Source: Candidatus Eiseniibacteriota bacterium (GTDB lineage Bacteria > Eisenbacteria > RBG-16-71-46 > CAIMUX01 > VGJL01). Taken from it: a DNA stretch of 64,000 nt. Of this stretch, positions 1 to 64,000 are shown piece after piece. Numbering within the stretch: the first letter of the stretch is position 1; every line of letters starts with the position of its first letter. Under the pieces are notes generated by a model. The model saw only the letters and a list, made by a program, of their open reading frames with translations. It did no database searches and was not told the DNA's origin. The stretch lies in contig CAWBWI010000001.1 in assembly GCA_963792585.1 (NCBI GenBank), forward strand, positions 1,632,001 through 1,696,000, given 5' to 3'. The translations under genes were made by a program, and so were the position numbers.

Positions 1-435
1 ATAGGGCAAGAGCGGGTAGCCGGCGCGCCGCGCCGAGAGGAGAACGAGGGGCGTGAGGAGCAGGCAGACCGTGTCGTTCACGAGGAACGCCGAGAGGAGT
101 CCCGAGGCCCAGATGAGCGCGTGGAGGAGCGGGACCGGGCCGCCGCAGCGACGAATCACTTTCTCGGCGGTCCATTCGAAGAAGCCGGCGGTGTCGAGAT
201 AGGCGGTCACGATCATCATTCCGAGGAGCAGGACGATGGTATTCGGCTCGATCGCGGTCCAAGCCTCCTGGGGGGTGAGGACGCCCGCCAGCACCATCGC
301 AAACGCGCCGACGAGCGCGCCCGCGGGACGCCCCAGCGGCAGGAGCCTGAGCTTGGGCGCGGTGATGACGATGTAGGCGGCCAGGAAGATCAGAACCGCG
401 ACCCAAGGGGGCGCGCCATTGCTGGCTGTCGGCAT
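1..435 (-). CDS. ArsB/NhaD/SLC13-family anion permease, N-terminal part (runs off window)
   Basis: Not in ORF track; manual translation from ATG 435: MPTASNGAPPWVAVLIFLAAYIVIT...LGRPAGALVGA...TIVLLLGMMIV...GFFEW...LSAFLVNDTVCLLLTP, open to base 1. Confidence 0.85.
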   Translation of the reverse strand, partial: MPTASNGAPPWVAVLIFLAAYIVITAPKLRLLPLGRPAGALVGAFAMVLAGVLTPQEAWTAIEPNTIVLLLGMMIVTAYLDTAGFFEWTAEKVIRRCGGPVPLLHALIWASGLLSAFLVNDTVCLLLTPLVLLSARRAGYPLLPY

Positions 436-494
436 GGGTGCAAGGATACACCCGGTTGCAGATCGGCGCCTCGGCCGGTAGCTTCTCTTACAAG

Positions 495-1283
495 ATGCGC
501 ATTGGATACGTCCAGAACGACCCCGCCTACGGGGAGCCGGCCGCGAATCTACGTGAGATCGATGCCGCAATGGGTCCGACTCCGGCCGACCTGTGGATCC
601 TGCCCGAGCTGTTCGCGAGCGGCTACCTCCTCGGCGATCGCGGCGAGGCGGAGCGCCTCGCCGAACCGATTCCCGCCGGTCCCACGACGCAAGGGCTCCT
701 CCGAATCGCGCGCGAGCGGGGCTGCGCTCTGATCGCGGGCCTGCCGGAACGCGCGGGGTCGATGACGTACAACGCGGCGGTCGCGGTCGATCCGACCGGC
801 GTGCGAGCGGTCTACCGGAAGATCCACCTGTTCAGCCGGGAGAAGGAATGGTTCGACCCGGGAGACCTGCCCTTTGCGGTGATCGATCTGGCAGGAGCGC
901 GCGTCGGGATCATGATCTGCTGGGACTGGCGGTTCCCCGAGGCCGCGCGAACCCTCACGCTCGCGGGCGCGCAGCTGATCGCGCACCCTTCGAACCTTGT
1001 GCTGCCGCACTGCCAGGCCGCGATGGTGACCCGGGCGCTGGAGAACCGCGTCTACGTCGCGACGGTCAACCGGATCGGACGCGAGACGCGCGCGGGGTCG
1101 GATCTCGTATTCACGGGGGGTAGCAGGATCGTCTCACCCGAAGGAAGGGTGCTCAGCGATGCGCCCGCCGGCGCGGCAGCGGTGCAGGTGGTCGAGATCG
1201 ACCCTGCGCTCGCGGATGACAAATGGGCGACGCCGCAGAACGATCTCTTCGCGGACCGCCGCCCCTCTTTCTATCGGACCTAG
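495..1283 (+). CDS. Carbon-nitrogen hydrolase (nitrilase superfamily)
   Basis: E-K-C triad motifs LPELF, YRKIHLF, ICWD; RALEN motif; start trimmed to ATG 495. Confidence 0.92.
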   Translation: MRIGYVQNDPAYGEPAANLREIDAAMGPTPADLWILPELFASGYLLGDRGEAERLAEPIPAGPTTQGLLRIARERGCALIAGLPERAGSMTYNAAVAVDPTGVRAVYRKIHLFSREKEWFDPGDLPFAVIDLAGARVGIMICWDWRFPEAARTLTLAGAQLIAHPSNLVLPHCQAAMVTRALENRVYVATVNRIGRETRAGSDLVFTGGSRIVSPEGRVLSDAPAGAAAVQVVEIDPALADDKWATPQNDLFADRRPSFYRT

Positions 1284-2488
1284 TACTCCCGCAGCGCGCT
1301 CGAGTAGTTGATGCCGATCGTGACGCGCGCGAAACGCTCGCTGACACCGAGCTTCGCGTCATCTCCACGCTTGCCCAGCTCGATCGCGAGATCGAGGGCG
1401 GAGCGACCTTTGCCGCCGATCCCCCGTACGCCGAAGCTGAGCGCCTTCTCGGTGACGCGCGCGCCGTCGAGGGCGCTGAGGTACGACTCGGCCTGCGCAT
1501 ACCCGGCGCGGAAGGCGGTCTTCGGCCGCGTCCCACCGCCCGACTGCTCGATTCCGACTCCCCAGCGCGTGGCGTCATCGAACGGATGGGAGAAGGATTC
1601 TCCCGCGGAGGCGCGCAATCCCGCGCTTCCCCAGAGGACCTGCTTGTAGTCCGCGCTGACGGCGGTCCGCGGCAGCGGCTTCACCTGCACTCCGGCCGCC
1701 CACTCCGCCGGCATTTCCTGCCGTCCTTGCCATGATTCATCGAAGGCGCCCCCTTCGATGACGCGCGATTCCTGGATCAGGCGGGAACTTCCACCGAACC
1801 CGAAGCTCGCCCCGACGGCGATGCGCGGCTCGGGTCGCACGATGGCGCCAACCCCTCCGACCCAGGCGCCTGTCAACCGCCCTTCGACCTGCCTGCGGAT
1901 GATCCCCTGCGTGCCGGTCGCGAACTCGTACGCCGACTCGACCTTCACAGAGCCGACCGTGCGGCCGATCGTCGCCCCCCAATCCATGCGACCGTTCAGA
2001 GAGCGTCCGGCCAGCGTCAATTGAACTCGGTTCCAGCCGCCGGATCCTTTCGTGTGCAGCGTGTAGGCTCCGCTGTCAGCGCCGACCTCCCGGATGCGAT
2101 CGAAGGACGCGTCGGTCAGCGGGCGCATCAAGATGCCGACGCGCAGCGACGAGAAGCGGCCGGGCAAGCGGATGACGCCGCCCAACTGCGGGAGGAGGTC
2201 CTGTCGCTGCCCGTACTCCTTGCCATCGCCCTTGACCTTCCAGAACTCGCCCTGATAGGCGCCGAATCCATAGGTCAGCTCCGCGCCGGCGATCGCGGCG
2301 GGATTGACCGCTCCGGTCGCCCCGTACTCGCTGACCGCCACCGAGGTTCCACCGCGACCGAACGCCGCAGGGTCCCCTTGGTCGAGCCACCAGCCCCATC
2401 CCCCCGCGGAGAATACGGTCGCCTGCGCATGCGGGGTACAGGCCGCCAGGAGACTCGCCGCCAGAGCGATTCGCAGGCGCGCGTTCAT
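1280..2488 (-). CDS. Outer-membrane beta-barrel protein (FadL/PorV-like)
   Basis: Signal peptide, 'AFGRGG...VNPAAIA' N-terminal motif, amphipathic strands; ATGA overlap with upstream gene. Confidence 0.65.
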   Translation of the reverse strand: MNARLRIALAASLLAACTPHAQATVFSAGGWGWWLDQGDPAAFGRGGTSVAVSEYGATGAVNPAAIAGAELTYGFGAYQGEFWKVKGDGKEYGQRQDLLPQLGGVIRLPGRFSSLRVGILMRPLTDASFDRIREVGADSGAYTLHTKGSGGWNRVQLTLAGRSLNGRMDWGATIGRTVGSVKVESAYEFATGTQGIIRRQVEGRLTGAWVGGVGAIVRPEPRIAVGASFGFGGSSRLIQESRVIEGGAFDESWQGRQEMPAEWAAGVQVKPLPRTAVSADYKQVLWGSAGLRASAGESFSHPFDDATRWGVGIEQSGGGTRPKTAFRAGYAQAESYLSALDGARVTEKALSFGVRGIGGKGRSALDLAIELGKRGDDAKLGVSERFARVTIGINYSSALREY

Positions 2489-3729
2489 CGCGCACCTCCC
2501 CACGGCGGCTGCGATTCGGCTCGGAGAAAGACGATCTCGAGACTCGGCCGGTGCGCGGGATCGGGATCCTCCCGGGTCGCAACACGGATCGAACGCGGCG
2601 CCGCCAGCTCATCGGCGAACCTCACCGCCACGCCGTAGTTCGGCGCCTTCTCGTCGATCCAAGCCTGCACGAGAGGACCCACGTCGAGTTTGAGGGCGCC
2701 CAGCGATCCGTAGAACCAGTCGCTGTCGACCGCGCTCGAGGCAAGCGGGAGGGAGTCGGGCACCGCCTCCTCGGTCCAATCCTCGGTGATGTTGTAGACC
2801 GAGACCTTGGCCGAATCGAGGAACGACTCGAACTGGGGAATGCGCATCGTCGCGTTCACGATCGAGATCTGTCGCGGCAAGGCCGTGAGGTCGAAACGCA
2901 CGAGGGTCCGGGCCGGGGGGCCGGCGCCGATGCGGCTGACCGGATCCGAGGGTCCGGGAGTCGGCCGGTGGGATTTGGAGACGTAGGCGTCGGCCGTGGC
3001 CCGCGCCGTGCGGGTGGTTGTCTTCGTGCTGTCGGCGGAGAGGATCAACAAGGGAGTCGAGATCCCCACGCCGTCATCGTCCAAGATCAGGTCGTTGTGG
3101 GATACGAATGATGCAATCCCGCTGCCGCCCGCGATCGAGAGGATCACGCCTGCGTTTTGGTCGCCGTCCTGATACCAGTCGCGGATGATGTCGAAGGGAA
3201 TCGGCATGTCCTTCAACTGCGAGAACGTTCGTGGCGCGGTCCCGGTCGGCACGTTCGTGAGCCGCGCGATCACATCGGAAGTATCGATGGGCGTGTCGTA
3301 GGTTACGGTCGCTGCGGTCCACGAATCGCTTGCCCCGAGGATCCTGCGAACGACCAGGGTCACCGGCCCGCCCTGCCCGCGCCGCACGTGGAGGCGGATG
3401 TAGGCGACGCTCATCCCGGTCGTGTCGGGAATCGCGCTGAAGAGGATCAATCCACGCGCGACCGCGCTGCTGTCATTGCCCACGAGGATCGAGACCGCGG
3501 ATGAAGTCTCCCGCAGTGGACGGGTCTCGACGTCGGCGGCCGGCGCGCTGATCCGCAGGGTCTCGGGACGCGCGAAGTCGCCGCCCGCTGGACCCCGGTC
3601 GAAACCGAGCGGGTTGTCATCCTCCCCGCACCCACAGATCGAAATGAGCAGACAGACGAATACGAAATACCGAAGGGGGGTCCCACCGCAACCGAACCGG
3701 ATGGACCGCGGCCTCGAGTCCAAGCTCAT
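2485..3729 (-). CDS. DNRLRE-domain lipoprotein
   Basis: Lipobox-like ICGCG; ATADAYV, LVRFDL, VQAW..NYG, TRED..RPSLEI motifs; exact start uncertain. Confidence 0.7.
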   Translation of the reverse strand: MSLDSRPRSIRFGCGGTPLRYFVFVCLLISICGCGEDDNPLGFDRGPAGGDFARPETLRISAPAADVETRPLRETSSAVSILVGNDSSAVARGLILFSAIPDTTGMSVAYIRLHVRRGQGGPVTLVVRRILGASDSWTAATVTYDTPIDTSDVIARLTNVPTGTAPRTFSQLKDMPIPFDIIRDWYQDGDQNAGVILSIAGGSGIASFVSHNDLILDDDGVGISTPLLILSADSTKTTTRTARATADAYVSKSHRPTPGPSDPVSRIGAGPPARTLVRFDLTALPRQISIVNATMRIPQFESFLDSAKVSVYNITEDWTEEAVPDSLPLASSAVDSDWFYGSLGALKLDVGPLVQAWIDEKAPNYGVAVRFADELAAPRSIRVATREDPDPAHRPSLEIVFLRAESQPPWGGAR

Positions 3730-4026
3730 CCTTGCCTCCGCAAACTCATGATTTCGCGCAGACTACACCATGGGTGGAATCGAAGCCACTGCGGGTGGGT
3801 TGCCCCGCGATTGTCGATATCAGCCAGCGATCCCAAAACCAAAGATAGAACAATGAGTTATCGGATCGGTTCCGAATCCGGCGCGCAGGCGGCTCGGGAT
3901 TTGGGGCCGCGCGCCTCAGGCACAAGCCCGCGAACTTCAGGAAAATCGCCATGTTTGACGAATGGCATCGCGCTTGCTACTCCAGGGATTGCCGTGACGT
4001 GGGCTTGGGACGAAACGGAGGACGAG

Positions 4027-4575
4027 ATGAGTCGGGTGATCCTGCTTCTGGCGATCGCGACCCTCTGCTTGGTGGCGGCCTCCTGTACGCAGAACACGAC
4101 CACTCCGCAGATTCCCGGGTCCCCGGAGTTCCAGCGCGTCATGGATCCCTCCCCCTCCGCTTCGCCCCTCAGGCAGGGTGACGCGACGATGTCAAATGCC
4201 GCCAAGAAGGCCGAAGCCAGTCAACTCATCGCGGCCGACACCGGCGGTACCGTCAACACCGGCCGCTACACGGTCACGATTCCCGCTGGCGCCCTCGCCA
4301 CCGACACGATGATCACGGTCCAGGTGAAGGAGAACATGGGAATCGTGGGATGCGAACTCCTTCCCCACGGGATCACATTCGCCACGCCGGTCAAGCTGAC
4401 GATTAGCCTCACCGGCACCGACTACACCGGCATCGGGCCGGTCACGATCTTCTGGTATGACACGGCGCAGAAGGGGTGGGTCGACGTCGGCGGGACGTTC
4501 GAGCTCCCCACCTTTGAACTCTCGACCCAGCTGTCCCACTTCTCGACCTACAGGGCCGGTCGCTCCGGCTGGTAA
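4027..4575 (+). CDS. Lipoprotein with ZU5-like domain
   Basis: GGAGG SD, lipobox VAASC, 'GG.V...VTIPAGAL...ELLPHGITF..PV.L...HFS.Y' pattern. Confidence 0.7.
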   Translation: MSRVILLLAIATLCLVAASCTQNTTTPQIPGSPEFQRVMDPSPSASPLRQGDATMSNAAKKAEASQLIAADTGGTVNTGRYTVTIPAGALATDTMITVQVKENMGIVGCELLPHGITFATPVKLTISLTGTDYTGIGPVTIFWYDTAQKGWVDVGGTFELPTFELSTQLSHFSTYRAGRSGW

Positions 4576-4601
4576 TCCGCCCCTCAAGGAGGTGCTCCCC
4601 A

Positions 4602-4638
4602 CCGCGCCCGCCCACTCCTCCCCCCTGGGCGGGCGCGG
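4602..4638. other. 13-bp-stem intergenic hairpin
   Basis: ccgcgcccgccca-N11-tgggcgggcgcgg; no U-tract. Confidence 0.5.
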
Positions 4639-4698
4639 ACAATTCCCCCCCGCCCGTGCGAGAATGGGTTCTCGATCCCGATCGGGAGAAAGGAACCG

Positions 4699-5745
4699 AT
4701 GGCCCATCTATTCACCCCCTTCCAGATTCGCGGCCTGACGCTCCGCAACCGCATCGTCCTCTCGCCGATGTGCATGTACTCCGCCGACACGGACGGGCAT
4801 GCGCGCGACTGGCACCTCGTGCACCTCGGCGCGCGCGCGTCGGGCGGCTGCGGGCTGGTCATCACTGAAGCCGCCTCCGTCGAGCCGCGCGGGCGCATCA
4901 GCATCAACGACCTCGGCCTCTGGAACGATGATCAGATCTCCCCTCTCGCAAAGGTCGTTCAGTTCAGTCACGAGCAGGGCGCGTCGATCGGCGTGCAACT
5001 CGCGCACGCCGGACGCAAGGCGTTCTCCCCGCAGAAAGGGGAAGGGCCGCAGGCGGGCGTCGCGCCGAGCGCGATTCCGTTCGCCGAGGGATGGAAGACG
5101 CCGCTGGAGCTGCCCGTCGAGGCGATCGATGCGCTGGTCGAATCGTGGCGCGGCGCTGCGCGGCGCGCACTCGAGGCGGGGTTCGACCTGATCGAGATCC
5201 ACCACGCGCACGGATACTTGCTCCACTCGTTCTTCTCGCCGATCGCAAACCACCGCGAGGACGCCTACGGCGGATCGTTCGACAATCGGGCGAGGCTCAC
5301 GCTGCGGGTCGCGCGCGCGATCCGGGAGGTCTGGCCCGCCGAGCGCCCGTTGTTCCTGCGCGTCTCCGCGAGCGACTGGAATGCGCAAGGGATCACCCCG
5401 GCGGACTTCTCCCGACTCGCACCCGCGCTGATCGAGGCCGGCGTCGATCTCATCGATTGCTCCTCCGGCGGGATCGTCCCCGCCCCACCACCGGCGGAGA
5501 TGGTCGGGCCCGGCTACCAGGTGCCGTTCGCTTCGGAGATCCGGCGCGACGGGAGGATCCCGACGATGGCCGTCGGGCTCATCACCGGCCCTGGGCAGGC
5601 CGAGGCGATCCTCGCGGGCGGTCATGCCGATCTCGTCGCATTGGGCCGCGAGTTGCTGCGCGATCCTCACTGGCCGCTGCGGGCGGCGCGGGCGCTCGGG
5701 GTCGACATCGAGTGGCCCCGGCAGTATCTCCGCGGGAAGCCGTGA
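4699..5745 (+). CDS. NADH:flavin oxidoreductase / old yellow enzyme (NamA/YqjM type)
   Basis: LRNRIVLSPMCMYS, QLAHAGRKA, IHHAHGYLL, GRELLRDPHWP. Confidence 0.95.
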   Translation: MAHLFTPFQIRGLTLRNRIVLSPMCMYSADTDGHARDWHLVHLGARASGGCGLVITEAASVEPRGRISINDLGLWNDDQISPLAKVVQFSHEQGASIGVQLAHAGRKAFSPQKGEGPQAGVAPSAIPFAEGWKTPLELPVEAIDALVESWRGAARRALEAGFDLIEIHHAHGYLLHSFFSPIANHREDAYGGSFDNRARLTLRVARAIREVWPAERPLFLRVSASDWNAQGITPADFSRLAPALIEAGVDLIDCSSGGIVPAPPPAEMVGPGYQVPFASEIRRDGRIPTMAVGLITGPGQAEAILAGGHADLVALGRELLRDPHWPLRAARALGVDIEWPRQYLRGKP

Positions 5746-6965
5746 GTCTACGCGTCGCCCTCGTGACGCGCGCCCTGCGCTGCGGAGGCGTGTCGACCTT
5801 CCTCTTTCGACTCGGCCGGGAGCTCGCGGCACGTGGCTGCGAGGTCGAGATCGTGACGACCGAGGATCGCGGCGAGTGGTTCGATCTCGCCGCGTCGCGC
5901 GGCTTGCGCGCGCATTCGGTCGACGGAGCCGGGTGGAACACCCCCGGGCTCCACGCGCGCCGCGTTGGACGTCACCTCCGCGAGCGCGATCCCGACGCGA
6001 TCCTGCTCAATCACGCCTTCCACGCGCAGGTTGCGCTCGGAATGCTCTCCGACCGCGCCTTCGTCGTCCCGATCCTCCACAACGACATCGAGGAGATCCT
6101 CCACGTCGGCCTGGGAAACCCCATGGCGTGGAACGTGGCCGTGGCGGTAAGCCCGCGATTGCTCGATCTCGCGCGCGCGCGACGGCCCGGGCGGCCGAGC
6201 ACGATGGTCCCGCACGGGATCGAGATCCCCGAGGAGACACCGGATTGGATCGAGCGGAAGCGGGAGGCGCGGCCGCTGCAGTTGGCCTACGTGGGCTCCG
6301 TCGAGGCCGAGCGCAAGGGCGTCCTGCTCCTGCCGGAGATCCTCCGCGGCGCGCGGGATCGAGGGTGCGACGCCCATCTCACGATCGCCGGCGGAGGGCC
6401 GGATCAGCACACTCTTGCCGGACGCTTCTCCGCCCTGGGGGTGAGCGATCGGGTGGAGTGGCTGGGCGTCGTCGAACCGCGGCGCGTTGACCTGCTGCTG
6501 CAGGATGCCCACGTCCTCCTTCTCCCTTCGCGGCACGAGGGATTCGGGCTCGTCCTCATCGAGGCGCAGGCACACGGGTGCGTGCCGATCGCATCGCGGC
6601 TACCGGGGATCACCGACTTCGCCGTTGCGGACGGGAGGACCGGCTTCCTCGTCGCCCCCGGTGACGGGGCCGCGATGGTCGAGGGAATCGTCCGGCTCGA
6701 CTGCGATCGGAACATGTGGGGCACCATGGCGCGAGAAGGGGCCGAAGAGGCCCGGGTGCGATTCCCGACAGACAGGATGGGCGAGGAGTACATGCGCCTG
6801 ATCCTGGAGGGACTCGAGGGTCGCTATCCGCTCGCCGCGCGTAGAAGCGGGTTGCCGTCGATCGATCGAGATCTCCTGACCTGGCGCGACGCGCTCCCGC
6901 CCCATCTGTTGGATGCGCTTCGTCGCGTACGCGCGGCGCTTCGGCGCCTCGCGGGGTTCGCATAG
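5742..6965 (+). CDS. Glycosyltransferase family 4
   Basis: GTG start overlapping upstream stop; RKGV, PSRHEGFGLVLIEAQAHG. Confidence 0.9.
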   Translation: MSLRVALVTRALRCGGVSTFLFRLGRELAARGCEVEIVTTEDRGEWFDLAASRGLRAHSVDGAGWNTPGLHARRVGRHLRERDPDAILLNHAFHAQVALGMLSDRAFVVPILHNDIEEILHVGLGNPMAWNVAVAVSPRLLDLARARRPGRPSTMVPHGIEIPEETPDWIERKREARPLQLAYVGSVEAERKGVLLLPEILRGARDRGCDAHLTIAGGGPDQHTLAGRFSALGVSDRVEWLGVVEPRRVDLLLQDAHVLLLPSRHEGFGLVLIEAQAHGCVPIASRLPGITDFAVADGRTGFLVAPGDGAAMVEGIVRLDCDRNMWGTMAREGAEEARVRFPTDRMGEEYMRLILEGLEGRYPLAARRSGLPSIDRDLLTWRDALPPHLLDALRRVRAALRRLAGFA

Positions 6966-7028
6966 CGGCGCGTCGCATCGCGTGCAGGAGCGCCACGGGG
7001 CGAAGTCCGGGAAGCGCCGATCCAGCTG

Positions 7029-7074
7029 TCCAGAGGACCCGAGTCTCCAGATGACCCGTGTCCAGATGACCCGT
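7029..7074 (+). repeat. Three imperfect 14-bp direct repeats upstream of the SLBB gene
   Basis: tccagaggacccga (7029), tccagatgacccgt (7046, 7061). Confidence 0.7.
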
Positions 7075-7113
7075 TGCAGGCGTCCCCCCATCCCTCTAGA
7101 CTTGGCATTCCGT

Positions 7114-8370
7114 ATGAAGATGAGATCGACCCACCTGCTCTGGATCGTCCTCACGGTTTGTGTCGCGGGCGCGGCGCACGCCGCGGGCGAGGCATCGCGC
7201 GGCACCGAGTACGACTTCCTCTTCCCGCGATCGGGAGCGGGACGGGACCTGAACGGCGCCCTCCTGCAGCCCGAAATCGCTCCACCCCTCGAGCGACCGA
7301 TCGATCCGCAGGCGTACCGGATGGCCCCGGGCGATCTCGTCGAGCTCGCGGTGGGGGGCGAGGCGGACCGAACGTGGCGGCTTGCGGTGAGCACCGAGGG
7401 AATGTTGCTCCTGCCCGGATCGACCGCCATCGACGCGAAGGGCAAGAGTCTCGCCGAACTGGCCGAGGCGGTGCGCGTCGAACTGTCCTCGCGCTTCCCG
7501 GGAAAACCGATTCGCTTGAATCTCCTGCAGCCGGGCGCGTTCCGCGTGCCGGTCACCGGACAGGTGGCGACTCCGGGGATCCACCCGCTGCACGGATACG
7601 ATCGCGTGTCGGCCGCAATCGCGCTGGCGGGAGGCCCGGTCGACGGCGCGAGCATCCGGCAGATCGTGGTGACGACCGCGGATGGATCGAGCCGGACGGT
7701 GGACCTCGTCCGCTTCGCGCTGCTCGGGGAACTCGACCAGAACCCGATTCTCGAGCCGGGAATGTCGATCCAGGTGCCCGCCGCGCGCGACTTCGTCCTC
7801 GTGACGGGCGCCGTCCATGGATTGCGGGGGGACAGCCGGATCATCGTGCCCGCCACGGGCTCGCGGATTCCGGAAATGCCCACGGTGCAACTCGAGTGGA
7901 AGGACGGCGACACCGCGCGCCTCGCGATCACGCGCGCGGGCGGCCTTTCGCAGGACGCGGACGGAACGATCCTCCTGCTTCGCGGACCAGAGCGGATGAA
8001 CTTCAACATCGCCGCCACCGATACCGTGCGCCTGCAATCCGGGGATGTCCTCGAGGCGGCGGTACGGGAGCGATGGGTCTTCGTGAGCGGGGCCGTTCAC
8101 TATCCCGGCCCCTATCCTCACCTGCCGTCCTACATGGCGGCCGACTACGTGCGCCTCGCCGGCGGGCCCACCGAGATCGGACGGGGCAGCGGATGGACGC
8201 TGCAGCTGACCGGCACCGAGGAGAAGCGCAAGGTCGGTAAGGAGGCGTACGTCCCACCGGGCTCGAAGATCAACGTGCCCGAACGGTTGACCTACCGCAC
8301 CTCGACCGTGCTCGCGTCGATCAGCGGGGTCACCGCGCTCATCATCTCGCTCGTCGCGCTGACGAAGTAA
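7114..8370 (+). CDS. Polysaccharide export protein with SLBB domains (Wza-like)
   Basis: Signal peptide, YRMAPGD, repeated V.V.G.V..PG / AI..AGG SLBB motifs, C-terminal hydrophobic helix. Confidence 0.85.
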   Translation: MKMRSTHLLWIVLTVCVAGAAHAAGEASRGTEYDFLFPRSGAGRDLNGALLQPEIAPPLERPIDPQAYRMAPGDLVELAVGGEADRTWRLAVSTEGMLLLPGSTAIDAKGKSLAELAEAVRVELSSRFPGKPIRLNLLQPGAFRVPVTGQVATPGIHPLHGYDRVSAAIALAGGPVDGASIRQIVVTTADGSSRTVDLVRFALLGELDQNPILEPGMSIQVPAARDFVLVTGAVHGLRGDSRIIVPATGSRIPEMPTVQLEWKDGDTARLAITRAGGLSQDADGTILLLRGPERMNFNIAATDTVRLQSGDVLEAAVRERWVFVSGAVHYPGPYPHLPSYMAADYVRLAGGPTEIGRGSGWTLQLTGTEEKRKVGKEAYVPPGSKINVPERLTYRTSTVLASISGVTALIISLVALTK

Positions 8371-9532
8371 CTGTTTCCTGAAGGATCCCCTCGACCTGCG
8401 CGGCCGCGTGCCCCCAGGTGCGCCCCGATTCGACGAATCGTCGGCCCGCGCCGGGCGTCCCCCACGGCCAGTCCCGCAGCGGGCGTCCGGCATCGATCCA
8501 GCGCGCGCGCCAGGCGGCGATCCGCTCGGCGAGGACGATCGCGTCGCCCGAGGGAACGCACTCCCCCGCCCCAATCTCCTCGATCCACCGGTAGTACGGC
8601 ACGTCGGTGATCAGAACGGGCCGGTCGCACGCGAGATAGGCGAGGACTTTCGTCGAGATCGCATCCCCGGCCACCCGGTCGAAGGTCTCGCGCAGGAAGG
8701 GGGCGACGAGGATTTGCGCACAGGCGAGCAAGCGGTCCGATTCTTCCCGCGGCACGCCGCCGAAGAAGTGAACCGCTCCCGAGCCGGCGCGCTCCCGCAA
8801 CTCTCCCGCAATCGATCCGTCTCCCACGATCCAGAGCTCGACGTCGGGGAGATGGGCGTGCGCGACGGCGTCGACCAACGTCTCGATCCCCTGACCCACG
8901 CGAAGATTGCCCGCAAAGGCGACGATGAAGCGTTTGGGCGAGGCGCCGCGCGCGGATCGCTCCCGCACGGGATCGATCGCCGCGGGCAAATGGGTCGCGA
9001 TCGGAACGACGCGGAAGCGTCCCGCCGGCAGGTCCACCCGCTCGCGGATCGTCCTGGTGAGCCCCTCCCCGAGGGTGAGGATCGTCGTCGCGCGGCGCAG
9101 CGTGAATCGCTCTGAACGCTGCGCCAGCCGCTGAACGGCGGGACGTCCCCAGAGGGCCATCTCGTCCGGGATCGATGCATTCACCTCGACGATGAGGGCT
9201 TTGCGCAGGAGACGCGCGACGATCGCGGGGGCACAGGTGTAGAGATCCTGCCGGACATAGATCGCGTCCACACGCGAGTTGAGACAATGAGCAAGGAGGC
9301 GAAGCCCGCCGAGGAGCTCGAAGCTCCAGGGACCGAGGACCCGCCATCCGAGGAATCGAACCGGCGCCGTGTGGAAGCGCACCGGCGGCATGGGCCCCGC
9401 GGGACGCGGTGTGATGAGCGTCACATGGTGCCCGCGCTCGGCCAGCGCGTCGAGAAGACCCCGGAGATGAAGCGCGTGTCCCTGCGGCAGCGAGATGTCG
9501 ACCGCGGAGAACGCGGCGATTGCGAGGCTCAT
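8342..9532 (-). CDS. Glycosyltransferase family 4
   Basis: Start MSLAIAAF at 9532; EVNA, FAGNL..QG, STKVLAYLACDRPV. Confidence 0.85.
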   Translation of the reverse strand: MSLAIAAFSAVDISLPQGHALHLRGLLDALAERGHHVTLITPRPAGPMPPVRFHTAPVRFLGWRVLGPWSFELLGGLRLLAHCLNSRVDAIYVRQDLYTCAPAIVARLLRKALIVEVNASIPDEMALWGRPAVQRLAQRSERFTLRRATTILTLGEGLTRTIRERVDLPAGRFRVVPIATHLPAAIDPVRERSARGASPKRFIVAFAGNLRVGQGIETLVDAVAHAHLPDVELWIVGDGSIAGELRERAGSGAVHFFGGVPREESDRLLACAQILVAPFLRETFDRVAGDAISTKVLAYLACDRPVLITDVPYYRWIEEIGAGECVPSGDAIVLAERIAAWRARWIDAGRPLRDWPWGTPGAGRRFVESGRTWGHAAAQVEGILQETVTSSARRAR

Positions 9533-10869
9533 CCGCGGGTGCGGCCCGCGATCAGACCGGCGTAGAGCCAGATCCACTCGTTGGCCATCAAGTCGCCGCT
9601 GAACTGCGCGTTCCAGAAGGCGAACACGAATCCGATCAGCGCGGCCAGTGTGCGTGGATCGGCTCGCCCGCGCACGCCCCGCGCGAGCGCCGTCCCGCAG
9701 AAGCCCGCCAGCGCGGCCAGTCCCAGGAGACCGTTCTCGATCCCGACCTCGGCGATGATGTTGTGCGGGTAGGCCCGCATGTCCCCGAGGCGCATCAGCT
9801 GGCTGAATCCTCCCGTTCCGATTCCGGGGCCGAAGATGCGGCCCAACGCCTCGAAGGCGAGCTTCACGATTCCCAGGCGTTCCAGGCCCGAGGCCTCGCG
9901 CGTGACCGGCAGGATGAAGCGATCCCGCAACACCTCGGGCATCAAGAGCAGGAAGAGGAACGAGGCGACCCCGATCCCCCCGATCCACATGACCCGCCGC
10001 GACTGCGGCGACCTCTTGAAGAAGACGACCCAGAGCAAGAGGACGAAGACGATCCCGAGGGTCGGACCCCGGGAACCCGCGAGAATCGTGACCGCGATCA
10101 GCGGCGCGGCCGCGAGGAGGACCGTGCGCGTGCGCAACCGTCCCATGCCCCGGAACGCGAGCAGCGCAAAGAGCGCCAGGCCCATCGTCCGCGCGATCCA
10201 GATCGCATTGATCCCGAGCGTGTTGAGCCGCGTGGCGAAGCGGTAGTAGTGAATCTTGAGATTGATGAAGCCGGCGAGCGCGATCACGAGCGCGAAGACG
10301 ATCACGGCGATCAGGAAGGCGTCGAAACGGGCGTCCGCGCGTCGATCGTCCGGATCATGCCGCGCGGCGACCAGATAGCCCCCGACCAGCAGCAGCAGGT
10401 TCGTGATCAGATAGGAGACGACCTTCTGGTGCGCATAGTACGGCGACGGGGTCCAGGCGGAGCCCAGCCAGACGACGGCGCCGAGGCCCAGCGCCCAGAG
10501 CGCGATCGGTTCCGAGACGAGTCTCGCGGCGAGGCCGAGCGGCCGTTCGCTCCGCGCAAGGAAGACGACGAGGATCGCCGTGATGAGGACGATCCGCACC
10601 GCGTAGAAGACGGTCTCCTCTCCGTTCAACACGACATTGATCGGGTCGAGGACCGGAAGCCCGACGCCCAGGAGGGCCACGGCCCACGGGATTCTCCCGG
10701 CGAATGCGGCCCCGGCCAAGATCGCCGCGGTCAGGGCCAGAAGGGCCGGCGCGTGACGGAGGAAGGCGACCAGCACGAGGTCGGCGAAGAGCAATAGGAT
10801 CAGGCCGAACGTCAGCGCTTCGCGCGGTGGCCGGTCGGCCGTCGGCAGGATGCGGGTCGAGACGCCCAT
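9529..10869 (-). CDS. O-antigen ligase/polymerase (Wzy_C) family membrane protein
   Basis: Many TM helices, GSRG, GIGTGGF, YPHNIIAEVGIENGLLG. Confidence 0.88.
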   Translation of the reverse strand: MGVSTRILPTADRPPREALTFGLILLLFADLVLVAFLRHAPALLALTAAILAGAAFAGRIPWAVALLGVGLPVLDPINVVLNGEETVFYAVRIVLITAILVVFLARSERPLGLAARLVSEPIALWALGLGAVVWLGSAWTPSPYYAHQKVVSYLITNLLLLVGGYLVAARHDPDDRRADARFDAFLIAVIVFALVIALAGFINLKIHYYRFATRLNTLGINAIWIARTMGLALFALLAFRGMGRLRTRTVLLAAAPLIAVTILAGSRGPTLGIVFVLLLWVVFFKRSPQSRRVMWIGGIGVASFLFLLLMPEVLRDRFILPVTREASGLERLGIVKLAFEALGRIFGPGIGTGGFSQLMRLGDMRAYPHNIIAEVGIENGLLGLAALAGFCGTALARGVRGRADPRTLAALIGFVFAFWNAQFSGDLMANEWIWLYAGLIAGRTRG

Positions 10870-10875
10870 GCGCGC

Positions 10876-12093
10876 CTAAGGAGCGGGAAGGTCGGGCCCC
10901 GAACCGAACCAGTTGCGTGGCGAGAGGGCGCGGCCCACGGCGGCCAGGGAACGGTAGCGTTCCGGCTCCTCGCGCCGCAATCGCTCGAGGCCGTCCAGCG
11001 CCCATGCCAGCGCGCAGGAGAAGACGAAGGCAAGACCGGTTGCGATCACGCAGATCAGCCAGCGCACCGGGCGCCAGCGTTTCTCGGCCGGAACGGCCGT
11101 GTCGAGGACTTGCACGCTCGGTGTGTCGCGCAGCTCCAGGATCCTGTACTGCTCGAGCTGTTCGCTCAGGATCTCGAAGAGCGACTCCTGGAGCTTCACC
11201 TGCCGCAGGGCGCGCGCATAGGCCGCCGTTCTCGCCGGCAGCTCACGCAGCGGCACCTGATAGGCGGCCGAGTCGGCCCGCTTGCCCCTGTCGAGCTCGT
11301 GAAGCTGTCCCGCGAAGAGATCGACCTCCCGCGCGAGCCGCGCCCGGTCGGGATCGCTCGGTCCCACCTGCGCCCGCATCATCCCCAGCTCGACCTCTCG
11401 GACCCTGCGACTCAGATCCAGCTGGACTGCGGCGTCGACGAGCGAGCGGATCTGCTCCTCGGGCGCGAGGATCCCCGTCTGCTCCTGCACGCGCTGCAGG
11501 GCGCGCTCTGCGGTCGCGAGCGAGTCGCGACAATCCGCCACGCGGCTGTCGAGGAAGGCCCGCACGGCCCCGGCGCTCGTCCGCCGTCGATCTCTCGCGC
11601 GAACGTCCAGCAGGGAGACGAAGTCGTTCGCGATCCGCGCCGCCTTGGCCGGATCCTTGTGGGTGACCGTGATCGCGACCACGCCCTCGTTGCCTACCTT
11701 GATCTTCGCGCAGCCCCGCAGGATCTCCAGCGCTTCGTCCATCGTCCCGACCTTGAACTCGGTCATCAGGTCATGACGGCGGATGATCTCCTCTCGCACG
11801 CTTCGGCTCTTGAGGATGGCCGCGTAGATGTCGGAAGGAGTCGCCAGCAGCGGCAGACTCTGCCGGCCCGGCGCGAGTCCCCCGGCGGCGACCATCGTCG
11901 TGATGCTACGCAAGTTCAGTCCCTCCTCCTCGGGAGGGAAGACGGTGGCCGTCGAGCGGTAAGACTTCGGAAGGATCATCGCCACGATGATCGCGGCGAC
12001 CGCGACGACCATGGTGTTCGTCAGGATCAATCGCCGCCATCGGGCGAGCGAAACGAGTCTACGCAGGATTGGGGGTAGGTTTGCTTCGGTCAT
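10876..12093 (-). CDS. Chain-length determinant (Wzz/GumC, GNVR domain)
   Basis: N-terminal TM + LPKSYRSTA, coiled coil, [16 protein letters not shown] + C-terminal TM. Confidence 0.88.
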
Positions 12094-12208
12094 CCGTCCT
12101 TCCTTGCGCTGGCCAGCATATCAAAGCCCCCGTCGCGCGGGTAGACTTGTCCGCCCCTCGCCGATAGACTTGCCCGTCCCCCCCACGAGGGGCGGCAGGG
12201 AGGTCCCC

Positions 12209-12649
12209 ATGCTCAAGATCGGTGATATGGCGCCCGCCTTCGATGCGCTCACCCACACCGGGCGGAGGCTCAAGCTGTCCGACTTCCGCGGGAGGTCGGT
12301 GGTTCTCTGGTTCTACCCCAAGGCAGACACACCCGGCTGAACGGCCGAAGGGCGCGGGTTCCGCGACCTCAGTTCCGAATACGCCAAGCGCGGCGCGGAC
12401 ATCGTCGGGGTGAGCTTCGACACGCAGGAAGAAAACGCCGCCTTCGCAAAGAAGTACGAGTTCCCCTACCCCTTGCTCTGCGACACGACCCGCGAGATCG
12501 GCATGGCATACCACGCCTGCGAGAAACCGGATGACGGCAACGCCAAGCGGATCACCTATGTCATCGGTCCCGATGGCCGGATCAGCCACGCCGTCGAGAA
12601 CGTGAACGCGGCGGAGCACCCCGCGCTCCTGCTGGCGGGGCTGATCTAG
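12209..12649 (+). CDS. bcp: Peroxiredoxin (BCP/PrxQ), predicted selenoprotein (UGA codon 44)
   Basis: [21 protein letters not shown]...GVSFD...[12 protein letters not shown] continuous in one frame across TGA 12338-12340; SD GGGAGG. Confidence 0.88.
12350..12369 (+). promoter_or_regulatory. Candidate bacterial SECIS hairpin
   Basis: GG-CGCGG-GTT-CCGCG-A-CC; G-initiated loop 17 nt after the UGA. Confidence 0.6.
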
Positions 12650-12707
12650 AAAGGCTGAGGCTTTCGGCCGGAGACTCGGCGCGCCGGGTTCGACGGGGAC
12701 CGGGCGC

Positions 12708-13523
12708 CTAGACCACCCGCGCGCTCACGACCGGCACCATCCAGACCGCGTAGCCGAGCGGGTCGCGGATGGTCGTGATCATCTGATTGAAGTAGGCCCG
12801 CGCCTCGTCGGCGGTCAGGCTTGTGTGTTCGGCGATCGGCTCGGCGTAACCGTCGCGCCAGGCCTCGATGATCGCCGCAAAGGTCTCGCGGGGCACGCGC
12901 AGCGTGTCGACGACGATGTAGTCCATCGTGATGTCGGCCAGGCCGAGCCGGGCCAGGATACCGGGCGTGTGGCGGCCGATGTGGAGATCCACACCCGTCG
13001 CCGTCCCGAACTCATGGGGACTCCTGTGCCAGAAGTCGGCCGGATCGAGATCTCCCTCCTCGAAGTGGAGCATCCCGTAGTCCTCGGAGATCAGGTGCAG
13101 GCGCCCGCCGGGACGCGTGACGCGCGCGAGCTCCGCCAGAACGCGGTCCGCGTGCGGGACCGAATGGATCACGTGACGGTTGACGGTCAGATCGAACGAA
13201 TCGTCGGGGATGTCCAGCGCGAAGAGGTCCTTGTGCTCGAAACGTAGGCGCGGACCGATGGGTGCCCCGCGGGCGCGCGCGCGTTCGAGGTGGGAATCGA
13301 TGATGTCGATCCCCAGGACCTGCGAGCGCGGAAAAAGCTCCGCGAGCCGACGCGACGCCTCCCCCGTGCCGCACCCGGCATCGAGGATGTGGATGTCGTC
13401 GGGAAGCCCGTAGCGCCCAATCAGCGGGACTTCCTGCGGCCAGATCGCCTTGGCCTGCGCCTCGAGATTGCGCACCATCGACTCGTCGGCCATCTGCTTC
13501 CCGTGGGGGTTGAGATCGGTCAA
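12708..13523 (-). CDS. Class I SAM-dependent methyltransferase
   Basis: ILDAGCGTG, GIDI, SFDLTV, VTRPGG. Confidence 0.9.
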   Translation of the reverse strand: MTDLNPHGKQMADESMVRNLEAQAKAIWPQEVPLIGRYGLPDDIHILDAGCGTGEASRRLAELFPRSQVLGIDIIDSHLERARARGAPIGPRLRFEHKDLFALDIPDDSFDLTVNRHVIHSVPHADRVLAELARVTRPGGRLHLISEDYGMLHFEEGDLDPADFWHRSPHEFGTATGVDLHIGRHTPGILARLGLADITMDYIVVDTLRVPRETFAAIIEAWRDGYAEPIAEHTSLTADEARAYFNQMITTIRDPLGYAVWMVPVVSARVV

Positions 13524-13652
13524 GGGACTCCTCCTGTGCGGGGCCGTGCATCGTTCCGGTGAACCGGAGACGGTAGCACGACGGTCACTCCGGGTGCGAG
13601 TTCGAGGACGGCATCCGCAGGTTCGGACCCGGGAGGGGTCTCGCCGGGGAGC

Positions 13653-14015
13653 CTACCTCGGCGCTCCGCCCTTCACCCACGCGCCGATCCGCAGGCGATC
13701 CTCATCGGGGATGCGAATCCCGAGACTGTCACCTACGCGGCCGGGCATCGTGCGCTCCGTGAAGACCGACTTGTAGATCGCCTTGCGGTGGCGGCGGACG
13801 TGGTCATACCCCTCGAGGTTCACCCCGTGCGCGTTGGGCCCCTTCAGCGTGTCGGCTTGAGAATGACACCCGAGGCAGGACTGCCGGATGATCGGTTCGA
13901 TGTCGGGCCGCCAGCGGAGCTCGGTGGGGATGACCTGCTCCCGCTCGCAGCCGGCCGCCAGGGCGAGCGTGCAGAGGACACCCGCGGCAAGCGCGCGCCG
14001 GAACCTCAAGTGCAC
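13653..14015 (-). CDS. Small c-type cytochrome lipoprotein
   Basis: Lipobox LAAGC, IEPIIRQSCLGCH heme motif, distal MP, W..GG end. Confidence 0.75.
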   Translation of the reverse strand: MHLRFRRALAAGVLCTLALAAGCEREQVIPTELRWRPDIEPIIRQSCLGCHSQADTLKGPNAHGVNLEGYDHVRRHRKAIYKSVFTERTMPGRVGDSLGIRIPDEDRLRIGAWVKGGAPR

Positions 14016-14833
14016 ACCAATCCGACCGGTCGCGCGAAGAACGGCCGGCCGTGCCGGCGGACCCGGTAGACGAGCTCCAGGAGCGGGCCCCCGCGTTCGA
14101 TCATGAGCTGCACGGCCAGAGGGAGACGCGCGATCGGCCGGAAGCGGCGGAAGCCGTGTCCGCGCATGGCCGCGATCATTTCGCGATTCGTCGACTCGTT
14201 CAGGTGGGTTCCCATCGCGGGAATCCGGTTCGAGTAGGTGTTGTCGATAATCCTCGTGACATCGCTCGGACCGAAGAGCCTGTGCGGCATCAGGAGCACG
14301 AACGCGCCGCCCTCGCGCAGCGCGCGGCGCACGCTGCCCAGGTGCTCGTCGAGATCGCGCGGGGCGACGTGCTCGGTGACGTTCTCCGAGACCACCACGT
14401 CGAAGGGTTCATCCACCTCGAAGGAGACGATGTCGGCCGCGACGAACTCGATGCCCGGCACCGCGCGGGGCAGCATCGCCTCCGACGCGTCGATCCCCAG
14501 CAGGCGACCGTGAGGCAGCCTCTCGGCGATCCCGCGCAGTAGATCGCCACGTCCGCAGCCGATATCCAAGACCGAGCTATTTGTGAAGAGGCCGCGGAGC
14601 CTCCGGATCATCCCCACATGCGTGTTCCGCGCGGGATCGTACGGGGCCTCGGTCTTCCCATAGATCGGGTGGACGGTCGCGTAGACCTCGCGGATGAGCC
14701 TGCGACGGCGGGAGGGATCGGGCTCGGCCAGGACCGCCTCGTGAAACGCGCGCTCGATCTCGAAGGCGCGCACCAATGCCTCGGCCGGAATCCCGATTTC
14801 ACGGGAGAAGGCGGCCAGGCACGGATAGTCCAT
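14006..14833 (-). CDS. Class I SAM-dependent methyltransferase
   Basis: Start MDYPC 14833; VLDIGCGRG, GIDAS, FDVVVS...EH, LREGG. The ORF-track N-terminus is frameshifted atpC. Confidence 0.85.
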   Translation of the reverse strand: MDYPCLAAFSREIGIPAEALVRAFEIERAFHEAVLAEPDPSRRRRLIREVYATVHPIYGKTEAPYDPARNTHVGMIRRLRGLFTNSSVLDIGCGRGDLLRGIAERLPHGRLLGIDASEAMLPRAVPGIEFVAADIVSFEVDEPFDVVVSENVTEHVAPRDLDEHLGSVRRALREGGAFVLLMPHRLFGPSDVTRIIDNTYSNRIPAMGTHLNESTNREMIAAMRGHGFRRFRPIARLPLAVQLMIERGGPLLELVYRVRRHGRPFFARPVGLVCT

Positions 14834-14844
14834 GGCAGGGTCGG

Positions 14845-15256
14845 CTAGTTCCCCGAGGCCGTCGCGACACGGATACGGTTGATCGCTCGAGTGAGCGCGA
14901 TCTCGGCGCGGGCGGAGTCGACCTTGCCCGACATGTCGCGCAGCCGCTCCTCGGCCCGCTCCCGAGCGCGCCGGGCGCGCGCGACGTCGATCGACTCGGG
15001 AGGCTCGAGGGCATCCGCCAGGATCGTCGCCTTGTTGTCGGAGACCTCGAGGAAGCCGCCGGAGATCGCGAAGATCGTCTCCCCATCGACGTCCTTCACC
15101 GTGAGCTTGCCCGGGATGAGCCGCGGTGATCAGCGGCGCGTGGTGCGCCAGGATCCCGAGGTAGCCTTCGCTCCCCGGCGCGATGATCGAGACGACCTCG
15201 GCCTCGAGAAACGACCTCTCGGGGGTCAGAAGGCTCAGGTGGAACGTCTCGGCCAT
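14845..15256 (-). CDS. atpC: ATP synthase F1 epsilon (one +1 indel near 15120)
   Basis: [20 protein letters not shown] then ISGGFLEV...ID..RA..ARERAE. Confidence 0.92.
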
Positions 15257-15265
15257 CGTCTTCCT

Positions 15266-16688
<1,423 letters not shown>

Positions 16689-16704
16689 CGTTTGAACCTT
16701 TCTC

Positions 16705-17569
16705 CTACTTCAACGCTTCCGCGCCGCCGACCAGCTCGGAGATTTCCTTCGTGATTGCCGCCTGACGCAGCTTGTTCCGGATCAACGTCAAGTGCCGAGA
16801 TCATCTCGCCCGCGTTCTTCGTCGCCGCCCCCATCGAGATCAGGCGCGCCGCGTGCTCGCTCGCCAGGGAGTCGGCGAACGCCGTCTGCACGCGGATCTG
16901 CACGTAGCTCGGCAGCAGGGTCGAGAAGATCGCCGCCGCGGACGGCTCGAAGATGTAGTCGCGCGCGGGCGCATGCGCCTGCGCCGCCGTCGCCGGAGCG
17001 ATCGGCAGGAACGTCTCCTGCATGATCTCGCCGCGTGCCCGTCGAGATGAACTTCGTGTAGATGAACTCGACCGAATCGGTTTCGCCGCGCCTGTAGAGG
17101 TCGATCAGCTAGCGGGCGAGCTGCACCGCCCTGGCGAGGTTCACCTGATCGCCCAGCTCGGGGACCCGGTAGCTCCCCTTCCACCCACGCTTGCCGAAGT
17201 AGTCGTTCGCGCGCCTGCCGACCGGGATCAGGTCGATCGTCGAGCGGTCGACCCCCTTGAGGGCCGTTTCCACGTGCCGGAAGACGGTTCGCGTTGAACG
17301 CTCCGCAGAGCCCCTTGTCGGATGCGATCACGACGATCGTGCGGCGGCGCACCTCGCGGACCTCGAAGAGACGGATCGCTCACCTCGCCCGCGGCGGACG
17401 CGAGCTGCTCCAGGACCTCGGTCATCTTGGCCGCGTAGGGCCGGGCGAGCAGGATCCGCTCCTGCGCGCGCCGCAGCTTCGCCGCGGCGACCATCTCCAT
17501 CGCCTTGGTGATCTGCTGGGTCGACTTGACCGAGCGGATCCGGCGCCGGATGTCCTTGATCGTGGCCAT
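16705..17569 (-). CDS. atpG: ATP synthase F1 gamma (several indels and one in-frame TAG)
   Basis: [54 protein letters not shown]. Confidence 0.95.
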
Positions 17570-17572
17570 CGC

Positions 17573-19112
<1,540 letters not shown>

Positions 19113-19184
19113 CCTGCATCTTCCTTCTTTGTGCGCCCGGATTCTGCGCCGACGCGCTCCGAGAGATGTCCCTGGATCGGCATC

Positions 19185-19740
19185 CTAGTGGACGCCTGCG
19201 CCCAGCAGTTCGTCGCGCAGCTTCTGCGAGTCTCGCTGCGGATGCTCCGATCGATGATCTTCCCCTCGATCACCACGAAGAGCCCACCGATGATCCGCGG
19301 ATCGATCCGCGGCCGGATCCGGACCTTCTTGCCGAAGAGCCGCTCCAGCTCGACGCCGGAGCCGTTCGCTCAGATCGGCCGGAAGCGGGACGGCCGTCGT
19401 GACGCGCGCCTCGGCGATCCCCTGGTGCTCCTCCACGAGCCCCCGATAGGCACGCAGCGATGTCGAGGAGGTAGCTGATCCGCTTCTTGCTGAAGCAGAA
19501 GCAGCAGGAAGCGGACGAAGAGGTCGCGTCGTCCTGCCGCTCGAAGAGCTTCCGCACGAGGTCGCGCTTGTGTCTCGTCCAGCTCCCGCGGCGACTCGAG
19601 GAAACGCACGAGACGCGGGTCGGCCGACGTCATCGCCTCGAGCGACTCGAGATCCGCGAGCAGCGGCTCGATCACACCCCCGGCCCGCGCCGCGCCGAAG
19701 AGGGCGTGGGCGTATCGTTCGATACGACGGTGTCGATCAC
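19185..19740 (-). CDS. atpH: ATP synthase F1 delta (indels)
   Basis: RYAHALF, ARVTTAVPL, IEGKIIDRSI; GGAGG SD before GTG 19740; synteny. Confidence 0.88.
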
Positions 19741-19755
19741 CGCACCTCCCCTGCC

Positions 19756-20291
19756 TCACGGCGTCGCTCCTCCGGACTCGGCGGCCTTCACCTTCGTCAG
19801 CTCTTCGATCGTCTCGGCGATGAGGCGGCGGTGGGTCGCGTCGTCGAGCTTCGCGCGGATCACCTTCTCCGCGGCGGCCATGGCCATCGCGACCATGTCC
19901 TCCTTCAGGGCGACCTCCGCCTTGTCCTTCTCGACGTCGATCTCCTCGCGGGCTCGCGTGATCAGCTCGCGGGCCTCGAGGCGGGCGTGCTCGTGGATCT
20001 CGCCGGCGACCTTCCTGGCCCTCGCCGACCGCTTCCTGGATCTTCGCGCGCGCCTGCGCGTCGATCGTCTTGAGCTGCGTCTCGTACTCGGCCTTGAGCG
20101 TCGCGTTCGCGTCGCTTCTCGCGCTCGATCGTGTCGAACTCGCCCGCGATCTTCTCGCGCCGCTCGTCGAGCAGGCCCAGGATCGGCTTCCACGCGAAGC
20201 GGCGCAGCACGAGCACCGCCGCCGTGAAGGCGACGGCGTGCGTCGCGACCTCCCGCCAGTGCGGGGCTAGAACATTGACTTCGCCAGCCAT
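19756..20291 (-). CDS. atpF: ATP synthase Fo subunit b (indels)
   Basis: LRRFAWKPILGLLDERREKI, AAEKVI..LDDATHRRLI. Confidence 0.9.
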
Positions 20292-20319
20292 TCGGTTCCC
20301 CTCTCCCGGGGCTTAGGTG

Positions 20320-20547
20320 TTAGAGCTTTCCCTGGAGAACGAAGACGGTGACCAGCGCGTAGATCGTGAGCGCCTCGATGAAGGCGCAACCGATCACCAT
20401 GCCGACCTGGATCTTGCCCGCCGCCTCCGGCTGGCGACCCATCGCTTCCATCGCGCTACCGACCGCCTTGCCGAGGCCGAGGGCCGAGCCGAAGGCCGCG
20501 AGACCGAGACCGAGCGGCAGAGCCAAATGAAGAAGACTACCCGTCAT
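20320..20547 (-). CDS. atpE: ATP synthase Fo subunit c (intact; H+-type motif)
   Basis: GLG..A..AMGRQPEA...FIEALTIY; lacks the Q/ES Na+ signature. Confidence 0.97.
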   Translation of the reverse strand: MTGSLLHLALPLGLGLAAFGSALGLGKAVGSAMEAMGRQPEAAGKIQVGMVIGCAFIEALTIYALVTVFVLQGKL

Positions 20548-20589
20548 TCCGCGATACCTCCCTTTCGGGGTTATTGAAGCCGCGTACGT

Positions 20590-21653
20590 TCAATGTCCGT
20601 GCTCCTCTTCGTGCGGGAGCATCTGCGAGAAGTAGATGGTCGAGAGAAGCGTGAAGACGAGGGCCTGGATCGTGCTGAGCAGAAGGCCCAGGAAGATGAA
20701 CGGGAACTCGAGCGGGATGCCGATCGGCGAGCCGATCGCCGAGAGCGTGAGCACGCCCAGGCCCGTGAAGACCGCGATCAGGACGTCCTCGCCCATGATG
20801 TTGCCGAAGAGTCGAAGCGAGAGGGAGACCGGCTTCGCCAGCTCGCCGATGATGTGCAGCGGCAGCATGAGCGGCACCAGGCACCAGCCCATCACGTCCG
20901 TCGGCGAGCCGACGAGATGATAGAAGTAGCCCGCCGACCCCGAGCTTGCGGAAGCCCGTGATCTGCACATAGAGGAAGACGACCAGCGCCAAGCGAGAGC
21001 GTCGTCTCGAAGAGGGAGGTCGGCGCCTTGAAGAGCGGGATCAGCCCCGACAGGTTCATGAACCAGATGTAGAGGAAGAGCGTGCCGAGGAAGGGCGCGA
21101 ACTCGCGCGCCGCAGTGTGCCCGAGGATCCCCTTCACGAAGTTGTAGAACGCCTCGACGACGTACTCGATCGCGTTCTGGAACGGGCCCGGAATCATCTC
21201 CCGCTTCGCCGCGCCCGCGCAGCAAGCAGCGTGCTCAGGAGGAGAAGGAGGACGATCGCGAAGAACGGGCCGCGCCAGGCGAAGAGGTAAGTCGCTCCAG
21301 TTGCCCGCCCGCTCCACGGGACCGCCGAAGAAGTGCTTCAGGTATTCGGTCAGGTCGGGCAGCTCGATGGGGGGGCCGGATTCAGCGCCGTGGACTTCGG
21401 ATTCGCCGTGCACCCCGGCGGCGGCGCCGTGCTCTGGGGCGTGGCTGACTTCGGTGGCTTCGGTGCCGTGTGCGGGGGCGGCATGCTCAGAGATCGCATG
21501 CTCGGGGACCGCACTCTCCGATTCGTGTGCCGGGGCCTCCTGTTGCGTGGCCGCATGCTCGGGCGCCGCGTGCTCCTCCGCCGCGAAAGCGGCGGACGTT
21601 TGCCGGCCAACGAGGAGGATCAGGAAGACGAGGAGATAGGTGAGTCGCTTCAT
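20590..21653 (-). CDS. atpB: ATP synthase Fo subunit a with signal peptide and His/Glu/Ala-rich extension (indels)
   Basis: PGPFQNAIE, NLSGLIP, KPVSLSLRLFGNIMGE, IQALVFTLL. Confidence 0.93.
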
Positions 21654-22120
21654 GACCGCCCCACCTTCCCGTGACCCGGGCTGTTGCGCAAGAGCGGACC
21701 GCCTGCGCCGTGGCGTTCCCGTTGCAAACCCGGGGCCGTGAGAATCAGGCGTCCGAGGATCTTCAGCAGGATGATCGCCAGGAAGAGCGAAAAGCCGGTG
21801 AGCAGGAACCAGGGCTTCAGGTGGGCGACGAAGAGCAGGACGATTCCGATGGCGTAGATTCCGGCGAACTTGAGGACGCCGAAGATCAGCAGAGCCGGCT
21901 TGCGCCGCTGTCCGATCGCCTCGAGCAGAAGCGCATTCAGGAAGTAGAGGTCCAGCATCCCGAGGGCAACGCCCGCGATCCATGCGCCGGCTTTAGGCAG
22001 GCCCGCATAGACGCCGAGGCAGATGAAGACCAGTCCGCCCACCCAGGCGGTCGTGATCATCACGCGGCGGATGAAGTCGGGTCCAAGGTCGAGCCAGCGA
22101 GAAGCTGCGTCCCCTGCCAC
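21650..22120 (-). CDS. atpI: ATP synthase protein I
   Basis: Four TM helices, GGAGGAGG SD before GTG, ATGA overlap with atpB. Confidence 0.75.
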   Translation of the reverse strand: MAGDAASRWLDLGPDFIRRVMITTAWVGGLVFICLGVYAGLPKAGAWIAGVALGMLDLYFLNALLLEAIGQRRKPALLIFGVLKFAGIYAIGIVLLFVAHLKPWFLLTGFSLFLAIILLKILGRLILTAPGLQRERHGAGGPLLRNSPGHGKVGRS

Positions 22121-22168
22121 CCCAGGTCCTCCTCCGCAGCCCCCACGCTGCGGCAAACGTTTGCCGGT

Positions 22169-22419
22169 CTATTCCTCGAGGTCCTTCTGTGCGCGGCGGA
22201 CGAGCAGAACCGTCTCCCGAACCGCAGCACCAAGCCCGAGGGCCACCCCGAGTGCTTGAAAACCCAGTCCGTGCCCAACCTCCGGTCCGCCAACCTGCCC
22301 AGCCACCATCCGATAGCCGGCGCGACCCCGATCATGAGGGGGATCGTGGCCAGTGGAAGGGCGGCCCGATAGTAATTGTACGAACCCTTCCTACCGCTGC
22401 CCTTCCGGTTGTCCGGCAC
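22169..22419 (-). CDS. AtpZ/AtpI-family (ATPase gene 1) protein (one indel near 22255)
   Basis: IGWWLGRLADRRLGTDW..(KALGVALGLGAAVRETV); first gene of the atp operon. Confidence 0.8.
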
Positions 22420-22500
22420 GCTCCACCTGCTTTGTGCCCGGGGGTCCGAGTAGGAGGTCTGACGGCATCCGCGGCTGCCGGTAGCAGCCCCGAACGGCGC

Positions 22501-22530
22501 AGTATGCCGTGGGGGTAGAAGAGGTGTCAA
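22501..22530 (-). promoter_or_regulatory. Sigma70-type promoter of the atp operon
   Basis: TTGACA-N18-CATACT. Confidence 0.65.
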
Positions 22531-22784
22531 TAGACAAGTTCAGAAAAGCACAAGCGGGTCCTCGGAGCTGGGCAAGGGTAGCCGTCCGGAGGATTGGATC
22601 TTAGGTCACGTCCGTCCAGGGGCCTCCAGCGGACCAGCGCATGCTGAATGGCGCTCCTTCCAGGGCCGCAAGCGCCGCCGGCATCAGGAATCCACGGATC
22701 CGGGAGACCGCGTCGGGGTCGATTGCGGAAGACCCCCGTGCGGGGACGGGTGAGGGCAGGGTAGGTGCGGTCCCGTGATGAGCA

Positions 22785-24587
22785 CTAATGAAGCATCAGC
22801 AACTTCACCTGGTCGCAGTTTCCCGTCGACGTCCATCGAGCCAGGTAAACACCGGCTGGAACGAGTCCCCCCGCCGCGTCGCGTCCATCCCAGATCACCG
22901 TCTGCTCCCCGGGCAAGGCCGTTCCGGTCAGGAGAACTCGCACGAGGCGTCCACCGGCATCGTAGACCGCGAGCGTTGCCGGGCCGGATGTCGTGACCCG
23001 ATAGCGCAAGGTCGTCTGGCGCCCGAAGGGATTTGGTTGTGAGGCGAGCAGTCGGCTCTGGCCGATGGCAGCACTTCCATCGGTCGAGGATGTTGCGAAT
23101 CCGACGACGGCCGCATAGGCGTCGATCGTTCCCCAACCGTAAGAATTATCTTCACCGAGGGAACCACCATCCCGAGCGGTCTCCATGAGGATCTGCTTGA
23201 CCGTGTCGACCTCGACATCGGGGTCGGCCGCGCGGATCAGCGCGACGACTCCGGCCGCGTGCGCGCTGGCCATCGCGGACCCGCTCCAGATCTGATACGT
23301 CCCGCCGGGGTAGCTGGAGTAGATGTCCACACCGGGCGCCACCACCTCGGGTTTGATCTTGAGAGGATCTGGGACACTGCAACCGCTTGGTCCACGACTC
23401 GAGAAGGAAGTGACCGGATAGGGGAAATCGGAGTGCGCGGCGTCAACGGCTCCCACGGAGAAACCGTTGTACACCGTGGTCGCTCGGTCAGCGGGCGAGC
23501 GAATCGTCCCAGGAGCGGGCCCGTCTCCCCCCGCGGTCCAGACGATGACGATTCCGGCTGCCTCGCAATTGTCGATCGCCGACCACCAACGATTGTCACA
23601 GTCCGGGTATCCCAGGTACTCGTTCACGCCCCACGCGTTCAGGACCACGTCCGGCACGTCGTCGACGGTGTTCGGATTGCCATCGGGATCGGCGAACCAC
23701 TGGAGGCAATCGAGAACGTCAAAGTTGAACTCGGATCCCACACCCTGGCGGATCGCGTTGGCCGCGATCCACTGAGCGCCCCACGCAACGCCGATGGTGT
23801 CACCGGTTGCCGCCCCCAGGCCTGCGAGGGTGCCCGCGACATGGGTGCCATGGCCGGAGGCATCATCGATCGGGTAGCTGGTGTGAAGGTCGACGACGTC
23901 GTGCCAGCACTCCTGCCATGGGTGGCCATTGTTCCCACGCCATCGACTGCTCAGGGCGGGGTGGCTTCCGTCTACCCCCGTGTCCAGCACTCCGATGAGC
24001 GCGCCGGCGCCAGTGACGCCAAGCTCATGCCAGACCCTCGGGGCGTGGATCGCCCGCAGTCCTCCGGCGACTCCGACTCCGCGGGAGCTGCCGCCGGACC
24101 TGGCGTCCGTCCGCGCTCCAAGGTCCGGGACGGCCCGGGGGGCGGGCTCGACAGAGGCGATGTCGACCCTTCGGGCCAGTTCCTCGATTGCGGCGCGGGT
24201 GGCGCGCACGACGACCAGATTCGTGATCCAGAGGGCCGTGTACGTCGAGACCTCTCCGAGTTCGGAGCGGCGCTTCAGCTCATGAAGAAACGGAGCCTGG
24301 CTGCTTCGAGCCTCCGCCTGCAGTGCCTCGATCACGCGGTGATGCCGCTCTCTACGGGTTGCACGGGCAAGCGTGAGCGCGGCGCTCAAAGAGGGGATGT
24401 CGGCCTGCCGTTCGAGAACGAAGAGGACGGTGGTCGCCTCCGTCGGGGAGAGCTTCGAGATCTCCTCCTGCACCGCCGGGTGGATCTCCCCTGCCTGGAC
24501 GGTCACGGGGAATGCGTATGCGACGCAAAGCAAGGCGATCCCTACCAGGATCGGGAGTCTGGATGGCAAACCACTCGTATCACGCAT
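22785..24587 (-). CDS. Subtilisin-like S8 family protein with FlgD-Ig C-terminal domain; catalytic Ser apparently replaced
   Basis: Signal peptide, prodomain, LDTGVD, HGTHVAG, FSSRGP, KPEVVAPG, but GSAMASAH; PNPF...WDGRD...GVY tail. Confidence 0.88.
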   Translation of the reverse strand: MRDTSGLPSRLPILVGIALLCVAYAFPVTVQAGEIHPAVQEEISKLSPTEATTVLFVLERQADIPSLSAALTLARATRRERHHRVIEALQAEARSSQAPFLHELKRRSELGEVSTYTALWITNLVVVRATRAAIEELARRVDIASVEPAPRAVPDLGARTDARSGGSSRGVGVAGGLRAIHAPRVWHELGVTGAGALIGVLDTGVDGSHPALSSRWRGNNGHPWQECWHDVVDLHTSYPIDDASGHGTHVAGTLAGLGAATGDTIGVAWGAQWIAANAIRQGVGSEFNFDVLDCLQWFADPDGNPNTVDDVPDVVLNAWGVNEYLGYPDCDNRWWSAIDNCEAAGIVIVWTAGGDGPAPGTIRSPADRATTVYNGFSVGAVDAAHSDFPYPVTSFSSRGPSGCSVPDPLKIKPEVVAPGVDIYSSYPGGTYQIWSGSAMASAHAAGVVALIRAADPDVEVDTVKQILMETARDGGSLGEDNSYGWGTIDAYAAVVGFATSSTDGSAAIGQSRLLASQPNPFGRQTTLRYRVTTSGPATLAVYDAGGRLVRVLLTGTALPGEQTVIWDGRDAAGGLVPAGVYLARWTSTGNCDQVKLLMLH

Positions 24588-25080
24588 TCTGGCGCCCCCT
24601 CGAGTTGCGGCCCTGTCGAGCGACGGTCGGAGATGGCGCGATCATTATAGCCCATGCGTCGCCCAACGACGACTGTCCCGACGAGGGTGCGGATCCACAA
24701 GGCGCATTACCGGATTCCTGGAGATGGTGGGGCTTGCGTGCGCCGGTTCCGGCTGGTGGTGGCCGCCGAGCTGTGGATCCGGCGCTTTTCCGGTTGGCGC
24801 TCGCGTGGTGCCGAGAGACGCGAGCGCGGCCATCCCTGCTCGGCACCTCCACACTCGTGATCTTCTTCACCAGAAGTCGTCCGCTCGGCCCTCGTCAACG
24901 CGGGGTGATCGAGAGGCCGGTATGAAACGCGGTCCCGATGATCACCCTCCGGACAATCCCGTGGACCTCCCCCCCAAGGATTCGCTATTCTCTTCGGTTT
25001 AGTTTCGCGCCGCATCGTGATCCGTCCGTTCCGCCATCCCGTCGGAGTCAACGAGGCCGCTCGTCGTCCGGAGGTGAACC

Positions 25081-25641
25081 ATGATCCGCACTATCGCCGC
25101 TGCGCTCGTTCTCGCGCTCGTCGTGCCCGTCTCATCGCACGCCTTCATCCTGACCAAGGCGACCGTCTCCGGCGGCGCCGTCGCCACTGCGGGGACGAGC
25201 TACCGGCTTGGCGCCACCGTCGGCGAGGCGGGCGTGGTGGGTGTGACCGCCGGGGGAGGCTTCCGCCTCATCGAAGGATTCTGGAGGCCCGGCCTCGCTG
25301 TCCCGAGTGCCGTGGGTGATCCCATCGACGGACCGGCGCCCACGGAGCCGGGGCTTGCCATCCAGCGGAACGAGCACGGCGGCAACTTCCCCAATCCGTT
25401 CTGCGCGTCGACGACGTTTCGGTTCAGCGTTGCCCGTCCGTCGCCAGTCGCGATGACAGTCTACAGCGCCGCGGGACGTCGCGTGAGGACCCTGCTCAGG
25501 TCCGATCTGCCGGCGGGCCGCCACGAGATCGATTGGGACGGTCGGGATGATCTCGGTCGCGACCTCGGCGCAGGGGTCTACTTCGGCCGTCTCGAGATCG
25601 GCGCCTGGTCTGCCTCCCGAGCCATCCTGCACATTCGATAG
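25081..25641 (+). CDS. Small secreted protein with FlgD-Ig C-terminal domain
   Basis: GGAGG SD, signal peptide, GG....SYRL..TVGE...GFW motif, NFPNPF...WDGRDD.G....GVYF. Confidence 0.85.
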   Translation: MIRTIAAALVLALVVPVSSHAFILTKATVSGGAVATAGTSYRLGATVGEAGVVGVTAGGGFRLIEGFWRPGLAVPSAVGDPIDGPAPTEPGLAIQRNEHGGNFPNPFCASTTFRFSVARPSPVAMTVYSAAGRRVRTLLRSDLPAGRHEIDWDGRDDLGRDLGAGVYFGRLEIGAWSASRAILHIR

Positions 25642-25666
25642 CGCGACTTGAAAGGAGCACTACGCG

Positions 25667-26986
25667 ATGCACAAGCTGACAATCCTGGTAATATGCGGCA
25701 TCCTGGCTCTCATCGGGGCCACGCAGGCGGTCCACGCCGCCATCCCCTCCACGATCGCCTTTCAGGGATACCTGACGGATCCAGGCGGCGCGCCTGTGAA
25801 CGGCACCGTGAGCCTCGGCTGCGCGATCTACTCCCAGCCCGCCGGGGGCTCGAGCATGTGGAGCGAGACGCACCCGTCGGTCTCCGTCGCCAACGGAGTC
25901 TTCGCGGTGGCGCTGGGAGCGGTCACCCCGTTCCCGGCGGGTCTGTTCGATGAAGCGTCGCGCTACCTGGGGATCCGCGTCAACGGCGAGGCGGAGATGC
26001 CACGCACGGAACTGCGCTCGGCGCCGTTCGCGTTCGGAGCCGAGACCGCGGCCACGGCGCAGGTCCTCACGGGGAGCATCGACATAAAGCTCGGCGCCGA
26101 ACCCGCACTCGCGACGTCCACCACCGCGGGCGGTCTGTTGCTGGAATTCCGGGACGTGGTTGGTGGATATCCGAGCGTCATCGCGGGGACATCGACTCCT
26201 GGAAATGGCCTCCTGCGGCTGTACGAGACCACGGATACGGGATTCGGCACACTGAAGGTGGAGCTCGATGCCGGCCAGGACGGAGACGCTTCGGTCCGAG
26301 TTCCCCTTGATGCCATCTCCGCACTGGAAATGCTCAACGAGCCCGGGATCGCCTGCAACAACAACACGGGCACGATGGAATTGACGGGTCCGATCCAGGT
26401 GCTGGTGAGTCGAACGATCACTCCACCGGGGAATGGCTACATCCTGGCCATTGGCCAGATCTCCACACGCATCACCCATACGGTCGGCACCGGGACGAGC
26501 TGTGTCGTCGGTCTGTCCGATGACGGCACGTCCTACGCATACGCCCAGGACATGAACATCCAGATCTCGAGCCAGGCGCCCAGCGGCCAGTACTCCATTC
26601 CCGTCGGTCTGAACTCCGTCTTCGCCGCGGTGATCGATCAGCCATTGACCGTCTCCATCATCGCGGAGGAGATCTCAGGCTACGTGCTCCTGGAGGACTT
26701 CTCCCTGACGCTCCTCTACGTGCCGACGGCCTACGGCTCCGTGGACCTGGCCCTCGCCAGAGGGGACGGCGTCGATCAGGACGGCAGCGGCACGCTCGAG
26801 GCTCCGTTGACACAGAGCGAGATCGACGCGGAGCGCGCGGAGTCCCAACGCTGGAACGCCGAGCGGATCCAGCGCGAGATCACCGAAATGCGGGATGAGA
26901 TCGCCGAGATGCAGCGGAGGATGGAGGAGGAGCGGAGGGCCGCGGGGAGTTCTACCGCGACGCCGGCTGTGTCGGGTGGACGGTGA
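25667..26986 (+). CDS. Secreted fibre-like protein with C-terminal coiled coil
   Basis: Signal peptide, FQGYLTD..G.P..G...W.E.H..V..G.F...LG...MPR..L.SAPFA domain typical of fibre-like proteins. Confidence 0.7.
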   Translation: MHKLTILVICGILALIGATQAVHAAIPSTIAFQGYLTDPGGAPVNGTVSLGCAIYSQPAGGSSMWSETHPSVSVANGVFAVALGAVTPFPAGLFDEASRYLGIRVNGEAEMPRTELRSAPFAFGAETAATAQVLTGSIDIKLGAEPALATSTTAGGLLLEFRDVVGGYPSVIAGTSTPGNGLLRLYETTDTGFGTLKVELDAGQDGDASVRVPLDAISALEMLNEPGIACNNNTGTMELTGPIQVLVSRTITPPGNGYILAIGQISTRITHTVGTGTSCVVGLSDDGTSYAYAQDMNIQISSQAPSGQYSIPVGLNSVFAAVIDQPLTVSIIAEEISGYVLLEDFSLTLLYVPTAYGSVDLALARGDGVDQDGSGTLEAPLTQSEIDAERAESQRWNAERIQREITEMRDEIAEMQRRMEEERRAAGSSTATPAVSGGR

Positions 26987-27019
26987 TGGGGCGTTGGAGG
27001 TCAGATACCGCTCTCTGCC

Positions 27020-27184
27020 GACATGTCTGCCGAGCGGCCGGATCGATCCGTCGAAGTAATGGGGCTCGAGCCATTGCCGGTCGGCATCGCCGACCAGGAT
27101 CAGCGATGAGATAGGGTTCACGCCGTCGGAACCCATGAAGCCGCCAGGACCACCGATCAGATAGAAGCGTGAGTAACCTGACGT
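27020..27184 (-). pseudogene. Truncated remnant of a hypothetical gene (ACG in place of ATG)
   Basis: AAGGAGG SD then ACG-SGYSRFYLIGGPGGFMGSDGVNPI..ILVGDADRQWLEPHYFD; the frame runs into the antisense of the neighbour; 3' boundary approximate. Confidence 0.5.
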
Positions 27185-27196
27185 GCGTGTCCCTCC

Positions 27197-27610
27197 TTAT
27201 CTCTGGTCCTCGTTGTCCTCGCCATCACAGCCCGCGCCTGCTTCCCCCTCCTCACTCATCCCCGGCGCGAAGTCGATCCCGAAGTACGCCGTCATGGCCG
27301 TGGGGCCGCAGGCCATCCCCTCCCAGGTCACGCCGAGGCAGAGCATCGTCGGCGACTCGATCCGCTGGGTCAGCGGGTGCACGGGATGCTCGTCCCCCTC
27401 CTCGCACTCCGCGACGGCCTCGTCCGCGAGTCTCGCGAGGCGGGGTGCGAGATTCTCGAACTCTCAGACCTCGTCGATGTAGATGAAGGCCTCGTGCCGG
27501 CAGAGTTCGCCGAGCCCCTCCCCGCACACTCTCCTGCCGCATGCGGGGCAGTAGAGGTTCATGAACTCCTCCTCCTCTTCGAGTCGGATGTCGACGATCG
27601 GGACCGGCAT
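27197..27610 (-). pseudogene. Small acidic Cys-rich protein interrupted by in-frame TGA (27464-27466)
   Basis: AAGGAGGAG SD, MPVPIVD...CPACG...CRH..FIYIDEV*EFEN...GMACGP; two ORF-track pieces share one frame. Confidence 0.7.
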
Positions 27611-27665
27611 CGCGTGCTCCTCCTTCGGTTCGTACCTGGCTCGAGAGCGCACCGCCCTCAGACCA

Positions 27666-27700
27666 AGGTTAGGTAGGGGGTGTGACAGGTGTTGTCGCAC
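27666..27700 (-). promoter_or_regulatory. Palindromic operator plus promoter (WYL-activator-like)
   Basis: GTGCGACA-N5-TGTCACAC; TGTCAC-N10-TAACCT. Confidence 0.55.
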
Positions 27701-27861
27701 CTTCAGGCCGATCCGAGGAAACCCCAGAGGGCGGGCACCTGTGGTTGCCAACGGGCGATCGCGCCAGGGCGAGCAGATGCCGAGCCGAAGGGGCCATCTG
27801 GTATGATCGCTGCCGGTCGACGGGGTCATCGAGCATCTGGCAGAGCTGAAAGGAGGTCGCC

Positions 27862-30837
27862 ATGCCGCAGATCCGATCCGGCCGCCGCACCTTCGCGCCT
27901 CTGCTCTTCCTCACCACGCTCCTCCTCACGACGCCGGCCGAGGCGCGGACCGCCCCGCCCACGGCAACCTCCGCAGCCTCCCCAACGGATCCACGCTTCG
28001 ACGCCGCCCTCGCGCGCGCCGATTCGCTCCTCCGCGCTCGCAGCGCCGATGCCGCCTCGGCCATCCTCGACTCGCTCATCGAGCGCGCCGGCACAACTGA
28101 CAACGACGAAGCGGCACTGCGCGTCCACCTCGCCCGGGCACGCCTGAACGGACTCGTGGGCCGTCCGCGGCTGGGTCGAGAGAGCGCATCGGCCGCGCTG
28201 GAGCTGGCGAGCGCGCGGCACGATACGGCCTTCGTCTGCCAGGCGCTCCGCTGGCTCGCCGTCGCCGCGCAGCAGGAAGGGTCGATGCTGGAAGCTAGAA
28301 CCCATGCCGCGAGGCTCCTCGATCTCGCGAGAGGCAGGGGCGATCGATTCCACCAGGGTCAGGGCTTCCTCCTGATGGCCTATTCCGATCGGGTCACCGG
28401 CGAGCGGGATGCGGCGGAGGGCGAGTACCTGGAGGCGGTCCGCATCTTTGTCGAGCTCGACCAGCCGGTCTTCGAGCTCATGGCGCACCAGGGCCTCGCC
28501 CAGATCTACCTCGGCCACGGCGACATCGACGGCGCGCGGCGCTCCGATCTTCGCGTCCTGGAGGGAAGCCGCCGGATCGGCGACCCGTACGGCGAGGCGC
28601 GGGCGCTGAACGACCTCGGCGTGCTCGAGTTCACCTACGGCGATCCATCCACGGCCGCGGGCTACTACACGAGCGCCTTCGAGCTCCAGGTGCGGATGGG
28701 CGATGTGCCCGGCAGCGTGACGAGTGCGAAGAATCTGGCGGTCCTCCACACTTACATGGGCGAGTTCGACGAGGCGATGCGCGTGCTGGAGGACGCTCTT
28801 GCCCGTTGCGAAGCAGCCGGTCTTCGGAGCCAGGAGGCCGCGGTTCTGGAGCAGATGGCGATCGTCCGCCGGGAGGAAGGTATCCATGCCAAGGCGGTTG
28901 AGCTGTTCCGACGGGCCACGGAACGGACGCCTGGCGACACGCCCGATCCGCTCGCCGGGATCCTCACAGGGCTTGCCCGGACGCTGAGCATGCGGGACAG
29001 CACGGAGGCGGGGATCGCGCTCATGCTCGACCGGATCGAGCCGATGCGGGATCGGCTCTCGCCCCTGACCGCGTACAACGCCGAGCGCACACTCGGGGAT
29101 CTCATGCTCCTGGAGGATCGCTTTGCGGAAGCCCTCGAGAGGCTCGAACGAGCGGAGAGCATCGCCCGGCCCCGCGGCTTCGGCTTCCTGGTCGGGGTTC
29201 TTGCCCTTCAAGCGCGCTGCCACTCCCGTCTGAACCATCCCGACAGCGCGCGCGCATGCCTTGACCGCGCCGTCGCGTCGTGGGAGTCGGAGCGCGGTCG
29301 GATGCGGGATCCGATCTGGCGCGAGCAGCTCGAACTGGACGGCCGTCTGCTCTTCACGGAGATCTTGAGGCGGACGCTCGCGGACACGGTGCTGGGATCG
29401 GAGCAGGAGCGAGCCGGGCGCGCGTTCGAGTCGCTCCAGCGGTTCAAGACTCGGACGCTGGTCGAGCGGATGTTGGGTGCCTCCTCGGCCGGAATGGATT
29501 CGGCGGACTCCGCCGATTCGGCGGTGCCGGCGGGTCCGGACGCGAGAGCATTCGAGCGACTCCGCGGCGGCGTGCAGTTGGATGATCTTCAGGATCGCTG
29601 GCTCGGCGAGGACGAGATCCTGCTCGACTTCTTCCAGACGTCCGACGGCGTCTATCTATTCGGAGTGACCCGGTCGGATTGCAGGGTCACCTGGATTCCG
29701 TTCGACAGGGACACGCTAGCAACCGTCCTCCGGCGCTACAGGCAGCTCGCGTCGACGAAGCCGGGAGATACATCGACCGGGGCGGGAGATGCGCCCCAGG
29801 CGGGTCGCGCGCTGCTCGAGGCCGCGGGAGCCCGCTTGTCGAACTCGTTCCTGTCGGAAACGGCCGATCTCTTAGCGACGCACGAGCGGATCCTGCTCGC
29901 ACCGGATGGAGCGTTCCAACTCGTTCCGATCGAGCTCTGGCCGGCACCGTCGGCCGCCGGCGGATCACCCGGGCTGCCCGCACTGCCCGGGTCCCCCGGG
30001 TCGCCTGCAGCAACGACCGCCCCCCCGCTGATCGATCACTGGAAGATCTCCCGGGTTCCCTCCGCCGCGGTGCTCGAGGATTGCCGATCGCGGAGCGCGA
30101 GTGTGCCCGCGCTCGATCGTCCGGCCGTGATCCTGGCCGTGACCGGCAAGGCGCGACCCGGGCGCGCGGATCTGTCGTGGGCGTCGAAGGAGACGGCCTG
30201 GCTCGTGCGCTCGTTCCGTGGGGCGCGGGCGCGATCAATCTCGGGCAGCGAATATTCCCCGGCCTGGACCCCGGAGCTCGATCGCTGCGACGTCCTTCAT
30301 CTGGCCGCGCATGTCACGGTTGATGACGCCCACCCCTGGCGCTCCGGCCTCCCCGGCCTGCGGGCCCAGGAGATCGCAAAGCGGAGGCTCTCGGCACGGC
30401 TGGCGGTCCTGGCCGGATGCGAGTCGGCGGGAGGACGCGTCGTCTCCGGTGAAGGGGTGCTCGGATTGACATCCGCGCTGGAGGTGGCGGGACTGCCCAC
30501 GGTCGTGGCCACACTCTGGCCCGTCAGCGATCGGGTCACGTGGACCTTGACCCGGTCCTTCTACTCCGCGCTTGCCGCGGGACGCTCGGCCGGAGATGCT
30601 CTTCGGCTGGCCCAGAACACGGTTCGCGCCGATCCCCGAACGAGCCACCCCTTCTACTGGGCCGGGTTCGTCCTGATCGGCGAGGCGGAGACCCGGATCC
30701 CGTTGCAACACAAGGGCCCGCGCCCGGCTCTCCTTGCGAGCATCGCGGCGCTTGCCGCCGCCCTGGCGGTCGCGGGCTATCTCGGGCACCGATATCGCAG
30801 CCGGCGCTGTGATTCCGGCGCGGGAGGTGACTCCTAG
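27862..30837 (+). CDS. Exported TPR-CHAT (caspase-like) protease with C-terminal TM anchor
   Basis: Signal peptide, TPRs (ARALNDLG, AKNLA), DVLHLAAH and LAGCES dyad, ATLWPVSD, HPFYWAGFVLIG, TM + basic tail. Confidence 0.93.
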   Translation: MPQIRSGRRTFAPLLFLTTLLLTTPAEARTAPPTATSAASPTDPRFDAALARADSLLRARSADAASAILDSLIERAGTTDNDEAALRVHLARARLNGLVGRPRLGRESASAALELASARHDTAFVCQALRWLAVAAQQEGSMLEARTHAARLLDLARGRGDRFHQGQGFLLMAYSDRVTGERDAAEGEYLEAVRIFVELDQPVFELMAHQGLAQIYLGHGDIDGARRSDLRVLEGSRRIGDPYGEARALNDLGVLEFTYGDPSTAAGYYTSAFELQVRMGDVPGSVTSAKNLAVLHTYMGEFDEAMRVLEDALARCEAAGLRSQEAAVLEQMAIVRREEGIHAKAVELFRRATERTPGDTPDPLAGILTGLARTLSMRDSTEAGIALMLDRIEPMRDRLSPLTAYNAERTLGDLMLLEDRFAEALERLERAESIARPRGFGFLVGVLALQARCHSRLNHPDSARACLDRAVASWESERGRMRDPIWREQLELDGRLLFTEILRRTLADTVLGSEQERAGRAFESLQRFKTRTLVERMLGASSAGMDSADSADSAVPAGPDARAFERLRGGVQLDDLQDRWLGEDEILLDFFQTSDGVYLFGVTRSDCRVTWIPFDRDTLATVLRRYRQLASTKPGDTSTGAGDAPQAGRALLEAAGARLSNSFLSETADLLATHERILLAPDGAFQLVPIELWPAPSAAGGSPGLPALPGSPGSPAATTAPPLIDHWKISRVPSAAVLEDCRSRSASVPALDRPAVILAVTGKARPGRADLSWASKETAWLVRSFRGARARSISGSEYSPAWTPELDRCDVLHLAAHVTVDDAHPWRSGLPGLRAQEIAKRRLSARLAVLAGCESAGGRVVSGEGVLGLTSALEVAGLPTVVATLWPVSDRVTWTLTRSFYSALAAGRSAGDALRLAQNTVRADPRTSHPFYWAGFVLIGEAETRIPLQHKGPRPALLASIAALAAALAVAGYLGHRYRSRRCDSGAGGDS
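30808..30833 (+). promoter_or_regulatory. Putative ECF autoregulatory promoter
   Basis: TGTGATTCC-N11-TGACTC, 7 nt before the sigma ATG; second copy at 32205. Confidence 0.65.
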
Positions 30838-30840
30838 AAG

Positions 30841-31443
30841 ATGAGAGGCAGTTGGCGGGAGGATGCGACGGACGAGGAGCTCGTCCGCGCGGTTCAGCAG
30901 GATGCGGCCGGTGAGGACGGTCGTGGCGCCGCCGAGGCTCTCTTCGATCGATACTGGAGACGCGTCTACCTGTGGTGCCATCGGCGGGTCGGGAATCACG
31001 ACACCGCCTGCGATCTGGCGCAGGATGTGCTCCTGAGCGCATACCAGAACATCAGGTCGTTCGAGGGGCGCTGCCTGTACAGCTCGTGGCTCTTCACGAT
31101 CATGCGCAACCGGTGCTTCCGGGCGCTGCGACGGCCGAGCCTCGTCCGGGACGAGGATGCGGAGATGGATCGCCTGGCCGACGGGCGCCTTCCGATCGAC
31201 GATGCGATCGCGGAGAAGGAGGACGAGGAATCCCTCCTGCGCCTGGTGCAGGAGTGCCTGGATCCGATCGAACAGGAGGCGCTGTGGCTCCGGGTCGTCG
31301 AACGGATCCCGGTGGACGAGATCACGGTGCGCCTGAAGCTCACCGCGGCATCCGGCGCTCGTGGTGTGCTGCAGAGCGGCCGACGCAAGCTGCGGGCCGC
31401 GATGGCGAAACGGGAGGACCGGCCGGAAGGGGATCGCCCATGA
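30841..31443 (+). CDS. ECF RNA polymerase sigma factor
   Basis: TDEELV, DLAQDVLL, FEGR..YSSWLFTIMRN, region-4 DEI. Confidence 0.92.
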   Translation: MRGSWREDATDEELVRAVQQDAAGEDGRGAAEALFDRYWRRVYLWCHRRVGNHDTACDLAQDVLLSAYQNIRSFEGRCLYSSWLFTIMRNRCFRALRRPSLVRDEDAEMDRLADGRLPIDDAIAEKEDEESLLRLVQECLDPIEQEALWLRVVERIPVDEITVRLKLTAASGARGVLQSGRRKLRAAMAKREDRPEGDRP

Positions 31444-32180
31444 CGAGTTCGTGCATACCGTCGGAAGAGATCGGACGGGTCGCGGGGCTTCCCCTCGATT
31501 CCCCGGAGCGCGTGCACGCCGCGAACTGCCCGCGTTGCCGCGCGAGCCTGGCCACCTATCTGGAGTTCATGGGGGACGGCACCGTACCCGCGGGGGCGAT
31601 GCCGGGCGCGGCGGAGGCAATGCTCCGCGCCGCGTTTCGCGAAGCTGCCGCGGCCGGCGCGGGCGTGCCGGCACCACCATCTCCCGCACCCGTGCCGGCT
31701 CCCCAGGCGACGCCGGCGCGTTCCCGCGCCGCGGACTCGGGCTTCCTCGCGACTCTGCGCGCGATCCTGCGCCCGGCAGTCCTGGTCCCCGCGGTCGTGG
31801 GGATCGTGGCGATCGGCATCTACGCCGGCTACGACCGGTACCGGATGACCCACGCGCCCGATGCGCTCCGCGGGGCCGAATCGACGGGCAAGGCCGGCGC
31901 CGCCGCGATCGAGGTCGAATCCGCCCATGCCGTCGAGAGCGGGATCGAAATGCGCTGGCGGGCCGTCCCCGGCGCCACATCCTACGGGGTGACGATCCTG
32001 GGCGATGGTCTCGGGGACCTCGCGCGCGTCGCCACTCAGGGCGAGACGGTCCGTCTGGTCCGCTGGGAGGAGATGAAGTCCCGACCGCGTCCCGGCGCGA
32101 CCATCGGCTGGCAGGTGAGCGCCTTCCGGGACGGAGCCGCGATCGCGCGGTCGAGGATCGGAGCAATCGAGATCCCCTGA
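31440..32180 (+). CDS. Membrane anti-sigma factor (ZAS-type)
   Basis: ATGA-coupled to the sigma; HAANCPRC zinc motif, single TM, Fn3-like external domain (W.AVPGA.SY.V). Confidence 0.82.
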   Translation: MTSSCIPSEEIGRVAGLPLDSPERVHAANCPRCRASLATYLEFMGDGTVPAGAMPGAAEAMLRAAFREAAAAGAGVPAPPSPAPVPAPQATPARSRAADSGFLATLRAILRPAVLVPAVVGIVAIGIYAGYDRYRMTHAPDALRGAESTGKAGAAAIEVESAHAVESGIEMRWRAVPGATSYGVTILGDGLGDLARVATQGETVRLVRWEEMKSRPRPGATIGWQVSAFRDGAAIARSRIGAIEIP

Positions 32181-32204
32181 GCCTCGATTTTCTTGCGCCC
32201 CTCT

Positions 32205-32231
32205 TGTGATTCCCTCACCCCCTCCTGACTC
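32205..32231 (+). promoter_or_regulatory. Putative ECF target promoter
   Basis: TGTGATTCC-N12-TGACTC upstream of the DUF6345-like operon. Confidence 0.65.
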
Positions 32232-32305
32232 GAAGAATGCAGACACCATCCGACCGGAGCAGCGCGGACGCAGCCCGGATCGGTCGTGCCTCAAGGAGGC
32301 TCCCG

Positions 32306-33203
32306 ATGCACAGAGGAATTCAGAGGAATTTCCAGGGCGTTCGTGGCGCTTGCCGCTCTGGTGGCCGCGCTCGCGTCGGCCCCGCCGGGCCGGGCCGCGG
32401 ACGACGGCAACAACCGAGAAGTCATGGCATACGTCATCGCCCACTGGGACGGCGACTGCGACGCCGACGAGCGCAGGAACTGGGACAACATGGTGCGCGC
32501 CTGGTACAACGACATCCGCAACGAGGAGCCCGCGCCCGATGGGCACGGGCCCGCATCTTACAACGTCGCCTTCCTCGACGATGACGGCTACATCAACGAC
32601 AGCGACTTCGTGGATCCATCGATCCGCGCCTGGGGAAACGATCAGAACAACGCCGATCTTCCCGACGCCTTCATGCTCGGCTTCCACGGCGGGAATAACG
32701 ATGCGGACCACCGCTGGTATGGCGTCGTGAAGTTCAACGAGAACGGCGACGGGAACTGCTACACCTATCAAGGTCACATGAAGTTCGGCGACGAGGACCT
32801 CGAGTTCCTGCACATGTCCTCCTGCTTCAGCATGGATCGCGAGGACTGGTGGAACGAGTGGAACAGCTCGTTCGATGGGCTTCACCAGGCCGAAGGTTTC
32901 CACGGCCTGATGTACATCGATGAGGACTACGTCTCCGACTATCGCCACTTCTCGGACGATTCGTTCTGGATCTCGATCGCCGATTCCTGGCTCGACAATC
33001 TCTACGACACCTCGCACTCGAACGATCAGTGCCCCGTCGCGCGCGTGGTAGGCACCAGCCACGACGACTGCGCGGACCGACTCGACATGGAACGCTATAA
33101 TGTTGTCTTCGCGGATCCGCCGGGCATCGGAGAGGCTCGATGGCACAGGGCCCGCTACGTCCGAGGCTGCACCCCAGGAGGAAAGGAGGCGCTCCCGCAA
33201 TGA
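32306..33203 (+). CDS. Secreted DUF6345-like (clan CD His-Cys) protein, frameshifted by a 10-bp duplication after the start
   Basis: AAGGAGG SD + ATG 32306; FHGG and LHMSSC motifs, GFHG; removing one CAGAGGAATT restores MHRGISRAFVALAAL signal peptide. Confidence 0.72.
32311..32330 (+). repeat. Perfect 10-bp tandem duplication
   Basis: CAGAGGAATT x2. Confidence 0.95.
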
Positions 33204-34432
33204 GATCGCTCACGGCAACCCGATGGATGCGCCCCTTCCTGGGGACGCTGCTCTTGACCGCGCTCGGATCACCCCCCGCGCTCGCGGACGAGAGCCCCGA
33301 GCCGCCGCCGATTCCCAGAACCAAGCCTCTCACCTACTACGCGACGCTCGTCAGCACGATGCTCCCGTCGATTCCCTCGGGCATCCTGAGTGTGGCGAAC
33401 GGGCCGGACTGGATGGCCGGGAAGACGGTGCACCAGGTGGCGGCGGCCATGATGGACAGCGATCCCGGCACGATCGTCACCCATGGATCGGTGGTGCTGG
33501 CCTACGATCCCCCCGATGGTCCCCGTCGGATCCGCATGGAATTCACCGAGGGATACATCCGCCACACGAACCGGCTTCGCTCCTTCGGCGTGACATCCCC
33601 CTGCGCCGCGGTCTCGGCTTCGGAGGCGGAGAGTGCGCTCCTGTCCACCGTGAGCGCGCTCGGCCTCCCGACGAACGAGTGGAGCGCCCGGCGCGTCGAC
33701 ACCGTCGTCGACCGCTCCGTGAACGGCGAGGGTCAGGATCCCCCGACCGAAGCCGTTTGCGAGATCGAGCGGATGGTCACGATGGGCCGCAAGGCGTCGA
33801 ACGGCCTGCCGATCTTCGATTCCAAGGTGCGCGAGACGGTCTCGAACATCCACGAGCGCGCACGTCTGCTGATCGACTGGCCGAAGTTCGAGCTCGCGAC
33901 CGGGCTGATCCTGCGTACCCGAACCGAGGTCATCGACGATCTGGCGCGACGCATCTGGGACCTGCAGAAGAACTCGAGCGGGTTGGGAGCGGAGATCGAA
34001 CTGCAGATCGACCTCGGTTACATCCGCTCCGCAGAGGGGTACATCCCGGTTGCGAGGGCCGACTTCACCGACATCTATGATGTGTATGCGGGTCAGATCC
34101 TCTATGTAGCGCTCGCATTCAATCCGACCTCCGATGCTCCGGAGGATGCGGTGGCCTCGGGACTTCAGTTCCGCGCGCGGGTCGACCTTGCGGATCGCGT
34201 CGCGCTCCTGGAGTTCGCGTTGCCGAGCGCAGGAAACGCACGGCTGACGGTCCTGGACGTCGCGGGCCGGGAGGTCGCGTACGTGGCCGAGAGGACCTTC
34301 TCGATCGGATGGCAGCAGGTGTCGTGGAACCTGCGGGACGACGATGGGCGGCCGGTGCCCTCGGGCGTCTACTTCGCCCGGTTGGAGACGGGCCGCGAGG
34401 CACCGGTTCGAAAGCTGATCGTCATTCGATAA
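33200..34432 (+). CDS. Secreted protein with FlgD-Ig C-terminal domain
   Basis: ATGA-coupled; signal peptide; DVAGREV...W..RDDDGRPVPSGVYFARL. Confidence 0.85.
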   Translation: MRSLTATRWMRPFLGTLLLTALGSPPALADESPEPPPIPRTKPLTYYATLVSTMLPSIPSGILSVANGPDWMAGKTVHQVAAAMMDSDPGTIVTHGSVVLAYDPPDGPRRIRMEFTEGYIRHTNRLRSFGVTSPCAAVSASEAESALLSTVSALGLPTNEWSARRVDTVVDRSVNGEGQDPPTEAVCEIERMVTMGRKASNGLPIFDSKVRETVSNIHERARLLIDWPKFELATGLILRTRTEVIDDLARRIWDLQKNSSGLGAEIELQIDLGYIRSAEGYIPVARADFTDIYDVYAGQILYVALAFNPTSDAPEDAVASGLQFRARVDLADRVALLEFALPSAGNARLTVLDVAGREVAYVAERTFSIGWQQVSWNLRDDDGRPVPSGVYFARLETGREAPVRKLIVIR

Positions 34433-34481
34433 GTCGTCCGCAGTGCGGGTGGAGAGCCGCTAGTTGTCCGCAGTGCGGGTG
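34432..34481 (+). repeat. Two direct repeats, 30-bp period
   Basis: gtccgcagtgcgggtg at 34436 and 34466. Confidence 0.8.
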
Positions 34482-34665
34482 CGGAACCGGTAGGTGCAGG
34501 GCGCGCGCTCCCACGAACGGCGCCCTGTTGCCTGCGGTCCCCCAGCCGATCCCGCCGATTCAGCTGATCAAGCCGATTCCGGTAACTGCACGGCCCCGGG
34601 ATCACCGGAGGCTCCACTACTCGAAATGATGGGGTACCGATCCCCGCAGACAGCGGGATCCCGAA

Positions 34666-35580
34666 TCACCCCTCGAACGCCCGCTTCAGCGCCGCGACGT
34701 CGGGCTTCGTCATCTGCATCATCGCCGCGAAGGCGCGGTCGCGAGCTTTCACGTCCTTGGAGCTCAACCACTCCTCCGCGATCGCCTCCGGCACGACCTG
34801 CCAGGACACTCCGAAGCGGTCCTTGAGCCAGCCGCACACGCTGTGCTCGCCCCCGCCCCCGAGCGCGTCCCAGTAGCGATCGACCTCGTCCTGATCCGCA
34901 CACATGACCTGCAGCGAGAGCGCCTCGTTGAAGGTGATGTCATGCGCCAAATGACTGTCCATGGCGATCATCTCCTGGCCGTCGAGGACGAAGCGCGCAT
35001 GCTTCACCATCCCCTCCGGCCCCTCGCCGGCGGCGTAGTGCTCCGCGATGTCGATGCGTCCATTGGGGAAGATGTCCGTGTAGATGCGCATCGCCTCCCC
35101 GGCCCGTCCAGCCTGCGGCCCCGCAAACATGAGGCACGGCACGATGGTCGCTCCCCCTTGTGGACGGATCCCGGCGATCACCTGCCACGACACGCCGAAG
35201 CGATCCTTCACCCAGCCGTAGCGCGGACTCCAGGGGTACGCGTCGATGGGCATCAGCGCCTCCCCGCCTTCGGCGAGGATGCCGAAGAGTCGGTCGGCCT
35301 CCCCGGGAGAGTCGACATGGACGAAGAATGAGATGCTCGGGTTCAGAGCGAACATCGGCCCGCCATTGAGCAGAGTGAACCGCTGGCCGGCGATCTCGAA
35401 CTCGACGGTGAGCACACTCCCCGGCGGCTTGCCGGAGGGGTTGTCACCCGACTCGGGATAGTGGGATGTCGCGGTGACGCGGCCCTCGGGAAACGTCCGT
35501 ACGTAGAATGCGGCGGCCGCCTCGGCTTGATCGTCGAGCCAGATGCACGGGATGATCCTCGAAGGCGTAGACATGCTCAT
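34666..35580 (-). CDS. Tandem VOC/PhnB-like (3-demethylubiquinone-9 3-methyltransferase family) protein
   Basis: IIPCIWL..QAEAAA.FY, LNGGP, two GW.KDRFGVSWQ motifs. Confidence 0.92.
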   Translation of the reverse strand: MSMSTPSRIIPCIWLDDQAEAAAAFYVRTFPEGRVTATSHYPESGDNPSGKPPGSVLTVEFEIAGQRFTLLNGGPMFALNPSISFFVHVDSPGEADRLFGILAEGGEALMPIDAYPWSPRYGWVKDRFGVSWQVIAGIRPQGGATIVPCLMFAGPQAGRAGEAMRIYTDIFPNGRIDIAEHYAAGEGPEGMVKHARFVLDGQEMIAMDSHLAHDITFNEALSLQVMCADQDEVDRYWDALGGGGEHSVCGWLKDRFGVSWQVVPEAIAEEWLSSKDVKARDRAFAAMMQMTKPDVAALKRAFEG

Positions 35581-35649
35581 TCCTCCCTCGCCAATCCGGT
35601 GGGGACACGCAGCGGTTCCCCGTGTCGAGACGATACCGTCGACGCGTCC

Positions 35650-36264
35650 TTACCGGTACAACGACTTCACACGCCCCCACGTCGTCTGGTCCGTCGGGGT
35701 CGACTCGCCGCAGTAACCGGTCCCACGCAGGACGATGTCGTACCCGCCGCCGGCCCAGGATCCTCTCCACGAGGCGAGCGGTCCCGGGGCGCCCTGGCCG
35801 TCGGGCGGGATTTCGACGCTCCGCGGGGCGGTGCTCCAGATATCGAAGCCGCCGGGATCCTGCGCGAAGACATCGTGCAGGCTCACGGCGAGGTAGTAGG
35901 TCCCCGGGTTCAGCACGTAGAGCCCCGTGATCGTGCTCGGGCCGTTGATGTAGAAGCCCTCCTGCGAGGTGATCCCGATGCTGTTGGGATCGAAGAGCCA
36001 GAGCGGCGCGCCGTCGATGTCCGTGCTCTGCAGCTGCGCCAGGAAGAGGGTCTTGTCGGTGATGTTGATGCAGTACATGTCGACGGTGTCGAAGCTGTCG
36101 AGCGTGCCGGTGATGTTCTGAAGCGGGCCATTGCCGATGGTCTGCTGACTCGTCGAGACGAGGTCGCCGGCATCGCCCTGCTCTACCCATGTCTGGGCCG
36201 ATGCGGAAATCGCCGTAGCCATTGAGATGGCGGTCAGCAAACCGAGGAGACGTGAACCAACCAT
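35650..36264 (-). CDS. Secreted PPC/DVUA0089-like protein with TWGxxKxxYR tail
   Basis: GGAGG SD, signal peptide, EQGDAGDL, VDMY.I.I, LWLFD..., PGTYYLAVS, ends TTWGRVKSLYR. Confidence 0.78.
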   Translation of the reverse strand: MVGSRLLGLLTAISMATAISASAQTWVEQGDAGDLVSTSQQTIGNGPLQNITGTLDSFDTVDMYCINITDKTLFLAQLQSTDIDGAPLWLFDPNSIGITSQEGFYINGPSTITGLYVLNPGTYYLAVSLHDVFAQDPGGFDIWSTAPRSVEIPPDGQGAPGPLASWRGSWAGGGYDIVLRGTGYCGESTPTDQTTWGRVKSLYR

Positions 36265-36819
36265 GCGATCCTCCAGCGCGGCCGCTGCTTCCAATCGGGT
36301 CAAGGACGCGGGATACGGAACGGGAGAGTCTATCACATAGTGAGGCTGCATTCTGCGCGAACTCGGGGCCTGCCGGGGAAGACTTCGACCAGGCTGTTCA
36401 GGAGCGAATCACGCCCTCCTGGATCCGGCAAACGGCCGCAAGTCGATCGATCAGATGCTGCGTCTGCTCCAAGTACTGGTTTGCGAGGTCGATCTGATCG
36501 TGCGCGAGAAGCGGTCCTGACCCATCCACGTTCGCGAGCTCGCCCCTTTCAGGGAAGTCACCGAAGCTTCCGGTGACAAGACCGAATAACGTCATCAATC
36601 GCGCAGGACGATTTCTTTGCAGTTCAGGCATGTGCGGAGTGGGCGTCGAGTAAACTCCCGAGCGCAAGCAGGTCATCCCCCGGGCGCACCCCGCCTGATC
36701 TTTGCGCGAGACCTCGATCTCTCTTGACTCCCCCTCCCCAGGCGCACGAAACTCTTCCGTTGCCGCTTGAACCATCCTCCTAGGCTCATCCACCGAGGGG
36801 CATAACGGAAGGACGAACG

Positions 36820-39420
36820 ATGATCGCAAAGACGATCCAGGCGGCCGCGCTTTCGGTAGCAACTCTTGTCCTCATCCTCTTCGCGGTCGCTCCGCTCGCC
36901 GATGGCAAGCCCGACACGTCGGGCAAGTCCGTCGAGTCGAGCATCGCCACCAAGCTCGGTGACTCCGGCAGCCCCACCAAACCAGGCGAATCCGGCAGCC
37001 CCACCGAGCCCGGTGAACCCACCAAGTCCTCCACGCCCGCGGAACCGTGGGAAGAAGGCGAAGACGGCGGCCCCCAGCGCTCGATCGACTACTTCAACCA
37101 GTGGATCGGTGAGCCGCTCACTCCCGAACGGCTCCATCAGATGTGGGATGAGGTTCTCGCCACTCCGTCCGAGCCGCCCGCGGGGGCGCAGGACTTCGTC
37201 AACTCGTGGGAGCTCATCGGTCCGCTCTACAGCGTGAACCCGGGCAGCGGATACATGACGGGTCGCGTGCGCGACATCGAAGCATCGACGACTCGTGTGC
37301 TCGCGGCCAGCGGCGGTCTCTGGCGATTCCACTTCGGGCCGATTCCCATGACGGAATCGATCCCCGCGAGCTGGTTCGGCAGCTTCTCGTCGAAGCCGGG
37401 CGATTCGAACACGATCCTGGTCGGCACCGGGGAATACCTCATCGGGTCGGGCACGGGGCTGTACAAGACACTCGATGGCGGCGCGACCTGGATGCACGCC
37501 TACATGACCCCGGAGCCGGCCCAGTTCCACAAGGTCCGCTGGTCGCCGACGGGCGCGGTCGCCTATGCGGCGACCACGAGCGGCTTCTACCGTTCCACAG
37601 ATGGAGGCTTGGTCTGGAGCCGCACGCTCACGGCCAACGTCACCGACCTCTCCACCGACGACAGCGGCTACTACCCGAACCTGGTCTACGCCTGTGTCTA
37701 CAACGACGGCCTCCACCGTTCGAACGATGCGGGAGTGACCTGGAGCAAGATGACGGATGGAGGCATCCCGCTCACCGGGACGCAGGAAGGAGCGGTCAGC
37801 ACCCCGGCCCACTCCCCATTCGTCCCTGGCTGGATCTACGTCTCGTTCGTGAACGCGGGGGTCTGGCGCTCGACCGACGGCGGCGCGACGTGGGCGAACA
37901 TCACGCCCGCGTCGGATCCCCACCGTTTCTGGTACGCGAACGTGATCGTCGCAGATCGTTGGGAGAACAACTACGTCCTGCTCGGCGGCGTGGGCGCGAG
38001 GGTCTCGGCCGACGGGGGCGCCACCTGGACCGCGCTCGTCACCCCTAATCTCCACGCCGACTATCACGCCTTCTCCTGGAACTCCGACGGCGTCGGGGTC
38101 TGGGCGGGCAATGACGGCGGTTGGTTCCACTCCACCGATCACGGTTTCACCTGGGATTCTTCCGCCAACGTGATGCCGATCACTCAGTTCTACAACATCG
38201 ACTGCGAGAAGTCCGAGATCGGATACATGATCGGCGGGACGCAGGACAACGACCTCGTTTACACCCCCACGCAGGACCTCTTCTGGAGCGACAAGGGCGA
38301 GGGGGACGGTGCGGGGGTCTCCGTCGATCTCTACACGCTCGGCCGGATGTGGGGCATGCACGGTGTATTCGGCGGCAATCTGAGCTACCACCGCGAGCGG
38401 ACCACCAACGGCGGCGTCAGTTGGCAGGAGGTCGACAACGGGATCGACCCGAACACGAACGCCGGCGTGATCCGCGGGGACAATGGGTTCAACCCGTGGC
38501 TGATCACGAGCGCGGGTCCGCACGTCTACGACTCTGTCGACCTTGGCGACACCTGGACGAAGTCGAACACGACGCCCTTCCCCTCCAACATCGCGAACCT
38601 GACCTCCTCCACGCGCGTCAATCCCAACGCGGTCGCCTATGCCTGCATGGCGGGCGTCGTCGGCGGGCAGTCTCTCTTCGTCCGGGACGGAGGCGTTTGG
38701 GTCGACCGCTCGGCGGGGCTGCCCGTGGGGTACACGGTCCGCAAGGTCGTTCCGCATCCCTGGTCCGGCAATTACGCCGACGAGGCGTGGGCGTTGATGA
38801 ACGGAATCAGCAACCCCGGCCAGAAGATCTATCACACGACAAACCGCGGGGTCACATGGACGAACGCCACCGGCGATCTACCCAACGTCCCAGTCGGCGA
38901 CCTCGTCGTTAATCCCCGATCGACGAACCAGCTCGTTCTCGGGTCGATGCTCGGCTGCTACCGCTCGATCGACGGCGGCGCCCACTGGGAGCGGTGGAAC
39001 AACGGGCTGCCCCCGTCGGTCATGGTCACCGAGATGTCCTACATCGACCTCACGCCTTCCGACGGTCCGTTCTACGTGGTGGCGGCGACGCACGGCCGCT
39101 CGGCGTGGAGGCGCATCATCCTGGGGACCGATCCGGCGGCCGTGGAGAATGCCGGGGCCCCGCTTCCTCTCGACCTATCCATTGCGAATCCCGTCGTCGA
39201 GCGCGCGACGTTGCAGTTCTTTCTCCCTCAGGCGGGACCGGCGCGGATCGAAGTCTACGATGTGCGCGGCGAGCGGGTCGCTACCGTCCTCGACGCGACC
39301 GTCTCGCAAGGTCGCCACGAGATCGAGCTCGACGGGCGCACGCTTGCCCCGGGTGTGTTCTTCTGTCGCCTCGATAGCGGCGACCGCACGGTTGTGAGGA
39401 AGATCACCGTGGTGCGGTGA
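36820..39420 (+). CDS. Secreted BNR/Asp-box (sortilin/YCF48-like) beta-propeller protein with T9SS/FlgD-like tail
   Basis: Repeated S.DGG.TW boxes, HADYH, GNDGG, GGTQDN, ATHGRSAW; 27-bp N-terminal repeats (GDSGSPT/GESGSPT). Confidence 0.88.
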   Translation: MIAKTIQAAALSVATLVLILFAVAPLADGKPDTSGKSVESSIATKLGDSGSPTKPGESGSPTEPGEPTKSSTPAEPWEEGEDGGPQRSIDYFNQWIGEPLTPERLHQMWDEVLATPSEPPAGAQDFVNSWELIGPLYSVNPGSGYMTGRVRDIEASTTRVLAASGGLWRFHFGPIPMTESIPASWFGSFSSKPGDSNTILVGTGEYLIGSGTGLYKTLDGGATWMHAYMTPEPAQFHKVRWSPTGAVAYAATTSGFYRSTDGGLVWSRTLTANVTDLSTDDSGYYPNLVYACVYNDGLHRSNDAGVTWSKMTDGGIPLTGTQEGAVSTPAHSPFVPGWIYVSFVNAGVWRSTDGGATWANITPASDPHRFWYANVIVADRWENNYVLLGGVGARVSADGGATWTALVTPNLHADYHAFSWNSDGVGVWAGNDGGWFHSTDHGFTWDSSANVMPITQFYNIDCEKSEIGYMIGGTQDNDLVYTPTQDLFWSDKGEGDGAGVSVDLYTLGRMWGMHGVFGGNLSYHRERTTNGGVSWQEVDNGIDPNTNAGVIRGDNGFNPWLITSAGPHVYDSVDLGDTWTKSNTTPFPSNIANLTSSTRVNPNAVAYACMAGVVGGQSLFVRDGGVWVDRSAGLPVGYTVRKVVPHPWSGNYADEAWALMNGISNPGQKIYHTTNRGVTWTNATGDLPNVPVGDLVVNPRSTNQLVLGSMLGCYRSIDGGAHWERWNNGLPPSVMVTEMSYIDLTPSDGPFYVVAATHGRSAWRRIILGTDPAAVENAGAPLPLDLSIANPVVERATLQFFLPQAGPARIEVYDVRGERVATVLDATVSQGRHEIELDGRTLAPGVFFCRLDSGDRTVVRKITVVR

Positions 39421-39666
39421 TTGGAGCAGTGAGTGCGGCATAAGCCGGTGATCGGAGCCGGGAGGACAGGGACGTCTTCTCGGCTCCGGCGTTTGCGGCA
39501 CGCACGCATGCGCGGGCCGACCGCCCACTCACAGTCGGAAGATAAGAAGTCGCTCTCGGCCGACCCACAACCCCGCGAATCCCGTGACTCAGCGGGAACA
39601 TCGGCGTATGATTGCCGTTGTCAAAATCCCATGGAGAATTCTCGGGGTTCCACCGAGGAGGGCTCG

Positions 39667-41889
39667 ATGCGCCGCGCACTTCTGTTTGTCTTCCTTCTGT
39701 CTGCACCCGGCTTGTTCGCGTCCTCGGCCCACGCCTTCACGGGCCATCCGACGGGTCCGTCCACCGTGGCGATCAACTCCGTCCTGGCATCGCCGTGGAC
39801 GGACGGCGAGTGGTACGCGGGTTCGGCCAACACCGTTTATCGCTATAGCCCGGCGACCGACGCTTGGACTTCCTCCGGCGACGGGCTTCCGTTCGGGCAG
39901 GTCACGAGCCTCGTCGGTGGTCCAAACATGTTCGGGCTGCTCTACTGCGCCGTCCCTGCGCAGGGCGCCTGCCGGTCGACGGACTACGGCGGGTCCTGGA
40001 TCGGGATCAATAACGGACTCGACAACCTGAACGTCTCCGCGCTCGCACTCGATCCATCGCACCCGCACAACGTCTTCGCCGCCACGGGCGCGGGGGTCTA
40101 CAAGAGCACGAACAGCGGCGACACGTGGATCGCGGGCGGACTTGCGGGCAAGCCGGTCCTCGACATCGCCTTCGGTTCGAGCGGCACCACGTATGCGTGG
40201 GCCTCGGTCTCCGGCGAGGGGATCTACCGGACTTCTGACCACGGAGCGACCTGGAACATCGCTTCCAACGGGATGACGGGAGAGAAGATCTTCCACGACG
40301 TAAAGGTCCAGTTGTACGGACACATCTACGCGGTGGGCCGGGGGTGCTTCCGCTCGACGAACGGAGGCGACTCGTGGACCGCCTTCGGCGCGGAGTACGG
40401 GTCTCCCTACACCGAGGTCTGGGAGATCGCCGGGCGACCGAACGACCCGCACCAGGTCGCCGTCGCGACTCTAGGAAGCGGCGTCTGGCGGTCGACGGAT
40501 GGCGGCGTCACCTGGGCGCCGATCCCGCCCCCCTGCACCGGTCACGAGTACCTGGCGATCGCCTCGCGCTTCTTCGACACCGGCGAGGTTCTCGTGGGCG
40601 GATACGGCGGCGAGATCTTCCGCTCTGACGCCTTCGGCGACGCCTGGCACTGGTGCAACCGTGGGATCTCCACGGCGATCGTCTTCTCGATGGCCGCGCA
40701 CGGGGAACGCTGGCTGGCGGGAACCGAGCGCGGGATCTACGTCAGCGAGAACTCCGGCTTCGACTGGGAGACTTCGGACCTGGTGTTTGACGTCGGCGCG
40801 GAGGCCTTCACCGTCGTCTTCGCGCCGGGAGACGGGATGACGGCCTGGTGCGGGACGGCTTCCCTCGACGCGGGCGAGATCTACAAGAGCGTCGACGGCG
40901 GCCATCACTGGACACCCGTTCGCGCGACCGCGGGGAGCATGAAGGCTCTGGCTGTGGATCCAGTCGATCCGTCACGAGTTTACGCGGGGTACACCTGCAA
41001 CCTGGTCCGCACGACCGACGGCGGGTCGAGCTGGATCGTCCAGAGCTTGGACGGGGTCTGCGTCAACGCGCTGCAGGTGATCGAGGCGACGCCGTCGATC
41101 ATCCTGGCCGGCACGAACAACGGGATCTGGCGCAGCACGAACTACGGAGATACGTGGGAGCAGGTCGGCCTCACCGGCACGCTAGTTCTCGACATCTCCG
41201 CGGATGCGAGCGTGGCGAGCCGCTTCTTTGCCGCGACCATCGGTTCCCGCGTCCATGTAACGAACGACTTCGGCGTCACCTGGTCCCCCTTCGGCGGGAA
41301 CGACCTGCCCGTCAATGTCTACTCGGTCGACGGCATGACGCCGGCGGCGGGCGTGCTCGCGGGAACGGAGGCCAACGGGATCTGGCGGTACACGGGATCG
41401 GACTGGGCACAGCTTCCCACTGAGGAGCAACCGAACGCGAGTGGAATCCTCTGCTTCGTGGGCGGGATCGATGGTGGGCGGTTCCTGGCGGGCACCTACG
41501 GCGCGGGGGTGTGGGACTACATCGTGAATCCGTCCTTGGTCGAGGATCTGGGCGGCAAACGTTTGCCGCTGAAGCTCGCGGTGACCGGTTCGCCTGGGAG
41601 CGGGCCGTTCCGGATGGAGTTGGCGGGCGGCACAGTGGCGTCGGGGCGCGCGGCAACGCGCAGCGAGACGGCTGGGGCCACAGCGGGGCGCGTCGAGATC
41701 CTCGATGCACTCGGACGCACCGTGCGCGTGATCGACACGGCGGGGCCGGGTGCGCCCGGCGCCGCTTCCTCGACCTGGGATGGACGCGATACTCACGGCG
41801 ACGATGTTCCCGCCGGGATCTACTTCGTGCGGGCGCGCGTCGTGGCCGGCGGTGCCGTCGCCGGAGCGAAGATCACGGTGGTGCGGTAG
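39667..41889 (+). CDS. Secreted BNR beta-propeller protein with FlgD-Ig tail
   Basis: GAGGAGG SD, signal peptide, many S.D/N.G.TW boxes, WDGRD..G...PAGIYF. Confidence 0.88.
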   Translation: MRRALLFVFLLSAPGLFASSAHAFTGHPTGPSTVAINSVLASPWTDGEWYAGSANTVYRYSPATDAWTSSGDGLPFGQVTSLVGGPNMFGLLYCAVPAQGACRSTDYGGSWIGINNGLDNLNVSALALDPSHPHNVFAATGAGVYKSTNSGDTWIAGGLAGKPVLDIAFGSSGTTYAWASVSGEGIYRTSDHGATWNIASNGMTGEKIFHDVKVQLYGHIYAVGRGCFRSTNGGDSWTAFGAEYGSPYTEVWEIAGRPNDPHQVAVATLGSGVWRSTDGGVTWAPIPPPCTGHEYLAIASRFFDTGEVLVGGYGGEIFRSDAFGDAWHWCNRGISTAIVFSMAAHGERWLAGTERGIYVSENSGFDWETSDLVFDVGAEAFTVVFAPGDGMTAWCGTASLDAGEIYKSVDGGHHWTPVRATAGSMKALAVDPVDPSRVYAGYTCNLVRTTDGGSSWIVQSLDGVCVNALQVIEATPSIILAGTNNGIWRSTNYGDTWEQVGLTGTLVLDISADASVASRFFAATIGSRVHVTNDFGVTWSPFGGNDLPVNVYSVDGMTPAAGVLAGTEANGIWRYTGSDWAQLPTEEQPNASGILCFVGGIDGGRFLAGTYGAGVWDYIVNPSLVEDLGGKRLPLKLAVTGSPGSGPFRMELAGGTVASGRAATRSETAGATAGRVEILDALGRTVRVIDTAGPGAPGAASSTWDGRDTHGDDVPAGIYFVRARVVAGGAVAGAKITVVR

Positions 41890-41990
41890 ACGGACCCTTC
41901 CACTCGGGCCGAGAAACCGGGACGCACATTGACGCGGCTCGTCCCCCCGCGGGCCGGCCCGCGAACGGACCGACCCTGGGGGGGACCTGC

Positions 41991-42599
41991 TCACGATCGT
42001 TGGTGAGCGCCCGCGAGTTCGCTCGCGCGCCCCGCGCGCGTCGCGTCGGTGACCTCGACCAGGCGGCCCGTCTTCACGTCGTAGACGTAACCGTAGATCG
42101 GGATCTCCGGTGGGACGAGCGGGTGGCGGCGGATGCGATCGACATCCTCTACCACCGACTTCTCCTGGTTCTTGATGGTCAGCCAGTTGATGAAGCGTCC
42201 TTCGTCCGATCCGCCGCCGCCACCCGGGTCCTTCCAGGCGCCGCCCTCGAGGCCCGCGGTCCGGAGACTGCTCGCCAGGAGGCCGCGAATCGTCTCGTCG
42301 TCGAAGTAGAGCATTCCGCAGTCGGAGTGATGGATGACGAACCACTCGCGCGTGCCGAGCAGCTTGTACGAGATGACGAGCGATCGGATCGCGTCGTCGC
42401 TCGCGCGGCCGCCCGCGTTGCGGATCACGTGCGCGTCGCCTTCCGCCAGCCCGGCGTACTTGGCGGGATCGAGACGAGCGTCCATGCACGTGAGGATGGC
42501 GAATTGGCGCGCCGGCGGCAGCGCGAGCTGCCCCTTGGCGCCAAACGAACTCACATAGGCGGCATTCGCTGCCAGGACTTCATGGAGGATCTTGCTCAT
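41991..42599 (-). CDS. Beta-class carbonic anhydrase, clade D (COS hydrolase-like)
   Basis: [22 protein letters not shown] zinc ligands, GYVYDVKTG. Confidence 0.93.
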
Positions 42600-42633
42600 G
42601 GTGTCAGTGCTCCCTGCTCCGATTCATTCGCTT

Positions 42634-42662
42634 AAAACAAAACGCCGGCCATGGGGCCGGCG
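42634..42662 (-). terminator. Intrinsic terminator inside the 5' leader of the beta-CA gene (attenuator)
   Basis: CGCCGGCC-CCAT-GGCCGGCG-TTTTGTTTT, ending 35 nt before the CA start. Confidence 0.88.
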
Positions 42663-42692
42663 GGTTCTCGATGAGCCTCTGGACGCTTCGCC

Positions 42693-42797
42693 CTAGATGC
42701 TAGGCGTCCTCCCGCCGGCACACCCTCGGCGACAACAACAAGCGCCCAAGCTGTTGCCATACAACACGTTGTGGGTCCGATGGGTGAGATTCAACAT
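42693..42797 (-). CDS. Poly-Cys leader peptide (34 aa)
   Basis: MLNLTHRTHNVLYGNSLGACCCRRGCAGGRTPSI*; four TGT codons; below the ORF-track cutoff. Confidence 0.78.
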   Translation of the reverse strand: MLNLTHRTHNVLYGNSLGACCCRRGCAGGRTPSI

Positions 42798-42803
42798 GTT
42801 ATT

Positions 42804-42832
42804 AGCATAATGCTCAACATTAGTCAGGGCAA
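42804..42832 (-). promoter_or_regulatory. Sigma70-type promoter giving a leaderless transcript at the leader ATG
   Basis: TTGCCC-N17-TATGCT-N6-ATG. Confidence 0.68.
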
Positions 42833-42998
42833 GAGGATTCTACCGGACCCGAGAGGACGGGAAGCAACGCTGCACCGTATTGACACCCGCGCTGAGGCGA
42901 TGCAAGGATCGGTGCTCCAGTGCGAACGTCCCGGATGAACCCGAAGCAAACCCGGGATCGGTCCGGTGGACACGACCGAATGGCTCCAAGGAGGAATG

Positions 42999-43742
42999 AT
43001 GACCTGGCACCGGATGGACCGCGGATTCTCTCTCACGTTGGGGACGTTCTCCCTGCTCCTGCTCGCCCTCGCTTGGGCCCCGATCGTTCACGCCGCGGGC
43101 GGCGGCCAGGCATCGGCCGACTTCGTGATCGGTGTACCCAGCGGGGAATTCAAGGATCAGCTGGACAAGAACGGATACGGCGCCTCGGGCCGCATCGCGT
43201 GGCGGCCGCAAGGCAGTCCCATCCTCCTCGGTGTCGAGGGCGGCTTCATGGTCCTCGGCCACGAGTCGCGTCGCGAGCCGTTCAGCACCACCATCCCCGA
43301 CGTGACAGTCGAGGTCGTGACGGACAACAATCTGGTCCAGGGCGACTTTCTGCTCCGCCTTCAGCCCTCCGGTGGCGCCGTGCGTCCCTACGCCGATGGG
43401 CTCATCGGATTCAACTACCTCTTCACCAAGACGGCGATCAAGAACGCGAGCAACGATGAAGAGGTCGCGAGTTCAACGAACTTCGACGACACGACGATCA
43501 ACTACGGCGGCGGCGGGGGTTTGATGTTCGTCGTCTACACGGGCAAGAAGGCGGAGACGCCCGGAAAGTCCGACGTGAAGAACGTCATGATCGACGTGGG
43601 GGTTCGTTACATGGCGGGCGGCGAGGCGCGCTATCTCAAGAAGGGCTCCATCCGCCGGGAAGAAGGCCGTGTCCGCTACCGCGTCAGCGAATCGAAGACC
43701 GACCTCGTCACTATCCGGATCGGCGCGGCGGTGGAGTTCTAG
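42999..43742 (+). CDS. Outer-membrane beta-barrel protein (OmpA-barrel-like)
   Basis: AAGGAGG SD, signal peptide, VRPY, YGGGGG, terminal Phe (AAVEF). Confidence 0.75.
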   Translation: MTWHRMDRGFSLTLGTFSLLLLALAWAPIVHAAGGGQASADFVIGVPSGEFKDQLDKNGYGASGRIAWRPQGSPILLGVEGGFMVLGHESRREPFSTTIPDVTVEVVTDNNLVQGDFLLRLQPSGGAVRPYADGLIGFNYLFTKTAIKNASNDEEVASSTNFDDTTINYGGGGGLMFVVYTGKKAETPGKSDVKNVMIDVGVRYMAGGEARYLKKGSIRREEGRVRYRVSESKTDLVTIRIGAAVEF

Positions 43743-43955
43743 AGACCGACCGTGAGTCCCAGCGGGACGCGGCGGGACGGCCCCCGCCGCGATCCCCAAG
43801 CCCACACTACAGCCTCCTTGTAGCAACGAGAATGTGTTCACAATCAATTCCTCACAATCGCCTTGTCCTCAAGCAATAAAACTCCATAGGATCCTCGGTT
43901 CGCTGAATACGGCCGCCGCGACGCGATTGACATGAAATCCCAAGGAGGGGCGACC

Positions 43956-44756
43956 GTGGCCAAGGAACAGGACAAGATCAGTCAAACTTTGAAGCAACTC
44001 GCCGAACAGGCGCGTTTGGATTCGATCGGCAGCATCGACTACCTCACGAACGCCAAGGCGATCGCTCTCGCCGACGGCAAGGTCCAGGATGCCATCAAGG
44101 AAGTTCTGAAACGAGACATGCGACTGACGGAGATTCGCCCCATGCGCGGCTTCGGCTCCGGCCTCATGTCCTTCCCCATCCAATTGGTATTCCGTTCGGG
44201 AACCGGTGACAGCCCGATCGATCTCGAGACCGTGTCCTTGGTCGTCACGGTGGAGATCCCCACGCGCTCGGTCAAGCGCGTCGCCGAGGCTCCCGCCGGG
44301 ATCGAGGGAGCTGCGGGGGACATCCCCTTCTCGATCGCGGCGACGGCGCACGCCCCCTATCGCGGCGCGCCGCTCACCGAACTCCAGGGCAGGACGATGC
44401 GGGAGAGCGCATTCTACGCCGGCCTCGGATTCCCCGTGGGTGCAGGTCGCCCGTCGGCGGGGCAGTGGACGATCGACGACTACAAGACCAGCGACACCCC
44501 CACGGGAACGGACACCGGGAGCACCTCCTACTCCGACGGCGTGGCCGACGACTCGGAGGTCGACGATTCGGGTTCCGACGAGCCAGTCATCGACGACCAC
44601 ATCACCGAGGGGCACCCGGGAGATCCCGGATACTGGTCGCCGTTCGATCCGGGCCGCCCTTTCGGAGGCGATCTCCCCCGACCCGGCGACCGTCCGGGTG
44701 TCGGCCCGCGACCGGATCCGCGAGGAGGCACTGCCCGCAAGCGGTCCGGACGATGA
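43956..44756 (+). CDS. Putative large graspetide precursor
   Basis: AAGGAGG SD + GTG; Thr/Ser-rich then Asp-rich segment around a DG turn; ATGA-coupled to the ATP-grasp. Confidence 0.68.
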   Translation: MAKEQDKISQTLKQLAEQARLDSIGSIDYLTNAKAIALADGKVQDAIKEVLKRDMRLTEIRPMRGFGSGLMSFPIQLVFRSGTGDSPIDLETVSLVVTVEIPTRSVKRVAEAPAGIEGAAGDIPFSIAATAHAPYRGAPLTELQGRTMRESAFYAGLGFPVGAGRPSAGQWTIDDYKTSDTPTGTDTGSTSYSDGVADDSEVDDSGSDEPVIDDHITEGHPGDPGYWSPFDPGRPFGGDLPRPGDRPGVGPRPDPRGGTARKRSGR

Positions 44757-45679
44757 TTCTCCTGATCGCGGAGCCGCAGGATGTCCACGCACGCGTGGTG
44801 GCGCGCCGCCTCGAGCTGCGCGGTGTCTCTCATGCGATCGTGAACTCAGCCGATTTTCCACAGCGCCTGAGGATCTCCGCGCGCTATGCGGATGGCCGCT
44901 TCGCGATCCGCATGGCGAACGGCTCCCCCATCGTCCAGGACGAGGAGATCCAGGGCGTCTGGTTGCGCCGATTCCACGCGCACGACATCTCGACGGCGAT
45001 CTCTGACGAGGCGGTTGCCGCATTCGCCTATCGGGAGGCGCGCGAGCTGTTCCTTGGCTGGACGGCCAGCGTGCGCAATGTCATCAATCCTCGCAGCGAG
45101 GAGTGGCGGGCGGAGCTGAAGCCGTTCCAGCTCTTCGCTGCGCAGGAAGTCGGCCTGCGAATCCCGCGAACCCTGGTCTCGAACGACCCGGCCGAGATCC
45201 ACGCGTTCGCCGACTCGCTCGGCGGCGAGGCGATCTTCAAGGTCCTCTCGGCGACACCGTTCCAGTTCACGGCAACTACGGTCCTCGAGGAACGTCATCT
45301 GGCGATGCTCGATGCCGCGCCCCTCGCGCCCACGATATTCCAGGAACGGATCCGGGCCGACCGGCACCTGCGCGTGACGGTGGTGGACGACCATGTCTTC
45401 ACGGCGGCGATCGAGCCGGTCCGCGAGGAGGGGATGCTCGACTGGAGGCTGGATCGCGACCCGAAGATGGAACCCTACGACCTACCCGAATCGATCGAGC
45501 AGGGCGTGCTGGCGTTGCGCCGCCGGCTCGGATTGCGGTTTGGGGCGATCGACATGATCCTCGACACCAAGGGCGAGTACGTATTCCTGGAGATCAACCC
45601 GGGCGGGCAGTGGCTCTTCGCCGAGATTCATGCGGGGCTGCCGATCTCGGACGCGATCGCGGATGCGCTGATCGGGTAG
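44753..45679 (+). CDS. MvdC/MvdD-family ATP-grasp peptide maturase
   Basis: KPFQL..A..VGL.IP.TL.SND, IFK, APTIFQERI, LRVTVV, DWR, FGAIDMI, FLEINPGGQWLF. Confidence 0.92.
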   Translation: MILLIAEPQDVHARVVARRLELRGVSHAIVNSADFPQRLRISARYADGRFAIRMANGSPIVQDEEIQGVWLRRFHAHDISTAISDEAVAAFAYREARELFLGWTASVRNVINPRSEEWRAELKPFQLFAAQEVGLRIPRTLVSNDPAEIHAFADSLGGEAIFKVLSATPFQFTATTVLEERHLAMLDAAPLAPTIFQERIRADRHLRVTVVDDHVFTAAIEPVREEGMLDWRLDRDPKMEPYDLPESIEQGVLALRRRLGLRFGAIDMILDTKGEYVFLEINPGGQWLFAEIHAGLPISDAIADALIG

Positions 45680-45802
45680 GCGGAACGGGACGTGGCCGCC
45701 CGTTCCCGCCGCGGAGATCCCCTGGCGGATCTGCCTGGTGCGCTCCTCGCCCCTCTGCGTTAGCCTCCCCGGAGAGCCGGCAACCCACTCCGAGGAGGAC
45801 CC

Positions 45803-47791
45803 ATGCCGCACCCCCCACAGCCCGATTTCACGAAGCTCCCGATCGATCGCGAGGATGTATGGCAAGGCGGGATGTTCCGCTTTCCCTCCTGGGTCGAGCC
45901 CCGGGGGGATCGTGCCCCCTTCCGACCCTGGCTTGCCATCTGGTGCAGCGGCGTGACCGGGCATGCGTTTTCGCCAAAGCTCGGCGAGGATCCGGCCAGA
46001 GACGCCGGTCTCCTCATCGGTGCGCTCCGGGAGACGTTTCGCAAGGCCGGCAGGGAGGCGTCCCTCCCCGCCCGACTTCAAGTGAGCGATCCTGAAGACG
46101 CAGCGATCGTTCGCGCGGCGGTCGAGGGTACCGGCGTCATCGTCGAGGTCGCCGATCGACTGGAAGCCTTCACGGAGTTCCGGGACGAGATGCGGAAGCA
46201 TGCTCGGCAGGATCAGACGATCGATCCCCTCACCGACGATCCGGAGATCAGCGTGGAGCAGGTGCGCTCATTCGCGGAGGCGGCGGCCGCCTTCTACCTC
46301 TACGAGCCCTGGGATCATTTCGACCAGGACGACCTCATCGAAATCGAGTGCGACCTTGCCGACGCGAAGCTCCGCCTGGCCACGGTCATGGGATCCGGAA
46401 ACGAGGAGTTCGGGATCTTCTTCATGGAATCGCAGGAGCAGTACGATTCAATCCTCTCGGGCACAGAGAGTGATGGAAGGATCGTCCGTCTGGGCGGAGA
46501 TTGGGGCGTCACCTTCTGCCCCCCCTACGAGATCCCCGTCGCGGAGCATGATCTCTGGGAAGACCACGGACTCCCTCTGGCGGACGCCGACGCGTACCCT
46601 TGCCCCGTGAGGATCGGCCCGAGCCGGCGGGTCGGGCGCCCCAACGCTCGCCAGCTTGCCTATTTCGAGGGACTGATGCGCGCTCTGACGCAGTCGACCG
46701 AGGACGAGATGGATTCCGGGCGATGGGAGAAGACGGTCTCCACGAGTTCGGGGATGACTACGATCCGGCTGCGTCTCCCGGGCGTCTTGGCGGACGAGGC
46801 CGGCGATCCCGCCGCGCAGTCAGGTCTGCGAACGGACCGCCGTGGTATCGAGAAGGGGATCTCGGAGATCCAGCGTTTCATGGCCACGCAGAATTTCAGC
46901 AACATCGAGGAGGCGGAGGCCGCGATCCAGTCGCGGTTCCTCGGTCGCTCGATCGACAGTTTCCCGTCCACCGCAGCCACACCACTCGAACGGGCGCAGG
47001 AGATCATGTACGACGCATTCGAGGCCCGTGGCCGGACAAGGATCAAGCTCGCTCGCCGGGCCTTGGCGATCTCGCCCGACTGCGCGGACGCATACGGCTT
47101 GCTTGCCGCGCGCACGAACAACTTGGACAAGGCGCGGGATCTCCTGAAGGAGGCGGTCGCGGCCGGCGAGCGCGCGGTCCGATCCCTCGGCATCGATGCC
47201 GGAGAGATCGCATGGGGCGATATCCGGTGTCGGCCCTACCTTCGCGCCCGCTTCGCGCTTGCGGGGGTTCTCAGAGGATTCGGAGAAGTCGAAGACGCGT
47301 TGCGGGAGTTCGTCGAGATTCTGCGAACGGACCCGGACGATCATCAGGGGGTCCGGTACGAACTGCTGACGTTGCTGCTCGAGCTCAAGAAGGACCGTGA
47401 GGCTCACGCTCTTCTCGAGCAATTCCCGGACGAGGGCGGCGCGCTGTGGCCTTACGCGCGCGCACTGCTCGCCTACAGACAGGAAGGCGGAAGCGCCGAG
47501 GCAGATCGACTGGCCGATCGCGCCCTGAAGGCGAACCCCTTCATGTGGAAGTTCCTCGCCGGGACTCAAGATCCGCCGTTCGACGTGCCGGAGGCCTATC
47601 GGCCGGGCAGCCGGGAGGAAGCGATCGTCTTCGCCGAGGATCTCGCGCCGATCTGGCAGGACACGCCGGGAGCGGCAGAGTGGATCCGGTCGCGGGGACG
47701 GAGTCGATCGAAGGAGAAGGCCGGCGGCGGGAAGTCCGGCGCCGGTGGGCGTGGGAAACCGAAAGGGCCAAAGAAGCAGAAGCCACGCTGA
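45803..47791 (+). CDS. Conserved hypothetical protein with ST7-like/TPR C-terminal region
   Basis: GAGGAGG SD; AQEIMYDAFE...ALAISPDCADAY...RPYLRAR...DP.D.QGVRY. Confidence 0.7.
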   Translation: MPHPPQPDFTKLPIDREDVWQGGMFRFPSWVEPRGDRAPFRPWLAIWCSGVTGHAFSPKLGEDPARDAGLLIGALRETFRKAGREASLPARLQVSDPEDAAIVRAAVEGTGVIVEVADRLEAFTEFRDEMRKHARQDQTIDPLTDDPEISVEQVRSFAEAAAAFYLYEPWDHFDQDDLIEIECDLADAKLRLATVMGSGNEEFGIFFMESQEQYDSILSGTESDGRIVRLGGDWGVTFCPPYEIPVAEHDLWEDHGLPLADADAYPCPVRIGPSRRVGRPNARQLAYFEGLMRALTQSTEDEMDSGRWEKTVSTSSGMTTIRLRLPGVLADEAGDPAAQSGLRTDRRGIEKGISEIQRFMATQNFSNIEEAEAAIQSRFLGRSIDSFPSTAATPLERAQEIMYDAFEARGRTRIKLARRALAISPDCADAYGLLAARTNNLDKARDLLKEAVAAGERAVRSLGIDAGEIAWGDIRCRPYLRARFALAGVLRGFGEVEDALREFVEILRTDPDDHQGVRYELLTLLLELKKDREAHALLEQFPDEGGALWPYARALLAYRQEGGSAEADRLADRALKANPFMWKFLAGTQDPPFDVPEAYRPGSREEAIVFAEDLAPIWQDTPGAAEWIRSRGRSRSKEKAGGGKSGAGGRGKPKGPKKQKPR

Positions 47792-47899
47792 ACCGCTCGA
47801 TCCGGCTTCCGGGTTTACGAGAGATTCGTTTCGCGGGGCAACCGACGCCGCTCACAGGTGCATGAAGGAATCATCCTCCGCCGAGGTGATGCTGGAGTC

Positions 47900-50800
47900 C
47901 TAGACAGGCGTATCCCCGCCAGCGACCAATCCCCGAAGCCTCTCCACCTCGCGTCTGGCGTACGGCGACTGGCAATTGGCGACGATCGAGGCGTAAGCGG
48001 CAAGCGTCTCCCGCGCCTCATCCGGCCGGCCGAGGGCGAGGAGAGTCTCGACGTGGTCCGGTCCGACAAAGAGATGAACCACCGTCGATTCCGACCTTCC
48101 CAGCATCGCGAGGGTCTCATCGATCAGACGCAGGGCCTTGTCGAACCGGCCTTGCCGGATCCGGATGTGGGCCATGCAACGCCAGGCCTCCCCCTTCATG
48201 TGCGTCAGGTCGAGGGCCTCGGCGCGCTCGATTCCCTGGAGACCGACCACCTCCGCCTCCTCCAGATGGCCGAGCTCGGCTAGGGCCCAACCGAGGTAGC
48301 AGACCAAGAGGCAGCCGAGACGGCGCTCGTCCAGGGCGTTGGCGAGCGTGATCCCTTCACGGAATTCACGCTCCGCACGATCCAGGTCCCCCAGCATACC
48401 CGCGCACAGCCCCGCGTACATGTACGACCATGCCAGTCGCTCGCGCGAGTGCATCCGCCGAGCGATCTCGCGTTCCCGATCGGCGTAGACGAGTCCTTCC
48501 TTCCACTCGCCCGTGCTGACCGCATCTTCTCCCAGGAACTCGTAGCCGACCGCGATGGCGAGAGGGATCCCGAACTTCTCCCCGAAGGCGATCACAGTGC
48601 GCGCCCAGCGGTCGGCGTCGTCGAAGAGGCCGAGGTGCTGATGTGCGCCGGCGAGATATGCGTAAAGCGGGATCAATGCGGCCGCCTGAGGGGAGCCGAT
48701 CTGCGTCTGATCGGGCGCCGGCGCGGCCAGGGCGGCCGCCTGCTCCATCAACTCGATCGCCTTGCGATGACGTCCGGCGAGGTGGTGGAAGCGGCCCGCG
48801 ACGGTCATCGCATAGGCGACCTCGAACGGCTCCGTCTTGGGATCGAGCAACTCGAGCGCCTGCTGGACGTAAACGAGCCCCCGGGGATCGGCGTTCGTCA
48901 CGAGCGCGCTCGCGGCCAGCGACTGCAGCCGAGCCCGGTGCAGCGGTTCGGTCGCGAGCGCGAGCGCCCGCTCGAAGTGCTCGCATGAGCCCACGAACTC
49001 GCCACGCAGCATGAACGCCCGTCCGATCGATTCTTCCAGCGCGACCTGCTCCGCGGGCAAACGGAGCGCCTCGGCGCACTCGAGCGCTCGGGTGTAGGCC
49101 GCGATCGCCTCGTCGTACGCGAAGACCTGCTCGGCTGCGGCCGCGGCCTCCTTCGCGAACGCGAGTCCCCGTTCATGATCGCCCGCCTGGATGAAGTGGT
49201 GCGCAAGCGTTTCCGCCGGCACAACGGCGCGTCGGCGGAGGAGCTCGAGCCCCTCCGCGATCCGGAGGTGGAGTCGGCGGCGACGGACCGGGTTCATCTC
49301 CTCGTAGAGGACCTCTCGGATCTTGTCGTGTGTGAAAGCGAAGGAATCGCCGCGTTCCGCGGCGATCAGTTGCGCGGCCGCCGCCTCATCGAGCGCGTCG
49401 AGGATTGCGTCCTCGCCGCGGTCGCCGGCGGCAATCACGAGCTTCTCGAAATCGAAGATCTTCCCAAGGACGGAGGCGGCGCGGAGGATCTCGTTGCACT
49501 CGGGGCGCACACGGTCGAGGCGATTGCCGATCGCGGCCTTCATGCTCTGCGGGATCGACAGCTCGGTGATCTCGCTGCGCGTCCACTCCCCACCTTCGCG
49601 CCGGACGGACCCCTGTTCGATCAGCGACTTCAGGACTTCCTCGACGAAGAACGGGTTTCCCTCGGTCTCCTTCTGAACCGCCTCCGCGAACTCGAGGCTC
49701 ACGTCCTCCCCCAGGAGCGCTCCGAGCTGCGCCCGCGTCTCCTCGACCGCAAAGCGGCGCAGGGCGATTCGGGTCGTGAGGCGTTCTCGATTCCAGTCGA
49801 CCAACGCCTTCCCGAGCGGGTGGGCCCTGTCGAGATCCGTCTCGCGGTACGACGCGGCAACGAGGAGCCGCTCCTCCCTGAGGTTCCGCATGAGATGTCC
49901 CAGGAGCCAGAGGGTGCTGGCGTCGGCCCAGTGAAGATCGTCGATGTAGAAGAGCAGGCCGCGACGCAGCGACAGCTCGCGCAGGGTCTGCGCGACCGCG
50001 TCGAAGAACAGGAGGCGCTCTTCTTGCGGCGACAGCTGGGGCCGGTCCGGGAACGGACCGAGGCGGGTTTCCAGCTCGGGAGCGAGCTTTGCGATCTGGG
50101 GCGCGTTCTCCCCGAGGAGCGCGCGCAGGGTCCCGTCGTTCGCAGTCTCACGCACCCAGCGGCGGAAGGCTTCGACGAACGGCAGATACGGGGTCGTTGC
50201 CTCGTACTCGTAGCAGCCCCCGGCCATGACGATCGCGCCGTCGAGTGCTCCCTGGATCTGGAGTTCCCGGGCGAGCCGGGTCTTTCCCGCACCGGGCTCT
50301 CCGCTCACGAGAACGCAGTGGCCGCGCCGGTCGAGCGCCCGCCTCCAAAGATCCCGCGCTTCGGACAACTCGCGGGAGCGTCCGACGAGACGACCTCGCG
50401 AAAGGGCGTCCAGAAGCGCCACGGCGCCGGTATCCCCCGTCGTCGCGACGGCCGGAGCGGCGAGCGCATCCCGCAGCGCGGCCGCAGTCTCGGCGGCGGT
50501 CGCGAAGCGCTGCTCGGGATTCTTGGCGAGGAGGCGCAGGATGACACTCTCGATCGTCACCGGCAGGTCGGGCCGGATCACGCGGGGTGGGACGACGGGC
50601 GCGTGAACGTGCTGCGAGATGACGGCGAGCGGATCGTCGCCCGTGAATGGAAGACGTCCCGTGGTCAGCTCATAGAGGACGACACCCAAGGCGTAGAGGT
50701 CGGCGCGACCGTCGATGGAACGCCCCAGCGCCTGTTCGGGAGCCATGTACCCCACACTGCCCGCGATCCCTTCGGCATGGGTCAGGGAGGAATCGCGCAC

Positions 50801-51328
50801 GGGCATCGCAATCCCAAGGTCGGCGAGCTTGATGTTCGTGCGCCCGTCACCCTCGACGAGAAGTACGTTCTCCGGCTTCAGATCGCGGTGTACCAGATGG
50901 TGGCTGTGGGCATGCTCGAGCGCTTCGCAGACCTGGCAGCCGATGTCGACGATCCCCGAAAGGTCCTGCGGCGCAACCTGGCGGAGGGTCCTCCCGAGCA
51001 CGAGCTCCATCACGAAGAATGGCACGCCATGCTCCTCACCGACGTCGTGCACCGCCACCACGCGCGGGTGGTTCAGCGCCGCAGCCGCGCGGGCCTCACT
51101 CAGGAGACGGCCGCGCGCGTTGGGACTCGAGGCCGTCTCGGGGAGCACTTTGATCGCCACCTCCCGCTTCAGCTCGAGATCGGTGGCACGGAAGACGATG
51201 CCCATCCCCCCTCGCCCGAGTTCCGAGTCGAGGCGGTAGCGCCCGCGCAATACGACCCCCGGGACGAGGCGGATTCCGGCGATCGCTCTTGAATCGGTGA
51301 CGCGGGTCTCTTCGGGATCGGGATTCAT
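47900..51328 (-). CDS. Ser/Thr kinase - STAND ATPase (AAA_16) - TPR protein
   Basis: LGRGGMG, HRDLKPEN, DLG, YMAPEQ; GEPGAGKT, IDDLHWAD, GNPFF, FTHDKIRE; TPRs. Confidence 0.95.
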   Translation of the reverse strand: MNPDPEETRVTDSRAIAGIRLVPGVVLRGRYRLDSELGRGGMGIVFRATDLELKREVAIKVLPETASSPNARGRLLSEARAAAALNHPRVVAVHDVGEEHGVPFFVMELVLGRTLRQVAPQDLSGIVDIGCQVCEALEHAHSHHLVHRDLKPENVLLVEGDGRTNIKLADLGIAMPVRDSSLTHAEGIAGSVGYMAPEQALGRSIDGRADLYALGVVLYELTTGRLPFTGDDPLAVISQHVHAPVVPPRVIRPDLPVTIESVILRLLAKNPEQRFATAAETAAALRDALAAPAVATTGDTGAVALLDALSRGRLVGRSRELSEARDLWRRALDRRGHCVLVSGEPGAGKTRLARELQIQGALDGAIVMAGGCYEYEATTPYLPFVEAFRRWVRETANDGTLRALLGENAPQIAKLAPELETRLGPFPDRPQLSPQEERLLFFDAVAQTLRELSLRRGLLFYIDDLHWADASTLWLLGHLMRNLREERLLVAASYRETDLDRAHPLGKALVDWNRERLTTRIALRRFAVEETRAQLGALLGEDVSLEFAEAVQKETEGNPFFVEEVLKSLIEQGSVRREGGEWTRSEITELSIPQSMKAAIGNRLDRVRPECNEILRAASVLGKIFDFEKLVIAAGDRGEDAILDALDEAAAAQLIAAERGDSFAFTHDKIREVLYEEMNPVRRRRLHLRIAEGLELLRRRAVVPAETLAHHFIQAGDHERGLAFAKEAAAAAEQVFAYDEAIAAYTRALECAEALRLPAEQVALEESIGRAFMLRGEFVGSCEHFERALALATEPLHRARLQSLAASALVTNADPRGLVYVQQALELLDPKTEPFEVAYAMTVAGRFHHLAGRHRKAIELMEQAAALAAPAPDQTQIGSPQAAALIPLYAYLAGAHQHLGLFDDADRWARTVIAFGEKFGIPLAIAVGYEFLGEDAVSTGEWKEGLVYADREREIARRMHSRERLAWSYMYAGLCAGMLGDLDRAEREFREGITLANALDERRLGCLLVCYLGWALAELGHLEEAEVVGLQGIERAEALDLTHMKGEAWRCMAHIRIRQGRFDKALRLIDETLAMLGRSESTVVHLFVGPDHVETLLALGRPDEARETLAAYASIVANCQSPYARREVERLRGLVAGGDTPV

Positions 51329-51379
51329 GGAGGGAGGATACCACTCGGGTGTGGGGCGGACTTCACTGGATCCAGCCTC

Positions 51380-52318
51380 CTATGGATCGGTCCGGCTCTC
51401 GTGCGGGTGCGCGTCAGCCCCCCAGATCGGAACATATCCACACTCCTCCACGATCCGCTGTCCCTCCGCCCCAAGCACCCAGTCGATGAACTCCTTGATG
51501 GGGCCCTCAGGCGGCGCGGCGGCGTAGAGGTACAGGTAGCGCGCAATCGGGTAGGCGCCCGAGCGCACATTCGTCGGCGTCGGCGCAACTTCGTCGATCC
51601 GGCAATGGTAGACTTGATTGCCGAAAGCGAGACCACCGAAACCGATTGCGGCGCGGTCGTGCGCGACTGCATCCGCAAGCGCCCAGGTCCCTGATATCGT
51701 CGCGGCAGCAGGTGCGTATTCGTCCCCTTGAAGGACGTGCTCTTGAAGGAAGGCGCGCGTTCCGGAGTTTGGCTCCCGGATACATACCCGGACCCGCTCA
51801 TCCAGTCCCCCCACATCTCTCCAGTTCTGGATACTCCCATTCAGCAACTCGCGCACCTGATCAAGGCTCAGATTCCGTACCGGGTTTCCGAAGTTCAGAT
51901 AGATGCTCAACGCGTCCCGCGCGCTGAGGATCTGGATCCCGACGCTCCCCGTCCGCTCGAGCAGGCGCCGCGTTTCGTCGGCGGAGAGCGGCCGCGACGA
52001 GGTGCACAGATCGGTCTTCCCCTTGATCAACGCCTCCACCCCCGCGCGTGAACCACCGCCATCGACACGCACGACCACTCCCTGGTGGCTGCGCATGAAT
52101 TCCTCCGCCCAGCGGCGTCCCAGGAACGCCATCGTGTCCGAACCCTGTATGTGGATCTCTCTACCGTCGGCGGGGCGGACGGCTGGCGCCGGCCGGGGCG
52201 CTGCGCAACCGCAAACTCCGAGCGCGAGGACGATCCCACAGAGGAGAGACTTCCGGACAATGGGCCGGCGCACGAGGACGCCCCATCGAGTTGATTCGCG
52301 AGGACGAGGTGTCTTCAT
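51380..52318 (-). CDS. pstS: Phosphate-binding lipoprotein PstS-like
   Basis: Lipobox, GSDTM, GGGS..G, SSR, W..VGG, RE.NSGT, YPIARYLY. Confidence 0.88.
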   Translation of the reverse strand: MKTPRPRESTRWGVLVRRPIVRKSLLCGIVLALGVCGCAAPRPAPAVRPADGREIHIQGSDTMAFLGRRWAEEFMRSHQGVVVRVDGGGSRAGVEALIKGKTDLCTSSRPLSADETRRLLERTGSVGIQILSARDALSIYLNFGNPVRNLSLDQVRELLNGSIQNWRDVGGLDERVRVCIREPNSGTRAFLQEHVLQGDEYAPAAATISGTWALADAVAHDRAAIGFGGLAFGNQVYHCRIDEVAPTPTNVRSGAYPIARYLYLYAAAPPEGPIKEFIDWVLGAEGQRIVEECGYVPIWGADAHPHESRTDP

Positions 52319-54126
52319 CGGCCCTCGGCGTTCGAGCGCAGGCGCGCCATCAGGAAAGGAGAATGCGCCCGCCACTGGGGCTCGAAGGTCCCGCAGGCCA
52401 GCGTGTCGGCCATTGCCTGAAGGACGCGTAGGTGTTCGAGTGCGGCTTCCATACGCACCGGCTGATGAAGATCGTCGAAGGGAGAATGGTACACACGCAG
52501 CCCCCAGTCGAGATACCTCCAGAGACCGTCATCGGATGATAGATTGATGAATCGGAGTCCCTCCTGAATCAGGATCGACGGAATCCCCGCCTGTGCGAAG
52601 GCATACTGATCGGAACGCTGGAACTCGTCCCGCACTTGAAAGGCGGCGGGAATGGGGGAAACGGAAAGCCCCAGACGCTCGGCCACGCTGGCCAGAGCGT
52701 CGCCCAGGGTCGAATGCTCCGCCCCGACGCCGACGATATCCTCGAACGTATCGAGAAATGCGATCCCGTCCACATTCAAGGCGGCCGAGGTTCGGTGGAG
52801 CGGAACGAGCGGGTGATCGCAGTAGTAACGCGAGCCCAGGAGCCCCGTCTCCTCGCCGGTAAGGAAGAGGAATAGCACGGAGCGGGCCGGGCGCTCGGCC
52901 CGACCGGACATCGCGCGCGCCATCTCGAGCAGAGCCGCGACCCCGGAAGCGTTGTCGATCACCCCGTTGTAGATCGAGTCACCCTCGACGGGCGAGCCGA
53001 TGCCCAGTCCGTCGTAGTGCGCGCTCATGATCAGGTAGCTGTCCCGCTGGAGCGGGTCGACGCCACGCAGGATCGCCGCGACATTCGGGGCAATGAACTC
53101 CCGCCCGTGGAAGCGTCCCCGGAACGACATGCGTGCTCGCAGCGGGAAGCTCCGCATCTCGCCCAACGAGTCCATCGCGCAGACGTCGTCATAGCCGAGC
53201 GGGGCGGATGCGAAGATGCTCGCGGCGACGCGAGGATTCAGGAGTGCCGCGAATTGCTCGGGAGGCGCATAGGCGAGCGTACGGTACTCGGTCCCGAATT
53301 CTTGCTTGCGCTCCCATCCTTGCTGCTCCGCTTCGCGGCGCGAGGGAGGCGCATCCACCGGGCGATCCCGATCGAGGACGCGGAATCGCGCCGCGTCACC
53401 CGGCGAGGGGAGTTGGATCGTCCCCCGCGCGCCGTGGGAGAGGGCCACGTTTCGTTTCACCTCGGCCATGGCGTGCCATGTGAGGGGATCGCCGTCGAAA
53501 TAGCGAGGGTCCTTCGAAGCCGGTTCTCCGGCCAGGAATAGCACGACGGCGCCGCGGACGTCGACGTTCTGGTAGTCGTTGTAGTCGTATTCGGGGGCGA
53601 CGATCCCGTATCCGACGAAGATGAGAGGGACCGGCCTCGCTATATGGGTGGCATCGCCTCCGGAGTAGAGCAGATAGTCATCGCCGTAGTTGAGGTCGAT
53701 GGACGGCCCGTCGCGAACAATGGTCAAACGGGTTCCCGGCAAGGTCCGGCTTCCGTGCGTGGGGACGCCCTGGAAGTAGGAACCGTCGGGTCCGGCGGGA
53801 ACCAGACCGCATGCGGCGAGTTGTTCGGCGATGTAATCGGCGGCCAGTTCGCCCCCGCGTGTGCCAGGCTCGCGACCCCGCAGGGAATCGCTGCCGAGAT
53901 ACTGGATGTGTTCGGCGAGTCGCTCGATCGTGGATCGGTCCTCAGGATTGGCTTCGACCTGTGCATGCGGCAATGCAAGACGAGCGTCGCGGGCGGAGTC
54001 CGCGTTGCCTCCTTCTCCACTTCCCACGGTCGATGTGAGCGAGACGACCACTGCGACTTGCAGGGCAACGAGCCGACCCCGTCTCAGGGCCGTCCGGCGG
54101 TTTGGGGTCGTTCGTCGGTCGATCAT
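52315..54126 (-). CDS. M28 family peptidase with PA domain
   Basis: GREPGT.G, FVGYGI.APE..Y.DY, SAHYD, NG..DNASG, GEE.GLLGS, RSDQ, YH.P.D. Confidence 0.92.
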   Translation of the reverse strand: MIDRRTTPNRRTALRRGRLVALQVAVVVSLTSTVGSGEGGNADSARDARLALPHAQVEANPEDRSTIERLAEHIQYLGSDSLRGREPGTRGGELAADYIAEQLAACGLVPAGPDGSYFQGVPTHGSRTLPGTRLTIVRDGPSIDLNYGDDYLLYSGGDATHIARPVPLIFVGYGIVAPEYDYNDYQNVDVRGAVVLFLAGEPASKDPRYFDGDPLTWHAMAEVKRNVALSHGARGTIQLPSPGDAARFRVLDRDRPVDAPPSRREAEQQGWERKQEFGTEYRTLAYAPPEQFAALLNPRVAASIFASAPLGYDDVCAMDSLGEMRSFPLRARMSFRGRFHGREFIAPNVAAILRGVDPLQRDSYLIMSAHYDGLGIGSPVEGDSIYNGVIDNASGVAALLEMARAMSGRAERPARSVLFLFLTGEETGLLGSRYYCDHPLVPLHRTSAALNVDGIAFLDTFEDIVGVGAEHSTLGDALASVAERLGLSVSPIPAAFQVRDEFQRSDQYAFAQAGIPSILIQEGLRFINLSSDDGLWRYLDWGLRVYHSPFDDLHQPVRMEAALEHLRVLQAMADTLACGTFEPQWRAHSPFLMARLRSNAEGR

Positions 54127-54135
54127 GCGGACTTC

Positions 54136-54948
54136 TCAGAGCGCCTTGCGCTTGACCTTGCAGCGCAGGGCGAACTTGAGCCCCGACCAGGTCTCGTCGA
54201 TTGCGCAGACCTTGTAGTCGACGATGCCCGCACCGAGGCCGGCGGCGCGCACTTCGGGTTGACCAAAATCTCCGGCGAGCGCGGATGTCTTCTTCGGCCA
54301 ACAGATCCAAATGCCATCGGTACCCACACTTGCCACGATAGCCGGAACCCGCCGCTCGAGATCCCGCCGCGAACACACGAACCACAGGATCATGCCGGCC
54401 CCTGCCCCGAGGCGGCGGACGAATTTCACTCGCTCGGGCAATGCTCCAAGGACGTTCTCCACATCCTCCGGAGGATCGACGAGGCGAATCGACATGCCGG
54501 CCCTGATCCCGAGCTTCTTGGGGAGCGGCGTGCCTGAGTAGCCGGCCATGAGGGAGGTCGGAATGACCGGCTTCATCGGCGCCGGCCGGTTCAGGGCTCG
54601 ACGCAGTGCCCCCCGAATCCCCCGCCACGAACCGTAGGTCGCGTCGGGGAGAAGCTGTCGCACCCGCGCGATCTTCTCCGGGTCACCATCGACGAAGATG
54701 AGCGGAACGTGCCGCGTCTGTTTGTACTGCCTGAGAGCGAGGCCGATGTCGCGCCCGTGCGAGGGGATCCGTGTCATGTCGATCACGACGGCGTCGGGCG
54801 GATCTGCGCGCAAGCCTCGAAGGTAGACATCGGTCATGGGTCCGGACACGACGTCGTATCCGGCCGCGCGAAGGGGCGCCGCGCGCCCTTCCGCCTCGGC
54901 CGGATTCCAGTGAACGAGGCGGATCCGGGGACCGCATGTCTTCTTCAC
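54136..54948 (-). CDS. Receiver-like domain fused to DUF3052-like domain
   Basis: PPDAVVID..., then MAGYSGTPLPKKLGI, WICWPKK, VDYKVCAIDETWSGLKF; start approximate. Confidence 0.75.
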   Translation of the reverse strand: MKKTCGPRIRLVHWNPAEAEGRAAPLRAAGYDVVSGPMTDVYLRGLRADPPDAVVIDMTRIPSHGRDIGLALRQYKQTRHVPLIFVDGDPEKIARVRQLLPDATYGSWRGIRGALRRALNRPAPMKPVIPTSLMAGYSGTPLPKKLGIRAGMSIRLVDPPEDVENVLGALPERVKFVRRLGAGAGMILWFVCSRRDLERRVPAIVASVGTDGIWICWPKKTSALAGDFGQPEVRAAGLGAGIVDYKVCAIDETWSGLKFALRCKVKRKAL

Positions 54949-55075
54949 AGCGGTGATTCTAGCAGGACGCGCCACCCTGCGCCGATCCCCTCGGAGCGGG
55001 CACGGCACATCCCATGCTACCCACGGTCACCCTCCCCCAGGGAGGGTCGAATCGACGACACCAACAGGAGGCCGG

Positions 55076-55846
55076 ATGGGAGATATCGAGATCCGCACGC
55101 TTGCGGGAGGGAGGGTCATCCTGAATCAAGGCAGACCGTATGAAGGTCCGAAGTCGGCGGGCGATCCTCAACTCCAGGCCGCCGTGCGGAGCCACGTGGA
55201 GACCTATGTCGGTCCCCTTTCCGGCGTCTTCTCGTTCCCCCCCGGCCTGATCCAACTGAGAGTCCTCTGGGTCGCACCGTCGGCGCAGCGACGGTTCCAC
55301 ACCCTCGTTACATGCGGACTGGCGGAGCGGCCGATGAGTCCCCCGCCCGAAGTCGCCGACCTTCGTTGGGCGGAACTGTCGATTTGCCTTCCCCCCGAGT
55401 GGCCGATCGATCCGAACAGGAGCGGCCCCCGCGAGATCACGTGGCCTTTGGACGTGCTGGGCAACGTGGCGCGTTATGCCCATGAAAACGAGACCTGGGT
55501 GTGGCACGGCCACACGCTCGGAGGGCCGGGGCCGGGCGAGTCGTTCGCCGCCGACACACAACTCGCGTGCGTCGCGCTGGGGGATCCCGTCCAGTTCCCC
55601 TTCATGTTCCGGGTGCTGGAGTTGGCGGACGGCCGGCTCGTCTATCTCTTTAACATGATCCCGATCTATGTCGAGGAGCAGCGGCTTGCGATGTGGAGGG
55701 GCACCGACCAGCTTCTCGACAAGCTGGAGGAGAAAGGGATGGCCGGCGTTCTCGACATCCGCAGGGAAAGCGTCGCCGGTCGACGAACGTGGGCAAGGAT
55801 GGGCCCACCACCGTCGATTCTTCCGTTTCCTCGTCGGCTCCGGTAG
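55076..55846 (+). CDS. Suppressor-of-fused (SUFU) domain protein
   Basis: HVE...GP, LVTCGL..RPM..P, AEL...LP.EW, WP...L..ARY.H, GHT, IPIY.EE. Confidence 0.85.
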   Translation: MGDIEIRTLAGGRVILNQGRPYEGPKSAGDPQLQAAVRSHVETYVGPLSGVFSFPPGLIQLRVLWVAPSAQRRFHTLVTCGLAERPMSPPPEVADLRWAELSICLPPEWPIDPNRSGPREITWPLDVLGNVARYAHENETWVWHGHTLGGPGPGESFAADTQLACVALGDPVQFPFMFRVLELADGRLVYLFNMIPIYVEEQRLAMWRGTDQLLDKLEEKGMAGVLDIRRESVAGRRTWARMGPPPSILPFPRRLR

Positions 55847-55962
55847 GAACGGAGCTGCATTGTAGGTCACGCGCTGGCCGCGACGAGGCAGCAACGGCCC
55901 GTGTCCTCGGGTAGACGCGCACCCTTCCGACGGTGTCTACTTCCCAACAACGGAGGTACCCG

Positions 55963-56277
55963 ATGTCGATGGAGCAGTACTTATATCGAGTCACCCCGAC
56001 CCGGATCGCCATGCTCACCGAGGGGCCGACCCCCAGCGAAGAGCGGGTGGTCGGCGAACACTTCACTTACTTGCAGCGTGGGGTGGCGGAAGGGGTCGTG
56101 ATGCTCGCGGGTCGGACGCTCAACAAGGACGCATCCACCTTCGGAATCGTGATCCTGCGCGCCGCATCGGAGTCGGAGGCCCGCGCAAAGATGGAGAACG
56201 ACCCGGCGGTGAAGCAGGGGGTCATGAGCGCGCAGCTGTACCCGTTCCGGGTCGCGCTCGCAGGCGCCCTCGACTAG
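55963..56277 (+). CDS. YciI family protein
   Basis: HF.YL, LAGRTL, FGIVI, DPAV, PFRVAL. Confidence 0.88.
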   Translation: MSMEQYLYRVTPTRIAMLTEGPTPSEERVVGEHFTYLQRGVAEGVVMLAGRTLNKDASTFGIVILRAASESEARAKMENDPAVKQGVMSAQLYPFRVALAGALD

Positions 56278-56289
56278 ATCCTCCGCGGA

Positions 56290-56330
56290 CGGGAGCGCGC
56301 AGAGTGTCGGGAGCGCGCAGGGTGCCGGGC
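56290..56330 (+). repeat. 18-bp-period direct repeat
   Basis: cgggagcgcgcag at 56290 and 56308, partial third copy. Confidence 0.7.
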
Positions 56331-56634
56331 GCGGCGATCGCCCGGAAACTCGTCGCCCGTGACGCAGACCCCGCCGCGAGTCGCGCTGACGCCCCGAATG
56401 AAAGACATCGCCCCGAGGCCCACATGAACCTATAACACAACTCAGCACAATCAGTTGATGTTTAACCACCAATCTGACCGAGTTCCCCAGTCCCTTATCC
56501 CACCGTCTTCGTCTCCACACGCAGGCCCCCTCTGTGCGCTTTCTCCCCCTCCCGGCATTCTCTTGTGTTCGGCGGGAACCAAGGGGTCCCCCCCGCAGCG
56601 AATCCCTAGTCATGACTGAAAACCAGGAGGCGAG

Positions 56635-57195
56635 ATGATCCGCATAACCGCAAACCAGGTCTGCAGGGCCTTCTTCCTGTCCTGCATCCTGTGGGCGCCG
56701 GCTATCCAGGCCGCCGACGCTCCGGCTTCCATCCAACCCGGGAGCCAACCGGCGGGAGAAGAGGTCGAGGCGATCCAGGCCCCGGCGATTCCCGTCATGG
56801 AGACGGAACTCCCGTTGGGTCTCGAACTGATTCCCCACGACGCAGTCATAACCGATCCGAACGACAAGGGCTCGGTCTACACCGATGGCTCGCTCGGCGC
56901 GATAGCCGGGCCCCCGACCGCCCTCGAGAGCGCGAAGCTCGCGATGGGCCGCGCCGCGATCGAGGCGTCCCGCCAGGCGGGGACGCTTCAAGTGGCCCCG
57001 ACCGAGATCACGCCCGATCAGTCGGGCGACGAGACCGAGGCGATGAAGCTCACGCGGCTGGCCACGACACCACCGGCGCCGGTCATCGCCGATCCGGCCG
57101 CCGGCTCGGGCGTGGAGACCGCTCCCGTCCAGATGGTCGGTCCAGTCGGCATGACCCCCGAGGAGTTGCAGAAGCTCGGAAAGGAGAGGAACTGA
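56635..57195 (+). CDS. Secreted Pro/Ala/Glu-rich hypothetical protein
   Basis: AGGAGG SD, signal peptide, 1 nt from the next gene. Confidence 0.7.
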   Translation: MIRITANQVCRAFFLSCILWAPAIQAADAPASIQPGSQPAGEEVEAIQAPAIPVMETELPLGLELIPHDAVITDPNDKGSVYTDGSLGAIAGPPTALESAKLAMGRAAIEASRQAGTLQVAPTEITPDQSGDETEAMKLTRLATTPPAPVIADPAAGSGVETAPVQMVGPVGMTPEELQKLGKERN

Positions 57196-57196
57196 G

Positions 57197-60100
57197 ATGA
57201 AGAAGCTCTATCTCATCCTCCTGCTGCTCGCGGCCACGGCCGCACAGGCGGCGATGATCGAGCCGATGCGCGGCACCTTTACCGAGGCGCAGCTCCAGGC
57301 GGCCCGCCAGCAGAGCGCAACCGCGCCGCAGCCAAGCCAGCCCGGCTGGGAAGACACCGAGCAGATGCGGCTGGACCAGGAGCATTTCAATCGCGCAATC
57401 ACGTTGAACAGCACCGACGATGACGCCACGCACTACGCGCGCGGCCAGACGATGATCATCCATGTCTTCGTCAGCCACAACGGCGGGACGTGGGACGCGA
57501 CCGAGAGAGGGGACGCCGGCGCGAAGGCCGCCGTCGCGAAGGACTTCTATCTCCTGGAGACTCCCGCCGACGCGAACCTCCACTTCGATCACGAGGGAAC
57601 GAACGCGTACTACTACTACTCGGTCGATCTCAACATCAACATTCCCGACAGCGGGATGACGGGCGCCCTCACGGAGACCTGCCTCGCCACGCTCGGCGTC
57701 AACGACGGCGACGCGGACGGCCTCCTCATCGATGACTTCTCCATCAATCTCCAGAACTGGGATGGTGGATGGGACAACGTCATCATCTGCTTCGAGGCGG
57801 ATCAAACGGGCCGCGCGTGGGCTTCCTACGGCGCGGCGCGCTGCGCCCTTTACACGGACGATACCGGCAACGTCTTTGCGCACGAGTGGGGTCACCTCTT
57901 CGGCGCCTGTGACGAGTACGTCGAAGGGGGCGAGTGCAACGGCGGGATCGACTGCGGCGCCTGCCAGAGCTGGTACCTCGACGACACGATCAACAACGGC
58001 AACTGCCAGCTCTTGAGCTGCCCGTCCGACGTCTCGTGTGTCATGATCAACAACACCTTCACCAACATCTGCAACTACACCCTGAACCACTGGGGCTGGG
58101 TCGACGAGGACAGCGACGGCATCCTCGACTGGGTTAAGCGCCACACGACCGGCAACAGCTATGTCAACATTTACGAGATCCCGCACAACGGCTACGCGCT
58201 GTGGAACAACACGACCGACGGCTACGTGATCAACCAGCAGTGGAACTCATGGTCGGCCGCCGGCCTCCGCAGCCCTGCGGGCGCCGACTACGACCTCAAG
58301 ATGTACGGCGAGAACAACCACAACTTCCTTCTCGCGAGCTCGGCCGCGGGCGGCCAGACCATCGACATCATCGCGAGCGACTACAACCACGACCGGCTGA
58401 GCAACGAGCACTTGATCGTCAACCGCTTCAGCGGCAGCACCGACAACTATCGGCTCCATTGGGAAAGCGGGACGGGCCTGCTCTATCCGGACGGCGTCGC
58501 CCGTGCGGGAAGTTGGCAGGGCTACTATGTGGTCCGCTGCTGGGATGTGCCGCTCTACGGCGGCGAGTCGGTTTCGTTCACCCTGGACGTGACCTCCGGC
58601 AACCTGGACCTGGGGATGGCCCTCTTCAAGTCCAACGGTGACGCATACCACGTCGGCCGTAGCTCGGCCCAGTGGGTGCGGGATGCGGCGGGCGTCGGCG
58701 CGACCGAGACCTGGACCTACACGGTCCCGTCGGATGACGTCTACGGCTTCGTCGTCTTCGCCAACAGCGCCGTCGACGGGCAGTACACGATCAAGATTGG
58801 CCCGACGGTGGTGGCCCTCGCCGAGGAATCGCCATTCTATTCGGCCGTGGATCTCCGCCTCTACGAGTACACGCCGAACGCGGCGAGCTGGTCGATCGTC
58901 GGCACCCGGCCCGACGCGGGCCAGAACGTCGGTGTCCGGCTGTTCAGCGATTCGGAGTTCCAGAATGAGCTGGCGAACTCGGATTCCTACGGCGCCGGCG
59001 CGATCGAGTTCGACGTCGCCGACTACAACGGCCTCATCTACAACACCGACTTCGTGCGGGTGGTCAACCATACGGCCACCGGGAACCACCGGACGGAGTG
59101 GGAGCAGGACAACGACCTGATCAGCGGCGTCGTCAACGAGTCCTGGACATCGCCGCACGTCGGCAAGATCTGGGATGCCTATATGAACGGTGACGACAAC
59201 TACTTCGTGCGTGAATACCACTCCGGCAGCCTGGACACGGGCATCTACATGTTCAGCTCGACCGACGGCGACCGGTACAAGGACAGGAACAGCTACGCGG
59301 GGGCGAGCAACTTCCGTCCGGGCGACGACGGGGGCGAGTGGTTCACGATCGGCTCGACCGTGGCGGACTGGTATGGGCTGGCGCAGATCGTCAACGACGA
59401 GACTTCCGGCTCCTACAGCATCTGGTTCGGCCCGAAGCTCAGCCTGGCGCAGGATGCCTCCCACCGGAGAACCGAGGAGGTCGTTTTCGGTACCGCGAGC
59501 GTCACCAGCACCTACTGGAGCGTCTTCGGCGTCCGGCCCTACAACGGCGACAACGCCTCTGTGTGGCTCTATGGGGATGATGCCTACACGATCACCAGCC
59601 TGAAGGCGAGCGATCAGGACGCGGGCAAGGTGAATTTCATCGTGGCGGACTTCAACCATATCCCGACGGGGGACTTCTATCCCCGCTACCGCCGCACGCT
59701 CGGAGCCCAGGGTTTCGACGTCGAGTGGGAGGGAGGATCCGAGTTGCTCACCTGGACTCCCGGCGTGAATCAGATGATCGATCGCACGTGGCCGACCCAC
59801 GATGTGATCGAGGTCTTCGACCTCTACGTCACCGCGGGCCAAACGGTGCAGATGAAGGTCGAGGACTTGAGCGGCGGGTCCAACATGAATCTCGGGATCG
59901 CCCTCTTCAAGTCCAACGGCGCTGAGTACTACGCCACGCTCGGCAGCGCCGTCGCATCCGCCGATGTCAATGGCGTCGGTGGCAGCGAGACGATGACCTA
60001 TACCTTCCCGGCGACGGACTACTATGGATTCGTGATCTACACGAGCGGCGACGTCGACGGAGATGCCACCTACCGCATCCGGCTCATCGACCCGGCCACC

Positions 60101-60403
60101 GCGTCGGTCGAGGGAACCATTCCGACCCAACTCGATCTGACCTCGGTCACCGCTAATCCCTTCACGCAGGGATCATCGCTCCGCTACGCGCTACCCCAGG
60201 CCGGAACGGTCGACCTGGGCATCTACGACGTGGCGGGACGCCGCCTCAAGACCCTCGTTCAAGAGGGTCGCCCCGCCGGCAGCTTCGCGGCGGATTGGGA
60301 TGGACGCGACGATGGGGGCAACCCCGTGCCTTCAGGGATTTACTTCGCCCGGCTCCGTGCCGGAGTGGAAGAGAAGCGCCTGAAGCTCGTGCGGTCGCAG
60401 TAA
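57197..60403 (+). CDS. Large secreted zinc metalloprotease (metzincin/M6-like) with repeated PPC-like domains and FlgD-Ig tail
   Basis: AHEWGHLFGACDEY, CVM Met-turn, threefold internal repeat, NPF...WDGRDD.G..VPSGIYF. Confidence 0.88.
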   Translation: MKKLYLILLLLAATAAQAAMIEPMRGTFTEAQLQAARQQSATAPQPSQPGWEDTEQMRLDQEHFNRAITLNSTDDDATHYARGQTMIIHVFVSHNGGTWDATERGDAGAKAAVAKDFYLLETPADANLHFDHEGTNAYYYYSVDLNINIPDSGMTGALTETCLATLGVNDGDADGLLIDDFSINLQNWDGGWDNVIICFEADQTGRAWASYGAARCALYTDDTGNVFAHEWGHLFGACDEYVEGGECNGGIDCGACQSWYLDDTINNGNCQLLSCPSDVSCVMINNTFTNICNYTLNHWGWVDEDSDGILDWVKRHTTGNSYVNIYEIPHNGYALWNNTTDGYVINQQWNSWSAAGLRSPAGADYDLKMYGENNHNFLLASSAAGGQTIDIIASDYNHDRLSNEHLIVNRFSGSTDNYRLHWESGTGLLYPDGVARAGSWQGYYVVRCWDVPLYGGESVSFTLDVTSGNLDLGMALFKSNGDAYHVGRSSAQWVRDAAGVGATETWTYTVPSDDVYGFVVFANSAVDGQYTIKIGPTVVALAEESPFYSAVDLRLYEYTPNAASWSIVGTRPDAGQNVGVRLFSDSEFQNELANSDSYGAGAIEFDVADYNGLIYNTDFVRVVNHTATGNHRTEWEQDNDLISGVVNESWTSPHVGKIWDAYMNGDDNYFVREYHSGSLDTGIYMFSSTDGDRYKDRNSYAGASNFRPGDDGGEWFTIGSTVADWYGLAQIVNDETSGSYSIWFGPKLSLAQDASHRRTEEVVFGTASVTSTYWSVFGVRPYNGDNASVWLYGDDAYTITSLKASDQDAGKVNFIVADFNHIPTGDFYPRYRRTLGAQGFDVEWEGGSELLTWTPGVNQMIDRTWPTHDVIEVFDLYVTAGQTVQMKVEDLSGGSNMNLGIALFKSNGAEYYATLGSAVASADVNGVGGSETMTYTFPATDYYGFVIYTSGDVDGDATYRIRLIDPATASVEGTIPTQLDLTSVTANPFTQGSSLRYALPQAGTVDLGIYDVAGRRLKTLVQEGRPAGSFAADWDGRDDGGNPVPSGIYFARLRAGVEEKRLKLVRSQ

Positions 60404-60415
60404 GTCGCCTCCACC

Positions 60416-60448
60416 GGCCCCGGCCTCAGCGATGAGGCCGGGGCCTTT
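60416..60448 (+). terminator. Intrinsic terminator
   Basis: ggccccggcctca-gcga-tgaggccggggcc-ttt. Confidence 0.75.
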
Positions 60449-60500
60449 CCCATCTCGCGCTTTGATCCCGGAGATCTCATCCCTATGATTAGACTCCTCT

Positions 60501-61088
60501 ATGGTGGCCGACCCGGATCCCGGAGCCCTCGAGTCGACTCGGACGCTCATTCTGCGCGTCCGGAAGGGGGACGAGACCGCGCGGGATCAGCTCTTCTCGC
60601 GGTTCCTTCCCGGACTCCGGCGATGGGCCCATGGCCGGCTGCCCTCGAAGGCACGAAGCTTGGTCGACACGGACGATGTCGTACAGGTCTCGTTGATGCG
60701 CGCCCTCGCCCGGGTGGAGGAATTCGATCCGCGCAGGCAGGGGGCATTCCTCGCCTATCTCCACCAGATCCTCCTGAACTGCATCCGGGAGGAGATCCGC
60801 CGCGCCGGACGCCGCCCCACGGGAGAGGAGTCGATCGACGAACTTCCCGAGGATCGTCCCTCCCTCCTCGAGCGAACGATCGGCAACGATGCTCTGAGCG
60901 CCTACGATGCGGCGCTCGGTCGCCTGCCGCAGGAGCAGCAGCAGGCGGTGATCCTGCGGATCGAGTTCGGATTCTCTCACCAGGAGATCGCGGACGCGCT
61001 GAGACGTCCCTCCGCCAACGCCGTTCGCATGCAAATCGCGCGGGGACTCGTTCGTCTCTCGGAGTTGATGGATGCCCACAGGCCCTGA
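60501..61088 (+). CDS. ECF sigma factor (kinase-associated type)
   Basis: STR.L..R...GD..A, DTDDVVQ, FLAYL, LP.EQQQAVILR, EIA, NAVRM. Confidence 0.92.
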   Translation: MVADPDPGALESTRTLILRVRKGDETARDQLFSRFLPGLRRWAHGRLPSKARSLVDTDDVVQVSLMRALARVEEFDPRRQGAFLAYLHQILLNCIREEIRRAGRRPTGEESIDELPEDRPSLLERTIGNDALSAYDAALGRLPQEQQQAVILRIEFGFSHQEIADALRRPSANAVRMQIARGLVRLSELMDAHRP

Positions 61089-64000
61089 CGACGCACTGAA
61101 GAGAGCCGCCCGTGCCGTCACCGACGGAAGCCCCGTCGACTGGGAGAACCTGTCGGCGACCTTTCCGCACCTCCGCTCGCGGCTGGACAAACTGCGGTTG
61201 ATCGAGTCTCTCGCGGCATCCGCCCGCACCCCTGTCGCCCCGCCCGACCGGAAGGCCCCGGATCCCAGCGAGATGTTGTTCTCCTGGGGACCGCTTCGGG
61301 TAATGGCGAAGATCGGAGAGGGGAGCTTCGGGGAGGTCTATCGCGCCTTCGACCCGGTCTTGGAACGGGTGGTGGCGCTCAAGTTGCACCGTCTCGCCGG
61401 CGCCGTTGCGCGTTCCGCGTTCGCGCCCCACATCGAGGAAGCGCGCAAGCTCGCGCGGGTCCGCCATCCGAATGTCCTGACGGTGCACGGCGTCGAGGTT
61501 CACGATGGCCGCGCCGGTATGTGGACGGACTTCATCCAGGGCGAGACTCTGGAAGAGCGGATCGTGTCGGCCGGCCCGCTCGGCGTGGACGAGATCGCAG
61601 TGATTGCCCGGGACCTATGCCGTGCCCTCGCGGCCGTCCACGCGGCCGACATCGTGCACGGCGACATCAAGGCGGCGAACGTGATGCGCGAGCGCGACGG
61701 CCGGATCATCTTGATGGACTTCGGCGCGGGATCCTATCTGCATGACCTCCTTTCGGCGGAGCCGGGCGAGGCCGGCCCTGGTCTCGAGTCGATAGTGAAT
61801 CCCTCGGCGCCCGCCGCCCGCAGATTGATCGGGACCCCGCTCGTCATGGCTCCGGAGTTGCTGGACGGCTCCGAGCCGAACGTCAGGTCCGACATCTACG
61901 CGCTCGGGGTTCTCCTCTTCCGCCTCGCAACCGGACGCCATCCGATCGAGGCTTCGACCGCGGAAGAGCTCGTGGAGCGCCACGAGGAGCCGCGGCGCGT
62001 GTTCCTCTGGGAGGTCCGCCCTGACTTGCCGGAGACCTTCGCCCGGGCGATCGAGAAGGCGCTCGCCCCGCATGCGGGAGACCGATATGCGGACGCGACC
62101 GAGATGGGCGTCATTCTCGCGGCCTCGCTCGGCGCAAGCCCGGAGCATTCGGACACGAAGGCCGGCGCGGTTCGGAATTCGATCCGGTTCTCGACGCGGT
62201 TCATCGGACGCGAGCGGGAACTCGCCGCGGCCCGCAAACTCGTGGTCGAGTCCCCCGTCGTCACCTTCGTCGGTCCTGGAGGCTCGGGGAAGACACGGCT
62301 CGCGGCTCGGCTGTGCGAGGAGCTGGCCGGAGCCTTCCCCGGCGGCGTCTGCTTCGTGGAACTCGCGCACATCACGCCCGCCATGCCGTTGGACGCGGAG
62401 ATTGCCCGAGCGCTTGGAATCCGTGAGGAACCCACACGACATTTGCGCGAGATGCTCGTCGAACACCTGGCGGGGGCAGCGCGGCTGCTCGTGCTCGACA
62501 ATTGCGAGCAGATCCTCGATGGGTCGCGCGCGTTCTGCGATTTCATCCGCTCGCAATGCCCCAACGTCCACCTGATCGCGACGAGCCGGCAGGCACTGGG
62601 AGTGATCGAGGAGCGCATCTACCACACACCACCGCTGACCATACCCCCCTCTCCCGGAGGGGGCCGAACCCACGGACTGGAGATCACCGAATCGGAGGCG
62701 GTGCGGCTCTTCATCGACCGCGCCGTTCGCAGCCGACCCGATTTCTCACTGACCGAGGCGAACGCGCCGCACGTCGCGGAGATCTGCCGTCGTCTCGAGG
62801 GGATTCCGCTCGCGATCGAACTGGCGGCGGCGCGCGTGCGCGCGCTGGGCACCGAGGCCCTTGCGTCCCGGTTGGAGGAGAGCTTCAGGCTGCTCACGGG
62901 GGGCAACACGGGCCCGGCGCACCATTCGACGATCGAGGCATCGATCGACTGGAGCTACCGGCTCCTCGAGGATCCGGAGCGCCGGCTGTTGCGCAGGCTT
63001 GCCGTCTTCGCCGGAGCGTGGTCGATCGAGGCCGCGGAGACGGTCTGCACGGACGATCCGGATCAACCGGGTGAGATCGCCCATGAGCCCATCCTCGATC
63101 TGATCACCAGTCTCGTGGAGAAATCGCTGGTGACATTCGATGTCCCCCGCGAGGACCGGAACGACGCCGGCTCGGGCGGCGCGGCAAGCGGTGCTTCCTA
63201 CCGGATGCCGGAGATGGTCCGCCAGTTCGCGATGGCCGCGCTGCTCCGGTCGGGAGACGCAGATGTGCTGCGCGCGCGCCATCTCGCCTACTTCCTCCGG
63301 ATCACGGAGGAGATCGGGATGCGAATCTACGGGCAGGAGCAGGAGCGCCTTCTCCCCTATCTCGAATCCCAGCAGGATAACTACCGCGCCGCGATTCGTT
63401 GGTCGATGACCGAAGCCGGAGACATCGATGCCGGCCTTCGCATCGCCGCCCTCATTCGCCGGTTCTGGTTCATCCGGGGATACATCACGGAAGGTCGGCA
63501 ACTCCTCGACGAACTGGTGGCGACGGGACGGGGGACACCCCAGAACAGGGCGAACGCCATCGTGTCATCCGCCAGCCTGGCCTGGTCGAGCGGGGATGCG
63601 GCCACGAGCAAGAGGCTCGCCCTGGAGGCGCTGCGGATCCGGGAAGAGATCGGAAGCGTGGATGGGCAGATCCCGGCCCTCGCCGTCCTCGGCACCATTG
63701 CGTCCGACGAGGGAGACTACGGGCGGGCTCGCATGCTGCTGGAGAAGGCTCTTGCGATCCGTCGCGGGATCCCCGACCTGGCTTCCCTGGCTTCCATCAC
63801 GTGCAATCTCGGCGTCCTCTGCGCGCGCGAAGGCGATCTCCAGGCGGCCAGCCGGTACTACGAGGAGGCCTACGCCACGATGGTCGAAATGGGAGATCTC
63901 CCCAGCGCCGCAACGCTGCTCATGAACTTCAGCGCGACCGCGCGCGACCTGGGAGATCTGCCGCGCGCGAAGGAACTGGCGCTCGAGTCCGTGAAGATCT
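61072..64000 (+). CDS. Ser/Thr kinase - NB-ARC-like STAND ATPase - TPR protein (runs off window)
   Basis: Not in ORF track; manual: MPTGPDD...DGSPVDW, IGEGSFGEVY, VALK, HGDIKAAN, MDFG, MAPE, GPGGSGKT, VLDNCE, ATSR, GIPLAIELAAAR, IDWSY, TPRs. Confidence 0.92.
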   Translation, partial: MPTGPDDALKRAARAVTDGSPVDWENLSATFPHLRSRLDKLRLIESLAASARTPVAPPDRKAPDPSEMLFSWGPLRVMAKIGEGSFGEVYRAFDPVLERVVALKLHRLAGAVARSAFAPHIEEARKLARVRHPNVLTVHGVEVHDGRAGMWTDFIQGETLEERIVSAGPLGVDEIAVIARDLCRALAAVHAADIVHGDIKAANVMRERDGRIILMDFGAGSYLHDLLSAEPGEAGPGLESIVNPSAPAARRLIGTPLVMAPELLDGSEPNVRSDIYALGVLLFRLATGRHPIEASTAEELVERHEEPRRVFLWEVRPDLPETFARAIEKALAPHAGDRYADATEMGVILAASLGASPEHSDTKAGAVRNSIRFSTRFIGRERELAAARKLVVESPVVTFVGPGGSGKTRLAARLCEELAGAFPGGVCFVELAHITPAMPLDAEIARALGIREEPTRHLREMLVEHLAGAARLLVLDNCEQILDGSRAFCDFIRSQCPNVHLIATSRQALGVIEERIYHTPPLTIPPSPGGGRTHGLEITESEAVRLFIDRAVRSRPDFSLTEANAPHVAEICRRLEGIPLAIELAAARVRALGTEALASRLEESFRLLTGGNTGPAHHSTIEASIDWSYRLLEDPERRLLRRLAVFAGAWSIEAAETVCTDDPDQPGEIAHEPILDLITSLVEKSLVTFDVPREDRNDAGSGGAASGASYRMPEMVRQFAMAALLRSGDADVLRARHLAYFLRITEEIGMRIYGQEQERLLPYLESQQDNYRAAIRWSMTEAGDIDAGLRIAALIRRFWFIRGYITEGRQLLDELVATGRGTPQNRANAIVSSASLAWSSGDAATSKRLALEALRIREEIGSVDGQIPALAVLGTIASDEGDYGRARMLLEKALAIRRGIPDLASLASITCNLGVLCAREGDLQAASRYYEEAYATMVEMGDLPSAATLLMNFSATARDLGDLPRAKELALESVKI

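Follow-up and report, generated by a model that had tools for sequence, protein, structure and literature searches.

What is the function of the short open reading frame (ORF) with consecutive cysteine codons, and of the hairpin behind it, that lie between a promoter-like sequence and a β-carbonic anhydrase (CA) gene in the window, the whole stretch of 64,000 nucleotides analysed here? The original prediction was that they form a cysteine-sensing transcription attenuator of the terminator type. This reading is now supported by amino acid specificity, seen as an enrichment of Cys codons, by the conservation of the Cys register and compensatory base pairs in the closest relative (L112), by the geometry of the switch, and by the sulfur genes that follow sister elements. 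We consider it very probable that the leader is a ribosome-dependent attenuator that senses charged tRNA-Cys, with the CA gene being read when cysteine is scarce. The regulation is predicted from sequence comparison and folding models; what was observed directly is the arrangement of the elements and its conservation, the bias towards Cys, and the sulfur genes next to the sister elements. The features are collected in Table 1.

Table 1. Positions of the leader elements and the CA gene in the window, in the order of the predicted transcript.
Feature	Position	Strand	Basis or remark
Predicted sigma-70-type promoter, TTGCCC-17-TATGCT	42804..42832	minus	from sequence
Promoter parts: -35-like TTGCCC; 17-nt spacer; -10-like TATGCT; 6 nt; ATG	42832-42827 (-35-like); 42809-42804 (-10-like); 42797 (ATG)	minus	
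34-codon leader ORF, predicted leaderless	42693..42797	minus	ORF listing
Putative sensor codons Cys20-Cys21-Cys22 (TGT x3)	42732..42740	minus	
Cys26, likely not a sensor codon	42720..42722	minus	past modelled switch point; Tyr in L112
Antiterminator 5' arm GCCGGCGGG (codons 27-29)	42711..42719	minus	9/9 identical in L112
Inner hairpin, contains the uORF stop codon and draws the antiterminator arms together	42681..42709	minus	
Linker, unexpectedly conserved	42665..42680	minus	16/16 identical in L112
Shared segment CCCGCCGGC, antiterminator 3' arm and terminator 5' arm	42656..42664	minus	
Intrinsic terminator (hairpin 42662-42643) and U-tract	42634..42662	minus	terminator scan
Clade-D β-carbonic anhydrase, 202 aa, predicted regulated gene	41991..42599	minus	PF00484

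The promoter elements and the ATG are present with the spacings originally described, and inspection of the sequence ahead of this ATG found no Shine-Dalgarno (SD)-like run. The promoter is weak, with 8 of the 12 consensus bases, and is absent from the list of a promoter scanner with a threshold of 9. The predicted 34-residue peptide, with Cys at codons 20, 21, 22, and 26, was likewise matched base for base. All four of these codons are TGT, which accounts for 16% of the Cys codons in the long ORFs of the source genome, G000, in which the window belongs to contig C1. The leader ORF starts 6 nt past the -10 box in both the window and L112 and 6-10 nt past it in other leaders, in most of which a TT..-17/18-TA...T pattern is found at 6-10 nt before the start. 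Across the genome, TA...T at 6-7 nt before the ATGs of long ORFs was counted 22 and 19 times against a background of about 10, an excess of about twofold. On this sequence evidence, the start of the leader ORF is predicted to be leaderless. Note that a TAAT-N7-ATTA palindrome (42808-42822), kept in L112 and present in three copies genome-wide, overlaps the promoter spacer and the -10 box; it may be a repressor site, or the trace of an overlapping promoter-like site on the plus strand (42784-42811).

The terminator hairpin has 8 G-C pairs, with a folding energy of -16.7 kcal/mol, and is followed by TTTTGTTTT. The antiterminator 5' arm is a perfect complement of the shared segment (42719-42711 with 42664-42656), which overlaps 7 of the 8 bases of the terminator 5' arm, and the nested helices, including GGACGC/GCGTCC, are able to form. 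Thus, the 9-nt complementarity, the 8-bp terminator, and the nested helices were all found where they had been predicted. A perfect complement of at least 9 bp arose by chance in 1.5% of 20,000 dinucleotide shuffles. The overall folding energy of the 211-nt leader is no better than that of shuffled sequences (z = -0.85). No Rfam family matched the leader at its gathering threshold; the best match, to Acido-1 (21.5 bits against a threshold of 50, E = 0.11), lies over the antiterminator and was rejected as the identity of the leader. Acido-1 is classed as probably not cis-regulatory in the accessible text of PMC2864571. The CA gene has its own SD-like sequence, GGGAG (42614-42610), which lies past the terminator and is not part of the switch helices. 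Six bases of the linker are complementary to the region of the CA start codon and are paired with it in both predicted leader structures, and a second, translational layer of control through this pairing is possible.

Is the RNA or the peptide under selection? L112 precedes a CA with about 80% identity to that of the window; the 17/6 spacing of its promoter, the length of its ORF, and the position of its stop codon are all as in the window. Between the two leader ORFs, 11 codons are identical, 7 differ synonymously, and 17 differ nonsynonymously. Cys20-Cys21 is kept, and 8 of the 9 nt in codons 20-22 are identical, compared with 33 of 57 in codons 1-19. Furthermore, the antiterminator arm (9/9 nt), its partner arm (9/9), and the terminator (19/20) are preserved. 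The inner hairpin (leader nt 88-117) has only 16 of 30 nt identical, with its pairing kept; the inner helix GGACGC/GCGTCC of the window reads GGGCTC/GAGCCC in L112, which amounts to two compensatory pairs. Since the peptide drifts while the arms, the Cys register, and the pairing are kept, the selection seen in this alignment is on the RNA structure and the Cys codons, and not on the peptide.

Ribosome-masked folding was performed with the RNA from 18 nt before to 12 nt after the A-site codon hidden and the remainder folded up to the terminator 5' arm. In the window leader, the antiterminator pairing probability is 0.70-0.95 for ribosome positions at codons 2-23, falls to 0.40 at codon 24, and is 0.00-0.01 at codons 25-34. 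With the ribosome at the stop codon it is 0.58, a value obtained with a mask that ignores the bulk of the ribosome inside the loop. Folding with and without a masked ribosome, which had been suggested as a check, thus gave an antiterminator that is available at codons 20-23 and lost at codons 25-34, and the modelled switch point sits just after the Cys run. The model agrees with the original prediction that stalling at the Cys run would lead to read-through, but not that stalling frees the antiterminator, which forms in the nascent RNA without any ribosome (0.70). In this nascent RNA, the masked folds contain no strong protector helix. Because the antiterminator forms without a ribosome and is lost at codons 25-34, stalling likely holds the ribosome off the arm rather than releasing a protector helix. 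The role proposed for the Cys codons as the sensor likely stands for codons 20-22 only, because Cys26 comes after the modelled switch point and is replaced by Tyr in L112. Without a ribosome, the antiterminator probability is 0.98 in L112 and 0.00-0.10 in L086, L144, and L190. In the finished window leader, the terminator has a probability of 0.99 and is preferred at nearly every ribosome position, with energies of -37.4 kcal/mol for the terminator and -34.5 kcal/mol for the antiterminator structure. The switch would thus be kinetic, like that of classical attenuators, the terminator being the structure preferred by the finished leader at equilibrium.

For the comparison of leaders, a metric of pairing with any partner was too noisy and was replaced by arm-specific measures; 31 of the 32 leaders given were used, as the terminator of L294 was not found under the stricter rule. 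In 28 of 31 leaders, a ribosome at the Cys run leaves the terminator arm more strongly sequestered than one at the stop codon does. Part of this difference follows from the comparison itself, as there is more free RNA upstream. Sequestration of the arm at the Cys run is above the mean of the shuffles in 25 of 31 leaders, and 18 are in the top 10% of shuffles. The window leader is modestly above its shuffles, 8% of 60 being as strong. The antiterminator modelled for L083, which is from the same family, is weak (0.13-0.25), and 93% of the L083 shuffles are as strong. L082, L086, L007, and L144 have leaders of dissimilar sequence, and each of these contains a complement to the terminator arm of that leader, free while the ribosome is at the Cys codons and no longer available when it has moved on.

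In the proposed mechanism, transcription would start at or near the ATG at 42797, and the ribosome would load without an SD sequence. If cysteine is plentiful, the ribosome would pass codons 20-22 and cover the arm at codons 27-29 together with the inner hairpin. With the arm covered, the terminator would form, and transcription would end near 42635. If cysteine is scarce, the ribosome would wait at the three TGT codons, and the 9-bp antiterminator would take the terminator 5' arm before the 3' arm is made, allowing the CA gene to be read. Under this model, a leader deprived of its ATG would be read through and not super-attenuated.

How widespread is the leader before CA genes? CA loci were taken from genome contigs and from metagenomes (the best 80 of 600 in each case), with further loci from the own phylum, in which 7 of 206 genomes match at E 1e-25, and from the Gemmatimonadota, the phylum of G207, in which 29 of 301 genomes match. 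Within the own phylum, the leader precedes the CA in G000, in G003 and G005 of the same family, and in G079 and G155, and it is absent before the CAs of G009 and G017. A census without any filter for Cys covered 184 CA loci for which 250 nt or more of upstream sequence was available, L156 and L201 having been dropped as duplicates of L044; the criterion was a promoter-like site 5-10 nt before a short ORF. Such an ORF is present at 19 of the 184 loci, counts that include the window and its close kin and are not independent events; 18 of the 19 ORFs have at least two Cys codons, and 13 have a Cys-Cys pair. Of the residues in these ORFs, 19.3% are Cys; the corresponding figures are 2.8% for the shifted frames and 1.1% genome-wide. 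No short ORF next to a promoter-like site is present at the other 165 loci, among them L084 and L085 of the same order. A terminator was found before the CA in 13 of the 18 Cys-bearing leaders and was not detected in L028, L068, L155, L176, and L220. The number of Cys residues in the homologous leader peptides ranges from 2 to 11, with varying spacing, and is highest in L125 (11 of 34 residues) and L199 (11 of 32); the rarer codon is favoured, with 90 TGT and 66 TGC. A midpoint-rooted tree of 192 CAs has the 21 leader-bearing proteins at seven separate positions, with weak deep nodes, which suggests that the coupling of leader and CA arose repeatedly.

Thus, the search for poly-Cys short ORFs with covarying stems before orthologous CAs, which had been proposed as a check, gave 18 loci with at least two Cys codons and, in L112, two compensatory pairs. 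The lack of conserved Cys codons or stems that would have spoken against an attenuator was not seen, as 18 of 19 ORFs bear Cys and the arms are kept in L112. Among the loci examined, L028, L155, L176, and L220 have leaderless Cys-rich ORFs before CAs without an intrinsic terminator, followed in L028 and L155 by pyrimidine-rich tracts, and are possible Rho-dependent or translational variants. At L111, in G155, the Cys leader lies about 200 nt before the CA, with the contig end 255 nt upstream; its apparent start codon is a TTG preceded by an SD-like GGAGG, and it seems not to be leaderless.

The same layout is found before other genes in the own phylum and in the Gemmatimonadota, namely, cysH-cysG/cysI, sbp-cysT-cysW-cysA, cysK, a cysM-like/JAB/MoeZ-like operon, TauE, YeiH, and metK, and also before pairs of ATP-grasp and SfnG-like monooxygenase genes. 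In the own phylum, the pattern of a promoter with three Cys codons (TGYx3) is barely enriched, with 22 places against 15 control matches. Four places have an in-frame ATG 7-10 nt past the -10 box, all four with terminators, and they precede a CA (L229, the L083 locus), a cysteine-synthase-like/JAB/MoeZ-like operon (L240), and two ATP-grasp genes (L242 and L246), one of which, when annotated further, is followed by an SfnG-like monooxygenase. In the Gemmatimonadota, a promoter-start-Cys-Cys pattern occurs in 99 of 301 genomes, mostly out of frame, and 8 of 30 automatically chosen loci are in frame. Five of these eight have a short ORF with the Cys run in its first half and a stop at 27-30 codons; all five have terminators and precede TauE, porin-TauE, sulfate ABC, or cysH genes. 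No terminator was found at the other three. A set selected by eye comprised 20 in-frame candidates among the fully shown matches, 5 of them shared with the 30-locus set; 19 matched the script, and 14 of these have a terminator. Those 14 precede cysH (3), sulfate ABC (1), cysK (1), TauE or porin-TauE (4), YeiH (1), ATP-grasp and monooxygenase (3), and metK (1) genes. Of the five without a detected terminator, two precede cysH or a monooxygenase operon, two precede unrelated genes, and one is cut by the contig end. In an alignment of nine Gemmatimonad-type leaders, with an invariant core and an imperfect register, the antiterminator shows no double changes in 8 pairs, and one pair is broken in five of the nine.

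Leaderless poly-Leu ORFs with terminators (L262 and L263) came from the same Gemmatimonadota search and serve as an internal control. The ORFs at L262 (1500-1750) and L263 are poly-Leu/Val, and they are likely a leucine attenuator in this phylum; the gene after the L262 leader, named from its N-terminal motif, is presumably LeuA-like. The ATP-grasp and SfnG-like monooxygenase pair recurs under poly-Cys leaders at L283, L292, L293, L294, and L301 and is likely an undescribed organosulfur-scavenging module. At L297, a short Cys-rich leader with a terminator stands before metK.

Within G000, BLAST found no other copies of the leader. Among 688 terminator-like sites, six have a Cys-rich ORF upstream, and the promoter layout is present only at the window site. 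A candidate at C1:163800 was rejected, being the tail of a PALP (cysteine-synthase-like) gene and not a leader. No poly-Cys leader was seen by eye before the cysS, cysK-like, metK, and moeZ-like genes of this genome. In metatranscriptomes, 7-17% of the words were found in six runs, and the four runs compared are assembled contigs of related strains, one contig spanning both divergent genes; because the matches are assembled contigs, they give no reading of transcript ends, strand, or level. Several other features of this genome were observed. Sulfate ABC-like genes at C5 ~28600-31900 lie in AT-rich DNA in a genome of 65% GC, and this region may be of foreign origin or a contaminant from binning. 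Upstream of C1:172867, one metK copy has a leader that looks by eye like a structured cis-regulatory RNA and is possibly a SAM riboswitch. On C3, a cysK-like gene and cysS are in frameshifted pieces (866600-867500 and 1185100-1186200), which are likely assembly errors. In the window (43932-45679), an MvdD/RimK ATP-grasp gene follows an ORF that has an acidic stretch rich in Ser, Thr, and Asp, and we take this pair to resemble a graspetide precursor and its ligase.

The gene after the leader is, as predicted, a clade-D β-carbonic anhydrase, assigned by similarity. The CxDxR and HxxC motifs are visible in its sequence, giving Cys/His/Cys zinc ligands by motif, and its nine PDB matches include 5ztp, 6jqc, 1ylk, 3las, 3vqj, 3ten, and 1g5c. 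Among these are the clade-D COS hydrolase 3vqj, matched with only 101 bits, the CS2 hydrolase 3ten, and Rv1284 (1ylk). The CA shares PF00484 and the zinc-ligand motifs with 3vqj and 3ten, and is set apart by an insertion of ~20-25 aa relative to the best PDB matches. By sequence, it belongs to a separate subfamily within clade D without a characterised close homologue. G000 has several cysteine-synthase-like genes and one weak match to the PAPS_reduct domain. A sulfite-reductase domain was not found in G000 (84% complete) or in G003, G005, G079, and G155 (97, 94, 98, and 75% complete, respectively), and one was found in G207, from the Gemmatimonadota.

Could these observations be explained without a terminator-type attenuator? 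A functional Cys-rich, metallothionein-like peptide, serving for metal, redox, or sulfur storage beside the zinc enzyme while the hairpin merely ends the transcript, would fit the very high Cys content of L125 and L199, the Cys/His ligands of the CA, and the promoter-overlapping palindrome kept in L112. However, the peptide drifts, with 17 nonsynonymous and 7 synonymous differences from L112, while no change is seen in the RNA arms; the peptides differ in the spacing of their Cys residues and in the number of these (2 to 11); the sister elements stand before sulfate-assimilation genes and not metal genes; and the rarer TGT codon is favoured (90 to 66). We therefore regard such a peptide as very improbable. 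It is only slightly less improbable that the uORF senses cysteine but acts mainly on translation or through Rho, as in mycobacteria, with the hairpin as a constitutive, leaky terminator. The location of the CA SD sequence outside the switch helices and downstream of the terminator argues against this, as does the recurrence of a terminator and a matching upstream arm in dissimilar leaders at the spacing of a ribosome switch; in its favour are the four CA leaders with poly-Cys ORFs and no terminator (L028, L155, L176, and L220), the preference of the finished leader for the terminator whatever the ribosome position, and the 6 nt of the conserved linker that pair with the CA start in both structures. 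A chance arrangement in an intergenic region is effectively refuted by the Cys enrichment found without a Cys filter, the conserved register with compensatory pairs, and the sulfur-gene context, even though complementarity comes easily in GC-rich DNA and, within the phylum, the raw pattern of a promoter with TGY codons occurs little more often than its control (22 against 15).

If the leader is a cysteine-sensing attenuator, what does the CA do? As a gene switched on by cysteine shortage, it should help to make cysteine, and we think that it probably contributes to the supply of sulfur; in the simplest case, it would hydrolyse COS (or CS2) and so provide cysteine synthase with H2S. According to the accessible part of PMC8209446, the clade-D COS and CS2 hydrolases show low activity in the hydration of CO2. 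In the text available from PMC10880591, a clade-D COSase is described as allowing a fungus and transformed E. coli to use COS as their only source of sulfur, and the role of COSase in heterotrophic bacteria is called unknown. The attenuator could be real and the CA an ordinary CO2/bicarbonate enzyme, or one that detoxifies another sulfur compound, with only an indirect link to cysteine. The CA is without a characterised close homologue, its PDB matches are short fungal and bacterial clade-D enzymes with only 101 bits for the COS hydrolase, and the leader is absent from most homologues, all of which would be compatible with such an enzyme. Nevertheless, the leader-bearing CAs in seven places of the tree, with its weak deep nodes, suggest a repeated coupling to cysteine, and the low CO2 hydration of the characterised clade-D hydrolases (PMC8209446, in the part seen) also speaks against it; we consider it a minority possibility, of some weight but rather unlikely. 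A role in sulfur supply leads to a broader proposal, for which we see about even chances: a regulon of leaderless poly-Cys uORFs and terminators, having arisen several times, would run the response to sulfur starvation in both phyla, and the widespread CA subfamily would be its COS/CS2 hydrolase for cysteine synthesis in heterotrophs, some of them without sulfite reductase.

How does this leader compare with known systems? In mycobacteria, leaderless poly-Cys sORFs (Ms5788A and others) attenuate translation, as described in the main text of 10.1101/834739. The present leaders are like these in having a short ORF, here predicted to be leaderless, in which Cys codons follow one another; each operon has one such ORF, ahead of cysteine-related genes, and together they would form a regulon without a regulator protein. 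In contrast to the dissected mycobacterial case, in which the SD sequence is sequestered, the window has an intrinsic terminator and an antiterminator, and the CA SD sequence is outside the switch; pairing of the Cys codons with the SD region, a mycobacterial feature, is not present in either fold of the window leader. The word 'carbonic' is absent from the main text of that study, outside of which lies its Table 1, an image. The classical trp/his/leu-type attenuators, as outlined in the accessible text of PMC5314783 and 10.1101/834739, have a uORF with regulatory codons, an antiterminator over the terminator 5' arm, and a U-tract. The window leader has the same parts, but it would sense Cys, is predicted to be leaderless, and has no strong protector helix in the nascent RNA, and its target is neither a biosynthetic enzyme nor a synthetase. 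In Actinobacteria, leader ORFs with Cys runs were predicted before cys operons, without terminator hairpins and with a suggestion of Rho dependence (PMC1262725, available text), and the terminator-less CA leaders L028, L155, and L176 resemble these leader peptides.

A precedent for the terminator is uORFC-8-2, a predicted terminator-type attenuator with tandem Cys codons before cysS in Rhodobacterales (PMC8632094, in the portion available). It differs from the window leader, in a comparison by description only, in belonging to an alphaproteobacterial order, in standing before cysS only, and in having UGC as the dominant codon, and neither a leaderless start nor a regulon is described in that portion of the account. 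Thus, the original statement that a terminator-based Cys attenuator on a β-CA is undescribed holds for the CA, while a terminator-type Cys attenuator had already been predicted for cysS. The accessible text of PMC13236596 and PMC5314783 adds no Cys terminator case. The literature searched, with subscription papers and supplements outside its scope, contained no paper on attenuators in the Gemmatimonadota and no Cys attenuator before a carbonic anhydrase; attenuator surveys in Russian journals may contain additional predicted Cys cases. In the literature found, therefore, the joining of a predicted leaderless Cys sensor to an intrinsic-terminator output, its regulon-wide use, and the CA target are undescribed.

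If the proposed attenuator is correct, terminator-type attenuation would extend to a whole cysteine regulon in little-studied phyla, and a mycobacterial-style leaderless poly-Cys sensor would be joined to a trp-type output. The leader may also help in finding genes for sulfur acquisition in uncultured lineages, as a simple marker in genome sequences. A cysteine-starvation switch on a CA gene points to sulfur scavenging, and, if the CA is the COS/CS2 hydrolase of such a regulon, the leader would supply a physiological reason for the degradation of atmospheric COS by heterotrophic bacteria.

Follow-up and report, generated by a model that had tools for sequence, protein, structure and literature searches.

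Background

Graspimiditides (fuscimiditide ThfA/ThfB, amycolimiditide and albusimiditide; group 13) are made with a single ATP-grasp ligase, and their core architecture has been read as nested esters (bioRxiv 2023.06.21.545981). Larger systems are described by Carter et al. (2026), who report a precursor of 22 kDa for corallotide, groups with long precursors (34, 35 and 41), and one group linked to proteases (32) (PMC13097080). The survey of Makarova et al. limited its candidates to 150 aa and, as described there, predicted no precursor for the peptidase-linked branches 7 and 8 (PMC8939145). In the graspetide ligase PsnB, Arg213 and the DFR loop are essential (bioRxiv 2021.03.09.434688). The domain of unknown function (DUF) of cyanobactin PatG is conserved in cyanobactin proteases, and no function has been assigned to it since its structure was solved in 2014. 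Binding of the DUF to its own precursor, PatE, was not observed, homo- or heterodimerisation was proposed, and the His/Asp patch with which PatG binds Zn lacks conservation even within PatA/PatG (PMC4259220).

Here we describe a two-gene locus (43956..45679) in a stretch of 64,000 nucleotides (the window, to which all coordinates refer) of a Candidatus Eiseniibacteriota genome, in which the gene of a 266-aa protein is directly followed by the gene of an ATP-grasp ligase. The system is probably a new graspetide group, marked by an internal leader behind a domain that resembles the C-terminal half of the PatG DUF (PatG_C).

Organization of the locus

The features of precursor and ligase given below are located on the plus strand. 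A Shine-Dalgarno-like AAGGAGG (43942..43948) is found 7 nt before the GTG start of the predicted graspetide precursor (266 aa; 43956..44756), for which there was no match in Pfam, NCBIfam, the PDB sequence search or the ESM Atlas; its start residue is equivalent to that of its homologues. The precursor stop overlaps, as ATGA (44753..44756), with the start of a 308-aa graspetide synthetase (ATP-grasp; 44753..45679), and the translational coupling claimed in an earlier note on this DNA was thus confirmed. An ATGA-type overlap of ligase start and precursor stop is also present in both metagenome loci (L001 and L002); the gene upstream of the pair in L002 differs from that in the window while the pair is kept, which identifies the pair as a cassette. 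Precursor and ligase are each single-copy in the 5.4-Mb genome (84% complete). The differences between the precursor and an 88% identical relative are distributed 23/18/101 over codon positions 1/2/3 (2/2/18 for the core alone), and this third-position bias indicates that the precursor frame is coding through core and tail.

No gene for a protease, transporter or methyltransferase was found among the five ORFs scanned and three further window ORFs, in agreement with the earlier note, which had seen no protease, transporter or PIMT gene adjacent to the pair and no signal peptide; for the latter, the best N-terminal 12-mer hydropathy in the window protein is 0.3 (a crude test). A single C39 peptidase-like match is located ~400 kb from the cassette. 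Promoter- and terminator-like sites were called at neither end of the cassette; GC-rich inverted repeats without a T run are present on both sides (43764-43796 and 45679-45710), neither of them called by the terminator scan. The flanks (36820-43742 and 45803-51328) encode two BNR/sortilin-type propeller proteins with Por/FlgD-type C-terminal tails, a carbonic anhydrase, a 258-aa ORF without Pfam match, a DUF6930-TPR protein and a kinase-AAA-TPR protein; none of the flank genes was seen conserved at distant loci. For RNA, 20 runs contain small shares only; in a relative of roughly 93% identity, contigs of two RNA libraries extend over the genes as well as the spacers and flanks, and therefore give no evidence of cassette transcription.

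The ATP-grasp ligase

The ligase was matched by PF21068 (MvdD pre-ATP-grasp, E 8e-11) and PF08443 in Pfam, and by TIGR04187 as the best NCBIfam model (228 bits vs a cut-off of 350); it is also below the cut-offs of TIGR04185 (203/425 bits) and TIGR04184 (167/475 bits). All six matches of a PDB sequence search are graspetide synthetases or so annotated, the closest solved ligases being those of microviridin (MdnB, MdnC, AMdnB) and plesiocin (PsnB), with E 5e-38 to 8e-19. Invariant in 17 aligned ligases are R72/R73, K123, K163, Q197/E198, R207, D230-W231-R232, E280 and N282, of which R207 and the DWR motif are the positional counterparts of Arg213 and the DFR loop of PsnB (bioRxiv 2021.03.09.434688). 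The MvdC/D-type assignment made earlier thus holds, in the sense of a graspetide-type ligase (PF21068 plus PF08443) with intact catalytic motifs.

The precursor family and its distribution

A word-index search returned 6 proteins including the query (60-100% identity), and an exhaustive search 26 representatives at E <= 0.001; in total, about 30 relatives keep domain and leader together with a variable Thr/Ser-then-Asp core, and are annotated at most as 'hypothetical protein'. In the family alignment (24 members; excluded were two near-duplicates and five fragments, the latter with 94-150 aa), the mean majority identity is 0.53 for aa 9-110, 0.48 for aa 122-158, 0.36 for the core and 0.20 for the tail. 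The ligase follows directly after the precursor in every relative with visible context (about 20 distant homologues have none visible). Furthermore, the tail of one family member (P0051) corresponds to the start of a ligase translated in the wrong frame (38/45 residues are compatible, against at most 21 in shuffles), and four more precursor/ligase pairs were matched indirectly (P0005/P0011, P0006/P0012, P0008/P0015 and P0052/P0023). The expectation that homologues keep the ATP-grasp neighbour and a donor-before-acceptor core was therefore borne out, the former wherever context is visible and the latter in 23/24 members.

A ligase-led scan of GTDB, for which the best 80 of 383 loci were kept and the upstream ORF was scored for 77, yielded three long precursors, one broken long precursor, six short precursors of 80-150 aa (one of these, at L079, was assigned only by eye), and 56 long proteins that carry a PF-type motif C-terminally (by a motif rule). 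The three long precursors (domain-plus-leader profile, E 3e-8, 1e-5 and 4e-4), each beside a ligase, are from Anaerolineaceae (L010), Alphaproteobacteria (L014) and Hyphomicrobiales (L017). At L008 (about 4200-4950), a long precursor is broken over three frames before an intact ligase, as a pseudogene or through an assembly error; this call was made by eye, and the domain profile does not score L008.

The distribution of the cassette is patchy. The precursor was not found in samples, with many incomplete genomes, of 100 relatives, 205 other genomes of the phylum and 300 genomes of the phylum of L010 (save L010's own); plasmids and a pattern scan of GTDB likewise yielded none, and an alignment search of a 5.8-billion set added nothing new to the family. 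Genomes of the same phylum contain microviridin-like loci with paired ligases (L085-L091; G049 and G082) and a locus with a repeat-type precursor (L087; G008).

Relationships of the ligases

An IQ-TREE phylogeny of 45 ligases, with the 56 enzyme-fused loci represented by a random draw of 12, places the window ligase and those of the long and short precursors in one clade (98/96), in which the long trio branches first (100/99); the enzyme-fused loci form a separate clade (100/97), and a FastTree of 126 ligases agrees. In both trees, the broken long precursor locus L008 is labelled as short. Long and short precursors are interleaved in the tree, which implies repeated loss or gain of the domain, and since ligases of the clade are found beside domain-less precursors, the domain is presumably not needed for stapling.

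In the sister clade (L011-L083; 56/77 scored loci), the ligase is preceded by a whole enzyme with a repeat tail. Pfam assigned 9/10 of the upstream genes tested, as astacin, trypsin-like, S8 and M43 proteases and tyrosinase; Thr/Lys/Asp repeats are found at the end of these enzymes (at least two in 28/54, for one pattern). Their C-terminal PF(V/I)L(A/S)TPHH-type motif resembles the window leader (hhalign probability 62 over 14 columns). These enzymes may supply the precursors that are missing for branches 7 and 8, the peptidase-linked ones of PMC8939145, with a natural follower-type leader.

The front domain

The earlier note had described the N-terminus of the precursor as globular over ~170 aa. 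A folded domain is indeed predicted, but its folded part comprises only ~113 aa, and aa 122-158 are leader-like; both this internal leader and the likeness of the fold to the PatG DUF had been missed. For aa 1-113 (43956..44294), AlphaFold2 predicts three helices and four strands with pLDDT mostly 86-97, followed by a weaker helix (140-156) and then disorder. When compared with 48,161 chains (VIA-align), the top match of the domain is 4uvq_A (Z 9.4, rmsd 3.0, 109 aligned; next match Z 5.9), more precisely the C-terminal half of the PatG DUF (4UVQ residues 1070-1184; PF18065, PatG_C). The model of the L010 protein (24% identical) also has 4uvq as its top match (Z 7.9, 96 aligned), an alignment that shares rows with that of the window protein and whose Z alone lies in the common range of the tool.

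In profile comparison (hhalign), the family was aligned to 11 PatG_C sequences with a probability of 55% (E 1.2e-4, score 30), against a score of 11 +/- 2 (maximum 19.4) in 100 column shuffles; with a smaller mixed alignment, the probability was only 6.5%. The PatG_C alignment holds 11 of 12 matches, with one truncated match left out, from 11/151 genomes of another order, and a PF18065 search of the control genomes gave no match. At the gathering score, PF18065 also had no match in the 24 members, the three long relatives and the own genome. Foldseek returned nothing at E <= 0.001 on the PDB (4uvq at rank 3, E 0.087) and no match on BFVD.

On these models and profiles, the front domain is probably homologous to PatG_C, and a shared fold is rated higher than homology. 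The likeness comprises a fold that is shared, between predicted models, over 109/114 residues and a profile alignment in which G-S-I-D..NAKAIAL is set against N-x-G-A-T..RALNY. In contrast, identity is 6%, and the window domain is N-terminal on a precursor, lacking both the protease and the N-terminal DUF half. No mechanism follows from the likeness to PatG, because the solved DUF is itself without an assigned function and showed no binding to its precursor.

The predicted internal leader region

The predicted internal leader (aa 122-158; 44319..44429) comprises a PFSIA motif and the helix 140-156. Its family consensus is PFxLAxPS...RxxRExxF, with P124 invariant in 24 aligned members, and it fits the graspetide leader motif Phhx(1,2)h as given in PMC8939145. 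A profile of aa 120-160 matched ORFs that immediately precede related ligases (L009, E 3e-10; L008, 2e-6; L014, 3e-6), and more weakly others (L004, E 0.013; L005, L006, L007 and L010, only 0.14-0.6), where noise is represented by three unrelated matches at E 0.57-0.89. A leader-like element hence recurs in precursors of 80-150 aa beside related ligases. Across the own genome, the profile gave no other candidate (next match E 0.25).

The predicted complex of leader and ligase scored 0.56 (best control 0.00), with contacts agreeing to at least 79% and a partner pLDDT of at least 61. The mark used for this score is reached by 116/157 solved complexes and 2/215 mismatches, and at values of 0.60 or below by 18/157 and both mismatches; similar complexes have already been solved. 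The predicted complex thus weakly supports binding of the leader by the ligase.

Two of the short siblings (L004:4522-4929 and L005:1783-2178) start twin-arginine-like (SRRxIL/FL) and run into a PFALAIP leader; Pfam TAT_signal was matched for L005 only, below the cut-off (E 0.019). These two proteins suggest that the position ahead of the leader can accommodate a targeting element. At one locus of group 41 in PMC13097080, a 140-aa ORF ends in PFSI...RE..AFL like the window leader, without a core (by eye).

Predicted core and tail

The core segment described in the earlier note is present at aa 171-218 (44466..44609), beginning with Trp171 at 44466 and TIDD at 44469. It has predicted Ser/Thr donors at 172, 178, 183, 187, 189, 191 and 193, the turn G195-V-A-D-D, and Asp/Glu acceptors within 198-218, and, as was noted then, the donors precede the turn and acidic pairs recur every 5 residues behind it (D198/D199, D203/D204, D208/E209, D213/D214 and E218; acidic in 6/6 close homologues). 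The seven donors and ten acceptors are kept in 6/6 close homologues. In 23/24 members the Ser/Thr centre precedes the Asp centre (unanchored test; kin not independent), and Thr (0.127 vs 0.049, 2.6-fold) and Asp (0.134 vs 0.069, 1.9-fold) are enriched after the leader relative to before it. The common core element is G-[VIT]-[AT]-D-D, and one family member (P0060) has tandem cores.

A DG turn of the fuscimiditide/amycolimiditide kind, as earlier suggested, was not sustained: among 21 anchored cores, the residue before the turn Gly is Asp in 6 (four of these near-identical relatives) and Asn in 5, in an anchored donor/acceptor table that is partly circular, since the anchor was chosen by composition and 10/31 sequences have none. 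With Asp-Gly in only 6/21 and no peptide-type PIMT, no aspartimide is expected. Similarly, a specific nested Thr/Ser-Asp register finds no backing, for no cross-link register of equally spaced donors and acceptors, as in a sequence-wise parallel stem, beats chance (five registers with 4 pairs each; p 0.80). Ser/Thr alternate at -2, -4 and -6, which is compatible with a strand. A nested hairpin is plausible by analogy rather than derived from registers, and interlocked or fewer rings are also possible.

The core is followed by a Pro/Gly/Arg-rich tail of low pLDDT (aa 219-266; 44610..44753), in which PGDPxxWSPFDPG is kept in 6 close homologues and absent or different in most distant ones.

Proposed function and alternative explanations

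That the two genes represent a real, conserved pair of graspetide ligase and substrate is held with high confidence. The coupled genes, the intact catalytic motifs and the conserved order of domain, leader and core are the observed basis for the explanation that we favour on balance, i.e. that the ligase grips the internal leader and staples the core, with the front domain as a removable carrier that is not part of stapling. The ligase would likely grip its 266-residue partner at aa 122-158; judging from the chemistry of the family, an ATP-driven acyl-phosphate would form on Asp and be attacked by Thr/Ser to give esters, probably three to five of them, nested in a hairpin around G-V-A-D-D. The domain-less short siblings suggest that the front domain would be dispensable for modification and might act as soluble pro-domain or sorting handle. 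The stapled core might then be freed by a protease encoded elsewhere, which is the least certain step; against release of a free peptide stands a cassette without a protease, transporter or double-glycine-type processing gene.

A cassette without protease or exporter would also suit a system in which the whole protein is the product, its core stapled and never cut, with the PatG_C-like domain serving to display or oligomerise the hairpin; the conserved tail behind the core of the 6 close homologues fits such an uncut protein equally well, and the neighbour genes in the sister clade are whole enzymes with repeat tails (56/77 scored loci). However, the same ligase clade includes six short siblings in which leader and core occur without the domain, and dedicated proteases are unknown for graspimiditides too (PMC12291112), so that their absence here says little. 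This alternative is rather unlikely in our judgement, as are the roles that would exemplify it, an intracellular protease inhibitor or a metal-binding arm. A wider form of it is put forward equally tentatively: the C-terminal half of the PatG DUF might be a mobile module of two unrelated RiPP classes, here carrying an uncut ester-stapled hairpin as a finished protein, and, together with the sister clade of repeat-tailed proteases and tyrosinases bearing a C-terminal leader, the ligase lineage might constitute a system for stapling proteins, and not a peptide pathway, that length-capped precursor searches have overlooked.

The front domain is the most conserved part of the precursor, and partner-dependent graspetide ligases exist, such as with MirC in rosaritide biosynthesis (PMC13097080); the domain might hence be a built-in partner (chaperone or recognition element) needed for ligase activity, MirC-like but fused to the substrate. 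We regard this as improbable, as related ligases adjoin domain-less short precursors, no conserved extra gene was seen, and the fold match is PatG_C and not RRE or SurA. Even more remote is the explanation that the ORF is no ligase substrate, its Asp-rich stretch being a calcium-binding or low-complexity linker, and that the ligase acts on another peptide: the failure of any cross-link register to exceed chance speaks for it, but the ATGA coupling, the constant linkage, the leader common to the short precursors and the donor-before-acceptor order in 23/24 speak against it, and the leader profile yields no other candidate in the genome (next E 0.25).

With its folded domain, internal leader and long variable core, the precursor has an architecture so far uncharacterised among graspetides, and a 150-aa size filter, as described in PMC8939145, would discard it. 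The locus offers a probable relative of the PatG DUF within a small system of two genes, in which it is open to deletion and assay, with natural short siblings as controls, and a PatG-DUF-like front domain would offer a first handle on the role of the PatG domain. If the ligase naturally staples a 50-residue segment inside a protein, it would be a useful tool for protein cyclisation.

Comparison with known graspetides

The literature searched did not yield any graspetide precursor described as having a PatG-DUF-like domain (supplements and subscription papers may differ). Among the 20,891 listed rows of the precursor (RODEO) table of PMC13097080, none was matched by 13 motifs of the long family, and one ungrouped row was matched by one short-sibling motif. 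A new graspetide class, as the earlier note had it, is too strong a term, since the same chemistry is expected and large precursors have already been reported (PMC13097080).

With the graspimiditides, the window shares the single ATP-grasp ligase, a core with Thr/Ser-rich half, Gly turn and Asp-rich half, and TIGR04187 as the best ligase model, yet with a score under the cut-off. This comparison holds only loosely: the window cassette and genome are without a peptide-type PIMT (TIGR04188, best 79.7 of 380 bits and 878 kb away; genome 84% complete), Asp-Gly is not conserved, the precursor has 266 aa and a folded domain in contrast to about 10 kDa for that of albusimiditide, and the family is not confined to Actinomycetota (L010, L014 and L017).

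A large precursor is also a feature of corallotide (CorA/CorB, group 15; about 22 kDa), and the predicted group 41 (about 130-160 aa) has a strand-rich N-part and a Thr..Asp core as in the window; unlike the window, CorA has five KxxxD lactam repeats and needs tailoring genes, and group 41 is found together with a copper amine oxidase (PMC13097080); the N-part of group 41 also looks different from the window domain (by eye, 12 rows). The systems of microviridin and plesiocin differ from the window in that the latter has no TxKxPSD or TTxxxxEE core and one ligase only, whereas a PF-type leader, the conserved Arg and the D(F/W)R loop are common to MdnB/MdnC/AMdnB, PsnB and the window.
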